Assembly (NCBI GenBank): GCA_964603595.1
Contig: CAZRVN010000001.1
Span: 152,151 to 216,150, forward strand
Direction of reading: 5' to 3'
DNA length: 64,000 nucleotides
Source: an uncultured Actinomycetota bacterium
GTDB lineage: Bacteria; Actinomycetota; Humimicrobiia; Humimicrobiales; Humimicrobiaceae
Shown here: piece after piece, positions 1-64,000 of the stretch
How the letters are laid out: each line of letters starts with the position of its first letter
How positions within the stretch are numbered: position 1 is the stretch's first letter
Translations under genes and position numbers: made by a program
Notes under the pieces: model-generated
The model's database searches: none
Seen by the model: only the letters and a program-made list of their open reading frames with translations
Told to the model about the DNA's origin: nothing

Positions 1-602
1 ACCTGCTTGATAAAATTCTCCATAAAGAAGCGGAATCAAGTTTTAATAGTATAACTATTGATGGATGCCAGAGTACAAATGATATGGTAGTGGTAATGAC
101 TAATTCAAAGAGTGGTATTTATATTGAGAATAAAGATAGCAAATATTATAAGGAATTTAAGGATGCCTTTTCTTTTGTAATGAAAGACCTGGCAGAAAAA
201 ATAATTATGGATGGGGAAGGTGCAACTAAATTTATAAAAATAAAGGTTTTGGGTGCAAAAGATAAAACAAGTGCGAGGAAGTTAGCGCTAAAAGTGGCAG
301 ACTCTAATCTTTTTAAGACTGCTATGTTCGGGCAGGACCTTAACTGGGGGAGGATAAATGCGGCACTTGGGTCAGCAGGATGTGATTTTGATCCGGAAAA
401 AGTAGATATATATATGGAAGATATTTTAATTGTAAAGAATGGTATAGGAGTAGATTTCAATAGAGATAAAACTAAAAAGATTATGAAAGGAAGAAAAGTA
501 GGGTTTACTGTCGAAATGAATCAGGGGAAAGAAGAATTTGAAGTTTTAACGACAGATCTTTCATTTGATTATATAAAAATAAATGCTTTATATAAAACAT
601 AG
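1..602 (+). CDS. argJ: Glutamate N-acetyltransferase / ornithine acetyltransferase ArgJ, C-terminal part (5' end lies outside the window)
   Basis: The in-frame translation from the window start reads ...ITIDGCQSTNDMVVVM..., which matches the conserved ArgJ TSTND region. An open reading frame runs into the window edge and sits directly upstream of argB. Confidence 0.85.
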   Translation, partial: LLDKILHKEAESSFNSITIDGCQSTNDMVVVMTNSKSGIYIENKDSKYYKEFKDAFSFVMKDLAEKIIMDGEGATKFIKIKVLGAKDKTSARKLALKVADSNLFKTAMFGQDLNWGRINAALGSAGCDFDPEKVDIYMEDILIVKNGIGVDFNRDKTKKIMKGRKVGFTVEMNQGKEEFEVLTTDLSFDYIKINALYKT

Positions 603-653
603 ATAGAAATAATAAAAATTTTAAAAATGGGAGTTTAGGAGAAGGTAAGGGAG

Positions 654-1595
654 ATGGAAGTTAATGAAGATAATAATTTAAAGGAAGAAAAAATAAAAGA
701 AAATGAGACCTATACCGGAAAAGTAGAAGTACTGTTGGAGTCTTTACCCTATATAAAAGAATATTTTAATAAAGTTGTGGTGGTAAAGATAGGCGGTAGC
801 ATGATGGAGAGCGACGCCATACTGGAAAGCGTTCTTAATGATTTAATCCTTATGAAGTATGTAGGGATTAAGGTAGTGTTAGTGCATGGTGGAGGTAAAC
901 AGATTAGCATGATGTCAGAGGAGAGGGGAATAAAACCTGAATTTATAGACGGATTGAGGATAACAGATAAAGATTCTATAGAAATTGTAAAAATGGTTCT
1001 TATAGGAGATATAAATACAAAGATAGTATCTTTTCTAAACAAGCATGGAAAAATAGCTCTGGGAGTATCTGGTAACGATGCAGGTTTTATAAAATGCAGC
1101 AAGAAAAAATATAAAAAAGATGGCAGGGATATAGATCTCGGTTTTGTAGGAGAAATAGAGAGCATAAATTCAGATTTTTTAAAAAATATTCTGGATGATG
1201 ATTACATGCCTGTTATTGCTACACTCGGGTCTGATAATAAGGGCAATGTTTATAATATTAATGCAGATACATGCGCTGCTGAAATTGCAGTTTCTCTTAA
1301 TGCAAAAAAGATGATACTTCTTACCGATGTAGATGGGATAATGAATGATAGTAAAAAGGAAAAGAATTTAATATCAAAATTAAATATAGATGAGTGTAGC
1401 AGGTTGATAAAGACAAAAAAAATAAGCTCGGGGATGATCCCAAAGGTAAAAGCATGTATAAATGCACTGGAAAATGGTGCAGAAAGGACACATATACTTA
1501 ATGGAGTTAAGAAGCATTCCATACTTTTGGAGATTTTTACTAATAAGGGTATTGGTACTATGATAACCGGTAAAGATAAAGGGGAGCTAAAATGA
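654..1595 (+). CDS. argB: Acetylglutamate kinase
   Basis: VVVKIGGS nucleotide-binding start and amino-acid kinase family features; position in the arg operon. Confidence 0.9.
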   Translation: MEVNEDNNLKEEKIKENETYTGKVEVLLESLPYIKEYFNKVVVVKIGGSMMESDAILESVLNDLILMKYVGIKVVLVHGGGKQISMMSEERGIKPEFIDGLRITDKDSIEIVKMVLIGDINTKIVSFLNKHGKIALGVSGNDAGFIKCSKKKYKKDGRDIDLGFVGEIESINSDFLKNILDDDYMPVIATLGSDNKGNVYNINADTCAAEIAVSLNAKKMILLTDVDGIMNDSKKEKNLISKLNIDECSRLIKTKKISSGMIPKVKACINALENGAERTHILNGVKKHSILLEIFTNKGIGTMITGKDKGELK

Positions 1596-2797
1596 TTGTT
1601 AATAAGAATAAAGAAATATTTGATATTGGAAGTAAATATTTAATGCCGACATACAAGAGGTCACCGGTGGTATTTGAAAAAGCTAAAATGCAGTACCTCT
1701 GGGATGTGGAAGGAAATAAATACCTTGACTTTATAGCCGGGTACGGGTGTCTGAATGTAGGACATTCTAATAAATTTGTAGTTGGCGCATTAAAAAATCA
1801 GGTTGGTAAATTAATCCAGTCTTCAAATATTTATTATAATAAGCCCCAGGTTATGCTGGCTAAAAAATTATGCGAAGTTTCTGGGTTTGGAGAAAAGGTT
1901 TTTTTTGCAAATAGCGGTACCGAATCAATTGAAGGGGCTATAAAGCTGGTAAGGAAATATTCTACGGATAACTATAACCAGGATAGATATGAAATAATTA
2001 CTTTTAAGAGGTCCTTTCATGGAAGGACGCTGGGAGCTCTTGCTGCTACTGCTCAAATAAAGAAACAAAAATTATATGAACCGTTGCTTCAGGGTTTTAA
2101 ATATGCAGAGCTTAATGATATTGAGTCAGTAAAAAAATTAATAAATGAGAATACATGTGCAATCATGCTGGAGCCGGTGCAGGGTGAAGGAGGAATTTTT
2201 CCTGCAGATAAAGGATTTTTAGTAGATTTGAGGAATATATGCAGTGAAAAAAATATACTTCTTATTTTAGACGAAATACAGACAGGTTTCGGAAGGACAG
2301 GAAAAATGTTTGCATACCAGAATTATAGTATTTATCCCGATATACTTGTGGTTGCAAAAAGCCTGGGAGGCGGTATGCCTATAGGAGCAATAATTTCCAA
2401 GGGAAATATAACAGAAAGTTTTGGGCCAGGAACTCATGGATCAACATTTGGTGGTAATGCTGCATCATGTGTAGCAGGTATGGCAGTAATTAATTATATT
2501 CTTGATAATAAACTGGCAGATAAAGCAGCTAAATTGGGCAGATATTTTATGGGGAAATTAATGAAAATAAAGGATAAATATTCAGTTGTTAAAGAAGTAA
2601 GAGGAATGGGGCTTATGGTTGGAATGGAATTTAACGAGCTGGTTGCAGAAAAAATAACACTCGATGCCCTTAATGATAAACTGGTAATTAACAAAGTTTC
2701 AGATAGCACTTTAAGGTTTCTTCCTCCGCTGATAATATCAAAAAAGAATATAGATATACTTTTAAAGTGGCTGGATGGAAAAATAAGGGAGATTTAG
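1592..2797 (+). CDS. argD: Acetylornithine aminotransferase (class III PLP aminotransferase)
   Basis: Class III aminotransferase features (LILDEIQTGFGRTG, the PLP-lysine region). Its start overlaps the argB stop. Confidence 0.9.
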   Translation: MIVNKNKEIFDIGSKYLMPTYKRSPVVFEKAKMQYLWDVEGNKYLDFIAGYGCLNVGHSNKFVVGALKNQVGKLIQSSNIYYNKPQVMLAKKLCEVSGFGEKVFFANSGTESIEGAIKLVRKYSTDNYNQDRYEIITFKRSFHGRTLGALAATAQIKKQKLYEPLLQGFKYAELNDIESVKKLINENTCAIMLEPVQGEGGIFPADKGFLVDLRNICSEKNILLILDEIQTGFGRTGKMFAYQNYSIYPDILVVAKSLGGGMPIGAIISKGNITESFGPGTHGSTFGGNAASCVAGMAVINYILDNKLADKAAKLGRYFMGKLMKIKDKYSVVKEVRGMGLMVGMEFNELVAEKITLDALNDKLVINKVSDSTLRFLPPLIISKKNIDILLKWLDGKIREI

Positions 2798-2798
2798 G

Positions 2799-3707
2799 AT
2801 GAAAAAAGATTTTTTAACTTTAAAGGATTATTCAAAGGATGAGATTGAATATATACTTAATCTTTCAGAGAAGATTAAAAAAGAAAAAAATAAATACAGT
2901 ATTATCCTTAAAGGAAGGAGCATAGCACTTCTTTTTGACAAGCATTCCACAAGGACAAGATTATCTTTTGAAGTAGGTATAAATCAACTTGGAGGAAATT
3001 CTTTGATTATTGATTCAAAAACTTTGCAAATAGGCCGTGGAGAATCATATGAGGATACAGCAAAAATATTTTCTTTATATGTAGATGGGGTAATTATAAG
3101 AACATTCAGGCAGGAAACCCTAGAAATTTTTGCAAAGTACGGGAATATACCGGTTATAAATGGACTGACTGATACCTACCATCCATGTCAGGTATTAGCT
3201 GATATGTTAACCCTTAAGGGTATGGGATTATTAAATAAAGGGCTAAAGTTTGTATACATTGGAGATAGTAATAACGTTACCAGCAGTCTTATTATAGGGT
3301 TTTCAAAAATCGGTATTGATATAAATATTGCATGTCCTGAAAAATATGCCCCTTCAGGGGAAGTAATTGATTATGCCAAAAAACAGAATGGAGGCAGCAA
3401 TATTAATATAATACATGACCCTGTCAAAGCAGTTAAAGATGCTGATGTTATCTATACAGATGTGTGGCTGAGCATGGGTCAGAAAGTTGATGAAAAAAAG
3501 CTTGATGAACTTAAAAAATATCAGGTTAATTCTGACCTATTAAAATATTCAAAAAAGGAAGTAAAGATAATGCACTGCCTGCCAGCTCATATTGGACAGG
3601 AAATTTCATCCGGAGTTCTTTATGGGAAAAATTCGATTGTACTGGAACAGGCATGCAACAGGCTACATGCACAGAAGGGACTTATGGCGTATTTATACGA
3701 AAGTTAA
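2799..3707 (+). CDS. argF: Ornithine carbamoyltransferase
   Basis: STRTR carbamoyl-phosphate-binding motif and the HCLPA motif. Confidence 0.9.
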   Translation: MKKDFLTLKDYSKDEIEYILNLSEKIKKEKNKYSIILKGRSIALLFDKHSTRTRLSFEVGINQLGGNSLIIDSKTLQIGRGESYEDTAKIFSLYVDGVIIRTFRQETLEIFAKYGNIPVINGLTDTYHPCQVLADMLTLKGMGLLNKGLKFVYIGDSNNVTSSLIIGFSKIGIDINIACPEKYAPSGEVIDYAKKQNGGSNINIIHDPVKAVKDADVIYTDVWLSMGQKVDEKKLDELKKYQVNSDLLKYSKKEVKIMHCLPAHIGQEISSGVLYGKNSIVLEQACNRLHAQKGLMAYLYES

Positions 3708-3744
3708 AATATATATTAATAAAGATTGCAGGTAAAATAATAAA

Positions 3745-4203
3745 ATGAATAGATCTAAAAGACTTAATTTAATAGAAGAGATAATAAGTTCAAAAAAAAT
3801 TTCTTCACAGGAGGAATTATTAAATGAACTTATTAAAAAGGGTTATAATATAACACAATCAACTATCTCAAGAGATTTGAATTATTTAAGAGTGTCAAAA
3901 GTTAGAAACTACCTCAACGATGAATATTATACTATTAATAGAAGCTCATTTGAGGGTAAATTCATAGACCCTGAAAAATTCAAATCAAAGTTTAAGGAAA
4001 GTGTTGTATCTGTTAAAAGAGCTGGTAACATAATTGTAGTAAAAACTTTTGCAGGTGAGGCCCAGGGTGCAGCTGCAATAATTGATGGCATGAATTTTGT
4101 AGAAATTTTAGGAACAGTAGCAGGTGATGATACAGTAATTTGTATTATTGACGGGTCAGGTAATGCAGAAAAGATACTTAATTTGATGCAGGAGCAGTTT
4201 TAA
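3745..4203 (+). CDS. argR: Arginine repressor ArgR
   Basis: N-terminal winged-helix region (SQEELLNELIKKGYNITQSTISRDL) and a C-terminal oligomerisation/arginine-binding region (GTVAGDDTV). The gene is embedded between argF and argG. Confidence 0.85.
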   Translation: MNRSKRLNLIEEIISSKKISSQEELLNELIKKGYNITQSTISRDLNYLRVSKVRNYLNDEYYTINRSSFEGKFIDPEKFKSKFKESVVSVKRAGNIIVVKTFAGEAQGAAAIIDGMNFVEILGTVAGDDTVICIIDGSGNAEKILNLMQEQF

Positions 4204-4265
4204 AGAAAGTACCTTTTAAAAAGCTTCAAAGCCTGGCTTTAATAATTTTAAAAGAAAGGAAAAAA

Positions 4266-5465
4266 ATGAAAGATAAAGTAGTTCTGGCATATTCAGGTGG
4301 CCTTGATACTTCAATTTCAATTAAATGGATAAAAGACAGGTATAAAATGGATGTAATAGCAGCGTTGATAGACTGCGGCCAGCCGGGTGATCTAAAAAAA
4401 GCTTACCAGAGGGCGCTTGATATTGGAGCATGTAAATCTATAATTATAGATGCAAAAAAAGAATTTATAGATAATTATATTTTTCCTTCAATAAAAGCAA
4501 ATCTAAAATACGAAAAAAAATACCCTCTGGCTACTGCACTGGCAAGACCTTTAATAGTAGAAAAATTGGTGGATACAGCAAAAAAGGAGGGAGCAAAAGC
4601 TGTTGCTCACGGTTGTACCGCAAAAGGGAATGACCAGGTTCGTTTTGATGTGGGTATCAGAAGTCTGGCACCGGATTTAAAGATAATAGCTCCTCTAAGG
4701 GAGTGGGGATTATCAAGAGAAGAAGCAATTAAATATGCAGTAGAAAGCAATATTAAAATACAGGTAACAAAAAAAACCCCCTATAGTATTGATGAGAATT
4801 TATGGGGGAGAAGTATAGAATGCGGTGTGCTTGAAGACCCACGGAAGGAGCCGCCGGAAAGTATTTATCAATGGACAAAAATTACCGGTGATAAAGATAA
4901 GTCAGAATATCTAGAAATAGGATTTTTTAAAGGAGTACCTGTATCACTTAATGGTAAAAATATATCTGCTTATGAAATTATTAAAAAAATTAATAAAATA
5001 GCGGGCTCTTACGGTATTGGAAGAATTGATATGATTGAAAATAGGCTGATTGGGATAAAGTCAAGGGAAATATACGAATCCCCTGCAGCTGAGGTTATAA
5101 TTGAAGCACACAGGCAACTGGAGTCGTTAATACTTGACAGGGAACTTGTTCATTATAAATATTTTCTGGAGGAAAAATTATCAGAACTTGTATATTATGG
5201 ATACTGGCATACTCCTCTGAGAAAATGCATAGATTCTTTTATGGAAGAGAGCCAGAAATTTGTAACAGGAACAGTAAAGATTAAAATCGGGTATAAAAAT
5301 TTTAGTGTTGTTGGAAGAAAATCAAAATTTTCTCTATATGACATTAATCTTGCAACTTATGATAAAGGAGACAGTTTTGATCGCAAACATTCGGAAAGTT
5401 TTATCAGGTTATGGGGATACCCTTATGAAATTTTAAGCAAAAAAAGGGGAATTGATGGAAAATAA
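4266..5465 (+). CDS. argG: Argininosuccinate synthase
   Basis: AYSGGLDTS PP-loop motif and the expected length. Confidence 0.92.
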   Translation: MKDKVVLAYSGGLDTSISIKWIKDRYKMDVIAALIDCGQPGDLKKAYQRALDIGACKSIIIDAKKEFIDNYIFPSIKANLKYEKKYPLATALARPLIVEKLVDTAKKEGAKAVAHGCTAKGNDQVRFDVGIRSLAPDLKIIAPLREWGLSREEAIKYAVESNIKIQVTKKTPYSIDENLWGRSIECGVLEDPRKEPPESIYQWTKITGDKDKSEYLEIGFFKGVPVSLNGKNISAYEIIKKINKIAGSYGIGRIDMIENRLIGIKSREIYESPAAEVIIEAHRQLESLILDRELVHYKYFLEEKLSELVYYGYWHTPLRKCIDSFMEESQKFVTGTVKIKIGYKNFSVVGRKSKFSLYDINLATYDKGDSFDRKHSESFIRLWGYPYEILSKKRGIDGK

Positions 5466-6906
5466 GATATGGAAGGGAAGGATAAAAAAGAATACGGATA
5501 AAGAAGTAGAAAATTTTACTTCTTCAATAGAATCAGATATCAGTCTTTATGGTTATGATATAAAAGGAACAGCTGCTTATTCAGCAGGACTTTATAAAAT
5601 TGGGATAATTACAAAAGATGAGCTGGAAAAAATATTTTATGGCCTGAAAAAAATTAAGCTGGATATAGAAGAAGGAAAGGACATTGATATATACGAGTAT
5701 GAGGATATTCACAGTCTGGTTGAGAATGAACTTGGTAAAATAATAGGTGATGCCGCTATGAAAATTCATACTGGAAGGAGCAGGAATGACCAGGTAGTCC
5801 TGGATGAAAAATTATTTTTAAAAGATATTATACCAGCTGTCCTAAGCGATTTATTAATTATGCAGGATAATATTATGAAAAAAGCACAAGATACAATAGA
5901 TGTAATTATTCCTGCCTATACGCACCTGCAAAAAGCGCAGCCGGTACTTTTTTCACATTATCTTATGTCTTATTTTTATAAGTTTGACAGGGATACTGAG
6001 AATCTTTTTTATAACTTTGAAACATCTGATTCCCTGCCGGTAGGAGCTGCTGCCTGTACAGGGAGTGGATACGAACTGGACATTAAAATACTAAAAGAAA
6101 TTCTTAAATTCAAAAACATTGATGAAAACAGCATGGACACAGTGGGAAGCAGGGATTTTATTATAGATTTTGTATTTACGTGCAGTAAAATAATGCTACA
6201 CCTCAGCAGGTTGTGCGAGGATTTAATAATATACAACAGCAATGAATTTTCATTGATTGATATAGATGAATCATTCTGCACCGGAAGCAGTATCATGCCT
6301 CAGAAAAAAAATCCTGATGTTCTGGAATTAATAAGGGGTAAAAGCTCTCTAGTTATGGGAAATCTCATGCAATTGTTAATGATATTTAAAGGTCTACCGT
6401 CAACTTATAACCGCGATCTTCAGGAGGATAAAAAGATTTTATTCAGCGTGTACGAAGAAACAATATCCAGTGTAAATGTATTTTCAAGGTTAATTAAGAA
6501 AATAAAACTTAATAAGCTAAAAATAGAGAATTCGTTGAAAGAGGGATTTATGGAAGCTACCGATATAGCAGATTACCTTGTAAAGAAAGGTGAAAGTTTC
6601 AGGAAAGCTCATAATATTACAGGCAGCATAATAAGTTACTGTATAAATAAAAAAATATCTTTCAAGGATTTAAAACTAAAAGAGCTTAAAAAATATTCGT
6701 CCCATTTTGATAGTGATATCTATGATTATACAAATATTAACTCCTGTATATCCCATAAAAAGGTTGATTGCGGCACTGAAAAGGGGAGGGTAGTTTCGAG
6801 CATCAGTTCTGCAAAGAAAAAGGTAAGCAGTAATCAGCAAAAACTAAAGGACCTTAAAAAAAGGATACCTTCCATTGATAGTATATTTAGTTATATCGCA
6901 AAATAG
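5452..6906 (+). CDS. argH: Argininosuccinate lyase
   Basis: Fumarase/aspartase family signature (GSSIMPQKKNPD). Its start overlaps the argG stop. Confidence 0.92.
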   Translation: MMENKIWKGRIKKNTDKEVENFTSSIESDISLYGYDIKGTAAYSAGLYKIGIITKDELEKIFYGLKKIKLDIEEGKDIDIYEYEDIHSLVENELGKIIGDAAMKIHTGRSRNDQVVLDEKLFLKDIIPAVLSDLLIMQDNIMKKAQDTIDVIIPAYTHLQKAQPVLFSHYLMSYFYKFDRDTENLFYNFETSDSLPVGAAACTGSGYELDIKILKEILKFKNIDENSMDTVGSRDFIIDFVFTCSKIMLHLSRLCEDLIIYNSNEFSLIDIDESFCTGSSIMPQKKNPDVLELIRGKSSLVMGNLMQLLMIFKGLPSTYNRDLQEDKKILFSVYEETISSVNVFSRLIKKIKLNKLKIENSLKEGFMEATDIADYLVKKGESFRKAHNITGSIISYCINKKISFKDLKLKELKKYSSHFDSDIYDYTNINSCISHKKVDCGTEKGRVVSSISSAKKKVSSNQQKLKDLKKRIPSIDSIFSYIAK

Positions 6907-6959
6907 CATTTATATTATTATAATCCAAAAATTAACTGCTATATCTTAGATTGTTTTAA

Positions 6960-9275
6960 ATGAAAAAATTCACTAAAAAATTAGAATTAACTGCACCGGC
7001 AGGCGGAATGGAACAGTTAACAGCAGCGGTAAATGCTGGTGCAGATTCTGTTTATCTAGGATATAAAAAATTCGGAGCGAGAGCTTATGCGGATAATTTT
7101 GACTTGAACCAGCTAAAAAGAGCAGTAAAGTATGCCCACACTCACGGTGTAAAAATATACCTTACAATTAATACCCTTATAAAAAACAATGAAATAAGGG
7201 AATTATTGGAGTTCTTGAAGGAATATACAAATATTTGTACTGATGGGTTTATAATACAGGATTTTTGTATATATAAAATAATAAAGGACCTTTTTGATGA
7301 TATACCAATACATGCAAGTACCCAGCTTAATCTTCATAATATTTATTCATTAAGGTTTATAAACCGCCTTGGAGTTAAAAGAGTTATCCCTGCAAGAGAG
7401 ATGACACTGGATGAGATAGAAGAGATGTGTAAAGGGGATTTAGCAAAAATTGAAATTTTTGTTCATGGTTCCCAGTGTTATTCTTATTCAGGAAGCTGTT
7501 ATTTTAGTTCATTTATAGGGGGTAGAAGTGGAAACAGGGGAAGATGTACCCAGCCCTGCAGAATGAAATACAGGATGGTAGAGGAGATAAATGGGGGAAA
7601 AAAATATATAACTGGTAAGGGATATATCTTAAGCAAGAGTGATTTATGCCTGCTGGAATTTTTACCTGAGATATCAGCAGCAGGAGTAGATGCTATAAAA
7701 ATAGAAGGAAGAATGAAATCTAAAGAATATGTAGGTATTGTCACAAAGATTTATCGCAAATATATTGACCTGTACTATAACAATCCTGGAGGCTACAGAA
7801 TTGACGAATATGACATTTATAAACTTACCCAGATATTCTCAAGAGAGCTGGGGGCTGGTTATATAAAAAATAAATACCCGAGGGAAATTATTTCTATAGA
7901 AAAGTCCGGAAGTATCGGTAATTTTATGGGTAGAGTTTATAAGGTAGATTATAAGGATATAAACAGAAGAAAAATAAAAAATATTTACATAAGCAGTAAA
8001 TGGGAAATAAACAAGGGTGATATTATTGAAATATGGACTAAAAAAGGGAATTGCAGGATAAATATTAGAGATTTAGAAGAACTTGAAAAGAAGAATAAAA
8101 AGTACAAATACAGGATAAAAGTTGATAGAGACAATAATATACTAAAAAAAGACAGGGTATTCAAATATTTTGATAAAAAGATTGATGATGAAGCTGCTGA
8201 TTTATTTAGATATGATATAAAAAAAGATACGGGAAAAGAAACAAAAACTAAAAGAAATTTTAATAGAATAAATGAAAATATTATAGAGGGATACTTGAGC
8301 AAGTTTTTAATTGGAGATAAAGAAAAAATTCCAGATAAATATGGAAAAAAATTAATAATTAAATCACGTGTTTACAGCCAGGATTTTCTGGAATTTTCCA
8401 TAGAAAATGGGGCAAAAAACATAATATATTCTAATATTGAGGGATTAAAATATAAAAATAGATTAAAAAGTAATGTTATAAATTCGATAAAAAAATATAA
8501 TAAAGAAAAGGGCGTAACAATCTGTGTAGATACACCGCAGATTGTCTTTGATGATAATTTTAAATCAATTAAAAACATCATAATAGATTTAATTGATGAA
8601 GGAATTAAAAGTTTCAGGGTATCCAATCCTGGTGTACTTGATTTCATGATGGAATTAAACAGGAAGAAGAAGGATATTGGTATTTACCTGAGCTCAGGTT
8701 TTAATCTATTTAATACAATAGCTATAAATTTTTTTAATGAATTGATAAATGAAGAATTAGTCTTGAAAGGAGTCGAACTTTCTCCGGAACTTAATTTAAA
8801 AGAAATTTACGGAATAGTAACGAATATACTGACAGATAACCCTGATTTATACAGTAAGAAAATTGAATTTTCAATTTTTGGCCATGGTTTTATTAAAATT
8901 ATGAGTTCAAGATATAAACTTGAATTTATAGCAGACAGGAAAGAAAAAGGTAAATTCTATATGGAAGATATAAAAGGCTACAGGTTCCCTGTTGCATCGG
9001 ATTATAATGGAAATATGATAATTTCTAATTCTAAAAATATATGCACTTTATTTGACCTGGATAAAATAAAGGAAAGTAAAGTAGAAAGCCTGATTGTAGA
9101 CAGCATGTTCTATAGCAGGAGAGATTTTGCTAAGATACTGAAGAGTTACAGGGAAGCGTTAAACATACTTTTCAATAAGGGAATTAAGGAATACAGAAAC
9201 TTCACCTCATATCTCGAAAACGATAAACTTTTTTCAAATTATTCAAAAGGGCATCTTTTTCGTGGAGTAGAGTAG
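6960..9275 (+). CDS. U32 family peptidase (collagenase-like / RlhA-TrhP-like), unusually long at 771 aa
   Basis: U32 signature region E-x-F-x-HG-x-x-C-Y-S-Y-SG-x-C with the cysteine cluster RGRCTQPCR. The C-terminal ~350 aa resembles a second TIM-barrel-like U32 half. Confidence 0.75.
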   Translation: MKKFTKKLELTAPAGGMEQLTAAVNAGADSVYLGYKKFGARAYADNFDLNQLKRAVKYAHTHGVKIYLTINTLIKNNEIRELLEFLKEYTNICTDGFIIQDFCIYKIIKDLFDDIPIHASTQLNLHNIYSLRFINRLGVKRVIPAREMTLDEIEEMCKGDLAKIEIFVHGSQCYSYSGSCYFSSFIGGRSGNRGRCTQPCRMKYRMVEEINGGKKYITGKGYILSKSDLCLLEFLPEISAAGVDAIKIEGRMKSKEYVGIVTKIYRKYIDLYYNNPGGYRIDEYDIYKLTQIFSRELGAGYIKNKYPREIISIEKSGSIGNFMGRVYKVDYKDINRRKIKNIYISSKWEINKGDIIEIWTKKGNCRINIRDLEELEKKNKKYKYRIKVDRDNNILKKDRVFKYFDKKIDDEAADLFRYDIKKDTGKETKTKRNFNRINENIIEGYLSKFLIGDKEKIPDKYGKKLIIKSRVYSQDFLEFSIENGAKNIIYSNIEGLKYKNRLKSNVINSIKKYNKEKGVTICVDTPQIVFDDNFKSIKNIIIDLIDEGIKSFRVSNPGVLDFMMELNRKKKDIGIYLSSGFNLFNTIAINFFNELINEELVLKGVELSPELNLKEIYGIVTNILTDNPDLYSKKIEFSIFGHGFIKIMSSRYKLEFIADRKEKGKFYMEDIKGYRFPVASDYNGNMIISNSKNICTLFDLDKIKESKVESLIVDSMFYSRRDFAKILKSYREALNILFNKGIKEYRNFTSYLENDKLFSNYSKGHLFRGVE

Positions 9276-9295
9276 AAGAAACTTTAAAAATGTTA

Positions 9296-12109
9296 CTATT
9301 CTACTTCTATGGTAACAGTAGAACCAAAATCCAGATACTCGCCGCCTGATGGAATTTGATTTACAACATTTCCTTCATCTAATGAATCAGTGGATATTTC
9401 AACAACAAATCCCAATTCTTCAAGCTCTGTTATAGCATCTGATTTTTCCATATCTATAACATCGGGAACTTCTACGCCTAGGCTGACTTTAATTATTACT
9501 TCCAAAATTTTTTCGTAAGAAATCCCGCTAACCGGTGTATGGGAAAAGACTTTATCTATTTCTTCTTCGCTTTCCTCATATAATACATTAATATTTTCAA
9601 AACCGGCTTCATTTAATGCTGTAAGAGATTCTTCTTCAGTAAAACCTATTACATCTGGTATTTCTGCCTGAGGGTTTTCTCCTTTACTTACATATAAAGT
9701 AACTGCTGTTGATTTATAAACCATTGAATCAGGAACGGGATTCTGGCTGGTTACATTATCAATAGATTGAGTATCGCTATATTCATAAATAATTTTGCTT
9801 GCCACGAGCCCCATATTTTCAAGAAGCTCTGCTGCATCATCTACATTCATTCCTGTGAGGTCAGGCATATTAAAGGTTTTTTTACCTTTGCTTACATACA
9901 GGGTTATACTTAATTTTTCACCTTCAAGTGATTCCAGTATAGAGCCGGCTTCAGGATTTTGTTTAAAGATAATGCCATGATTATAAACATCATCAAAATC
10001 ATGAATTTCTTCAACAACAAAGTTTAAATCTTCAAATAAAGTCCTTGCTTCTTCACCAGACATTCCTACAACATCAGGAACTTCAACTTTGTTGTGTATA
10101 TCACAAATTTCTTTGGGCTGCTCACCCTCAACAAATATCTTCCATTTAATGATTTCTTCCGGACACCATAATGTGGGAAGGAGATTGGAATCAGTGCAAA
10201 TTTGAACATCAATAAGTTCTTTATCCGGTTTTTCAAAATCAGAAACAGGTAAATTCTCAAGAGCAGAGGACATAAATTCTCTCCATATATCTGCAGGAAA
10301 AGATCCACCGACGACAACTCTGCCATTTATAGGTTCCATGGGCTTGTTTGAATCAGAATAACCCATCCATACTACAGTAACCAGTTCAGGAGTATAACCG
10401 GCAAACCAGGCATCTTTTAAATCACTTGTTGTTCCTGTTTTACCTGCTGCAGGCCTTCCTATATCAGCACCTTTACCGGTTCCGCTTTTTATAACTTTTT
10501 CTAATATACTGGTAACGTAGTATGCTTCTTCATTCTCCAGGACTCTCTTATTTCCATCGTTTTTATCAGGGTCATATTCATACAGTACATTGCCCTGCGG
10601 GTCTTCTATTTTTAAAATACATGCTGGCTGTCGGTAAACACCATCTGAAGCAAGTGTTGAGAAGATTTTACTTACGTCAAGAGGGGTTATGCCGGTTTCA
10701 AGTCCGCCAAGGACAATTGCCGGATTACTTCCAATATCATATATTTCCATTTCGTTACATAAATTTTCTACATTTTCAGCTCCAACATCCATTACAAACT
10801 GGCTGTATACGACATTTACAGAGTGTATGGTTGCATCCTCTACTGACATTTCATCAACACCAAACTTCTGATTACCATAGTTATCAACTTCCCAGTCAGG
10901 ACCTTCTTCCATTTCTATAGTAATTGGTCCATTGGGGTTGTAAGTATTTTTTGACGATATACGCTGCCTTATTGATTCTATTAAAACAGGGACCTTAAAT
11001 ACGGAACCGGGAAGTCTTTTTCCCTGTATGGCTATATTAAATTTAGAGCTATTGTAATCTTTTCCTCCAATAAGGGCATAAATATATCCGTTATCAGGGT
11101 CAGTGCATATAAGAGAATAGGACGGCCCTATTTCTTCAGGAAAAACTTTCTTGATTGCTTTCTCTGCCTTTTCCTGCAGGTCAATGTCAAGGGTTGTATA
11201 TATACGCAGTCCTCCCTTAAAAACATCATAATCCGTGAATTTTTGTTCATATAAACTGCGCTTTACATAATCAATAAAATATGGAGCAATTCTTGAATCT
11301 GTTTGCGCCATTGTGGAATCAGAACTTTCATTTACTTCAACCGGCTCGGAAAGAGCATCAATATATTCATAAGAGTCAATTAGTTCCTGCTCATACATGA
11401 GCTGCAGTACCAGATTTCTTCTTGATTCTGCCTGTTCGATGTCGTTAAATGGTGAATATATTTCAGGTGCTCTTAAAAGACCTGCTAGTAATGCAGCCTG
11501 AGGCAGTGTTAAATCGCTGGCGTTTATACCAAAATAAATTTCAGATGCTTTTTCTATACCATATGCTCCCGAACCAAAGTTTACAGTATTAAGGTACATC
11601 TCAAGAATTTTATTCTTTGTATAATGTCTTTCTATCTGTATTGCAATTAATGCTTCATTTATTTTTCTACGGAAAGTCTTTTCAGGGGTAAAATATATAT
11701 TCTTAACATATTGCTGGGTTATGGTACTTGCTCCCTGCTCAAGCTCACCTGCTTTTACATCTGCTATGAAAGCTCCTATAATTCTTATATAATCCACTCC
11801 CTGGTGTTCAAAAAATCTCTTGTCTTCAATTGCTACAGTAGCATCTAATATGTATGGAGACATATTTTTAAAAGAAATAATTTCCCTGTTTTCTTCAGCA
11901 TGGAACTCTGTTAGAAGACTACCGTCAATAGCGTAAACTTTGGATGTCTGGGCAACCGGTGAGGGAGTTAGCTCTTCAAGGGTGGGTAGAGTATTAATAT
12001 AATAAAATGTTATAAAAATTCCGATTACTAAAATAAATGATATAAAAAATACTAGGGCTATTAAAAAAAATTTCAGGCAACCGCTTAATTTTTTACGCTT
12101 ATAATTCAT
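9296..12109 (-). CDS. Class A penicillin-binding protein (transglycosylase + transpeptidase) with four C-terminal PASTA domains
   Basis: N-terminal TM anchor. GT51 transglycosylase motifs (EDKRFFEHQGVD, RKI-E). Transpeptidase SxxK/KTG motifs (KTGTT). Four repeats of [VIM]PD[VL]xGM... of about 65 aa each at the C terminus. Confidence 0.85.
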   Translation of the reverse strand: MNYKRKKLSGCLKFFLIALVFFISFILVIGIFITFYYINTLPTLEELTPSPVAQTSKVYAIDGSLLTEFHAEENREIISFKNMSPYILDATVAIEDKRFFEHQGVDYIRIIGAFIADVKAGELEQGASTITQQYVKNIYFTPEKTFRRKINEALIAIQIERHYTKNKILEMYLNTVNFGSGAYGIEKASEIYFGINASDLTLPQAALLAGLLRAPEIYSPFNDIEQAESRRNLVLQLMYEQELIDSYEYIDALSEPVEVNESSDSTMAQTDSRIAPYFIDYVKRSLYEQKFTDYDVFKGGLRIYTTLDIDLQEKAEKAIKKVFPEEIGPSYSLICTDPDNGYIYALIGGKDYNSSKFNIAIQGKRLPGSVFKVPVLIESIRQRISSKNTYNPNGPITIEMEEGPDWEVDNYGNQKFGVDEMSVEDATIHSVNVVYSQFVMDVGAENVENLCNEMEIYDIGSNPAIVLGGLETGITPLDVSKIFSTLASDGVYRQPACILKIEDPQGNVLYEYDPDKNDGNKRVLENEEAYYVTSILEKVIKSGTGKGADIGRPAAGKTGTTSDLKDAWFAGYTPELVTVVWMGYSDSNKPMEPINGRVVVGGSFPADIWREFMSSALENLPVSDFEKPDKELIDVQICTDSNLLPTLWCPEEIIKWKIFVEGEQPKEICDIHNKVEVPDVVGMSGEEARTLFEDLNFVVEEIHDFDDVYNHGIIFKQNPEAGSILESLEGEKLSITLYVSKGKKTFNMPDLTGMNVDDAAELLENMGLVASKIIYEYSDTQSIDNVTSQNPVPDSMVYKSTAVTLYVSKGENPQAEIPDVIGFTEEESLTALNEAGFENINVLYEESEEEIDKVFSHTPVSGISYEKILEVIIKVSLGVEVPDVIDMEKSDAITELEELGFVVEISTDSLDEGNVVNQIPSGGEYLDFGSTVTIEVE

Positions 12110-12369
12110 AAAAAAGTTTCCTATTAATAAATAAAGTAAAATTCAAATTTCCAGATCTAAAATCTATAACATATTAGGAAATTCTATATAAAATTTTATC
12201 AAATAACAATATAACTTGTAACTATAAAATAATGAAAATACATTTATTTTATTTTTTTCTAATTAAGAATTTGGATGGTGTAGAGTTCCTTTAAATAGAC
12301 ATAAATACAAATATTATGTTAATATTTAATCTAATTTTTTAATTATAAATTTTCTCTGGAAAGAATAGT

Positions 12370-13605
12370 ATGGAAAAGGATCTAAAAAGGCAGCTTGATA
12401 TAATAACCTCGGGAACTGAAGACATTTTAGTAAAGGAAGAACTAAAACTGTTATTAGAGAAATCAATAGATGATAATAAGCCATTAAAAGTAAAACTGGG
12501 ACTGGACCCTACTGCCCCCGATATCCATCTTGGACATACTGTAGTTTTACATAAATTACGACAGTTTCAGGATATGGGACATAAAGCTATTCTGATTATA
12601 GGGGATTATACGGCAAGAATAGGGGACCCTTCAGGAAGGTCTGCATTAAGGCCCAGATTATCTGAATCCGAAATTGAAAAAAATGCAAAAACATATACAG
12701 AACAGGCCTTTAAAATCCTTATTCCGGAGAAAACAGAAATAGTTAAAAATTCTGAATGGCTTTCTAATTTACTTTTTGGTGATATATTAAATTTAACTTC
12801 AAGATTTACAGTTGCAAGAATGCTTGAAAGAGAAGATTTTAAGAAAAGATATAAAAATAATACACCTATAGCTATTATGGAATTTCTTTATCCAATAATG
12901 CAGGCATATGACTCTGTTTCTATTAAAGCTGATGTAGAACTGGGTGGAACCGACCAGAGATTTAATTTATTAATGGGGAGAGAACTGCAGAAAGAGTTAA
13001 ACCAGAAACCTCAGGTTGCAATTACCATGCCTATTCTAGTAGGAACCGACGGAATTGAAAAAATGAGTAAAAGTCTGGGTAATTATATTGGAATATATGA
13101 ACCGGCTAATGAGATTTTTGGAAAGATTATGTCAATACCTGATGATATAATGATTGACTACTTTAAGCTGCTAAGCGAGCTTGAACCTACTGAAATAAAA
13201 GAAATTGAAGATAATATAAAAAAAGATAGTTTAAACCCTTCACTGGCAAAGAGAAAACTTGCTAAAATAATAATAGGAAATTTATACTCTGAAAAAGAAG
13301 CTCTGAAATCTGAGGAAAATTTTGATTTGATTTTCAAGAAGAAGAAAATTCCTGAAAAAATTGAAAATTTTGTAATATACAAAAAAAATATAGAAGGCAG
13401 TAAAATAAGTATTGTAAAAATACTGAATGATTCCGGTCTTGCAGCTTCAAATAGCGATGCAAGGAGATTGATAGTACAAGGCGGTATAAAGATTAATAAA
13501 AAAATAATAAATGACCCGGGTGTTGATTTAGATTTAGATAACCTGGATAATAAGGTAATACAAAAGGGAAAAAGACATTTTAGAAAAATAGTGATAATAA
13601 AATAA
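12370..13605 (+). CDS. tyrS: Tyrosyl-tRNA synthetase
   Basis: HLGH and KMSKS class I motifs; C-terminal S4 domain. Confidence 0.92.
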   Translation: MEKDLKRQLDIITSGTEDILVKEELKLLLEKSIDDNKPLKVKLGLDPTAPDIHLGHTVVLHKLRQFQDMGHKAILIIGDYTARIGDPSGRSALRPRLSESEIEKNAKTYTEQAFKILIPEKTEIVKNSEWLSNLLFGDILNLTSRFTVARMLEREDFKKRYKNNTPIAIMEFLYPIMQAYDSVSIKADVELGGTDQRFNLLMGRELQKELNQKPQVAITMPILVGTDGIEKMSKSLGNYIGIYEPANEIFGKIMSIPDDIMIDYFKLLSELEPTEIKEIEDNIKKDSLNPSLAKRKLAKIIIGNLYSEKEALKSEENFDLIFKKKKIPEKIENFVIYKKNIEGSKISIVKILNDSGLAASNSDARRLIVQGGIKINKKIINDPGVDLDLDNLDNKVIQKGKRHFRKIVIIK

Positions 13606-13607
13606 TC

Positions 13608-13958
13608 ATGCATGAATACTCCATAACATGTTCTATTGTAGAGATTTTAAAAGACATAATAAAAGAACATGATATAAAAAAAGTAAAAAATATAAATTTT
13701 AAAGTAAGTCCTTTTGCTTATATAGAACCGCAATCAGTGGAATTTTATTATAGTTTCCTTACGAAAAATAATTATGCTTTAAAAAAGGCAAGTCTCAATT
13801 TTTCAAGAAATGATATAACCATGAAATGCATGTCCTGCGGGAAAGCATTCGAAACAAAAGATTTTAATTCAAGATGTATTTATTGTTCGAGTGATGATGC
13901 AAGGGTAATCAAAAATGATAATGAGGATGAAATAAAAATTGTTTCCATTGAAACTTGA
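13608..13958 (+). CDS. hypA: HypA-like hydrogenase/urease nickel incorporation metallochaperone
   Basis: MHEYSI N terminus typical of HypA. CxxC-x12-CxxC zinc site (CMSC...CIYC). Confidence 0.7.
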   Translation: MHEYSITCSIVEILKDIIKEHDIKKVKNINFKVSPFAYIEPQSVEFYYSFLTKNNYALKKASLNFSRNDITMKCMSCGKAFETKDFNSRCIYCSSDDARVIKNDNEDEIKIVSIET

Positions 13959-14048
13959 TTAGCTATATATGATAATTAATAATATTCATAACAAGCTTAT
14001 TCTTTATGCTTAATAAATATCCTTGTATTATTAATACTGGCTTAAGAT

Positions 14049-14570
14049 CTATTTTTTATTTTTTACTTCCTCGAATATTTCAACGGTCCATTTAGCTCCA
14101 TATCCGCATACTGATGTACATCCCCAATCATGTCCTCCTGCTTTTTCAAATTTTTCTAGTTCCTGCTGGTCTACTATATAAAAGGGCCTGCCATATATTT
14201 TTCTTTGTATCTGATGGCATATGATGCTTCCATATTTATCCATGAATCTTTTATGTAATTTTCTAATCAATGGATTCAATATCCTATTTTTTTTAGAACC
14301 CCTGGGATCATTGGGGTCTTTTCCTATATCACAAATATTTCTTCCGAGCTTGAGTCCAAGAAAAAATATTCCTGCGAGATAGGCCCCGCAAATACCGTCT
14401 CCTTCCATAGCTCCCCCTGCAGCAAAACCACTCAATCCTTTAAAGAAATCATTATTATTTATGTTGTAAACATCAAGTAGTGCCTTGATTGTACATTGAC
14501 CACAAACATGCAATTCGTTTTCATATTTATAAGCAAAATCATATGCTTTTTGCGCTTTAGTCTTTTTCAT
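14049..14570 (-). CDS. C_GCAxxG_C_C family putative redox-active protein
   Basis: The motif C-G-A-Y-L-A-G with flanking cysteines. Confidence 0.6.
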   Translation of the reverse strand: MKKTKAQKAYDFAYKYENELHVCGQCTIKALLDVYNINNNDFFKGLSGFAAGGAMEGDGICGAYLAGIFFLGLKLGRNICDIGKDPNDPRGSKKNRILNPLIRKLHKRFMDKYGSIICHQIQRKIYGRPFYIVDQQELEKFEKAGGHDWGCTSVCGYGAKWTVEIFEEVKNKK

Positions 14571-14583
14571 TGTAAGCCTCCTT

Positions 14584-15804
14584 CTATTGTTTTTTTTTAA
14601 TATTGCTTTTATTATTACTTTTTTTTCTTATATATTTATACTTATGAAAATATTCAATTATTTTTTGTCCAATCTCGGTAGATGGATTAATACCTGAAAT
14701 TTTATGTATAGCTTTTTCTATTCCTTCCTTGTCAATTAATTGCTTGAGTTTAACTGCACTAGTATCCCCGGAATAATCAAAATTATAAGCAGAGGCACAG
14801 ATTTTAATAATATTTTCAGGAAATACCCCATTATCTAAACAGAGATTTAAACTGCCTATTATTCTATCAAACTTGCTGAGCTTTCTAATCGGATCGCGAC
14901 CAATTCTAAATACGGTATCTTTCAACATGGGATTTCCAAAACGGGTCAGTACGTCTATTCTTATTTTTTTTTGCTGTTCCAGATTGATATCACCCGGATA
15001 TTTTTTTGATAGAGCTAAGCTCGTCTCATCAAGAGCTCCATTAAATATCTTTATAATAAAATTATCTTTAAAAGAATCATGAACGTATTTATATTCTTTT
15101 ATATATCCCAAATAACCGAGTGCTGCATGTCCAAGATTATATGTAAAAAATTTTCTGTCAAACTCAGCTAAATAATTATATACAGGATACATGCCCTCGA
15201 TAGGTAATTGATTATTTCTTACTGCTTTACCATCATATATCAATTTATGATATGCATCAGCAACAACGAAGAGGGGATCTACCTCTTTGAGACTTTTAAA
15301 TGATTGTGGAACCATTCTTGCTACTATCATTCCTACAAACCCCACATTTTTATCAGTCCATTTTTTAAGACCCGGACTTAAATTTTTATAAACAAAGTTT
15401 TTTAGCTTCCTCGGAGCATCAAAATTATTTTCGCAGAGGTATATATCTATTGGATAATGATGTGAAGCTTTCCTTTTAGCTATGCCATTGGAGATAACAG
15501 AGGATATCTCCTCCAGGTGAGTTACACCAACTGCTGTACTTATAACATCAGCATTTTCTATAGATGAAGAAACACTTTTATTATCATCTATTAATATACT
15601 CTCAATATTATCAATAATTAAGTCTGATTTATTTTTCTTATAAGCATCAAGTAATTTAAGTGGATATTGCTTTTCTTTATTAATTAAATCAACAAAATTT
15701 TTATTTGATTCTATAAAAATAATGTGATAGTTAATTTCCCAAAAAAGCTGACCCATAAAACCTCTGCCTATGTTTCCTGCACCAAATTGTATAGCATTTT
15801 TCAA
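14584..15804 (-). CDS. mtlD: Mannitol-1-phosphate 5-dehydrogenase family polyol-phosphate dehydrogenase
   Basis: N terminus IQFGAGNIGRGF typical of MtlD-family Rossmann dehydrogenases. Confidence 0.7.
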   Translation of the reverse strand: MKNAIQFGAGNIGRGFMGQLFWEINYHIIFIESNKNFVDLINKEKQYPLKLLDAYKKNKSDLIIDNIESILIDDNKSVSSSIENADVISTAVGVTHLEEISSVISNGIAKRKASHHYPIDIYLCENNFDAPRKLKNFVYKNLSPGLKKWTDKNVGFVGMIVARMVPQSFKSLKEVDPLFVVADAYHKLIYDGKAVRNNQLPIEGMYPVYNYLAEFDRKFFTYNLGHAALGYLGYIKEYKYVHDSFKDNFIIKIFNGALDETSLALSKKYPGDINLEQQKKIRIDVLTRFGNPMLKDTVFRIGRDPIRKLSKFDRIIGSLNLCLDNGVFPENIIKICASAYNFDYSGDTSAVKLKQLIDKEGIEKAIHKISGINPSTEIGQKIIEYFHKYKYIRKKSNNKSNIKKKQ

Positions 15805-15963
15805 GGTAACATCATCTCTCTTTTAAAATTTTTATTTTTTGAATGAAATAAAATTTTTTATATATTCATATATAATAATTAGAGATTAAATTTCTAATAA
15901 AAATAATTAAAACTAAAAAATTTTTCCTATTAAGAACTTTAAAAATCCAACCAGTGATTAACT

Positions 15964-16923
15964 TTAACGGTTCAGAGACCTTTGGATTGAGTTAATAGTC
16001 ATGGAATCAGTAATTAAAACATCAACCATGTTTGCTCTAATAGCAGAGATTATGGCTTTATGCTTATATTTACCGTTACAAATAAGCACTTTAGTTTTTA
16101 TTTTTTTAAGCTGATTATGACTTATAGCAATTTTGTTTTTTTCTAAGATTGGTATATATTTACCGTTTTCATCAAAAAAATTTATCGTTAGTTCACAGCA
16201 TGCACCGCTTTTAGTTATAGTATCCATCATATTCTGGTTTAAAAGATTGAATAATTTTGACTTTGAATTAGCTACTCCTATTCCCATTATAGCGAGGTCT
16301 ATATTATCCCAGTGTTTTATAATATTATTTATACTGTTCTCTTTCAGCAATGAACTTCTTAATTTTGGCTGTTCTACAATAGCAGGACAATTTAAAAAAT
16401 AGCATTCTCCGTTAAGTAGAGAACCTAATTTGCTGACTATTTTATTTGGATGAGAACCTCCGACAAGGAAAGTATTACTGAAACCTCCCATAATCTGGAT
16501 AATCTTTTTTTTAGGGTTTATTAATAAATTGGATATGCCGAGGTTATTTACAGTTTTTTCAATTGATGCACCGAGGTTTATGCCTATAATTTTTGCCTCA
16601 TTTATCATTTCAGAAACGTAAGGTGCAGCAAATTTTCCAATATTATTCTCTGTAAAAATTTCTGATTTTGAGGACATAATTAGAACTTTCTTAAGACTTG
16701 GAAATAGCGATTTAAATTCTAATTCTTTTCTTAGTAACCTTAGTTCGTATTCGTTATAATAAATTGAGATTTTAACAATACCTTTTTTTCTTGCGTAAGA
16801 AATGAGCTGGGATACATATGACCTAGAGATACCCATTTTTAAAGCTATTTTATTCTGGCTTATATTCTTTTCATAATAAAGTATGCTTATTCTTACTGCT
16901 AATTCATTTTTATCAAGCTTCAT
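15964..16923 (-). CDS. SorC/DeoR-family sugar-binding transcriptional regulator
   Basis: N-terminal HTH (ISQNKIALKMGISRSYVSQLI) and a C-terminal sugar-phosphate-binding domain typical of SorC-family regulators. Confidence 0.75.
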   Translation of the reverse strand: MKLDKNELAVRISILYYEKNISQNKIALKMGISRSYVSQLISYARKKGIVKISIYYNEYELRLLRKELEFKSLFPSLKKVLIMSSKSEIFTENNIGKFAAPYVSEMINEAKIIGINLGASIEKTVNNLGISNLLINPKKKIIQIMGGFSNTFLVGGSHPNKIVSKLGSLLNGECYFLNCPAIVEQPKLRSSLLKENSINNIIKHWDNIDLAIMGIGVANSKSKLFNLLNQNMMDTITKSGACCELTINFFDENGKYIPILEKNKIAISHNQLKKIKTKVLICNGKYKHKAIISAIRANMVDVLITDSMTINSIQRSLNR

Positions 16924-17598
16924 TTTAGAATCTCTTATTATATTTACTTGTATTATAGATTTTTTTCAATTTATATTAGCATTAGATATATAAAGTGTCA
17001 ATATTCACTTCTAGTAACAAAATTAATAAATATAATTAAAAAAGAAAAAAGTGATCAATATAATGAAAGATATAAAAAATTATAGCTATATTATTTTTGG
17101 TAATTCTAATGGAATAAAGTTTATATATAATTTTAATACTGAAGATTAATCTAATTATAGTCACAAAATAAAGATATTAGCTTTTTTATTAACGTATATT
17201 AAATAGAAAAGTGAAAAATATTATATGTGTCCTCTTTCTTGAAAATGAAAAATTAACAGAAGTAATTACCTCAATAAATTCAATAATTTTATTTATGATA
17301 CGAATTAAGATCGGTTTTGTAGAAAAAGATATAATTGATATAAATGGCAAATATCCTTCAGCTTATGTGTCCTATTTATATTACTGGTATAAAATATTAA
17401 TTGAATATGATAAAGGAGGTTGTAAATATTAAAGAAAAAAGAGATTTGCCTTTGAACTATAATATAAATCCTAAATTATAGTTACAGCACAGACAAATCT
17501 CAAAAAAAATCTATCAGAGCTAATTAAAAATGTAAAGAGGGAGGTGATTTAAAATATAAATAAAATATGATGAAGTTTTTATTATTTGCTGTTTTTAA

Positions 17599-18646
17599 TT
17601 GAAAGGATCTATAGTCTTTGTGATCTCTGTTTCAGTTATTATATCTTTTTCGCTGGCTGGATGTGGTGTTAAAACTACAGAGGAGGCTGGAACGGAAGCA
17701 CAGGAAGAACAGGTTTTTCTCGGATTGGCTGTACATGCAGTCCGTAACAGCTGGGAAGACCTTTACGTAAAGGCTTTTAAATGATACTGCCAGGAAAAAA
17801 GGGATAAAATAAACTTGGAAAGAAGAAGGTTATGAAGCCGCAATCCAGATAACCCAGGCAAAAAGATTGATCGATATGGGTATTAACGGCCTGGTTATCT
17901 CACCCTGGAACGTTGAAGCACTAACCTCGGTTATGTATTATGCAGAAGAAAAGGGTGTCCCGGTTGTCTGCACCAATACTACAGTCAACAGCAGTTATCA
18001 CTTAATGTTCGTAGGATATAGTGCCAAAAGAGGCGGAACACAACTGGGTGAAAAGATCGTTGAGTACCTGGAAGATAAGTACGGGGAAGCAAAGGGAACT
18101 GTTCTTGAATTATCTTCAGGGCTTGGTACCTCTGAAGATGTTATAAGAGGCGAAGGTTTTCATGAGGTTGTTGACCAGTATGATGGCAATAAGGTAATTA
18201 CCAAAATTGGTAAATCTGACCAGGAGGAGACCATTGTTCCGGCATTAAGTGTAACCAAAAACATATTTCTGGGTAGAGTCCTTATAAAAGATAAGATCCT
18301 AAAAGTCCTTGATACAAAAAAAATGCAGGAAAAGTCAAAAGAAGTACTTAAAGAACTCGGACTCCGGGTGTCTGCCGAGCAGGAAGTTAGATTCTGTTCC
18401 GGAGGAGAAAGGCAGGGTGTAGCAGTAGCACGTGCTCTGCTGTTTAAAGCAAAACTGGTTATTTTAGATGAACCAACCCGTGCTATCTCACCAACAGGGG
18501 TTAAGAAGGTAATGGACTTTATCAAGGGAATGAAAGACGAAGGTATCGCCGTTATTTTAATTTCCTATGTATTTCCAATAACTGACCGTTTTGTTATTCT
18601 TTCAAGAGGTGAGAAGATACTTGAGAAAAAACAGAAAGATACCTAG
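17599..18646 (+). pseudogene. Decayed sugar ABC transporter remnant: frameshifted lipoprotein-type periplasmic sugar-binding protein fused in-frame to an ABC ATPase C-terminal fragment
   Basis: Two ORFs of 61 aa and 259 aa. The first carries a lipobox (SLAGCG) and a PBP type I start. The second begins mid-domain with SBP sequence and ends with an ABC signature-like LSGGERQ plus Walker B ILDEPT. There is a frameshifted MKFLLFAVFN start just upstream. GC is visibly higher than in flanking DNA. Confidence 0.55.
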
Positions 18647-18816
18647 GTTGATGAATTAACAGACACTTTGCTGGACATACGTTAGATGTAGTGGCTTGTA
18701 ATCTCCTTGATATTAAATTATAGTCATTTTAGGTTGTGTTTAATGGTCAGATGTTAATGGTTATAAGTAAAATTTTATTATTAAATTAAAAATATAATTA
18801 CCAATAGGAGAAAAAA

Positions 18817-20337
18817 ATGTCAAAATATATTATCACACATGATTTTGGCACTACTGGAAATAAAGCGAATCTTTATGATGAGCAGGGAAATTTATTGTAT
18901 AGTGAATTTTCAGGTTATAAAACCTTTTACCAATATGTGAACTGGGCAGAAAAAAATACCGAAGATTGGTGGAAAGCTATCTGTATATCGACAAAAGAAC
19001 TTATTCGTAAGAGTAATATTAATAAAAGTGAAGTAGCTGTTGTCAGTTTTAGTGCTCAAATGCAGGGGTGCCTACCGCTTAACAAAAAGGGTGAAATACT
19101 GAGGATGTCTATTATATGGGCAGACCAGAGAAGTATTAAACAGGCTCGTAAACTTGAAAAGGAATTGGGAGAAGAAAAGATATACAATATTACCGGTCAT
19201 AAAATTAGTCCTAGCTATTCATTAGAAAAAATAATGTGGCTCATGGATGATGAACCAGATGTCTATAAAAATACATTTAAGTTTGTTCATGCAAAGGATT
19301 ATATTGTTAGAAGACTAACAGGTAAATTTGTTACTGATTATTCTGATGCATCGGGTATGAATCTGTTTGATATTATAAAAAAGAAATGGTCTCCTGAAAT
19401 ATTGAAAGTAGCAAATTTAGATCCTGAAAAATTACCTGAACCACATTGCTCATTCGATGTCATTGGAGAAGTTTCTTCTTCTGTTGCAGATGAAGTTGGA
19501 TTGAAAGTAAATACACCCGTAGTTATAGGAACTGGCGATGGAATAGCTGCAAGTGTAGGGGCTGGCGTAGTAAGTGAGGGGAATGCTTACAATTATATTG
19601 GCTCGTCTTCATGGATTGATCTGGTTACAAATAAGCCTATTTTAGATCCTGAACGTAAAACTTTTAACTGGGTTCATGTTGACCCGAATATGTGTATGCC
19701 CTGTGGGACCATGCAATCTGCAGGTGCTTCATATAGCTGGTTAAAAGATAATATATGTCTTCTTGAACAAAAAACAGTGGAAAATCTTGATATTAGTCCG
19801 TTCGAATTAATGGATATTTCTGTTAAGAATTCTAATCCTACAGCTAACAAACTCTTATTTTTACCTTATTTAATGGGTGAGAGAAGTCCACATTGGAATC
19901 CGAATGTAAGAGGTGCTTTTATTGGATTATCACTAAAACATAAACGAAAGGATATTATTCGTTCGGTTATGGAAGGAGTTACTTATAATCTTAAAATGAT
20001 AAGTGAGATTTTTGAAAATGTTATCGATTTTTTAGATATGAGGGTAATTGGTGGGGCAAGCACCCCTATCTGGCGAAAAATAATGTCTGATATATATAAT
20101 AAAAAAGTACTTAAGCCCAAAATACTGGAAGAAGCCACTTCACTTGGAGCTGCAATTGTTGGTGGAGTTGGTGTTGGCATATTCCACAGTATAGAGGTTG
20201 CTGAGAAATTAAACCCGATTACAGAAATTCAAAAACCAAACATGGATAATGTTAAAAAATATGAGTCAATGTATGCTATATTTAAAGATTCTTATAACTC
20301 ACTTGTTGATGTGTACGATAAATTGGCATCATTATAA
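18817..20337 (+). CDS. FGGY-family carbohydrate kinase (xylulokinase/pentulose kinase-like)
   Basis: FGGY N- and C-terminal domain motifs (HDFGTTGNKA, GGAS). Confidence 0.85.
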   Translation: MSKYIITHDFGTTGNKANLYDEQGNLLYSEFSGYKTFYQYVNWAEKNTEDWWKAICISTKELIRKSNINKSEVAVVSFSAQMQGCLPLNKKGEILRMSIIWADQRSIKQARKLEKELGEEKIYNITGHKISPSYSLEKIMWLMDDEPDVYKNTFKFVHAKDYIVRRLTGKFVTDYSDASGMNLFDIIKKKWSPEILKVANLDPEKLPEPHCSFDVIGEVSSSVADEVGLKVNTPVVIGTGDGIAASVGAGVVSEGNAYNYIGSSSWIDLVTNKPILDPERKTFNWVHVDPNMCMPCGTMQSAGASYSWLKDNICLLEQKTVENLDISPFELMDISVKNSNPTANKLLFLPYLMGERSPHWNPNVRGAFIGLSLKHKRKDIIRSVMEGVTYNLKMISEIFENVIDFLDMRVIGGASTPIWRKIMSDIYNKKVLKPKILEEATSLGAAIVGGVGVGIFHSIEVAEKLNPITEIQKPNMDNVKKYESMYAIFKDSYNSLVDVYDKLASL

Positions 20338-20427
20338 TTTTTGAAATATTAAATTTATTTGGTATTAGTAATAAATATTAATTGTTGTATTTATCTTTTA
20401 TTATATCTTAATTGAAAGGAAATATTA

Positions 20428-20682
20428 TTGATGAATAATTTAATTGGTATTTTAAAGAAAGAAGGCATTGATTCAGCCTGTGGGGAAATTGGTATTAATT
20501 TTGAGAAAATTTTTCATAGTGACCTTTGTAATAATCCATATAGAGAACATGCATGGTATGTTAACAATCACCCCGAAGTAATTGTTTTTAATGCTGTTCC
20601 TGATAAGGATAAACAGGATAGACTTTTCTGGGAAGAGTTGCTCAGGATGCGTAATAAAAAAAATTTTATCATCACATATTAA
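20428..20682 (+). CDS. Small hypothetical protein, possibly a gene remnant
   Basis: ORF with an AAAGGA RBS 10 nt upstream. No recognisable family. GC-richer, non-coding-looking DNA follows. Confidence 0.3.
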   Translation: MMNNLIGILKKEGIDSACGEIGINFEKIFHSDLCNNPYREHAWYVNNHPEVIVFNAVPDKDKQDRLFWEELLRMRNKKNFIITY

Positions 20683-20968
20683 CACTCTGGAGACCAAAGA
20701 ATTATGACGAGATTTATGAGGCACCCGAGCATGATGATATACATCCGTAACAAATTTTTGGAAATAAGTGGTACGTTGTAAATGATACTGATATGACACC
20801 TTTATTACTGCGTAGATAAGGGAATATATTACTATTTATCTAAAATTATTATTTTAAGAATTTAATATTTAAATTTAAATTTATAGTTTCTAAAAAATAT
20901 AAATTTTTTTCTCTTAAAGACCAGTGTAAGTTTATTAATATAATAAATTTTTTAAAAAAGGATAAAAA

Positions 20969-22021
20969 ATGAAGGCAATAGTATTTTATGCTCCTGGAGA
21001 TATGAGGTATGAAGACAGGCCAAAGCCAGATATCGGAGATAACGATCTTATAATAAAAGTTAAAGCATGCGCAATATGTGGAACAGATTTAAGGATTTTT
21101 AATAGCGGTCATCATGGCTTAAAACCTCCACAAATTATCGGTCATGAAATTTCCGGAATAATAGAGGAAAAAGGAAAAAACGTCATGGATTTTAAATTAG
21201 ATGATAGGGTTGTAGTAGACCCAATTGTGTCGTGTGGATCATGCTACTATTGTCAAAAGGGAATGACAAATTTGTGTTTAGATTTTAAAAAGAAAACAAA
21301 AGCATTTGGATATTACTATCCTGGAGGTTTTGCAGAATATATGGCAGTTCCAGATATAGCTATTAAGAGGGGTAATTTGATACGGGTTCCTGATTCCATT
21401 TCTTTTGAAGAAGCTGCAATTGCGGAACCAATGGGCTGCGCATTAAATGGCGAGCTTCTATCACGGACAGGTGATGGTGATACTGTATTAATTATTGGTG
21501 GAGGACCTATGGGCGCAATGCATGCTAGTCTGGCCAAAATACTTGGTGCAACAAAAATAATAATGTCAGAAATTTCCGATAAAAGGCTTGAGACGACAAG
21601 ATATAAGAAATTTGCTGATTATTATATAAATCCAGCAAAGGAAGATTTAAGGAAATTGCTGATTGATATAACTGACGGAATTGGACCAAATGTGATAATA
21701 ATTGCGGCTCCCTCAGGAAAAGCACAGGAAGAAGCGATAGAACTTGCTGCAAACAGAGCGCATATATGCTTTTTTGGCGGACTGCCGAAAGATAATAATA
21801 TTATAAGTATAGATAGCAACATAGTCCATTATAAAGAATTGTTTATAAATGGTTCTTCTGGTGCTACAACAAATCAAATAAAGACCTGTATAGATCTTAT
21901 GAGTAATAATATGATAGATGGTAAAAAATTTATAAGTAAAATAATAAAGCTCGAGGATTTACCAGCTATTATACCTGAAATAACCGAAGGTAATTATTTA
22001 AAAGTAGTTATAAAGCCATAG
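20969..22021 (+). CDS. Zinc-dependent MDR alcohol/polyol dehydrogenase (sorbitol/L-iditol dehydrogenase-like)
   Basis: Catalytic zinc motif GHEISG, structural zinc cysteines (CGSCYYC), and a Rossmann GGGPMG. Confidence 0.85.
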   Translation: MKAIVFYAPGDMRYEDRPKPDIGDNDLIIKVKACAICGTDLRIFNSGHHGLKPPQIIGHEISGIIEEKGKNVMDFKLDDRVVVDPIVSCGSCYYCQKGMTNLCLDFKKKTKAFGYYYPGGFAEYMAVPDIAIKRGNLIRVPDSISFEEAAIAEPMGCALNGELLSRTGDGDTVLIIGGGPMGAMHASLAKILGATKIIMSEISDKRLETTRYKKFADYYINPAKEDLRKLLIDITDGIGPNVIIIAAPSGKAQEEAIELAANRAHICFFGGLPKDNNIISIDSNIVHYKELFINGSSGATTNQIKTCIDLMSNNMIDGKKFISKIIKLEDLPAIIPEITEGNYLKVVIKP

Positions 22022-22350
22022 TCAAATTTTAAATGATAAGTATTTAAAAATTTTCTTACAGGAATATATAATCTATAATCTAAATTAATTTACTAATATA
22101 CTATAAGTAATTTTTGAGATATATATTATTCATATATAAAGTTGTCAGAAATATTGTAATGAATTGTTGCATAATAACAAAAATACTCTGGCAGGGTGTA
22201 CGTGGGTAATAGACAGGTATGTTTAATTAAAGCTCATTAAAGAGCTTAATTGCTTAAATTTAATCGTATTATAATATTTTGTCACTTTTATTAACATATG
22301 ATTTATATAGTGTAATAATTCACTGTGAGTAACAAATTTAATAAAATACA

Positions 22351-22379
22351 TTGACAAAGCAAAGAGTAACAAATATAAT
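22351..22379 (+). promoter_or_regulatory. Consensus sigma-A promoter TTGACA-N17-TATAAT upstream of the SDR gene, flanked by an 11-bp direct repeat GAGTAACAAAT
   Basis: TTGACA at 22351-22356, exact 17-nt spacer, TATAAT at 22374-22379. The direct repeat GAGTAACAAAT sits at 22327-22337 and 22364-22374, and the second copy overlaps the -10 region. Confidence 0.5.
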
Positions 22380-22516
22380 TTTAATATTAATAAAATTAAG
22401 ATAAATCATTTTTATTCTATCAAATTATAAAAAATTATAGTTTTTTATCGAAGTTATTATAGTTATTAAAAAATCTACATATTAAAATATATTAATATAA
22501 ACTCAAGAGATTTTTA

Positions 22517-23278
22517 ATGATACAAAGTAAGTTTAAAATAAAAAGAACTGCATTAATAACTGGAGCTGCTCAGGGAATAGGTAAAGCAATAGCTCTTAAA
22601 TTAATAAGAAATGGTGATTCTGTAATTATTACTGATGTAGATAGTGATAAACTTAAAAAAACCGTAGAGGAAATCAAAAAGATCAGTTCAGATTGCTCTT
22701 CATATATAGTTGATGTTTCAAAGCCTGATGAGATAAAGAAAGTTATCAATCTAATAGTTAATGACAGGGGAAGAATAGATATTCTTATAAACAATGCTGG
22801 TATAGCAGCTTTTGGAGGAATAGAGGATGTTACAAATGAAATATTAGATAAAATGATTGATGTTAATTTTAAAGGAGCTTTTTATCTATGCAGGGAAATT
22901 GCTCCTATTATGAAAAAGCAACACTACGGGAAAATTGTTAACATATCTTCAATAACTGCAAAGAGGGGCGATAATACAACTATGCCATGTTACGGTCCTT
23001 CTAAGGGAGCTTTGATAGTTCTTACAAAATCACTGGCAAAACAACTTGGTCCATTTGGAATAAATATTAATGCAGTAGCGCCTCATGCCATAGATACAAG
23101 TATAATGGAGCTATGGGATGATGAGAAAAGAGAAAAAGTTGCAAAAGCTCTACCTGTTAAAAGGATAGGGAAGCCAGATGATGTAGCATCGGCAGTTTTA
23201 TTTCTAGTTTCTGATGAATCAAGTTTTATAACAGGCCATGTAATTAATGTTGATGGCGGCCATTTCATGGATTCTTAA
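22517..23278 (+). CDS. SDR-family oxidoreductase (FabG-like short-chain polyol/sugar dehydrogenase)
   Basis: TGAAQGIGKAIA cofactor motif and the catalytic YGPSK. Confidence 0.85.
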   Translation: MIQSKFKIKRTALITGAAQGIGKAIALKLIRNGDSVIITDVDSDKLKKTVEEIKKISSDCSSYIVDVSKPDEIKKVINLIVNDRGRIDILINNAGIAAFGGIEDVTNEILDKMIDVNFKGAFYLCREIAPIMKKQHYGKIVNISSITAKRGDNTTMPCYGPSKGALIVLTKSLAKQLGPFGININAVAPHAIDTSIMELWDDEKREKVAKALPVKRIGKPDDVASAVLFLVSDESSFITGHVINVDGGHFMDS

Positions 23279-23537
23279 TTTAAAAATATATTATTCATAT
23301 TAAAATTTTATAAAGAATTTATGATGTTTCTTACTATACCTTTTAAAAAATTATTAATAAAAAAACGATATGGAGGTGATTGTTGTATGGAAAAAATGAG
23401 ATTTGCTTGTGACTTATAATATTAAAAAATATTAATCCCTGAGTCCAAACAAATCTCAATAAAAATCTACCAGAGATAATTTAGAAAGTAAAGCCAAGAA
23501 AGGAGGTTGATAAATAGGATAACAACATATTTTATTA

Positions 23538-24989
23538 ATGGTTTTTGTAATGAAAGGATTTAAAATGAAAAAATCATTATTACGAGGAATAATTTTTATT
23601 TTAAGCATATTAATTATAGCGTCATTATCATTATATGCTTGTAAAGAAGAAACAGATGGAGGAACAGACACGGGTGCAGTAGAAGCTGATGCTGACGCAG
23701 ATGCCGATGCTGATACCGGAGAAACTGTTACAATAACAATTGCAACGTTGAACAACCCGGATATGATGATTATGAAAGATTTATCTCCGAATTTTACTGA
23801 TGAAACAGGTATAGAACTTGAATGGGTTGTTCTTCCCGAAAATGAATTGCGCCAGAAAGTTACCGAGGACGTAGGACTAGGTGCAGGTCAATTTGACATT
23901 GTAACAATCGGTATCATAGAGGTTAAGAACTGGGTGAACTATGAATGGATAATTTCCCTGGAGCCGTTCTTTGAAGAGATGAGTGATGATGAAAAAGCAG
24001 AGTACGATTATGCTGATGTAATAGAATCTGTAAGGGAAGGTCTTAGTGTAGATGGTACATTATATGCACTTCCTTTCTACGGAGAATCAAGCATGATTTA
24101 CTACCGAAAAGACTTATTTGAAGATGCTGGTTTAACTATGCCTGAGGAACCAACATGGGATGATATTTATGATCTTGCCAAAGAACTACATGATCCTGGT
24201 ATTGAACAATATGGTTTAATTCTTCGTGGTCTTCCAGGCTGGGGAGAGAACATGGCTATATTTAGTACAATGATTAATGCATTTGGTGCTAGATGGTATG
24301 ATATGGAATGGAATGCCCAGTTTGATACACCTGAGATGAGAAATGCTTTTGAAATGTATTATAAGCTCATAAAAGAAGTAGCAGAACCAGGAGCAACCGG
24401 AGTAGGATTTACAGAAGGTTTAACACTTATGTCTCAGGGTAAAGGAGCTATATGGTATGATTCTACAGTTGCAGCGGGTACTCTAAACAATGAGAATGAC
24501 TCGGAAGTAGCAGGAAAAATCGGTTACGCACTCGCACCTTCAGCTGCTAAAGAAAATAACGGGTGGCTGTGGGCATGGTCTCTTGCTATGGAGGCTGCAA
24601 GCGATAATCCAGATGAAGCATTTGAATTCCTTACCTGGGCAACAAGCAAGGATTATAGGGAACTTGTTGCAGAATCAGAGGGCTGGGTTTCTGTACCTTC
24701 CGGTTCAAGGGAAAGTACATACACAAATCCCAATTATATAGAAGTTGCAGACTTTGCACCGGTTGTGTTGGATTCAATTAAAGCTGTAGATTATAACCAT
24801 CCAGCATTGGAGGAAACACCTTATATTGGTACACCATTCGTAGTATTTCCTGAGTGGTCTGAACTTGGTACAGAGGTTGCTCAGATAGTTGGTGCTTATA
24901 TTTCTGACGATATAACTACTGATGAAGCACTTCAGCAGTGTCAGGATATAGCAAATCAGGTAGCAAAAGAAGGAGGCTATCAGGAGTAG
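23538..24989 (+). CDS. Extracellular solute-binding protein family 1 (sugar ABC transporter substrate-binding lipoprotein)
   Basis: Signal peptide with lipobox (SLYACK). The true start is probably the ATG at 23565 (MKKSLL...). An (AD)5 linker follows, then a MalE-like SBP fold. GC is higher than in the neighbouring permease genes. Confidence 0.85.
   Translation: MVFVMKGFKMKKSLLRGIIFILSILIIASLSLYACKEETDGGTDTGAVEADADADADADTGETVTITIATLNNPDMMIMKDLSPNFTDETGIELEWVVLPENELRQKVTEDVGLGAGQFDIVTIGIIEVKNWVNYEWIISLEPFFEEMSDDEKAEYDYADVIESVREGLSVDGTLYALPFYGESSMIYYRKDLFEDAGLTMPEEPTWDDIYDLAKELHDPGIEQYGLILRGLPGWGENMAIFSTMINAFGARWYDMEWNAQFDTPEMRNAFEMYYKLIKEVAEPGATGVGFTEGLTLMSQGKGAIWYDSTVAAGTLNNENDSEVAGKIGYALAPSAAKENNGWLWAWSLAMEAASDNPDEAFEFLTWATSKDYRELVAESEGWVSVPSGSRESTYTNPNYIEVADFAPVVLDSIKAVDYNHPALEETPYIGTPFVVFPEWSELGTEVAQIVGAYISDDITTDEALQQCQDIANQVAKEGGYQE
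23685..23714 (+). repeat. Five tandem GCNGAY hexamers encoding an (Ala-Asp)5 linker
   Basis: gctgatgctgacgcagatgccgatgctgat. Confidence 0.8.
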
Positions 24990-25118
24990 CACTCTATCTT
25001 TGATAAAAATAATTATACGGGAGCATGGTTTTTAGCCTCAGTGTGTTCCCGTATTATAATATTATGTGTAATATTATAATATTTATATATAATTTAAAAA
25101 AAGACTGGATTAAATTAA

Positions 25119-26000
25119 ATGAAGAAAAATATAGGAAGCAGGTTGTTAACATTACCAGCAATTATTGTAGTTTTAATTGTAACACAAATTCCGATTATAA
25201 TAACTATTTATTACAGTTTATTTAGATGGAGTGTGGTAAGGCCAGACTTACCAAATAATTTTGTAGGCTTTAGTTATTATAAAGAATTATTAACAGGAGA
25301 TACTTTCTGGATTGTATTAAAAAATACAATAAATATTACATTTATACCACTGGCTATATGTCTTTTACTTGGAACGTTTCTGGCATTCTTGCTGTATCGT
25401 CCTTTTCCAGGTGTAGGAATTGCACGTACACTTTTAATTTCACCTTTTTTTATCATGGATTCAGTTATAGGTGTCTTCTGGAGAAACGTAATTATGGAAC
25501 CCACATATGGTCTGATTAGCCAAATCGGAAATTTTTTTGGTATCAGTTTAAAAAATCTTGAGCTACTAAGTCAGCATCCAATCCTTTTTATAAATACCCT
25601 CATTATATGGAAGTGGACCCCCTTCTTTATGCTGGTAGTCATGGCTGGCCTGCAGTCTATTCCAAATGAAGTAGTGGAAGCATCTTTAATTGATGGGGCA
25701 AGTACATGGGGAAGAATACAAAAGATAATTATTCCTATGATAATGAAATATATTACTATTAGTTTAATTTTAGGACTTATATTCATACTTAAAACATTTG
25801 GCCTTATATTCACAACTACTCTAGGAGGGCCCGGATTTAGCTCCACAAACTTTCCTTATTATGTTTATAGAAAGACATTTCTTGGATGGGATGTAGGAAG
25901 GGGCTCTGCAATTGCAGTTTTTGTTGTGATTATTTCTCTTGTGATAATTATGGCATTATTTAAATTCTTAAGAAAATCAATAGTGGAGGAAGAAATATGA
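25119..26000 (+). CDS. Sugar ABC transporter permease (MalF/UgpA-like)
   Basis: Six-TM permease with the EAA-like loop region (EASLIDGAS). Confidence 0.85.
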   Translation: MKKNIGSRLLTLPAIIVVLIVTQIPIIITIYYSLFRWSVVRPDLPNNFVGFSYYKELLTGDTFWIVLKNTINITFIPLAICLLLGTFLAFLLYRPFPGVGIARTLLISPFFIMDSVIGVFWRNVIMEPTYGLISQIGNFFGISLKNLELLSQHPILFINTLIIWKWTPFFMLVVMAGLQSIPNEVVEASLIDGASTWGRIQKIIIPMIMKYITISLILGLIFILKTFGLIFTTTLGGPGFSSTNFPYYVYRKTFLGWDVGRGSAIAVFVVIISLVIIMALFKFLRKSIVEEEI

Positions 26001-26812
26001 GAAAGACAGTTTCACCATTAGTTAGAATATTCGTTTTTATAATAGCTATAATATATTTCTTTCCAATTTTCTGGCTTATTCTGACAGGATTTAAACAGGA
26101 AGTTGATGTTGTTAACCTTACGCTTTTTTTTAATCCAACACTCGATCAATATAAACTAATATTTAGTGGAGGATTAGCAAAGTTTTTATTGAACTCGTTA
26201 TTTATCACATTTACTGCAACACTTCTTGCAATGGTAGTCGGAACACCTGCATCTTATGGAATCGTAATGATGTCAAGGATTAAAGCAGGGGGAGATAATA
26301 TTTTCTTCTGGTTCATATCTACGATACTTTTACCTCCGGTTTGTGTTGTTATTCCGGTATTTGTCGTATTGAATAGTATGGATATCCTGGATAACCACTG
26401 GAGTTTGATTTTTATTTATTCCGCAATAAACATTCCGATCGTTATATGGATGATGCGTTCTTTTTTTAAGGATATTCCTATTGAATTAATAGAATCTGCA
26501 AGGATCGACGGTGCTTCCGAAACGACTGCATTTTTGAAAATTGTCTTCCCATTAGCTCGAAGCGGTTTATCAGCCACGATTCTTTTATTAATAATTTTTA
26601 TCTGGAATGAGTTTTTCTTCGCTCTTAACCTTACCTATTACAGTGCTTCTACCTTACCTGTTTATGTATCGACTTTCATGACACAGGAAGGTTTATTCTG
26701 GGCAAAAATGAGCGCAATTTCGACCATAGCTATTCTTCCTCCAATAATTATTGGCTGGATTAACCAGAAACAATTAATTCGTGGAATGACTATGGGTGCT
26801 ATAAAGGGGTAA
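25997..26812 (+). CDS. Sugar ABC transporter permease (MalG/UgpE-like)
   Basis: EAA motif ESARIDGAS. Its start overlaps the previous permease's stop. Confidence 0.85.
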   Translation: MRKTVSPLVRIFVFIIAIIYFFPIFWLILTGFKQEVDVVNLTLFFNPTLDQYKLIFSGGLAKFLLNSLFITFTATLLAMVVGTPASYGIVMMSRIKAGGDNIFFWFISTILLPPVCVVIPVFVVLNSMDILDNHWSLIFIYSAINIPIVIWMMRSFFKDIPIELIESARIDGASETTAFLKIVFPLARSGLSATILLLIIFIWNEFFFALNLTYYSASTLPVYVSTFMTQEGLFWAKMSAISTIAILPPIIIGWINQKQLIRGMTMGAIKG

Positions 26813-26897
26813 TAATTTTCTTAAAGTTTTTGTTCTGTATATAAGCAAATTATAAATTTATAAAATTATATAGAATTAATTACGGGGGCTAATTTTT

Positions 26898-28436
26898 ATG
26901 AAAGGTTATCTACTTGGTATAGATATCGGAACATCAGGTGCCAAGGGAATTATAGGTGACTTAGATGGTAATATTATAAGTTCGCATACAATTTCTTATG
27001 AAGTTAGCATGCCTCATAAGTGCTGGGCTGAACACGATGCAAATAAAATATGGTGGGATAGCTTTAAGACTATTTGCAGGGAAATGATGAGAAAAGGCAA
27101 TATAGAGGGTAAAGAAATTCTTGCAGTAGGATGTAGTGGACTGGGACCTTCAATGGTACCTATAGATAATAGGGGAGACCCATTAAGGCCTGCTATTCTT
27201 TATGGAATTGATACAAGATCAGATAATGAAATTAAATATTGTAATAAATTATTGGGATTAAAAAAAGTTCTTGAAACATCAGGTCAAAAATTATCTTCAC
27301 AATCAGTAGGTACTAAAATATTATGGTATAAAAATAATGAGTCTGATAGATATAGTAAAACTACTAAGATACTGACAGCCAATGGATTTATAATATATAA
27401 ACTTACCGGAAAGTATTCAATAGATATATGTTCAGCAATTTTTTTCTGCCCGCTTTTTAACCTTAAAATGCTTTCATGGGATTTCGAAATAAGTAAAAAA
27501 GTCGGAATATCGATTGATATATTACCTGAATTATATCATCCTTCTAAAATAGTCGGTACTGTTACCGGTAATGCAGTCAGAGATACCGGATTGGCAGAAG
27601 GAACTCCTGTTATAGCTGGTGCGGTTGACGCATTTGCTGAGGCAGTAGGGGCAAGTGCAGTTGAAGAAGGGGATATTTATCTATCCTATGCGACTACAAT
27701 GACTATAATCATAAATTCATGTTCTTTAAAAATACATCCTGAGCTATGGGCCAATATGCATTATATTCCCGATATTTATACTCTAATAGGAGGTATGGCT
27801 ACATCAGGTGCACTTACCAAGTGGTTTATTAAAAATTTTATAAACAGAAAAGAAAAAGAATTTATAAAAAAAGGAACCAATATATATGATTATATAATTA
27901 GTATGGCCGAGAGAGTACCGGCTGGCTCAGAAGGTCTTATTATACTTCCTTACTTCAGTGGTGAGAGAACACCAATAAATGATAATCTGGCCAGAGGAAT
28001 AATTGCCGGTCTTACACTATCACATACGAGGGAACACATATACCGTGCGATTCTTGAAGGTACAGCATATAGCGTTGCTCACCATTTAGATATAATAAAA
28101 AATCTTAATATATACCCTAAAAAAATAATTTCATCAGGTGGAGGAATTGAAAATAGAGCATGGACTCAAATTGTTAGTGATGTGACCGGCTTAAAGCAGA
28201 TATGTATAGGTGAAAAAGGGTATAGTGCCTCCATAGGAAATGCATATATGGCAGGCTTTGGTGCAGGGATATTCAAAGACTTTTCTGTATTAAAAGAAAA
28301 ATGGGCTAATGTATCAAGAGTAATAGAACCTGATATAGAAAAACATAAAAAGTATGTGAAGTATATCAAAATTTATAAAAATCTTTATAAGAATACAAAA
28401 AGAGATATCCATAATCTGGCAAAATCATTCAAATGA
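26898..28436 (+). CDS. FGGY-family carbohydrate kinase (second copy, xylulokinase-like)
   Basis: FGGY motifs (GIDIGTSGAKG, SSGGG). Confidence 0.85.
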   Translation: MKGYLLGIDIGTSGAKGIIGDLDGNIISSHTISYEVSMPHKCWAEHDANKIWWDSFKTICREMMRKGNIEGKEILAVGCSGLGPSMVPIDNRGDPLRPAILYGIDTRSDNEIKYCNKLLGLKKVLETSGQKLSSQSVGTKILWYKNNESDRYSKTTKILTANGFIIYKLTGKYSIDICSAIFFCPLFNLKMLSWDFEISKKVGISIDILPELYHPSKIVGTVTGNAVRDTGLAEGTPVIAGAVDAFAEAVGASAVEEGDIYLSYATTMTIIINSCSLKIHPELWANMHYIPDIYTLIGGMATSGALTKWFIKNFINRKEKEFIKKGTNIYDYIISMAERVPAGSEGLIILPYFSGERTPINDNLARGIIAGLTLSHTREHIYRAILEGTAYSVAHHLDIIKNLNIYPKKIISSGGGIENRAWTQIVSDVTGLKQICIGEKGYSASIGNAYMAGFGAGIFKDFSVLKEKWANVSRVIEPDIEKHKKYVKYIKIYKNLYKNTKRDIHNLAKSFK

Positions 28437-28567
28437 ATGGAAAGATTATATTATAGAAATAGTGTGAGAGAGAGCTTTGATAAAAACTATAATTTTATTT
28501 AGATAAATATGATAAATATTAGAAATTTTAACCAAATATGTAATAAAAAATATTATTTCTGGAAAGG

Positions 28568-39165: not shown

Positions 39166-40329
39166 ATGAACTTTGAAGAATCTGATAGATTGAAATCGTT
39201 ACCTCCGTACCTTTTTGCCGAGATTGATAAGATTATAAATAAAAAGAGGGAAGAAGGCATGGATGTAATAAATCTTGGCATAGGAGACCCTGATATACCC
39301 ACTCCAGAAGGAGTTGTGGATGTCTTATGCAAAGAGGCCGGCAATCCTGAGAATCATAGATACCCTTCAAGCTATGGTTTAAAAATTTTCAAAGAATCAG
39401 TAGCAAAGTTTTATTATGAAAGATTTAATGTAGATCTTAATCCAGATAAGGAAGTAATACCTCTTATGGGTTCAAAAGAGGGCATATCTACCGTAGCATA
39501 TACATTTATAAACCCCGGGGATTATGCAATAATAACAGATCCTTCATATCTGGTATACAGGATAGGTACAATCTTTGCAGGAGCTGTGCCATATGCTATT
39601 CCATTAAAGAAAGAGAACAGTTACCTTTTTGATTTAAATAATATAGGCAGGGATATAGTTGATAAAGCAAAGGTGATATATTTTAATTATCCCAATAATC
39701 CAACCTCGGCAACCTGTGATATTAACTTTTTTAAAGAAGTTGCTTCCTTTGCAGAAAAAAATAATATAATAGTCTGCCACGACAATGCATACTCGGATAC
39801 CTATATGGGCGGTGAAAAACCTATGAGTTTCTTAAACGCTGATGTTTCAAAAAACACAGGGATAGAATTAAACTCACTTTCAAAGACATTTAATATGACA
39901 GGATGGAGGATAGGATATGCAGTAGGAAACCATGAAATGATAGAAAGCATTGGTAAATATAAGACCAATGTTGATTCGGGTGTGTTTAATGCAGTCCAGT
40001 ACGCTGCTGCTAAAGCGCTTGATAATTATAAAAAATATGCAGAACATAATAATGAGATTTACGATAGAAGAAGGAAAATGGTTAAAAAAGCACTTGATGA
40101 TATGGGAATTTATTATTACGATTCAAATGCTACCATATATGTGTGGGCTAGTGTCCCGTATGGATATACATCCGGGTCATTTTCAAAGATGTTGCTTGAA
40201 AAAGCAAATGTGGTAGTAACACCTGGAAGTGAATTTGGAAAATTTGGAGAAGGTTTCTTTAGAATATCGCTTACTATAAGCGATGGAAGATTAAAAGAAG
40301 CTTTAGATAGAATGGGGATTATTTTATAA
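39166..40329 (+). CDS. dapL: LL-diaminopimelate aminotransferase (class I PLP aminotransferase)
   Basis: N-terminal LPPYLFAEI motif typical of DapL; class I aminotransferase fold; adjacent to dapF. Confidence 0.7.
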   Translation: MNFEESDRLKSLPPYLFAEIDKIINKKREEGMDVINLGIGDPDIPTPEGVVDVLCKEAGNPENHRYPSSYGLKIFKESVAKFYYERFNVDLNPDKEVIPLMGSKEGISTVAYTFINPGDYAIITDPSYLVYRIGTIFAGAVPYAIPLKKENSYLFDLNNIGRDIVDKAKVIYFNYPNNPTSATCDINFFKEVASFAEKNNIIVCHDNAYSDTYMGGEKPMSFLNADVSKNTGIELNSLSKTFNMTGWRIGYAVGNHEMIESIGKYKTNVDSGVFNAVQYAAAKALDNYKKYAEHNNEIYDRRRKMVKKALDDMGIYYYDSNATIYVWASVPYGYTSGSFSKMLLEKANVVVTPGSEFGKFGEGFFRISLTISDGRLKEALDRMGIIL

Positions 40330-40385
40330 TATTAAAAAATTATTTTATATATTATGACTTTTATTAAACATCGTTTTTATTACAT

Positions 40386-41666
40386 ATGATTAAAGAGAAA
40401 GTTCTTTTAATCTTTACCAATTTTGATAGATTTAAAAAAGATATTAATGGAAAGCCAGCCAGATATGAGGATTTAAATGAAAATGCAGAAGAATTAAAAA
40501 ATCTTGCTATAAGTGCTGGCGCTGACGTTAAGGATGTCCTTCATTGGAAGGATAGAAAGCCGAATCCCAGATACTTTATTGGTACCGGCAAACTTGAGGA
40601 AGCTAAAAGTATTGTAAACGATAAAAAAATAGAACTTGTCATTTTTGACGATGAAATAACACCCACACAGCAGAGAAACCTTCAGCATAAACTTGATACC
40701 AAAGTTATTGATAGAACTGCTCTTATCCTTGATATTTTTGCACAGAGGGCACACAGCAGGGAAGGTAAACTTCAGGTTGAGTTAGCTCAATTAAATTACC
40801 TTCTGCCAAGATTAATAGGGAAGGGGATAGAGTTATCAAGATTAGGCGGAGGAATTGGAACAAGGGGTCCCGGTGAAACAAAACTTGAAGTGGACAGAAG
40901 AAAAATCAGGAAAAGGATAAGCCAGCTTGAAAAGAAAATAAATAAGATAGGTATTCAGAGAAATATACAGAGAAAAAAAAGAGAGGAAAGAAATGTTTTA
41001 AGCATAGCACTTGTAGGATACACGAATAGTGGAAAGACAACTTTACTCAATTCAACTACCAAATCTAATGCTTATGTGGAAAATCGTCTCTTTTCAACTC
41101 TTGATTCAACTACCAGAAAGATAAAAATACATTCAGGCCCCGAAGTCTTAATATCCGACACTGTTGGTTTTATAGAGAAGCTGCCACATCAATTAGTTGC
41201 TTCATTTAAATCAACCCTTGAAGAAGTTAAAAAATCAAATATTCTGCTTCTTATTGTTGACATTACCAAGCCCGATTATGAATGTGATATTTCAAGCGTA
41301 AAAGAAGTTTTAAGAGAAATCAATGCAGAAGATAAGCCCATTATAATGGTTTTTAATAAGATAGATAAAATAAGCTCCGAAAAGCTAAAAAGTGTAAAAT
41401 TTAGATATAAAGACGTGGTATTTATTTCTGCTCTAAAAAAGACTGGTTTTTCCTTTTTATATTCTAAGATAAGAGAAAGAATTGAAAAAAATTATGTAAA
41501 TATCGATGTAAAGGTACCCTATAATGATAATAAAACAATGTCTTTTATTTATAATAACTGCAATATCTTAAAAAGGACAGATAAAGAAGATAGCGCAATT
41601 TTTGATTTGAATATAAGCTTAAAAAACTGTTCTTTTCTTTCAAGATATATATATAGAAAAAAATGA
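40386..41666 (+). CDS. hflX: GTPase HflX
   Basis: HflX N-domain and the G1-G4 motifs (GYTNSGKTTL, DTVGF, NKID). Confidence 0.88.
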   Translation: MIKEKVLLIFTNFDRFKKDINGKPARYEDLNENAEELKNLAISAGADVKDVLHWKDRKPNPRYFIGTGKLEEAKSIVNDKKIELVIFDDEITPTQQRNLQHKLDTKVIDRTALILDIFAQRAHSREGKLQVELAQLNYLLPRLIGKGIELSRLGGGIGTRGPGETKLEVDRRKIRKRISQLEKKINKIGIQRNIQRKKREERNVLSIALVGYTNSGKTTLLNSTTKSNAYVENRLFSTLDSTTRKIKIHSGPEVLISDTVGFIEKLPHQLVASFKSTLEEVKKSNILLLIVDITKPDYECDISSVKEVLREINAEDKPIIMVFNKIDKISSEKLKSVKFRYKDVVFISALKKTGFSFLYSKIRERIEKNYVNIDVKVPYNDNKTMSFIYNNCNILKRTDKEDSAIFDLNISLKNCSFLSRYIYRKK

Positions 41667-41694
41667 TAAAAAAGAGGCAGTAGCAAACCAAGAA

Positions 41695-42324
41695 CTAAAA
41701 ATATTTCCTTATTACACCTATAACTTTTCCAAGTATTTTAACATCTTTTGCTATTATAGGTTCCATATAATCATTTTCAGGCATCAACTTTATCTTTTTA
41801 TCAACCTTAAAAAATCTTTTTACTGTTGCCTCGTCTTCAAGAAGAGCTACTATTATTTCCCCGTTTATAGCATTCTCCTGCTTTCTTACAACAATATAGT
41901 CCCTGTCCAATATTCCGGCATTAACCATACTGTCTCCTCTTACATGAAGAATAAAAACCTCTCTTTTCCCATTTACAAAATCTAATGTAAGAGGGAAATA
42001 ATCTTCTATATTTTCCTCTGCCAGTATTGGTCTGCCTGCTGCTATTCTTCCAACAACGGGAACATATACAATATTATTAATACCGGATTCATGTGTTTCA
42101 TCTTCCTGCCTGACAAGTACAGAAATAGCCCGCGGTTTTGATTGACTTCTTTTAAGATAGCCCTTTTCTTCAAGTTTTCTTAAATGTGAATGGACTGTAG
42201 CTGAAGAGCTTAGATTAACGGCCTTGGCTATTTCTCTAACAGATGGCGGATATCCGGATTCTTTTATTTTCTTATTAATAAACTTTAAAATTTTTTCCTG
42301 TCTGGACCCTATATTTTTATTCAT
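41695..42324 (-). CDS. lexA: LexA repressor (S24 peptidase)
   Basis: N-terminal winged HTH (SVREIAKAVNLSSSATVHSHLRKLEEKGYL), Ala-Gly cleavage region (AAGRP), and Ser/Lys catalytic region (GDSM). Confidence 0.9.
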   Translation of the reverse strand: MNKNIGSRQEKILKFINKKIKESGYPPSVREIAKAVNLSSSATVHSHLRKLEEKGYLKRSQSKPRAISVLVRQEDETHESGINNIVYVPVVGRIAAGRPILAEENIEDYFPLTLDFVNGKREVFILHVRGDSMVNAGILDRDYIVVRKQENAINGEIIVALLEDEATVKRFFKVDKKIKLMPENDYMEPIIAKDVKILGKVIGVIRKYF

Positions 42325-42391
42325 AGTTATCTATATAATTATAATCCATTTATAATATTTTTTTTATTATAACAAAAATATGGATATAAAA

Positions 42392-42405
42392 CAAACATAA
42401 GTTCG
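42392..42405. promoter_or_regulatory. Candidate LexA operator CAAACATAAGTTCG (Cheo-box-like) upstream of lexA
   Basis: Imperfect palindrome of the form AAC-N4-GTTCG, 68 bp upstream of the lexA start. The same 14-mer pattern recurs twice at 43632-43673. Confidence 0.5.
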
Positions 42406-42479
42406 CCCTTAATAAATCTATTTATATCTAATACTGCATATACATTTTCAATAATTCATTAACTATTTAAAATCCCTTT

Positions 42480-43481
42480 TTAGTCATCTTCTTTTTTTAT
42501 CCAGGTCATCATCTTCCTCAGATCTTTTCCCACTTTTTCTATAAGATGTTTTTCTTCCTTTTTCTTAATAGCATTGTATACAGGTCTACCGGCTTTGTTT
42601 TCAAGTATCCACTCCCGTGCAAAAGCACCGCTCTGTATATCAGCAAGTATTTTTTTCATATTTTTTCTTGTCTCTTTAGTAATAATTTCTTTTCCTTTTA
42701 CCATATCACCATATTCAGCAGTATCGCTTATAGAGTATCTCATCCAAGATATGCCACCCTCATATATCAAATCAACTATAAGCTTTAATTCACTTAAAAC
42801 CTCAAAATAGGCTATCTCAGGCTGATATCCTGCTTCAACAAGCGTATCAAAACCTGCCCTGACAAGTTCAGTAGTGCCACCACATAATACTGCCTGCTCA
42901 CCGAAAAGGTCTGTTTCCGTCTCCTCTTTAAAAGTAGTGGTAATTATACCAACTCTTCCGGCACCAAGCGCTTTGGCATAAGCAAGACAATAATCTTTTG
43001 CTTTTTTTGAATAGTCCTGGTAAACCGCAATAATTACAGGAACACCGCTGTCCTTCTCATACATCCTTCTTACAATGTGGCCCGGGCCCTTTGGTGCAAT
43101 CATTATAACATCAATATCTTCACGTGGAATAATCTGATTAAAATGAATATTAAAACCATGAGCAAAGCAGAGTACATTTCCTTTCTCAAGGTTAGGCTCT
43201 ATATATTTGTAGTAAATATCTTTCTGCAATGTATCAGGAACAAGAATCATTACTATATCAGCAATTTTTGATGCCTCATCAGCAGTATAAACCTTGAATC
43301 CTTTTTCTTTTGCTGAATTCCATGGCTTGCTGTTCTTAACTTCACCAACTACTACATCCATTCCGCTATCCCTCAAGTTCTGGGCATGTGCATGACCCTG
43401 ACTTCCATAACCAATTATGGCAATCTTTTTCCCTTTAAGTACATTTATATCAATGTCTCTATCGTAATGTATTTCTGCCAT
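42480..43481 (-). CDS. ilvC: Ketol-acid reductoisomerase (class I)
   Basis: [18 protein letters not shown]-binding motif and the expected length. Confidence 0.92.
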
Positions 43482-43631
43482 CTTTCCTCCTTATAAAATA
43501 TTTATAATTGTAGTAGTCAGTAGGGGACTACAAAAAGATAATACAGTAGTTATTCTAACAAATAATAAAAAAAAAGTTATATAAAATTTAAATTATTATA
43601 AAATAAATAAAATATTTTTTTCCTATTGACA

Positions 43632-43673
43632 CAAACATATGTTCGTAGTAACATATTAGCGAACAAGTGTTTG
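43632..43673. promoter_or_regulatory. Two candidate LexA boxes overlapping a TTGACA promoter, between ilvC and the yneA-like gene
   Basis: CAAACATATGTTCG at 43632-43645 and CGAACAAGTGTTTG at 43660-43673, whose reverse complement is CAAACACTTGTTCG. TTGACA at 43626-43631 lies immediately upstream. Confidence 0.5.
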
Positions 43674-43729
43674 TATCACAGTTAAATTTTTAATAATACT
43701 ATTTTTAATTAGAAAGCAAATAGGTAAAA

Positions 43730-44032
43730 TTGATAATATTAAAAAATAAAATAAAAAAAATCTTTCTTTACACTCTAATAATAATTGTTTCATTTCTTGT
43801 CCTTTCAGCGATATATTTTAATAGATATAAATTTGAAGGAGTCAATATAGTAAAATACACTATGGTAATCCTTGATAAAGGCACAAGCATCGAAGCGATT
43901 GCTGATGAATACACTGATGAAAAGAATAAAACTAAATTTGTAAGTGAAATAAAGAGAATCAACAATTTAGATTCTTGTGATTATATACCTGGAAATTCTA
44001 CTTTAATTATTCCTATAATTGAATCTGAATAG
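43730..44032 (+). CDS. YneA-like small membrane protein with a LysM-like domain (candidate SOS cell-division inhibitor)
   Basis: N-terminal TM helix followed by a LysM-like segment (YTMVILDKGTSIEAIADEY...IPGNSTLIIP). Candidate LexA boxes sit in its promoter. Confidence 0.5.
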   Translation: MIILKNKIKKIFLYTLIIIVSFLVLSAIYFNRYKFEGVNIVKYTMVILDKGTSIEAIADEYTDEKNKTKFVSEIKRINNLDSCDYIPGNSTLIIPIIESE

Positions 44033-44113
44033 TATAATTTATTAATATTCTAAATTTTAAAAGGATATAATTTCTATAAAAACTAACTCTATTTTTACTT
44101 TATTATAAAAATA

Positions 44114-44548
44114 ATGATTAAGTTAAAAATAAAATTAATTGACAAGTCGCTTCCTTTACCTAAATATGCACATAAAAGTGATGCCGGGATAGATATTTAC
44201 AGTTCTATCGATTGTGAATTAAAACCCTTTGAAAGAAAAAAAATACCAACAGGCATTAAAGTATCAATACCTGAAGGTTACGCAGGATTTATTCAACCAC
44301 GGTCAGGTTTAGCTTTTAAAAATGGTATAGGCATTGTTAATACACCAGGATTAATTGATTCAGGATACAGGGGTGAGATTTGTGTTATTTTAATAAATTA
44401 TGACTCTGTTAATAATTTCCATTTAAAAAAAGGTGATAAAATATGCCAGATGGTTATTAAAAGAATTGAGAAAGTTGATATAGAAATAGTTGATAAACTT
44501 GATAAAACTGACAGGGGAGAAGGAGGATTCGGCAGCAGCGGCCAATAG
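44114..44548 (+). CDS. dut: dUTP diphosphatase
   Basis: dUTPase motifs (AGIDIYS, GLIDSGYRGEI). Confidence 0.88.
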   Translation: MIKLKIKLIDKSLPLPKYAHKSDAGIDIYSSIDCELKPFERKKIPTGIKVSIPEGYAGFIQPRSGLAFKNGIGIVNTPGLIDSGYRGEICVILINYDSVNNFHLKKGDKICQMVIKRIEKVDIEIVDKLDKTDRGEGGFGSSGQ

Positions 44549-44826
44549 AAGTATATTCATATCATTCATTTAGAATGATTAATATTGAAAAATAATTGAT
44601 TAAAAAGATTAAAGTTATATTAAATATATAACTTCCGATAATATACATTATGTAAACTTTTGTAAATATAACTAAATTCTAATGTTTTCATATAAAAAAA
44701 GTTAAGATTACCCTTAGAGAATAAGTCTTTTTTGAATAATTTTTATAAATAATTGAATCCCTCCCCTATCTAAACATGTTCAGAATTATTTATAAAAAAT
44801 AAAAATAAAAAAAAATTTATAAAAAA

Positions 44827-45408
44827 TTATTTCTTAATTATTCTTGCAGGACAACCTGCAGCCATGCAGTTATCAGGAATAGAATCAAGAACAACAGAAT
44901 TTGCTCCTATTGTTGAATTATTACCAATCTTTATTGGTCCTGCAATAGTAACATTTGAATAAATAATAACATTATCACCTATAACAGGATAACCAGGATC
45001 ACCGTGATGGAAAATTGAATGCCCTACACCACCAAGAACAACATTAGAAAAAATACTTACGTTTTTCCCAATCCTTACACCTCTTCCTATAATAACTCCA
45101 GAAGAATGCCATATCCTTAATCCAGAGCCAATTTTAGCACCCGGGTCTAATTCTACTCCATTCAAGAAAAAATTTACTCTACATAAGATTTCTGCAAGTA
45201 ACATTAATCTAATTTTATAGAGTAAACGATAAAACCTGTAAAATATAAGGGCCTGGACACCTGGCTTAACCAGTATTATTCTTATCGCACCCAATACAGT
45301 AGGTTTCCCTTTTATTGTGCCGTATTTACTGAATAATCTTCTTATATCACCTTTTAAGCTACCGCTATCCTTTTTTATTCTACTTTTTTTTATATTTTTT
45401 TTATTCAT
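44827..45408 (-). CDS. Serine O-acetyltransferase-like hexapeptide-repeat acetyltransferase
   Basis: Left-handed beta-helix hexapeptide repeats (IGRGVRIGKNVSI, VIGDNVIIYSNVTIAG). Confidence 0.65.
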   Translation of the reverse strand: MNKKNIKKSRIKKDSGSLKGDIRRLFSKYGTIKGKPTVLGAIRIILVKPGVQALIFYRFYRLLYKIRLMLLAEILCRVNFFLNGVELDPGAKIGSGLRIWHSSGVIIGRGVRIGKNVSIFSNVVLGGVGHSIFHHGDPGYPVIGDNVIIYSNVTIAGPIKIGNNSTIGANSVVLDSIPDNCMAAGCPARIIKK

Positions 45409-45553
45409 GAATTATTTATTATCTTTTTAATGATTTAAAAATTTAGATTTTATAAAAAAATTAACGGGAGAAAACAAATGAAAAAAGTTAAACTTATATA
45501 TATAGTATTTAAAATACAATTTCTAATATTATATCCTGAATCTTTAAAAGAGA

Positions 45554-45913
45554 TTACTTATTTATATATTTAAACAGTAAGCTGTGATAATCTTTCTTGT
45601 AAAACAATTTTATGTTAATTTCCGGATATAATTCTCTTAATTTTTTTATCTTGTAATTTTTCTTTGTTACTAGTTTCTGATTAAGTGTTGTAAGCTCTAT
45701 ATAAATATCCATGTCATTAAGATAAAAATCAGGAGTAAAACTTAAACCAGGATTACCTTCCCTATCAACTTCAAGTACAAATGTCCTTGGTTCATACTCC
45801 CATCTTATCTTATAGAAATCCAGTATTTTACTAAATTCTCTTTCGCTTGTATGAGCAAACTTTATTTCTTTACTATCTGTAACTTCTTTTAAATTTAATG
45901 CACTTTTTTCCAT
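45554..45913 (-). CDS. Hypothetical protein (119 aa), possibly a restriction-endonuclease-like fold
   Basis: ORF lying 25 nt downstream of the MerR-like gene. Weak PD-(D/E)xK-like pattern (TPDF ... DIYIEL). Confidence 0.4.
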   Translation of the reverse strand: MEKSALNLKEVTDSKEIKFAHTSEREFSKILDFYKIRWEYEPRTFVLEVDREGNPGLSFTPDFYLNDMDIYIELTTLNQKLVTKKNYKIKKLRELYPEINIKLFYKKDYHSLLFKYINK

Positions 45914-45938
45914 AATTATAATTAAACCCCCAGCTATA

Positions 45939-46439
45939 TCATTTGCCTTTTTCTCTGTAAAACAAATCGTTTTCTATTATTTCTCCCCCTCTATTTTTTC
46001 TAAATAAATATTTTTCTATATCTCCACTTAAATCTGAATATACTTTTCCCAGAGCAATACCAAAAACTCCCTGACCGCTTCTTAAAGTATCTATTATTTC
46101 ATTATCAGAATTACATGCGTAAATAGTATTTCCATCTGATATTAAAGTTAGTTTTAGCAGACTATTACTTCCATTAAATCCGTCGTATTCATCAAGATAT
46201 TTCTTTGTTTTTCTAAGTTTCTGCAGGCTTATACCCGCTTCAAGTAATTTCTTAATAACTTTGAGCTTCATAAGATCATTAAAGCTATACATTCTCCTGC
46301 TTCCATACCCCTCTGCTTCACTAGCAGATGGTTTTATGAAATCTGTACGGTCATAATAATCAAGCTGTTTGTAAGTAATGCCGATTATTTTACATGCTTC
46401 ACTGGAGCCATATATTTTTTTTATTACATAATCTTTCAT
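45939..46439 (-). CDS. MerR-family transcriptional regulator with an unknown C-terminal domain
   Basis: MerR HTH and dimerisation helix (ACKIIGITYKQLDYYDRTDFIKPS...RMYSFNDLMKLKVIKKLLEAGISLQKL). Confidence 0.65.
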   Translation of the reverse strand: MKDYVIKKIYGSSEACKIIGITYKQLDYYDRTDFIKPSASEAEGYGSRRMYSFNDLMKLKVIKKLLEAGISLQKLRKTKKYLDEYDGFNGSNSLLKLTLISDGNTIYACNSDNEIIDTLRSGQGVFGIALGKVYSDLSGDIEKYLFRKNRGGEIIENDLFYREKGK

Positions 46440-46481
46440 TTTACCTGTATATTAGTTCTAATTATTAAAAGCTTACCTTAC

Positions 46482-46512
46482 TGTAATTATAATTACATCC
46501 GTGTAATTACAT
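46482..46512. promoter_or_regulatory. Perfect 16-bp palindrome TGTAATTATAATTACA plus a further TGTAATTACA half-site repeat upstream of the MerR-like gene
   Basis: Palindrome at 46482-46497, TGTAATTACA at 46503-46512, TGTAATT again at 46517. These lie 40-80 bp upstream of the regulator's start. Confidence 0.45.
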
Positions 46513-46707
46513 CAATGTAATTTTAAAATTTAAAAAGAGTAAAGTCAACATAAAAATATTTAGAAAATAACAATTTTAAGGAATTTATAAAGAAATAATT
46601 TAGAGAAGTTAATAAAGAATTTTTTAATGTAAAGAAAATTTATAAAATATTCAGAATAGTTATAAATTAATTATAAATAAAAAAAATAAATAAGAATTTA
46701 GCAGTTT

Positions 46708-47208
46708 TTATTTTTTATTAAAATCTTCTGGTTTTACGTGATTTAGAAATTTTTTAAACTTCTTTACTTCTTCATCTATTGATTGTATCTCAAGACCACC
46801 TGATTCAAGGACATGCTCTGCAGCAAAAATATCACATTTAATTCTAACAGCAGTGGCAATTGCATCGGATGGCCTGGAATCAACTCTTATAATCTTTTCA
46901 TCCGTATTTTTTAAATTTATTATTGCATAGAAAGTATTATCTCTGATATCAGTTATCTCAATATTATCAATGCTAATTTTTAGATTATTGATAATGTTAA
47001 TTATTAAATCATGAGTCATCGGACGCGGTGTTTTTATATTTGACATCTCAAGTGCTATAGAAGAAGCTTCATATGGCCCTATCCAGATAGGTAAATACCT
47101 GTTACCTCTCTCCTCTTTTAAAAGAAGTATTGGCTTTTGTGAGGGCATTTCTATTCTTACACCTTCAAGCTTCATTTTTATTAAATTATTATTTTTTTTA
47201 TTTTTCAT
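46708..47208 (-). CDS. Bifunctional nuclease family protein (DUF151/BFN)
   Basis: Similarity to the DUF151 core (RPMTHDLI, RPSDAIA). Confidence 0.7.
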   Translation of the reverse strand: MKNKKNNNLIKMKLEGVRIEMPSQKPILLLKEERGNRYLPIWIGPYEASSIALEMSNIKTPRPMTHDLIINIINNLKISIDNIEITDIRDNTFYAIINLKNTDEKIIRVDSRPSDAIATAVRIKCDIFAAEHVLESGGLEIQSIDEEVKKFKKFLNHVKPEDFNKK

Positions 47209-47380
47209 TTTCTAATTCTCTAATTCTCTGAAGGAAAATTTAATATTAAATTTAATTATATAATACATATCAATTAAAAAATAACACCCGTTTTTTTATA
47301 TATTATATGTTATAACTTTGGAATATCTTAAATCAAGTTATTACAGGAAATTAATTAAAAATATTAATTAATCAAGATGC

Positions 47381-47983
47381 TTATACATTTGAACTGCTTT
47401 TTAATGATTCTACATCTTTTTTTACAGTATCTAACTTTAATTCATATACTGAACTTATATTTCTAAATTTTTGCTTATAATCAAGGCCATAACCTACTAT
47501 ATACTTCTCACCTATTTTAAATCCTATATATCTTATATGTATATCTGATATTCTCCTTATGTCCCTGTCAAGAAGAGTGCATAATTCGATACTTTTGGGA
47601 AGCCTTGACCTTAAATTTCTTAAAAGGTAACTTATAGTGAGCCCTGTATCAATAATATCTTCAACTATCAATACGTCCTTGCCTTCTATTGATTCATCAA
47701 GGTCTTTTGTAATTCTAACCACGCCTGTTGATGTATCATCAATTCCGTATTTAGATATACTTATAAAATCAATACTTAAAGGAAGGTCAATCTGCTTGAT
47801 TAAGTCAGATAAAAAAATGACCCCTCCCCTTAAAACACTAATAAGGAGCAGGTCTTTATTTTTATAATCTGCAGTTATGTCTCTTCCCAGATCGGAAACC
47901 CTTTTTCTAATATCCTCGCTACTAAATAATTCCTTACCCAGTATATTATTTTTTATAAGTTCTTTTTCAGTATTTTTGTTCAA
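47381..47983 (-). CDS. hpt: Hypoxanthine-guanine phosphoribosyltransferase
   Basis: PRPP-binding motif VLIVEDIIDTGLT. Confidence 0.85.
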   Translation of the reverse strand: MNKNTEKELIKNNILGKELFSSEDIRKRVSDLGRDITADYKNKDLLLISVLRGGVIFLSDLIKQIDLPLSIDFISISKYGIDDTSTGVVRITKDLDESIEGKDVLIVEDIIDTGLTISYLLRNLRSRLPKSIELCTLLDRDIRRISDIHIRYIGFKIGEKYIVGYGLDYKQKFRNISSVYELKLDTVKKDVESLKSSSNV

Positions 47984-48013
47984 GATAAAATTAATATAAT
48001 TAAATTTATATTA

Positions 48014-49171
48014 TTAATATGAAAGTTTTCCTTCGCTCTGAACAATTGCTACCCAGGTTGAGCCCCTGTTAAATAATACTATATTACCTTCGCCGTCCCT
48101 GAATAAAAACGGGTCAAAGACAGAGTTTCTCTCCCAGGTTCCCTCTATTACATTTCCATCCATAAAGAAAAATGCCTTACTATTGTCACTTGTTCCAGTT
48201 GTCCTCACAACCATATGGCCGTACTGGTCAATGGGCCCATCTATATTGGTTATCATTACAATAACGTTATTTACTGCAATTTGATTACCTGTCTCATAAT
48301 CTTTATGAGGAGTTCCTGCTATGTATTTTAGGTATTCATTACTTTCTCTATCATAACTGAAATCAACTCTATAGTTTTCATAAGAGAAATCTATAGTCAC
48401 ATCTGTAATATCGCCTTTCTCAGAATCAACAGCATCTATCTTAAATCTCAAAGGAGATTGCCCACCTTCAAGAGAGTATCCATAACCAGATGCATCCTCT
48501 TTAATCCCCACAGTAGACATAAATGCGGTGTGTTCTGTAATATTACTCCTGCTGGTATCTCTCCATCCTGAGTCCGTATATGGTACATAGGCATCGCTGT
48601 TTGCATCAAGAACGTCCATATCCATTGTCTTTATAACATCATATGCTTCAGGATAAGTTCCCCAGAATATATATATCGGGTCAAAACTTCTGGCTATTTC
48701 GGCATAATATATTCTTGCACTTCTTACAGGACCTATAATTTCGGCATCATTAGAGGAATAAACAGCTACATACCTGGTTACGCCTCCCTCGTCTACAACC
48801 TCAAAAACTATATCAGCATAAATAAGCCCTGATTGTGGTCTTGAATCCGGGCTGTTTTCAACCATTATTGCTAAAGGCCTGCTGTCGCTTACCGTATCAG
48901 AAATTCCCAGACCGCTTAAAATGTTAATATTACCTGTTATCTCCACTCCGTTAACACTATCTTCTCCATCTTCTACCGTTGTTCCTTTCCCTCCTTCGTC
49001 ATCATTTTCTTTATCTACACCTTCTCCATTATCTGAAATACCCGGCTCAATCTCATCACTGGTTTTATTTCCACAACCGGAAAGACCTGTAATAAGAATA
49101 ACTGAAATAATTAAAAGCACTGTTACAGTAATTAATAAAAAACTATTTGTTTTATTCTTTTTAAAACTCAA
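48014..49171 (-). CDS. DUF3048 (YerB-like) lipoprotein
   Basis: Lipobox LSGCG and a DUF3048-like core (PQSGLIYADIVFEVVDEGGVTRY). Confidence 0.7.
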   Translation of the reverse strand: MSFKKNKTNSFLLITVTVLLIISVILITGLSGCGNKTSDEIEPGISDNGEGVDKENDDEGGKGTTVEDGEDSVNGVEITGNINILSGLGISDTVSDSRPLAIMVENSPDSRPQSGLIYADIVFEVVDEGGVTRYVAVYSSNDAEIIGPVRSARIYYAEIARSFDPIYIFWGTYPEAYDVIKTMDMDVLDANSDAYVPYTDSGWRDTSRSNITEHTAFMSTVGIKEDASGYGYSLEGGQSPLRFKIDAVDSEKGDITDVTIDFSYENYRVDFSYDRESNEYLKYIAGTPHKDYETGNQIAVNNVIVMITNIDGPIDQYGHMVVRTTGTSDNSKAFFFMDGNVIEGTWERNSVFDPFLFRDGEGNIVLFNRGSTWVAIVQSEGKLSY

Positions 49172-49191
49172 TTTGATTTACCTCCACTTTT

Positions 49192-50484
49192 TCATAAAAA
49201 TCTTTTTGGTAATAAATTTTTAACTATTATAGTTATAATAATCAAAAAATAAAATACCATCAATAATATTATTACAAAAACTGTTTGCTTGTAATTCGAA
49301 GTAGATAATTCCTGATGTATATATCCATCACCTACACTTTCATGCGATACTAAATTAATCTCTTCTGATTTTTTACCGTTTATAAATATATTTGTTGAAC
49401 CAAGTATTTCATTTTTTTCTAAAGGAAGATTTATATTGTTATTTATATTATTTTCAAGATCAAGTTTATCACTGCTTTTATCTATAAGACTTACATAGTC
49501 TCTTTCAGGGTAAAGGTCTACATCTAATTGTGTCTGTTCGCCAATTCTTAAAGATGTAGCCGGCTCTTTTGAATCAACAATTTTTACATATTCCAGATTA
49601 TTATATGCCCAGTCCAGCAACCTGGATATATCTCTATCCCTTTCTTTAATAGATTTGCTATTAAGTACCACAGTTATAAGTTCAAGATCATTCTTATCAG
49701 AATAAATTGCCATGCAGAAACCTGCATTACTGGTATGTCCTGTCTTTATACCTTTTATATAACTATATCCAAGAAGATCATTTGTGTTTGTAATTTCAAT
49801 TTCTCTTTCATTTATCTTAATTGTGTCTTTCTGAGTATTAACTATTTCAAAGAAAAGGTAATTTTTTATGCAATACGAAGCAATTCTTGCCATATCCAGT
49901 GCTGTTGACTTATGCAATGGGAATTCATCATCCAGACCGTTTGGATTCTCAAAAAATGAATCCTCAGCACCTATCTCCCCTGCTTTCATATTCATTAATT
50001 CTATAAAATCTTCTAAATCGTTCGAAACATATTCCCCAATTGCAATTGCTGCATTGTTATGTGAACTTATAAGAGCAGCTTTAATAAGGTCAATCAAGCT
50101 TATTTTGTCACCAGTTATGAATGTAAAAGAAGAATGATTCCTTCCAGATGCATTTTCTGGAATTTCAATAATTTCTTCCATGTTATCAATATTCTCAATA
50201 GCAACAATTGATGAGAGCATTTTTGTTAAGCTGGCAGGATAGATCTGACTTGATGAATTCTTCTCCCATAGTATTTCTCCTGTTTCATAATTAATAACAA
50301 CAGCAGACTCTGCAGTTATATCTATAGCAGCATCATATTTTGCAGTACCAGAACTACAGTAGATATCATCAGGATTAAAAAGGATAAAAAAGGAATTAAG
50401 TAAGAAGAAAATTAAAAATAATAAGAATATATTATATATTCTTATTATTCTCCTTTTTGAAGTCGAAGAATTCCTATTTATCAT
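49192..50484 (-). CDS. D-alanyl-D-alanine carboxypeptidase (S11 peptidase, PBP5/DacB-like)
   Basis: SxxK (SLTKM), SxN (SSHN) and KTG (KTGHT) motifs. Confidence 0.8.
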   Translation of the reverse strand: MINRNSSTSKRRIIRIYNIFLLFLIFFLLNSFFILFNPDDIYCSSGTAKYDAAIDITAESAVVINYETGEILWEKNSSSQIYPASLTKMLSSIVAIENIDNMEEIIEIPENASGRNHSSFTFITGDKISLIDLIKAALISSHNNAAIAIGEYVSNDLEDFIELMNMKAGEIGAEDSFFENPNGLDDEFPLHKSTALDMARIASYCIKNYLFFEIVNTQKDTIKINEREIEITNTNDLLGYSYIKGIKTGHTSNAGFCMAIYSDKNDLELITVVLNSKSIKERDRDISRLLDWAYNNLEYVKIVDSKEPATSLRIGEQTQLDVDLYPERDYVSLIDKSSDKLDLENNINNNINLPLEKNEILGSTNIFINGKKSEEINLVSHESVGDGYIHQELSTSNYKQTVFVIILLMVFYFLIIITIIVKNLLPKRFL

Positions 50485-51221
50485 TTGTGTTTTTCCAGAA
50501 ACTTCCTATTCCCTTTTTTTATTAAAATTTCTTGAAAATCGCAAAGCATGATTTCAAGTTTATTTGCAGTCCTTAATGCCCTTAAACGTTCCTCTTTCTT
50601 GCTTGACATAAGAAGCGGTAGTATAATTTGCTGGATAAATGCTGAAGACCGGCTGGCAAAATTCTCAAACAACTTTAAATGTTTAACATGAATACCATAT
50701 TTTGAGAGATTGCTTACAATATTTAAAATTTCTATATCGCCTGTATTTATTATATATTTACCGTTTTCTTCTTTCCATTCAACAATCTCATTTTCTATTA
50801 ACTCGTTTATATATGATTGTGATAATTTAAATTTCTTCCTTAGCTCCGAAATGGAAAAAATTAACGGTTCATGATCTGTTTTAAATTTTCCTCCCAGCTT
50901 AAGCTGGATATTTTCTATAGGCCGGCTGTCTTCACTAATGAATTTCTTATATCCTCTTGACTTTAATTTCTCCTTAATAACTTCAAGAGGCATATAAAAA
51001 TCCCTCTGCATTTTTAAGATAAAATTTATTTTTTCTATATCCTCTTTAAAATAGGTTCTGTACTTATTTGATGATCTCTTTGGAGACATAAGTCCTTCAG
51101 ATTCAAGAAATCTAAGTTTACTGCTGCTTAGATCAGGATATAATTTTTTTAAATTTTTAACTACCTTACTTATTGTAAGATATTTTTTTTCTGGAGTTTT
51201 TTTTGAATTCTTTTTGCTCAT
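50481..51221 (-). CDS. MerR-like transcriptional regulator paired with the FHA protein
   Basis: MerR-type HTH/dimerisation pattern (LRFLESEGLMSPKRSSNKYRTYFKEDIEKI). Lies 29 nt downstream of the FHA gene stop. Resembles the garA/MerR-type pair arrangement. Confidence 0.5.
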   Translation of the reverse strand: MSKKNSKKTPEKKYLTISKVVKNLKKLYPDLSSSKLRFLESEGLMSPKRSSNKYRTYFKEDIEKINFILKMQRDFYMPLEVIKEKLKSRGYKKFISEDSRPIENIQLKLGGKFKTDHEPLIFSISELRKKFKLSQSYINELIENEIVEWKEENGKYIINTGDIEILNIVSNLSKYGIHVKHLKLFENFASRSSAFIQQIILPLLMSSKKEERLRALRTANKLEIMLCDFQEILIKKGNRKFLEKHK

Positions 51222-51249
51222 ATAATCCTTTAATTTTTATTTAAAAACG

Positions 51250-51654
51250 CTATCCAGAATTGAAAAATAAAAACATATATTTTCCAATCTGTATTCTATC
51301 CATATTTTGAAGTACTGCGCTATCCACTATTTTTCCGTTTATATAGCTGCCATTTAAACTTCCCAAATCTTTTATTACAAATTCATCCCCTTTTTTTATA
51401 ATCTCAGCATGCTTTCTTGAAATAGTAATATCATCAAGAAATATATCAGATTCAGGAATTCTTCCAATAGTAATTTTTGTCTTATCTATCAAGAATTTAT
51501 CTCCTATATTGGGACCTTTTATTATAACCAGACCACTTTTCCCCGGGGACATTTTCTTTATATCTTCAAGTATGCTTGTAGAAATATCCTCCTGGTATTC
51601 TATTGCTTTATCTTTTATTGATTCAGTTTTACTATTTTTTGATTCTTTTTCCAT
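51250..51654 (-). CDS. FHA domain-containing protein
   Basis: FHA core (ITIGRIPESDIFLDDITISRKHAEI...DLGSLNGSYINGKIV). Confidence 0.75.
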   Translation of the reverse strand: MEKESKNSKTESIKDKAIEYQEDISTSILEDIKKMSPGKSGLVIIKGPNIGDKFLIDKTKITIGRIPESDIFLDDITISRKHAEIIKKGDEFVIKDLGSLNGSYINGKIVDSAVLQNMDRIQIGKYMFLFFNSG

Positions 51655-51736
51655 TTAATATTTTTACTGCCTTATATTTAAAATTTTATTTCTTAAATCA
51701 ATATAGTAATTTCCATAACTAATGTTAATAATCTTC

Positions 51737-51814
51737 TGGTCGGGACGAGAGGATTTGAACCTCCGGCCCCCAGTACCCCATACTGGTGCGCTAGCCAAAC
51801 TGCGCCACGTCCCG
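51737..51814 (-). tRNA. tRNA-Pro (anticodon GGG) with encoded CCA
   Basis: Manually folded cloverleaf: 7-bp acceptor stem CGGGACG/CGTCCCG, D-stem GCGC/GCGC, anticodon stem CCAGT/ACTGG with loop AUGGGGU (anticodon GGG), T-arm GGAGG-TTCAAAT-CCTCT, discriminator A, then CCA. Confidence 0.85.
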
Positions 51815-51860
51815 TCTTTTATATTTTAAGATAACCCAAATGAATAGTAAAGTTTTAAGT

Positions 51861-52895
51861 TTAAATTATATCTTCAATCTCAGATTTAAACTTTCTATTC
51901 ATTAATTTTTTTACTGATTCAGCCGGGCTGAGCCCTTTATAAATAATCTTATAAATACACTCCGTAAGGGGCATTTCTATATCCATTTCTCTTGATATAT
52001 CAAACACAGCCTTTGTAGTCTTAACCCCTTCAGCAACCATATACATATCTTTTAATATTTCACTGGCCTTTTCACCACCGGCTATTCTTTCACCAAAATA
52101 TCTATTCCTGCTTTTTTTACTTATGCATGTTGCTATAATGTCTCCCATTCCGGCTACTCCTGAAAATGTTACCGGATTTGCGCCAAGCTTAACTCCAAAT
52201 TTTGTAAGTTCATACAGACCCCGGGTTATAATAGAAGCTTTAGTATTCGCTTTATAACCAAGCCCATCAGAGATGCCCGATGCAATTGCTATTATATTCT
52301 TTACTGAACCACCAACTTCTACACCTGTAATATCATTATTTGTATATATCCTGAATTTATCATCTGACATTAACTTCTGTATATATTTTAGTAAATCTTT
52401 ATTGTTTGATGCCACCACAGAAACGCTTGGTAAACCTGAAGCTATCTCGGATGCAATATTAGGTCCCGATAATACACATATTAGTGACTTTAATTCTTCA
52501 GGCAGGCACTGCTCCATTACCTGCGATAACCTTAGATTTGTCTCCACTTCAAGTCCTTTTGCCACATTCAGCATACATCTTATACTATCATTACTTTCCT
52601 TTAAAAAATCATAAAATTTTACAATTACCTTCCTTAAGACATGGGAAGGCACTGCAAAAATTATAATTTCAGGATTTATAAAGCCATCTTTCTTGTCAAT
52701 AAATGGTTTTACATTTTTTGGGATATAGAGATTGCCCGTATATCTTGTATTCATCCTTAAATTTTTAATATTATTATAAGTACTTTTTCTTCTTGTCCAT
52801 AGATTAATCTTGTAATCTTGTCTTGCAAGTATTACAGATAAGGTTGTACCCCAGCTGCCAGCCCCTATTATGGTTATATTTAATCTTTTATTCAT
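51861..52895 (-). CDS. gpsA: NAD(P)H-dependent glycerol-3-phosphate dehydrogenase
   Basis: IIGAGSWGT Rossmann motif and GpsA family features. Confidence 0.9.
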   Translation of the reverse strand: MNKRLNITIIGAGSWGTTLSVILARQDYKINLWTRRKSTYNNIKNLRMNTRYTGNLYIPKNVKPFIDKKDGFINPEIIIFAVPSHVLRKVIVKFYDFLKESNDSIRCMLNVAKGLEVETNLRLSQVMEQCLPEELKSLICVLSGPNIASEIASGLPSVSVVASNNKDLLKYIQKLMSDDKFRIYTNNDITGVEVGGSVKNIIAIASGISDGLGYKANTKASIITRGLYELTKFGVKLGANPVTFSGVAGMGDIIATCISKKSRNRYFGERIAGGEKASEILKDMYMVAEGVKTTKAVFDISREMDIEMPLTECIYKIIYKGLSPAESVKKLMNRKFKSEIEDII

Positions 52896-52919
52896 ATTAT
52901 TTAATCCCCAGCACGATAT

Positions 52920-54248
52920 CTAATATTTAAATTTAAAGAAAATGGGCGTTCCCTCAAAACCAAACTTTTCTCTTATACTATTTTCTATATATCTCTCTAA
53001 ATTTACTCTTCTTTTTGCATTAATATTTGTAAAAACCAGAAAGATAGGCGGAGATGTTTTTATCTGCCTTATAAATTTAATTTTAAACTTTTTACCTTTA
53101 AAATAGATACCTTCTTTTTCCCTATCCAATTTTTTAAAATAATTTGTAATTTTACTTTCGGATATTTCTTTATTTCTCTCTTTAAACAAAAAATCTATCA
53201 TCTTTACAATATCTTTTATCCCCTTTTTATTTAATGCACTTACCTTTAAAAATGGTATGTATTTCGCAAATTTTAACTTGAGATTAAACATTCTGACAAT
53301 GCTTTCAAGCGTTTCATTATCAATAAGGTCAATCTTATTAAAAATTGCACAGATGCTTACTCCTCTTTCTATACACATTTCCATTATTTTTATATCCTGA
53401 CCTGCTATCTCTTTACTGCAATCAATTAGCACCAGCCCTATATCAGAGATTTCTATTGCTTTTAAAGTCCTGAGTTCACTATAATAATCTAAATCATTTA
53501 CCTTTCTTTTTTTTCTTCTTATTCCTGCTGTATCTATAAATTTATAATTTTTTCTATTAATTTTTACTATACTATCAACACTATCCCTGGTTGTTCCTTC
53601 CACTTCATCAACTATTGCTCTCTCATCACTTATTATAGCATTAAAAAGGGTTGACTTTCCTGAATTTGGCCTTCCAAGGATACATATACCTGGATTTTCC
53701 TTTTCTTCGTATTCGCATGTTTCTTCAGGATTACTTTTAAATTTTGAAACTATTTCATCCAGAAGATCTCCTATGTTTATCCCATTTAATGCAGATATTT
53801 CGATAGGATAACCAAATCCAAACTTTAGATAATCTTCTGTATATAAATTTTCCTTTTTCCCATCACATTTATTCCCAGTAAAAATAATCTCCTTATCTGT
53901 TTTTCTTAATATACCTGCTATTTCCTCATCAAGTGTTGAAAGCGGCTGCTTTAAATCTACAATAAAAATAATAATATCCGATTCATGTATAGCTTTACTA
54001 GTTTGTAAAAATACCTGTGTATTTATATTACCTTTTAGTTTCAGGTCAATCCCTCCTGTGTCCATCAAATAAAAATTTCTTCCGCTCCAGTCAGTTTTAT
54101 AATATTTTCTATCACGGGTAATCATCGGTTCATCGTGGACTATTGCTTCCCTTTTTCTGCATATTCTGTTAATAAGAGTTGATTTTCCAACATTTGGCTT
54201 CCCTACAACAGCCACTTTTGGTATATTAATTTGGTTATGCTCTTCCAT
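52920..54248 (-). CDS. der: Ribosome biogenesis GTPase Der (EngA)
   Basis: Two tandem GTPase domains (GKPNVGKST and GRPNSGKST) plus a KH-like C terminus. Confidence 0.92.
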   Translation of the reverse strand: MEEHNQINIPKVAVVGKPNVGKSTLINRICRKREAIVHDEPMITRDRKYYKTDWSGRNFYLMDTGGIDLKLKGNINTQVFLQTSKAIHESDIIIFIVDLKQPLSTLDEEIAGILRKTDKEIIFTGNKCDGKKENLYTEDYLKFGFGYPIEISALNGINIGDLLDEIVSKFKSNPEETCEYEEKENPGICILGRPNSGKSTLFNAIISDERAIVDEVEGTTRDSVDSIVKINRKNYKFIDTAGIRRKKRKVNDLDYYSELRTLKAIEISDIGLVLIDCSKEIAGQDIKIMEMCIERGVSICAIFNKIDLIDNETLESIVRMFNLKLKFAKYIPFLKVSALNKKGIKDIVKMIDFLFKERNKEISESKITNYFKKLDREKEGIYFKGKKFKIKFIRQIKTSPPIFLVFTNINAKRRVNLERYIENSIREKFGFEGTPIFFKFKY

Positions 54249-54264
54249 ATAAACCCTGCTATTA

Positions 54265-55392
54265 TCAGTTAGGAAATATTTCTTTTATAAAACTAAAACC
54301 ATCTTCAGGTACTATCTTTATATTTTTGCCTATTTTCTTAAAATCCTTCCTTTTATAATTATCAATAGACAGATTGTCCTCATTAAAAATACTATCGGGA
54401 ATAAGTACCTTACAATATATATTTATATCTTGCTTTTTAAGACTTAATTCTATATCTTTCCTGCTTAGAAGTCCTGTTATTTTAATATTTCCACCAAAAA
54501 ATTTATTTTTTACTTCCATTATATCCAGATGTGAAACCACGCTTTTCCCATAATCACCAAGTTTTTCTAATATAGTATCAATAGCATTTCTAATTACAAC
54601 TTCTCCATATTCAGACGTTACCAGTAATATACGGTTTTTTTTCTCATTCTTAACTGTTTTCACGGAAGGGTGGTATGAATTAAGATTATTTTTTATAAAA
54701 TCGTTTATCTGTTTTAAAAAATAGGTACTTTTTCCTATTCCATTTTCAATTTGATTAAAATCTCTATAGTATTTATAAGATGGAAAAGTAACCCCGCCCA
54801 TAACATAAAATTCATCAGAAAGATAAATATTATCAATTCCTTCTAATGACTTGTTAACCTCCCTGAACCTGTTTACATCATCTATTACTTCTCTTGCAGA
54901 ATTTTTGTCATAGGACTTTAAGCTATGACTATTGTTGTATTTTGTTATCCCAACCGGTACTATACCTATTGACATTGTATTTCTGTAATCATTTATTAAA
55001 GTTAAAAGAGTATTATGCATGTCTCTTCCATCATTTATACCTGGACACAGGACTATTTGAATATTTGTTTTAATACCATTTTTATCAAGAAATTTAAGAT
55101 TTTCAATTCCATTCATATTCCTTTTATTCCCAAAAATTATTTCTCTTATATTCTTATCAATACTATGTACGGAAATAAAAAGCGGCTCCAATCTGTATTT
55201 TACTATTTTATCAAGGTCCTCCTTTTTAACATTGGTAAGGGTTATAAAATTACCATATATATATGAAAGCAGGTAATCATCATCCTTCACATACAGTGTA
55301 GAACGCAGGTTTTTGGGGAGTTGATTAACAAAGCAAAAAATACAATTATTTTTACAGGTTTTTATATTTTTTGTTATTCTATAATTGCTCAA
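54265..55392 (-). CDS. DUF512 domain protein (radical-SAM-like, der-associated)
   Basis: CxxxCxxC-like cluster CKNNCIFC near the N terminus. Conserved placement upstream of der. Confidence 0.65.
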   Translation of the reverse strand: MSNYRITKNIKTCKNNCIFCFVNQLPKNLRSTLYVKDDDYLLSYIYGNFITLTNVKKEDLDKIVKYRLEPLFISVHSIDKNIREIIFGNKRNMNGIENLKFLDKNGIKTNIQIVLCPGINDGRDMHNTLLTLINDYRNTMSIGIVPVGITKYNNSHSLKSYDKNSAREVIDDVNRFREVNKSLEGIDNIYLSDEFYVMGGVTFPSYKYYRDFNQIENGIGKSTYFLKQINDFIKNNLNSYHPSVKTVKNEKKNRILLVTSEYGEVVIRNAIDTILEKLGDYGKSVVSHLDIMEVKNKFFGGNIKITGLLSRKDIELSLKKQDINIYCKVLIPDSIFNEDNLSIDNYKRKDFKKIGKNIKIVPEDGFSFIKEIFPN

Positions 55393-56230
55393 TAGCTTTT
55401 TTTACATTTATTATATCTTTTACCGGCGTGGAAGCACCACCGCTTATACCCGCTTTATTTTTACCTTTAAACCACTCCGGTTTAATATCTTTAAAGTTCT
55501 CAATATGATAAGTAGAACTGTTTATACTTTTTGATATTTCCATTAAATGCTTGGTATTTGCACTGTTTTTTCCGCCTACTACTATCATTATATCTACATC
55601 TTTTGACATCCTGGCAGTTGAATCCTGCATCTTTTCTGTTGTGTCACATATAGTGTTATTTATGAAAAGATCCCTTGTCTTTTCAAGCAGTTTATCAATA
55701 ATAATATGAAGCTTCTCTTTTGTCTGGGTCGTCTGGACAACTACCCCAATCTTTTTCTTAAAAGACAATTTATCTGCGTCGTTTTTGTTCTCAATAACTA
55801 TAAAATTTTTATTTAGAACATAACCCTTTATCCCAAGAACTTCAGGATGATTTTTATTTCCTATAATGGCTACAAAATAGCCATTTTTAGATAATGACCT
55901 TGCTCTTGCCTGAGCTTTTTTTACAATAGGGCAGGTAGTATCAATTACTTCTACCTCTTTTTTTACCCTGATTTCATTTATTAAATGAGGTGACATACCG
56001 TGGGACCTTATAATAAAAATTCCCTTACTACATATTTCATCCATATCCTTTACTGAAACTAAACCTTTTTTTGATAATTCCTTTGTAACACCAGGGTTAT
56101 GTATTATTGAACCAAGGGTAAAAATCTTCCCGCTATTAGCGCTATATTTTTTAATAGTTTCTTCCGTAAGTTTCAGTGCTCTTTTAACACCAAAACAATA
56201 CCCGGAATATTCTGCAATCTTTACTTCCAT
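55379..56230 (-). CDS. ispH: 4-hydroxy-3-methylbut-2-enyl diphosphate reductase
   Basis: LytB family motifs and conserved cysteines (GYCFGV, TTCP, the NTIC region). Confidence 0.9.
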   Translation of the reverse strand: MEVKIAEYSGYCFGVKRALKLTEETIKKYSANSGKIFTLGSIIHNPGVTKELSKKGLVSVKDMDEICSKGIFIIRSHGMSPHLINEIRVKKEVEVIDTTCPIVKKAQARARSLSKNGYFVAIIGNKNHPEVLGIKGYVLNKNFIVIENKNDADKLSFKKKIGVVVQTTQTKEKLHIIIDKLLEKTRDLFINNTICDTTEKMQDSTARMSKDVDIMIVVGGKNSANTKHLMEISKSINSSTYHIENFKDIKPEWFKGKNKAGISGGASTPVKDIINVKKAIEQL

Positions 56231-56277
56231 ATATTTAAACTCTATCTATTTACATATAATTTTAGTTTTTATTATAT

Positions 56278-56925
56278 TTATTTTATTATATTATATAATC
56301 TTTTTATTTCTTCCATTGTTTTATTAAATACTAAATTAATAGCTTCTTTTTTATCATGTTTTTTTATTATATCCTCTGTTTCTATAAGATTCCCAATAAT
56401 TAATTTTACTTTCGGTAAAAATATCCTCTTATGCGGCTTTTGGATTATTTTGTTAGTTCCGCTGACTGCTACAGGTAATATAGGTGCCCTGCTGTGTACA
56501 GCTATAAAGCCCACTCCTTTTTTCCCTTTTCCCATAATTCCATCAGGAGACCTTTTACCTTCCGGAAATATGCCCAGAGCGTTCTCATTTTCCAGAACTT
56601 CAAATGATGTCTTGAATACTTTCATGCTAAAAGACTGTCGGTCTACAGGAAATGAATTTAAAAAAGTTACCAGAGAGGCTACAAACTTATTACTATATAA
56701 TTCCCTCTTTGCTATAAAGTAAATACACCTCGGTATAAACGCTCCTATTATTACCGGGTCAAGATAACTTATATGATTGGAGCATATTATAATCCTTCCT
56801 TTCCCAGGCACTTTATTGATCCCTATCCTTTCCACTCTGTAGAGCGGATAGAATATACACTTTAAAATAAATTTTATAAAATAATACAGAGCAAAATATG
56901 CCCTGCTATGTTTTACTCTCAGCAT
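56278..56925 (-). CDS. plsC: 1-acyl-sn-glycerol-3-phosphate acyltransferase
   Basis: HxxxxD acyltransferase motif (NHISYLD) and the FPEG motif. Confidence 0.8.
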   Translation of the reverse strand: MLRVKHSRAYFALYYFIKFILKCIFYPLYRVERIGINKVPGKGRIIICSNHISYLDPVIIGAFIPRCIYFIAKRELYSNKFVASLVTFLNSFPVDRQSFSMKVFKTSFEVLENENALGIFPEGKRSPDGIMGKGKKGVGFIAVHSRAPILPVAVSGTNKIIQKPHKRIFLPKVKLIIGNLIETEDIIKKHDKKEAINLVFNKTMEEIKRLYNIIK

Positions 56926-57607
56926 CTAATTTCTCTAAATACAATTTTTTTATTCTATTCACTACTTCCCTTATGGACATGATTGTAGTATCAATTACAA
57001 CTCCATTTTCCGGTATTACCAGCGGGCTATCTTCTCTGCTGCTATCAATTTTGTCTCTGCTGGTAATTTCTTCTTTTATTATTTTTCTTTTTAATAAACT
57101 ACCTTTTTCCCTGACCTGCAGGTCCCTTCTATTTATTCTTTCTTTGAGACTTGCAGTCAGGTATATTTTTAAAGTTGCATCAGGAAAAACAACACTTCCT
57201 GTATCCCTGCCTTCCAGCACAACGTTACCATTTTCTATAAATTTCCTCTGCAGTCCTACAAGATATTTTCTTACTCCCGATAGTTTTGAAACAATGGAAA
57301 CTGCTGCTCCCACTTCCCTGCTCCTTATATCTTCAGTAACATCCACCCCATTTATCCTGATTCTTGTATATTTGTTTTCATCCAGTGAATTTCTGTCAAG
57401 CTCTATCTTTAAATTTTCTGTAAGTTTTAATATAGACTTTTCATCATTGCAATCTATATTATTCTTTATAGAAGCCAGGGTTATAGCCCTGTACATAGCT
57501 CCCGTGTCAATATATTTTAATCCTAATTCTCTTGCTAAAATCTTTGCTACTGTGCTCTTTCCGCTTCCAGCAGGACCGTCTATTGTAATAATATTTTCTG
57601 TAGACAT
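56906..57607 (-). CDS. cmk: Cytidylate kinase
   Basis: ITIDGPAGSGKST P-loop and Cmk family features. Confidence 0.9.
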   Translation of the reverse strand: MSTENIITIDGPAGSGKSTVAKILARELGLKYIDTGAMYRAITLASIKNNIDCNDEKSILKLTENLKIELDRNSLDENKYTRIRINGVDVTEDIRSREVGAAVSIVSKLSGVRKYLVGLQRKFIENGNVVLEGRDTGSVVFPDATLKIYLTASLKERINRRDLQVREKGSLLKRKIIKEEITSRDKIDSSREDSPLVIPENGVVIDTTIMSIREVVNRIKKLYLEKLDAESKT

Positions 57608-57662
57608 TTAAATAATAAAACCATTATCAAAATTTGATGAATTACAAATTTAAATTACTTTT

Positions 57663-58949
57663 TTAATTAAGAGCTTCCTTCAAGTTATATTTAAAACCCG
57701 GGAAAGATGTATTTATGCAGCCTGAATTAAGAATAGTTACACTTCCCTTTGACATTAAAGCAAGTATTGAAAGCGCCATTGCAATTCTATGGTCACCAAA
57801 ACTATCAACCGTACCCTCACAAGCAATGAAACCTTCATTCCCTCTTATTATCATACCATCCTTTTTTTCTTCAATATCAACATTTAATTTACCAAACTGG
57901 CTAACGATTGATTTTATCCTGTCGCTTTCCTTATATCTCAATTCACCCGCGCCCCTGATTATTGTATTACCTTCAGCAAAAGCAGCAGCCGCACACAATA
58001 CCGGTATATCATCAATTATAACCGGCATTTTTTCTTTTTCTATTTCTATGCATTTTAATCTGCTTGAAAAAGTTTCAATATCCGCAATGGGCTCGTTATT
58101 TAACACTTTTTTATTTCTAACAATTATTTTGCCTCCCATTTTTTTTAATGCATCTATAATATAACTTCTTGTTGGATTAATACCCACGTCTTTAATTATT
58201 GTGTGAGAATTTTTTAAAATTAAAGTAGCAACAATAAAATAAGCTGCCGAGGAAATATCCCCGGGCACATAAATCCTCTTTGCACTTAATTTTCTACCGG
58301 GTACCAGTTTAGCATATTTTCCATCATAGCTTATATCTGCTCCAAAATATTCAAGCATTCTTTCCGTATGGTCTCTTGAAATACTGGGCGAAATTACTTC
58401 GGTAGTTCCTTTTGCATTAATTGCAGCCATTAGAATACATGATTTAACCTGCGCACTGGATACTTCAAGCTCCAGCTTCTTACCTTCGAGACCGGGATTT
58501 CCGAATATTACTATCGGGGCTTTCGTATTATTTTCTCTCCCATAAATTATCGCCCCCATTTTAGAAAGTGGCTTTATTATTCTTCCCATAGGCCTTGAAT
58601 TTATTGATTTATCTCCATTTAATACAGATATAAAATTTGTTGATGACAGAACACCGCTCATTATTCTTATTGTTGTTCCAGAGTTTCCAGCATCAAGTAT
58701 AGTGTCTGGCTCCCTGAAGTTTTTAATTCCCCTACCGTAAACAATCAAACTACCGTTTAATCTTTCTATTTTTACACCCAGGATTCTTAGAATATTTAAT
58801 GTTTTTATACAGTCCTGACAGAAAAGAAAATTTTCCACTACAACATTGCTATTTATAAGAGAAGATAAAATTATACTTCTGTGGGAAACCGATTTATCGC
58901 CCGGAATATTAATCTCACCATTTATACTCTTTGCCCCATGTATTTCCAT
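57663..58949 (-). CDS. aroA: 3-phosphoshikimate 1-carboxyvinyltransferase (EPSP synthase)
   Basis: EPSP synthase family motifs (LPGDKSVSHR, the GNSGT region). Confidence 0.9.
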   Translation of the reverse strand: MEIHGAKSINGEINIPGDKSVSHRSIILSSLINSNVVVENFLFCQDCIKTLNILRILGVKIERLNGSLIVYGRGIKNFREPDTILDAGNSGTTIRIMSGVLSSTNFISVLNGDKSINSRPMGRIIKPLSKMGAIIYGRENNTKAPIVIFGNPGLEGKKLELEVSSAQVKSCILMAAINAKGTTEVISPSISRDHTERMLEYFGADISYDGKYAKLVPGRKLSAKRIYVPGDISSAAYFIVATLILKNSHTIIKDVGINPTRSYIIDALKKMGGKIIVRNKKVLNNEPIADIETFSSRLKCIEIEKEKMPVIIDDIPVLCAAAAFAEGNTIIRGAGELRYKESDRIKSIVSQFGKLNVDIEEKKDGMIIRGNEGFIACEGTVDSFGDHRIAMALSILALMSKGSVTILNSGCINTSFPGFKYNLKEALN

Positions 58950-58951
58950 CT

Positions 58952-60073
58952 TTATTCACCCAGCACTTTTTTTACACTGGCTTCATATCCAGCTTTTTCA
59001 ACTGCTTCCTTTGCAATCTTTCCGGAATCTTTGCCTTGAACCAGCACTTTAAGGATTCCGCCACCGCTAAATTCCGTTGAATGAAAAATTGATATATCTT
59101 CAATATTTATCCCATATGAGCTTATTGCTCTTGTTATCTCGCTTAAAACACCTTTCCTGTCTTTTATAGCGATTCTTACCTCATATAAATTTGATATATC
59201 TTTTTCTATATATTTTGCCATATTAATTCTTGCTTCCCTGGCTTTCATATAATGATTTCTTATTGATTCTAAGTTATCATTCTGGATGTTAGACCTAAAA
59301 TTTTTTAAATATTCTATATAATTATCTATGGATTTTATTAATTTTTCTTTATTCTCAAAACTTATATCCAGCCACATCTTTGTATTTGCAGCTGCAATCC
59401 TTGTCATATCCCTGAAACCTCCGGCGCAAAGCTTGAATAAATTTTTCATATTCTTTTGTTTGTCATCAATCATATCTACCAGGTTTGTAGATAGAACATG
59501 TGGCAGGTGGCTTATCAGAGCTACATTCTCATCATGCTCCCTGGGATCTATGGAAATTACTTTTGCGCCTATTTTTGTAAATAAAGAATGTAATATAACC
59601 AGCGGTTCTGATATTGTAGTATCTGTTGGTGTAAGAATATAAAATGTATTCCTGAACAAATCCGGCGTAGCACTTAGTATTCCCTCATTTTCCGAGCCGG
59701 CCATGGGGTGCCCCCCGATAAAATAAACATTTTCAGGAAATATTTTACAGACTTTTCTAACTATCTTCTCTTTAGCGCTGCCTACATCTGTAATAATTGC
59801 CCCATTTTTTAAATAATCCTTTATATGGTCTGCTACTTCAACTATCTTACTTATAGGAGTTGCTATTATTACCAAATCCGCATCAGAAACTGCTTCTTTA
59901 TAACTACCGGCAATAACATCTATTATGTCCCTGTACTTAGCTATGTTCATCGACTCACTCTTAATGTCATAACCGGTTATTATAAATTCTTTATTGACAT
60001 TCTTTAATGACAGGGCAAGTGAGCCGCCTATAAGTCCCAACCCTATTACTGCTATTTTTTTAATTTTTTTCAT
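58952..60073 (-). CDS. tyrA: Prephenate dehydrogenase with a C-terminal ACT domain
   Basis: Rossmann motif IAVIGLGLIGGS, the prephenate DH core, and an ACT-like C terminus. Confidence 0.85.
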   Translation of the reverse strand: MKKIKKIAVIGLGLIGGSLALSLKNVNKEFIITGYDIKSESMNIAKYRDIIDVIAGSYKEAVSDADLVIIATPISKIVEVADHIKDYLKNGAIITDVGSAKEKIVRKVCKIFPENVYFIGGHPMAGSENEGILSATPDLFRNTFYILTPTDTTISEPLVILHSLFTKIGAKVISIDPREHDENVALISHLPHVLSTNLVDMIDDKQKNMKNLFKLCAGGFRDMTRIAAANTKMWLDISFENKEKLIKSIDNYIEYLKNFRSNIQNDNLESIRNHYMKAREARINMAKYIEKDISNLYEVRIAIKDRKGVLSEITRAISSYGINIEDISIFHSTEFSGGGILKVLVQGKDSGKIAKEAVEKAGYEASVKKVLGE

Positions 60074-60270
60074 TTATAACCCTGCATCAATATAAAATTT
60101 TAAAAATATTCTTAACAATATATAAAAATTATTATGATTTGTGAACAGTAACCTTTACCCAGCTATATTTTATTTTCTATCATTTTTCTTATTTTACTAT
60201 AGATTTTATATTTATTAACCATAAAAATTTAAAACAAATAAAAATTCTAATATTTTTCGTCTTTAATCTA

Positions 60271-60472
60271 TTGACAACATTTTTTTATTTTGATATGTTT
60301 TTAATATCTTAGAACAGGAGGCAACTTTTGGAAATAACTCTGATTTATATTCAAAAGGATATAAAAAAGGGCTAATAATCTGGAAAGTCCCTAAGAAAAG
60401 TTCTAAGATGTGCCCCGAGATGTTGATTAGTCTAAAGCGCTAGCTATGACAAAAGATAACTCGGGGTTTTTT
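60271..60472 (+). ncRNA. Candidate small transcript: promoter-like TTGACA-N17-TATGTT, a 9-bp long-range inverted repeat enclosing AGGAGG plus a 15-codon sORF, then an intrinsic terminator
   Basis: TTGACA at 60271-60276. Inverted repeat TCTTAGAAC at 60307-60315 pairing with GTTCTAAGA at 60400-60408. AGGAGG at 60316-60321. TTG-start sORF MEITLIYIQKDIKKG at 60328-60375. Hairpin CCCCGAG at 60413-60419 pairing with CTCGGGG at 60460-60466, followed by six T. Confidence 0.3.
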
Positions 60473-60521
60473 ATATATTCCCATTAAAATCTTATAATCC
60501 ATAGCAAAGAACTCAATTACT

Positions 60522-61262
60522 TTAACTACTTTTAAGCATTCCTTTATTTGGCCTTAAAATATAAATTATAACCGCACTTATAACTGCAAAAATAAATACA
60601 ATAATCTCTGTAAATAAAACTCCAAATCTGTAACCAACATAAACTGACACAAAATCTATTATCATATGATAGATTATGGCAATTAATATAAAATAATATT
60701 TTTTTCTCATGAAAGCGCTTATCAACATAACTGAAAGTGAAATCTGGATAACAATAGCAAAAATTCTTTCTATCGAGCCAATTAATGGAAAGTACCATCT
60801 TATATCAGATATTTGCTCTAATGAATAGGACGGCAGAACTTCCGGGAAAAATTTATATGCAATAAAGCTAATTAGAATTGACATTCCAACAAAAATCATT
60901 GACTCTCCCCCACCGCCATGTCCGATGCCATACATGATACCTTTTTTAAAACTCCTCTCTTTAATAATTGCCCCAAAAGCTATCAACCTTACCCCCTCTT
61001 CAAACAAACCAGCAGTAAAAGACGAAAACAAACCTATAAAAACTACAGCTAAATCTCCTACGAAGTATTGAAGTATAAATGAATTAAAGATATTATTTAA
61101 GGGCACTCTTATAAGGGAAATCAGAAATAATGCTATACCCAGAAAGAATATAGCCCATGATACCCTGTATTTTTTCCACATATAAATAGCAAGAAGTACA
61201 GGTAAGCCAATCTCAATAACAATCGCTATAATATAGGAAATGTCAAGCAGGATATTATCCAT
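60522..61262 (-). CDS. YhfC-like polytopic membrane protein (putative intramembrane metalloprotease family)
   Basis: Several TM helices, a conserved FEEG motif and a GHGGGE region. Confidence 0.45.
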   Translation of the reverse strand: MDNILLDISYIIAIVIEIGLPVLLAIYMWKKYRVSWAIFFLGIALFLISLIRVPLNNIFNSFILQYFVGDLAVVFIGLFSSFTAGLFEEGVRLIAFGAIIKERSFKKGIMYGIGHGGGGESMIFVGMSILISFIAYKFFPEVLPSYSLEQISDIRWYFPLIGSIERIFAIVIQISLSVMLISAFMRKKYYFILIAIIYHMIIDFVSVYVGYRFGVLFTEIIVFIFAVISAVIIYILRPNKGMLKSS

Positions 61263-61316
61263 TAAAAACCCTTTTTATATAAGAGATAAAATAGTTATTT
61301 TCTTTAAATATTATAA

Positions 61317-62990
61317 CTATTTTATAAAATCTATAAAAATTTCTACCAAGTTAGGATCAAATTGAGTCCCTGCACATCTTATAAGCTCTTTGATGGCCTC
61401 TTTTTTGCTGATAGCCTTCTTATATGGTCTTTCATGTGTCATTACATCATAGGCATCTACAATAGATATTATCCTTGAATTAAGGGGAATATTTTCCTTT
61501 TTTAAACCATGCGGGTAACCTTTTCCATTCCACCATTCATGATGTGATAAGATTGCCTCAGCAATGGTTTTAAGCTGTGGAGATGAACTTGCTATATTGC
61601 TTCCTATTTCCGGATGCCTCTTTATAACTTCCCACTCCTCTTCATTTAATCTCCCTTTTTTCATTAAGATTTCATCGGGTATCGCTATCTTTCCAATATC
61701 ATGAAGTGTCGCAAGTAAGGATAGCTCGTTTAATTTATTTTCTTTTAAATTTAGTGAAAGACCTAACTTTAGTGCCATCTCTTTCATCCTGGCTCCGTGT
61801 TCTTCTGTTTCGTAGCTCTTTTCCTGCAGGGTCCTTTCTAAAGATGAAATTATAGAACTTGAAATACTGCTCTTTTCCAGTAATTTCCTGCGGTACATCC
61901 AGTCCTCTGCTTCTTTTATTATATTTTTGACATCAATTCCGTTACTTTTTTTGGTGGATGTTCCCAGGGATATGCTTACCGGGACATTATTAATTTTTGT
62001 TTTTTTACAGGTATTTCTTATCCTATTTAATATTTCCTCAGAATCTTTATCTGTAGTCTTTGGAAGTAAAATTGAGAATTCATCTCCTCCCCACCTTGCT
62101 ATGATATCCTCTTTCCTGCAGCATTTCTTCAGAATAAAAGCTACTTTTTTCAAAAGTTTGTCCCCTTCTTTAGGACCAAAGGCATCATTTATAAGTTTCA
62201 GTCCGTTAACATCTCCCATTATAAAACTAATTGGAATATTTCTTTTAGAATTAAGCCTTTTTAGCTCTTCCTCAAAATATGTACGGTTATAAAGACCGGT
62301 TAATCTGTCTCTAAGCGATAATTTCTTTATTTCTTCTTTCGTTTCTTTACGTTCCAGGGAATTTATTAATATTTCCCCGAGTAATTTTAACAGGGTTATA
62401 TCATTTTCTGTCCATAACTTCCTTTTTTTTATTGACTCCAGACTGAGAAATCCCGTAATAAAATTTCCATAATTCATGGGTATAATTACCAATGATTTTA
62501 CATCTTCAGGTTTTATAATTTCCTTTTCCGCCTTAAGATTTATTTTTATTTCCGAGGTATCATAAATATACACAGATTTATTTTTATCCAGCTTTTTCAT
62601 CCACCATAATCTTTTTCTGGTAGGAAATCCACTTAATACTCTTATCTTTGGTTTTATATCTTCACCACACCACTCATATTCCTTGACAGCTCTGGAATGA
62701 TGTCTGTTAAAAATATAAACACAAATTCTGTCAACTCCTGTAAATGCGACAACTTTTTTAAGAGTATTATATATAGCTTTATCTATTTCAGTTGGAGAAA
62801 TATTAATAAAATTTGTTGATAATTTTGTTATAAGATTTTCGAAGTTTATCCTGTAGGTTAATAATTTATTTATTTTTTTTTGTTCTTCAATATAACGATT
62901 CCTGTTTCTGAGCAGTATAAAAATTAACAAACCAGAGAATATTATTCCTATGACTACTATTGTTATATATAAACTAGAGTATAAATTCAT
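61317..62990 (-). CDS. Membrane-anchored GGDEF + HD-GYP dual-domain c-di-GMP turnover protein
   Basis: N-terminal TM helix and a GAF-like sensor region. GGDEF motif (RWGGDEF). HD-GYP motifs (HDIGK, HHEWWNGKGYP). Confidence 0.8.
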   Translation of the reverse strand: MNLYSSLYITIVVIGIIFSGLLIFILLRNRNRYIEEQKKINKLLTYRINFENLITKLSTNFINISPTEIDKAIYNTLKKVVAFTGVDRICVYIFNRHHSRAVKEYEWCGEDIKPKIRVLSGFPTRKRLWWMKKLDKNKSVYIYDTSEIKINLKAEKEIIKPEDVKSLVIIPMNYGNFITGFLSLESIKKRKLWTENDITLLKLLGEILINSLERKETKEEIKKLSLRDRLTGLYNRTYFEEELKRLNSKRNIPISFIMGDVNGLKLINDAFGPKEGDKLLKKVAFILKKCCRKEDIIARWGGDEFSILLPKTTDKDSEEILNRIRNTCKKTKINNVPVSISLGTSTKKSNGIDVKNIIKEAEDWMYRRKLLEKSSISSSIISSLERTLQEKSYETEEHGARMKEMALKLGLSLNLKENKLNELSLLATLHDIGKIAIPDEILMKKGRLNEEEWEVIKRHPEIGSNIASSSPQLKTIAEAILSHHEWWNGKGYPHGLKKENIPLNSRIISIVDAYDVMTHERPYKKAISKKEAIKELIRCAGTQFDPNLVEIFIDFIK

Positions 62991-63205
62991 TTCTATGTTA
63001 TGTATTTACTATGTTAATACAAAATAAATTATTTTAATTACTATTTTTTTAAACATATAAAATTATATAATTATTGCTTAAATTATTATATAAAAGTTAG
63101 ATTAATATAATATCATAAGTATAACTACTTTTACAAATAATTTTATAAAAATTTTATTTCTACTTGTAATGATATAATTACTTGGAGTTTAATATAAACA
63201 TTAGG

Positions 63206-64000
63206 TTATTTGCTTTCAAAAATTACGGAGTATTCAGGAACTATATCTTCAATGAATTTTTTCATACCTTCCATGGTTTTATAATGAGATACTATTTTTT
63301 CAAATACATTCATGGGTATTGTTCCTATATCCGCCCCTGAAAGAGCTACTTCCCTTAATTGTCTCGGGTTCCTTATGCTTGCTGCAAGAACCTCTGTTTC
63401 TTTTATTTCAAAATTTTTAAATGTAATTACTATCTGTTCTACCAGATCAACTCCCGATACTATGCCATTGTCCTCCAGAACTTTATCATCCTTTTCTATA
63501 CCAAAATATGGGAAATAATCCGATTTATTAAATGATATGTTATTTCTATATCTAATAAAATCATCTACCCTGCCTGTAAAAGGACTTACAAATTTTGCAC
63601 CTGCTTTAGAAGCTGCAAGCGCCTGCTCCGGAGTAAAAACAAGAGTACAATTTACTGGTATTTTTAGCCGTGATAATTCTTTTATTGACTTTATGCCATC
63701 AAAATTATTATTTCCATCATCTTTAGTAGAGGGGTTTACCGGAATTTTTATATATACATTACCCGCAACAGGATTAAACTTCTCATAAAGTTTTTTACCT
63801 TCCTCAACCATTTCTTCAAATTTTGTTCCTATTACCTCAAGACTTACCGGAAGACCTTTTGCAATAAAAAGCATTTCCTTTATATATTTTTCCATATTTA
63901 ATTCTCTACCTTTTTTCTTTTCATTCTCAACTGCTTTCCTTATAAGTGATGGGTTTGTTGTCACCCCATCCAGTAGCCCGTATGCTTTTACCTTTTCTAT
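63206..64000 (-). CDS. Transaldolase / fructose-6-phosphate aldolase family protein (N terminus beyond the window edge)
   Basis: TTNPSLI motif near the N terminus and a TIM-barrel aldolase pattern. The ORF is open to the window end. Confidence 0.75.
   Translation of the reverse strand: MEKVKAYGLLDGVTTNPSLIRKAVENEKKKGRELNMEKYIKEMLFIAKGLPVSLEVIGTKFEEMVEEGKKLYEKFNPVAGNVYIKIPVNPSTKDDGNNNFDGIKSIKELSRLKIPVNCTLVFTPEQALAASKAGAKFVSPFTGRVDDFIRYRNNISFNKSDYFPYFGIEKDDKVLEDNGIVSGVDLVEQIVITFKNFEIKETEVLAASIRNPRQLREVALSGADIGTIPMNVFEKIVSHYKTMEGMKKFIEDIVPEYSVIFESK

Follow-up and report, generated by a model that had tools for sequence, protein, structure and literature searches.

A multi-copy leader and signal-peptide module upstream of lipoprotein SBP genes in uncultured low-GC sediment bacteria

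The window, a 64,000-nucleotide stretch from a lineage of uncultured low-GC sediment bacteria whose MAGs were labelled Actinomycetota by their depositors, contains two related leaders, copy A (first delimited at 17492-17610) and copy B (23446-23562). Both lie immediately 5' of genes for lipoprotein-type solute-binding proteins (SBPs), as a preliminary description of this DNA had reported, and its statement that the two downstream SBPs belong to different families was borne out by Pfam (Peripla_BP_4 versus SBP_bac_1). The cargo of copy A (17599-18646, plus strand) is decayed, with fragments of a Peripla_BP_4 SBP (17599-17784 and 17867 to ~18230) standing in one frame with the C-terminal part of an ABC ATPase. 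The ORF at 17867-18646 matched Peripla_BP_4 (3e-20) and ABC_tran (5e-12) in Pfam, and tblastn supports the decayed-cargo reading. Copy B precedes an intact SBP gene of the sorbitol/mannitol type (SBP_bac_1; 23565-24989, plus strand), whose product opens with the family signal peptide MKKSLLRGIIFILSILIIASLSLYAC (23565-23642) and continues into an acidic D/A/E linker. The next two genes, at 25119-26812, encode permeases, and no ATPase gene was found beside the SBP and permease genes of copy B.

Over the spans first quoted, global alignment of the two copies gave a score of 41, against -3.6 ± 5.4 (maximum 11) for shuffled sequences, which confirms that two clearly related stretches are present. 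Their identity is lower than the 80-85% first described, at 71% by alignment (89 matches in 126 columns), with 85% found in the first 48 nt only. A 27-nt core, ACAAATCTCAANAAAAATCTANCAGAG, occurs exactly twice in the window, where 0 occurrences are expected. The leader had also been undersized at ~115 nt: the likeness starts ~100 nt further 5', with GGAGGT at 17415 and 23372 and GAGATTTGC at 17441 and 23398, and it extends 3' into the signal-peptide codons, for an alignable total of ~260 nt at 63% identity. The start coordinate first chosen lies inside a long hairpin (17441-17501 in copy A, 23398-23457 in copy B), in its 3' arm, and the quoted motif TGAAAGGAT is the real ribosome-binding site (RBS) of the SBP gene. 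The copies are only 63% identical and therefore old; because each is also closer to copies in other genomes than to its neighbour, a recent local duplication, offered earlier as an alternative, is refuted. Copy A has not decayed faster with its pseudogene, an idea we rejected since it deviates from the family-conserved columns at 21.8%, against 20.6% for copy B.

The complete module is about 270-330 nt long and comprises an untranslated leader and a near-identical lipoprotein signal peptide. From 5' to 3', it is composed of SD1 (a perfect, orphan Shine-Dalgarno sequence), an A-run, a hairpin of 60-70 nt, an indel-free 32-nt block that is gap-free across 16 aligned sequences, SD2 (a second orphan Shine-Dalgarno site), an AT-rich spacer, the real RBS, the ATG, the signal peptide (MKKSLLW...GCKEEA), and an acidic linker. 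Upstream of the RBS, the leader also contains the C/A-rich ACACAAACAAA.

In copy A, SD1 (AAAGGAGGTTG; 17412-17422, plus strand) aligns with the SD1 of all family members, and has no start codon 3-13 nt downstream, no ORF-opening start in a window-wide scan, and no mini-ORF. The A-run at 17431-17440, which is a U-tract after the stem when read on the minus (bottom) strand, is followed by the long imperfect hairpin running from GAGATTTG to CAAATCTC (17441-17501), assigned to the minus strand by folding, the covariance model CM R1, and family covariation. Its minimum free energy (MFE) is -15.7 kcal/mol on the plus strand and -21.8 on the minus strand, and CM R1 scores it at 25 and 75.6 bits, respectively. 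The 32-nt block AAAATCTATCAGAGCTAATTAAAAATGTAAAG (17506-17537), delimited by alignment and a promoter scan that listed its minus-strand site, reads on that strand as a candidate promoter: a -35 element TTTACA (17536-17531), a 17-nt spacer, and TGa-TAGATT (17513-17508), with the TAGATT 6 nt before the stem base. SD2 (GGAGGTGAT; 17540-17548, plus strand) is a 9-nt match to the canonical SD/anti-SD consensus. At 17599-17664 (plus strand), alignment places an RBS remnant, GAAAGGAT (17601-17608), and a signal-peptide remnant ending in the lipobox LAGC (Cys codon 17662-17664); compared with the family, copy A has lost the ATG and ~9 codons at the start of the signal peptide.

Copy B has the same layout, starting with SD1 (GGAGGTGAT; 23372-23380, plus strand) and a 10-codon mini-ORF, MEKMRFACDL (ATG 23387 to TAA 23419), that is not conserved in the family. 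Its A-run (23391-23396) precedes the hairpin, again from GAGATTTG to CAAATCTC (23398-23457; minus strand by folding and CM R1), which an optional T23397-A23458 pair can extend. The MFE is -18.7 kcal/mol on the plus strand and -20.4 on the minus strand, with CM R1 scores of 22.9 and 72.7 bits. The block AAAATCTACCAGAGATAATTTAGAAAGTAAAG (23462-23493) holds TTTACT (23492-23487), a 17-nt spacer, and TGg-TAGATT (23469-23464) as a putative minus-strand promoter, with the TAGATT also 6 nt before the stem base. SD2 is AAAGGAGGTTGA (23502-23507, plus strand), and the working RBS GAAAGGAT with the start ATG at 23565 occupies 23552-23567 (plus strand), in the arrangement seen in all long-form leaders.

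The preliminary description had suggested searching for further copies, and the case it named against itself, no additional copies and no conservation in relatives, is not what was found. At least 20 distinct copies were recovered through pattern scans of metagenomes and genomes, an nhmmer profile search, and look-ups of signal-peptide homologues; loci of relatives compared with the window are given L-numbers below. A search with a 46-aa signal-peptide profile returned short fragments only, which were used as handles for fetching more leaders. Three matches of the DNA pattern were set aside on inspection as chance: L012 and L029, which lie in one apparent coding stretch, and L021, which has no other module feature. 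The leader is present at 17 of the 17 SBP genes in the examined loci of the lineage, with no orphan copies among them, and every copy with a readable downstream gene precedes a lipoprotein SBP gene. The mature domains of the cargo are Peripla_BP_4, SBP_bac_1, or DctP (TRAP) by Pfam search, and Peripla_BP_5/6 in L031 by precomputed hits; the leader thus serves both ABC and TRAP transporters regardless of the mature SBP fold. All leader-bearing SBP genes have the near-identical signal peptide in common, and its profile matched 393 cluster representatives, with ~84 SBPs among the 86 full-length matches. Copies A and B both belong, as old members, to this multi-copy family of 5' modules, which precedes the SBP genes of the lineage.

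Between copy B and its syntenic orthologue L004, the leaders are 70% identical (shuffled 51 ± 2), and identity in the spacer just 5' of the copy B leader drops to the random level, at 48%. No other non-coding DNA of the locus is as well conserved as the module. The signal-peptide DNA of L013 (Peripla_BP_4) and L017 (DctP) is 96% identical while the mature parts are 48% identical; between the DctP orthologues L017 and L023, the signal part is only 83% identical. Higher identity across unrelated cargo than between orthologues points to exchange of the module between cargo genes. The earlier idea of a portable promoter, leader, and signal module is therefore largely supported: the leader and signal are shared by unrelated SBP genes, while a convincing sense-strand promoter did not emerge, as the candidates upstream of SD1, in the hairpin, and in the 32-nt block were not conserved family-wide. 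The other idea, that the element serves the adjacent SorC regulator as operator or leader, is not supported, because the leader also adjoins ROK-linked (L031) and LacI-linked (L033) SBP genes and TRAP SBP genes; in the syntenic relative L004, SorC is present and copy A is absent.

A family of this kind could also be a selfish or neutral repeat that regulates nothing, either a MITE-like hairpin or a duplicated gene start carried along by hitch-hiking. It is multi-copy and hairpin-forming, with A-rich flanks resembling target duplications, and many metagenome contigs end at or near the element, as they do at repeats. We nevertheless regard this as very improbable. The module is strictly one-to-one with SBP genes at a fixed distance and orientation, an unbroken run of conservation leads from SD1 to the coding sequence and takes in DNA well outside the inverted repeat on either side, and between species the leader is better conserved than neighbouring spacers; the age implied by 63% identity between copies A and B is a further objection. 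A covariance-model search of 253 kb found no stand-alone hairpins, with all hairpin and leader hits inside SBP leaders, rather than at the diverse unrelated sites expected of a MITE or dispersed repeat.

Intergenic GGAGGT occurs ~6 times in the 64-kb window, and four of these occurrences are in the two leaders, with no conserved ORF after them. Neither SD1 nor SD2 is followed by a conserved start codon or ORF, either in the leader set or in the window scan. The unused SD-like 5' UTR sequence that defines STAB-SD sites is found as GGAGGTGAT at SD1 and SD2, assuming a canonical anti-SD as the 16S partner, and the SD motifs are retained in distant variants that lack the hairpin (L035). A conserved leader peptide after SD1 was considered and rejected: a canonical start codon follows SD1 in 8 of 19 leaders only, and the resulting ORFs vary in frame and in length (3-17 codons). 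The same figures bear on a leader-peptide attenuator, which, together with a ligand-sensing riboswitch, we find hardly credible. A long conserved leader with a hairpin, a possible alternative pairing of AUCUC with GAGAU or with SD2, and the mini-ORF after SD1 in some copies are what one would cite for such a device. However, the alternative helices are not above shuffles, covariation is limited to the long hairpin, and one leader serves four SBP families (polyols, ribose-type sugars, TRAP substrates, and the branched-chain amino acid type), which makes a single ligand implausible because the SBPs are of different substrate classes. There was also no Rfam match: at the gathering threshold, Rfam 15 identified only a tRNA (51740-51814) in the whole window, and for the leader at E<=10 it returned nothing beyond miRNA and snoRNA hairpin models matched by chance (15-17 bits, where the cut-offs are 45-53).

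The long hairpin fits the bottom strand much better than the top. Its consensus stem has 22 pairs, is long and AU-rich, and is followed by T-runs in most copies. On the minus strand, 91.8% of cells are paired (2 of 500 shuffles did as well), and four pairs have changed on both sides in a compensatory manner. The RNAalifold consensus energy is -16.8 kcal/mol on the minus strand versus -4.6 on the plus strand, and the basal stem has 27 G·U cells when read on the minus strand versus 6 on the plus strand. Variation in the 5' arm consists almost entirely of transitions, by which pairing is kept on the minus strand only. Two loci, L027 and L037, prefer the plus strand. At the tip of the hairpin, an apical palindrome (CTAATATAA-N4-TTATATTAG) is conserved in sequence, not just in pairing, within the main group.

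The preliminary description had asked whether the copies vary like a structured RNA or like a protein operator, and the long hairpin does covary: in L007 and L031-L033, the arm sequences differ yet remain complementary. This behaviour of a nucleic-acid hairpin is one reason why we judge a DNA operator improbable. Under that explanation, the inverted repeats (GAGATTTG...CAAATCTC and CTAATATAA-N4-TTATATTAG) would bind a transcription factor peculiar to the lineage, through which all SBP operons are co-regulated; the conserved apical sequence would suit such binding, and a common element before all uptake genes would suit global control, for example catabolite control. However, L032, L033, and L037 retain the stem without the palindrome, the asymmetry between G·U and A·C would be meaningless for double-stranded DNA, and the SorC version meets the varied gene neighbourhoods noted above.

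Promoter-like signals on the bottom strand have a constant geometry in 15 of 19 leaders: TTTAC[T/A], exactly 17 nt, TA[A/G]A[T/A]T, and 5-7 nt to the stem base, with a moderate hexamer match and an extended TG in 11 of the 15. L032 and L033 keep this geometry though their spacer sequence has diverged. Fourteen of the 15 leaders with the geometry fold better on the minus strand, and the four without it show no such preference. The hexamers match the consensus at only 4/6 and 4/6 positions in very AT-rich DNA, where 59 promoter-like sites were counted in 7 kb against 42 expected. An intrinsic-terminator scanner made no call at the bottom-strand stem, which is AU-rich and long and whose U-tract perhaps reflects the A-richness of the leader as a whole. 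The two minus-strand hexamers can also pair with each other (UUUAC/GUAAA), with C to U and A to G variation that fits a plus-strand helix. The proposed spacer contains a conserved GAGATAAT, for which a promoter reading offers no explanation, and SD1 is positioned beyond the proposed antisense terminator. A small bottom-strand protein between the SBP start and the hairpin was rejected by eye, as frames and stops are not conserved between the copies.

A rival reading is a structured leader that acts on the sense strand only. Its hairpin would stabilise the 5' end as a stem-loop, be processed by RNase III/Y, or mask the C/A-rich enhancer in cis, and the promoter, U-tract, and wobble signals of the bottom strand would simply follow from A-rich composition. 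SD1, SD2, and the RBS, all complementary to the canonical 16S rRNA 3' end, lie on the SBP strand in the same place and orientation with respect to the ATG, the plus-strand hairpin still folds (MFE -9 to -21 kcal/mol), and two leaders prefer that strand. The UUUAC/GUAAA helix shows plus-strand wobble and AUCUC/GAGAU one compensatory change, and ACA and C/A-rich elements are known to enhance the translation of transporter mRNAs (PMC3879156). We consider the sense-only explanation possible, if somewhat unlikely. It must accommodate the weak plus-strand consensus fold, the ~27 basal-stem cells that become A·C mismatches on that strand, and the transitions that maintain pairing on the minus strand only. 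The small plus-strand helices (AUCUC/GAGAU, UUUAC/GUAAA, and AUCUC-SD2) pair well, hardly vary, and are no better than shuffles, and the exact 17-nt and 5-7-nt spacings in L032 and L033 would be left unexplained.

The module looks like a lineage-specific, so far undescribed expression or control cassette. The reading that we favour, tentatively and at slightly less than an even chance, is a cis-acting cassette for the expression or control of SBP mRNAs that combines a sense leader stabilised by orphan SDs, an antisense hairpin RNA, and spread by recombination. On the sense strand, the orphan SDs (GGAGGTGAT) may bind 30S subunits without initiating translation and, by analogy with STAB-SD and polypurine stabilisers, would protect the 5' region of the mRNA. 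The hairpin most probably acts as RNA from the opposite strand, where -35 TTTACT, 17 nt, (TGn)TAAATT, 5-7 nt, the stem, and the U-tract would together form a compact antisense unit. Its predicted product is a hairpin RNA of ~75-85 nt, with a 5' end at ~17501 in copy A and ~23457 in copy B and a 3' end within 17431-17440 and 23391-23396, respectively; at the least, it may be a terminator for leftward transcription. Lying opposite the SBP leader, such an RNA could set a threshold for SBP expression or insulate upstream genes. The cassette was probably spread and homogenised among SBP genes by recombination, with a 3' boundary in the repetitive codons of the acidic linker.

A more far-reaching scheme, which is speculative and which we think unlikely, extends the favoured cassette to the whole genome. 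The convergent antisense units at each SBP gene would produce near-identical G/U-rich RNAs of ~80 nt, forming a shared pool that pairs with the C/A-rich leaders of all SBP mRNAs. Uptake operons would have to be strongly induced to overcome the pool, and the outcome would be a threshold or priority circuit governing nutrient uptake across the genome. The orphan SDs would stabilise the escaping mRNAs in a ribosome-dependent way, and the cassette, signal peptide included, would be moved between unrelated SBP genes by recombination.

Several known systems resemble parts of the module. STAB-SD and polypurine stabilisers, as in B. thuringiensis cryIIIA, B. subtilis, and mycobacterial katG mRNA, likewise place an SD-like 5' UTR site that is unused for initiation before a gene that should need high expression; the concept is described in the literature, and the katG mRNA of mycobacteria provides an example from an actinobacterium (PMC2358910). 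The module differs in having two sites per leader with a hairpin between them, common to a whole gene class. In Rhizobiales, AbcR1/2 control a multi-target sRNA regulon of SBP mRNAs. Like that regulon and that of GcvB in enterics, the leaders carry a C/A-rich element, here ACACAAACAAAUCUC, in many SBP mRNAs, and ACACAAACAAAUCUC is complementary to the G/U-rich GAGAUUUGUUUGUG in the 5' arm of the bottom-strand hairpin, resembling the pairing in sRNA regulons. ACA motifs have been described as translation enhancers silenced by sRNA (PMC3879156). In contrast to the single trans locus of GcvB or AbcR, the G/U-rich partner here is encoded in cis, on the opposite strand, at every SBP gene. No chaperone is known for the putative G/U-rich RNA of the module. 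Pairing of this partner to the RBS itself was not seen.

IS10 RNA-OUT, R1 CopA, and pCF10 Anti-Q are cis-antisense hairpin RNAs from convergent promoters. The predicted unit shares their compact arrangement of promoter, stem-loop, and U-tract opposite the 5' leader of the controlled mRNA, as well as an antisense stem stabilised by G·U pairs with a weaker sense copy. Those systems are single-copy and serve plasmid replication, transposition, or conjugation, whereas the putative unit here is chromosomal, multi-copy, and linked to transporters.

Mycoplasma vsp and vlp are lipoprotein gene families with a common upstream region and signal peptide. In S. aureus lpl, the upstream region and signal-peptide part have been described as a 'unit of evolution' (PMC2568036). 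As in these families, a non-coding upstream region and a prolipoprotein signal peptide are conserved and exchanged together while the remainder differs; theirs are paralogous, often phase-variable surface antigens, whereas the SBPs here have unrelated folds, each with its own permease operon. We set aside a Mycoplasma-type phase-variable expression site, as each copy forms a complete unit followed by transporter genes of its own, and no inversion sites, variable repeat tracts, or site-specific recombinase were noticed near the copies. REP/BIME, Correia elements, and RUP/BOX are intergenic hairpin repeats dispersed at many types of intergenic site. Like them, the module occurs in many copies between genes, forms a hairpin, and may affect transcript stability, but it is found with a single gene class, always in the same position, and runs on into coding sequence.

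If the proposed function is correct, a single cassette of leader RNA, possible antisense RNA, and export signal would control the expression of nutrient-capture proteins across the lineage, and would be a rare case of a non-coding regulatory module and a signal peptide moving together between structurally unrelated genes. It would offer a case beyond the model organisms in which orphan Shine-Dalgarno sites and cis-antisense hairpins can be tested. In practical terms, the leader is a marker that flags SBP genes and, as a repeat, it breaks metagenome assemblies.

In the window, just two occurrences of the 27-nt core ACAAATCTCAANAAAAATCTANCAGAG were found, at 17493 (copy A) and 23449 (copy B), against 0 expected, and a further shared block, GAGATTTGCNTNTGANNTATAATAT, lies ~50 nt upstream of it in both copies (17441 and 23398). 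The preliminary description gave 80–85% identity for 17492–17610 and 23446–23562. We found 71% over these spans (89 of 126 alignment columns), with 85% holding in the first 48 nt only, and an alignment score of 41, compared with −3.6 ± 5.4 for shuffles. The similarity also extends beyond those spans: about 260 nt can be aligned, 63% of them identical, between a GGAGGT at 17415 and 23372 and the signal-peptide codons. The claim that the two leaders precede solute-binding protein (SBP) genes of different families was upheld by Pfam: copy B is followed by an intact SBP_bac_1 gene (23565–24989, sorbitol/mannitol-type by the source naming), and copy A by a pseudogene (17599–18646) with Peripla_BP_4 fragments joined to an ABC ATPase tail. 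The pseudogene has a truncated lipoprotein start (TTG at 17599, stop at 17784) and an ORF at 17867–18646, in which the first ~120 residues match Peripla_BP_4 and the others an ABC ATPase, in its C-terminal half; this cargo is a decayed operon, apparently with SBP and ATPase remnants fused by a deletion. No SBP loci other than these two were found in the 64-kb window. The syntenic contig L004 has only a 410-bp spacer in place of the decayed cargo of copy A. A 73-codon GTG ORF at 17211–17432, whose TAA falls at the exact position of a mini-ORF ATG in copy B, probably arose by chance in AT-rich spacer sequence.

The leader was present before the SBP gene of L004 (SBP 82% identical) and had diverged in L007 (SBP 70% identical), while nothing matching copy A was found in L004 from SorC to the kinase gene. 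A search pattern from four leaders, run on metagenome contigs and on one genome per species, identified eleven further distinct copies; nhmmer added one, the second copy in contig L030, and more distant variants (L031–L033, L035–L037) were reached through homologues of the signal peptide. The refuting outcome given in the preliminary description, an absence of further copies and of conservation among relatives, was not obtained. Genomes with copies are deposited as "uncultured Actinomycetota bacterium", and the fetched stretches have ~35% G+C. The preliminary description had also considered a recent local duplication, but the two leaders in the window share only 63% identity and each is nearer to copies of other genomes, so copies A and B are old members of the family.

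A lipoprotein SBP gene lies directly 3' of every real copy. Among detectable SBP genes of the loci examined from this lineage, 17 of 17 had the leader, and no leader lacked an SBP gene. A dispersed MITE was rejected on this one-to-one link, and we regard a selfish repeat of any kind as very improbable. The signal peptide is near-identical across these genes (consensus MKKSLLWIxVLILSISxVAxFSLxGCKEEA, then an acidic linker), and the mature proteins, or cargo, belong to unrelated families: Peripla_BP_4 (L013, L020, L030b, copy A remnant), SBP_bac_1 (copy B, L004, L007, L015, L016, L030a), DctP of TRAP transporters (L017/18, L019, L023, and L025, placed here through product similarity to L018), and Peripla_BP_5/6 (L031). 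A signal-peptide profile matched 393 proteins at E ≤ 0.001 among 1.84 billion cluster representatives; the full-length matches (n = 86) included 49 SBP_bac_1, 30 Peripla_BP_4, three SBP_bac_5, one SBP_bac_6, and one beta-helix protein. On L030, leaders at 2178–2444 and 5711–5962 lie 3.5 kb apart on a single contig, one before a Peripla_BP_4 SBP gene and two further same-strand ORFs, the other before an SBP_bac_1 gene; L025 holds a third leader of the same MAG, before a DctP gene. Many metagenome contigs (L013, L015, L016, L017, L019, L022, L028) have the leader less than ~500 nt from a contig end, and L022 terminates inside it. Assemblies seem to break at the multi-copy leader, a hint that each genome holds many copies.

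The anatomy was read from alignment A2 of the leaders, in SBP-strand order. It begins with an orphan Shine-Dalgarno site, SD1 (G(G/C)GAGGTGAT), which is not followed by a conserved ORF: 8 of 19 leaders have a canonical start codon there, opening ORFs of 3–17 codons in variable frame. An A-run and an imperfect hairpin of 60–70 nt come next, with the basal stem GAGATTTGyyTrTG / CACAAACAAATCTC and, in the main group, the apical stem CTAATATAA / TTATATTAG. These are followed by a 32-nt block, AAAATyTNNNNGAGNTAATNNNNAANGTAAAG, with zero indels in 16 sequences, the orphan SD2 (GGAGGTGAT), an AT-rich spacer of ~45–60 nt, the working RBS GAAAGGAT 6–8 nt from the ATG, and the signal peptide with its lipobox Cys and acidic linker. 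In the short-form relatives L031–L033 and L037, the working RBS occupies the SD2 position, with neither the spacer nor a third SD. This genome seldom uses GGAGGT as an RBS; the motif's 27 overlapping matches in the window (~25 distinct sites) are mostly intragenic, and four of the ~6 intergenic sites are SD1 and SD2 of copies A and B. The orphan SDs are the most widely retained features, present even in L035, where the hairpin is lost. Some distant leaders have extra orphan GGAGGTG motifs (L033:1241–1310; the L035 upstream region), two of them in L033, in the first 60 nt past a LacI-family gene's stop codon, which suggests that the count of unused SD sites differs from leader to leader. The linker varies in composition while the signal peptide is constant: after the lipobox Cys of the copy B protein (23640–23720) it is D, A and G/T rich (…TDTGAVEADADADADADTGE…), and in most other members E/A/V-rich (EEAVEEEAAEEE…).

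Between the window and L004, the leader from SD1 to the ATG is 70% identical (shuffled, 51 ± 2), while the spacer from the SDR stop codon to SD1 (48%) and another intergenic spacer (50%) are at the random level, so purifying selection acts on the leader. The proposal of a portable module gained support from exchange of the 5' part. L013 (Peripla_BP_4) and L017 (DctP) share 96% of the 81 signal-peptide nucleotides, 81% of the linker and 83% of the leader, with 48% in the mature part, while the DctP orthologues L017 and L023 are 82% identical in the mature part and reach only 83% over the signal part, with 78% for the leader. Judged from these alignments, the 5' coding part is swapped between SBP genes, with the repetitive GAA/GCA linker codons as a plausible recombination boundary.

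Aligning the copies had been put forward as a way to tell RNA covariation from a protein-operator pattern, and the arms were observed to change sequence and stay complementary, both in L007 (GAGATCTT..TTATGC / GCATAA..AAGATC) and in L031–L033. Read on the bottom strand, standard pairs fill 91.8% of 330 cells, a value matched by 2 of 500 shuffles, four pairs are changed on both sides, and sliding the partner by 1–3 columns lowers pairing to 40–53%. By this pairing pattern, the hairpin is real. Its covariance model had no match outside SBP leaders in 253 kb searched, and Rfam gave no family match for the leader. An operator or leader serving the adjacent SorC regulator, as first proposed, was rejected because the leader also stands beside ROK-linked and LacI-linked SBP genes and before TRAP SBP genes; an operator in general seems highly unlikely. 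A riboswitch for one ligand was rejected as well, since the cargoes serve different substrate classes.

The same sequences fold better on the bottom strand in RNAalifold (−16.8 kcal/mol, 22 pairs) than on the SBP strand (−4.6 kcal/mol, 16 pairs), and most copies, folded singly, also have the better energy on the bottom strand. Watson-Crick pairs fill 166 of 210 basal-stem cells, with G·U pairs adding 27 in the bottom-strand reading and 6 in the SBP-strand reading. The asymmetry arises because the 3' arm (ACACAAACAAATCTC) is near-invariant and nearly all changes in the 5' arm are transitions (T to C, G to A), which preserve pairing solely in the complementary RNA. T-runs follow the bottom-strand stem, and before it lie a −35 TTTAC[T/A], exactly 17 nt, and TA[A/G]A[T/A]T, often extended by a TG, with 5–7 nt separating the −10-like hexamer from the G of the stem base. 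Of 19 leaders, 15 have this geometry, and 14 of these give the better fold on the bottom strand; L032 and L033 keep it (TTTACT-17-TAAAAT-7-GAGATTTG) despite a diverged spacer, and the leaders without it (L007, L030b, L031, L037) show no bottom-strand folding preference. The flanks may thus be the putative signals of a small transcription unit. Several signals run counter to this: the hexamers match consensus only moderately in AT-rich DNA, the −35 and −10 hexamers are mutually complementary and their variation also fits a weak sense-strand helix, a conserved GAGATAAT within the supposed promoter spacer has no explanation, and L027 and L037 prefer the SBP strand. A leader acting on the sense side only is, in our assessment, a rather unlikely alternative.

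Our own reading, held tentatively at a little short of even chances, is that the module would be a cis-acting expression cassette for SBP mRNAs with sense and antisense parts. On the sense side, the two orphan SDs, which match the canonical SD consensus perfectly, would behave like STAB-SD or polypurine 5' stabilisers, the closest established behaviour. In the passages of PMC7509114 on STAB-SD (citing Agaisse and Lereclus 1996; Hue et al. 1995), 30S on an unused SD blocks 5'-to-3' decay, and one such 5' stabiliser case is described in mycobacteria (PMC2358910). For the antisense part, a ~75–85-nt G/U-rich hairpin RNA complementary to the leader would be made from the unit of putative promoter, hairpin and U-tract. 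The unit would plausibly have a threshold or insulation role and would at minimum stop leftward transcription. With its three ACA motifs, the C/A-rich segment of the leader resembles elements in enterobacterial SBP mRNAs that enhance translation and are targeted by sRNA (PMC3879156), and the nearest evolutionary parallel is the S. aureus lpl "unit of evolution" (PMC2568036), where upstream region and signal peptide are shared. Each ingredient is known: orphan SD stabilisers, cis-antisense hairpins, C/A-rich SBP mRNA enhancers, and lipoprotein families sharing an upstream region and signal peptide. A narrow literature search, in which absence is not proof, returned no description of one conserved untranslated leader and signal peptide for structurally unrelated ABC and TRAP SBPs across a lineage.

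Copies A and B lie in a polyol-utilisation gene cluster that includes SorC, mannitol dehydrogenase, two FGGY kinases, Zn-ADH, SDR, and two permeases. Its ABC system (23565–26812) has an SBP and two permease genes and no adjoining ATPase gene. Many actinobacterial CUT1 systems use a shared MsiK-type ATPase, which would fit the missing gene. The stretch at 20428–20800, which separates the Zn-ADH gene from the first FGGY kinase gene, has short ORFs only, on both strands. The ADH-like counterpart in L004 has 428 aa against 350 in the window and follows a 116-aa ORF; a further decayed or rearranged gene may lie here. At 28568–30919, with L001:11277–12527 downstream, the cluster encodes a single 783-aa protein and then a lipoyl E2. 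The 783-aa protein is a fusion of E1 alpha (E1_dh) and E1 beta (Transket_pyr and Transketolase_C) of a 2-oxoacid or acetoin dehydrogenase, a fusion also present in L004. The sole Rfam match in the window is a tRNA gene at 51740–51814 on the − strand.
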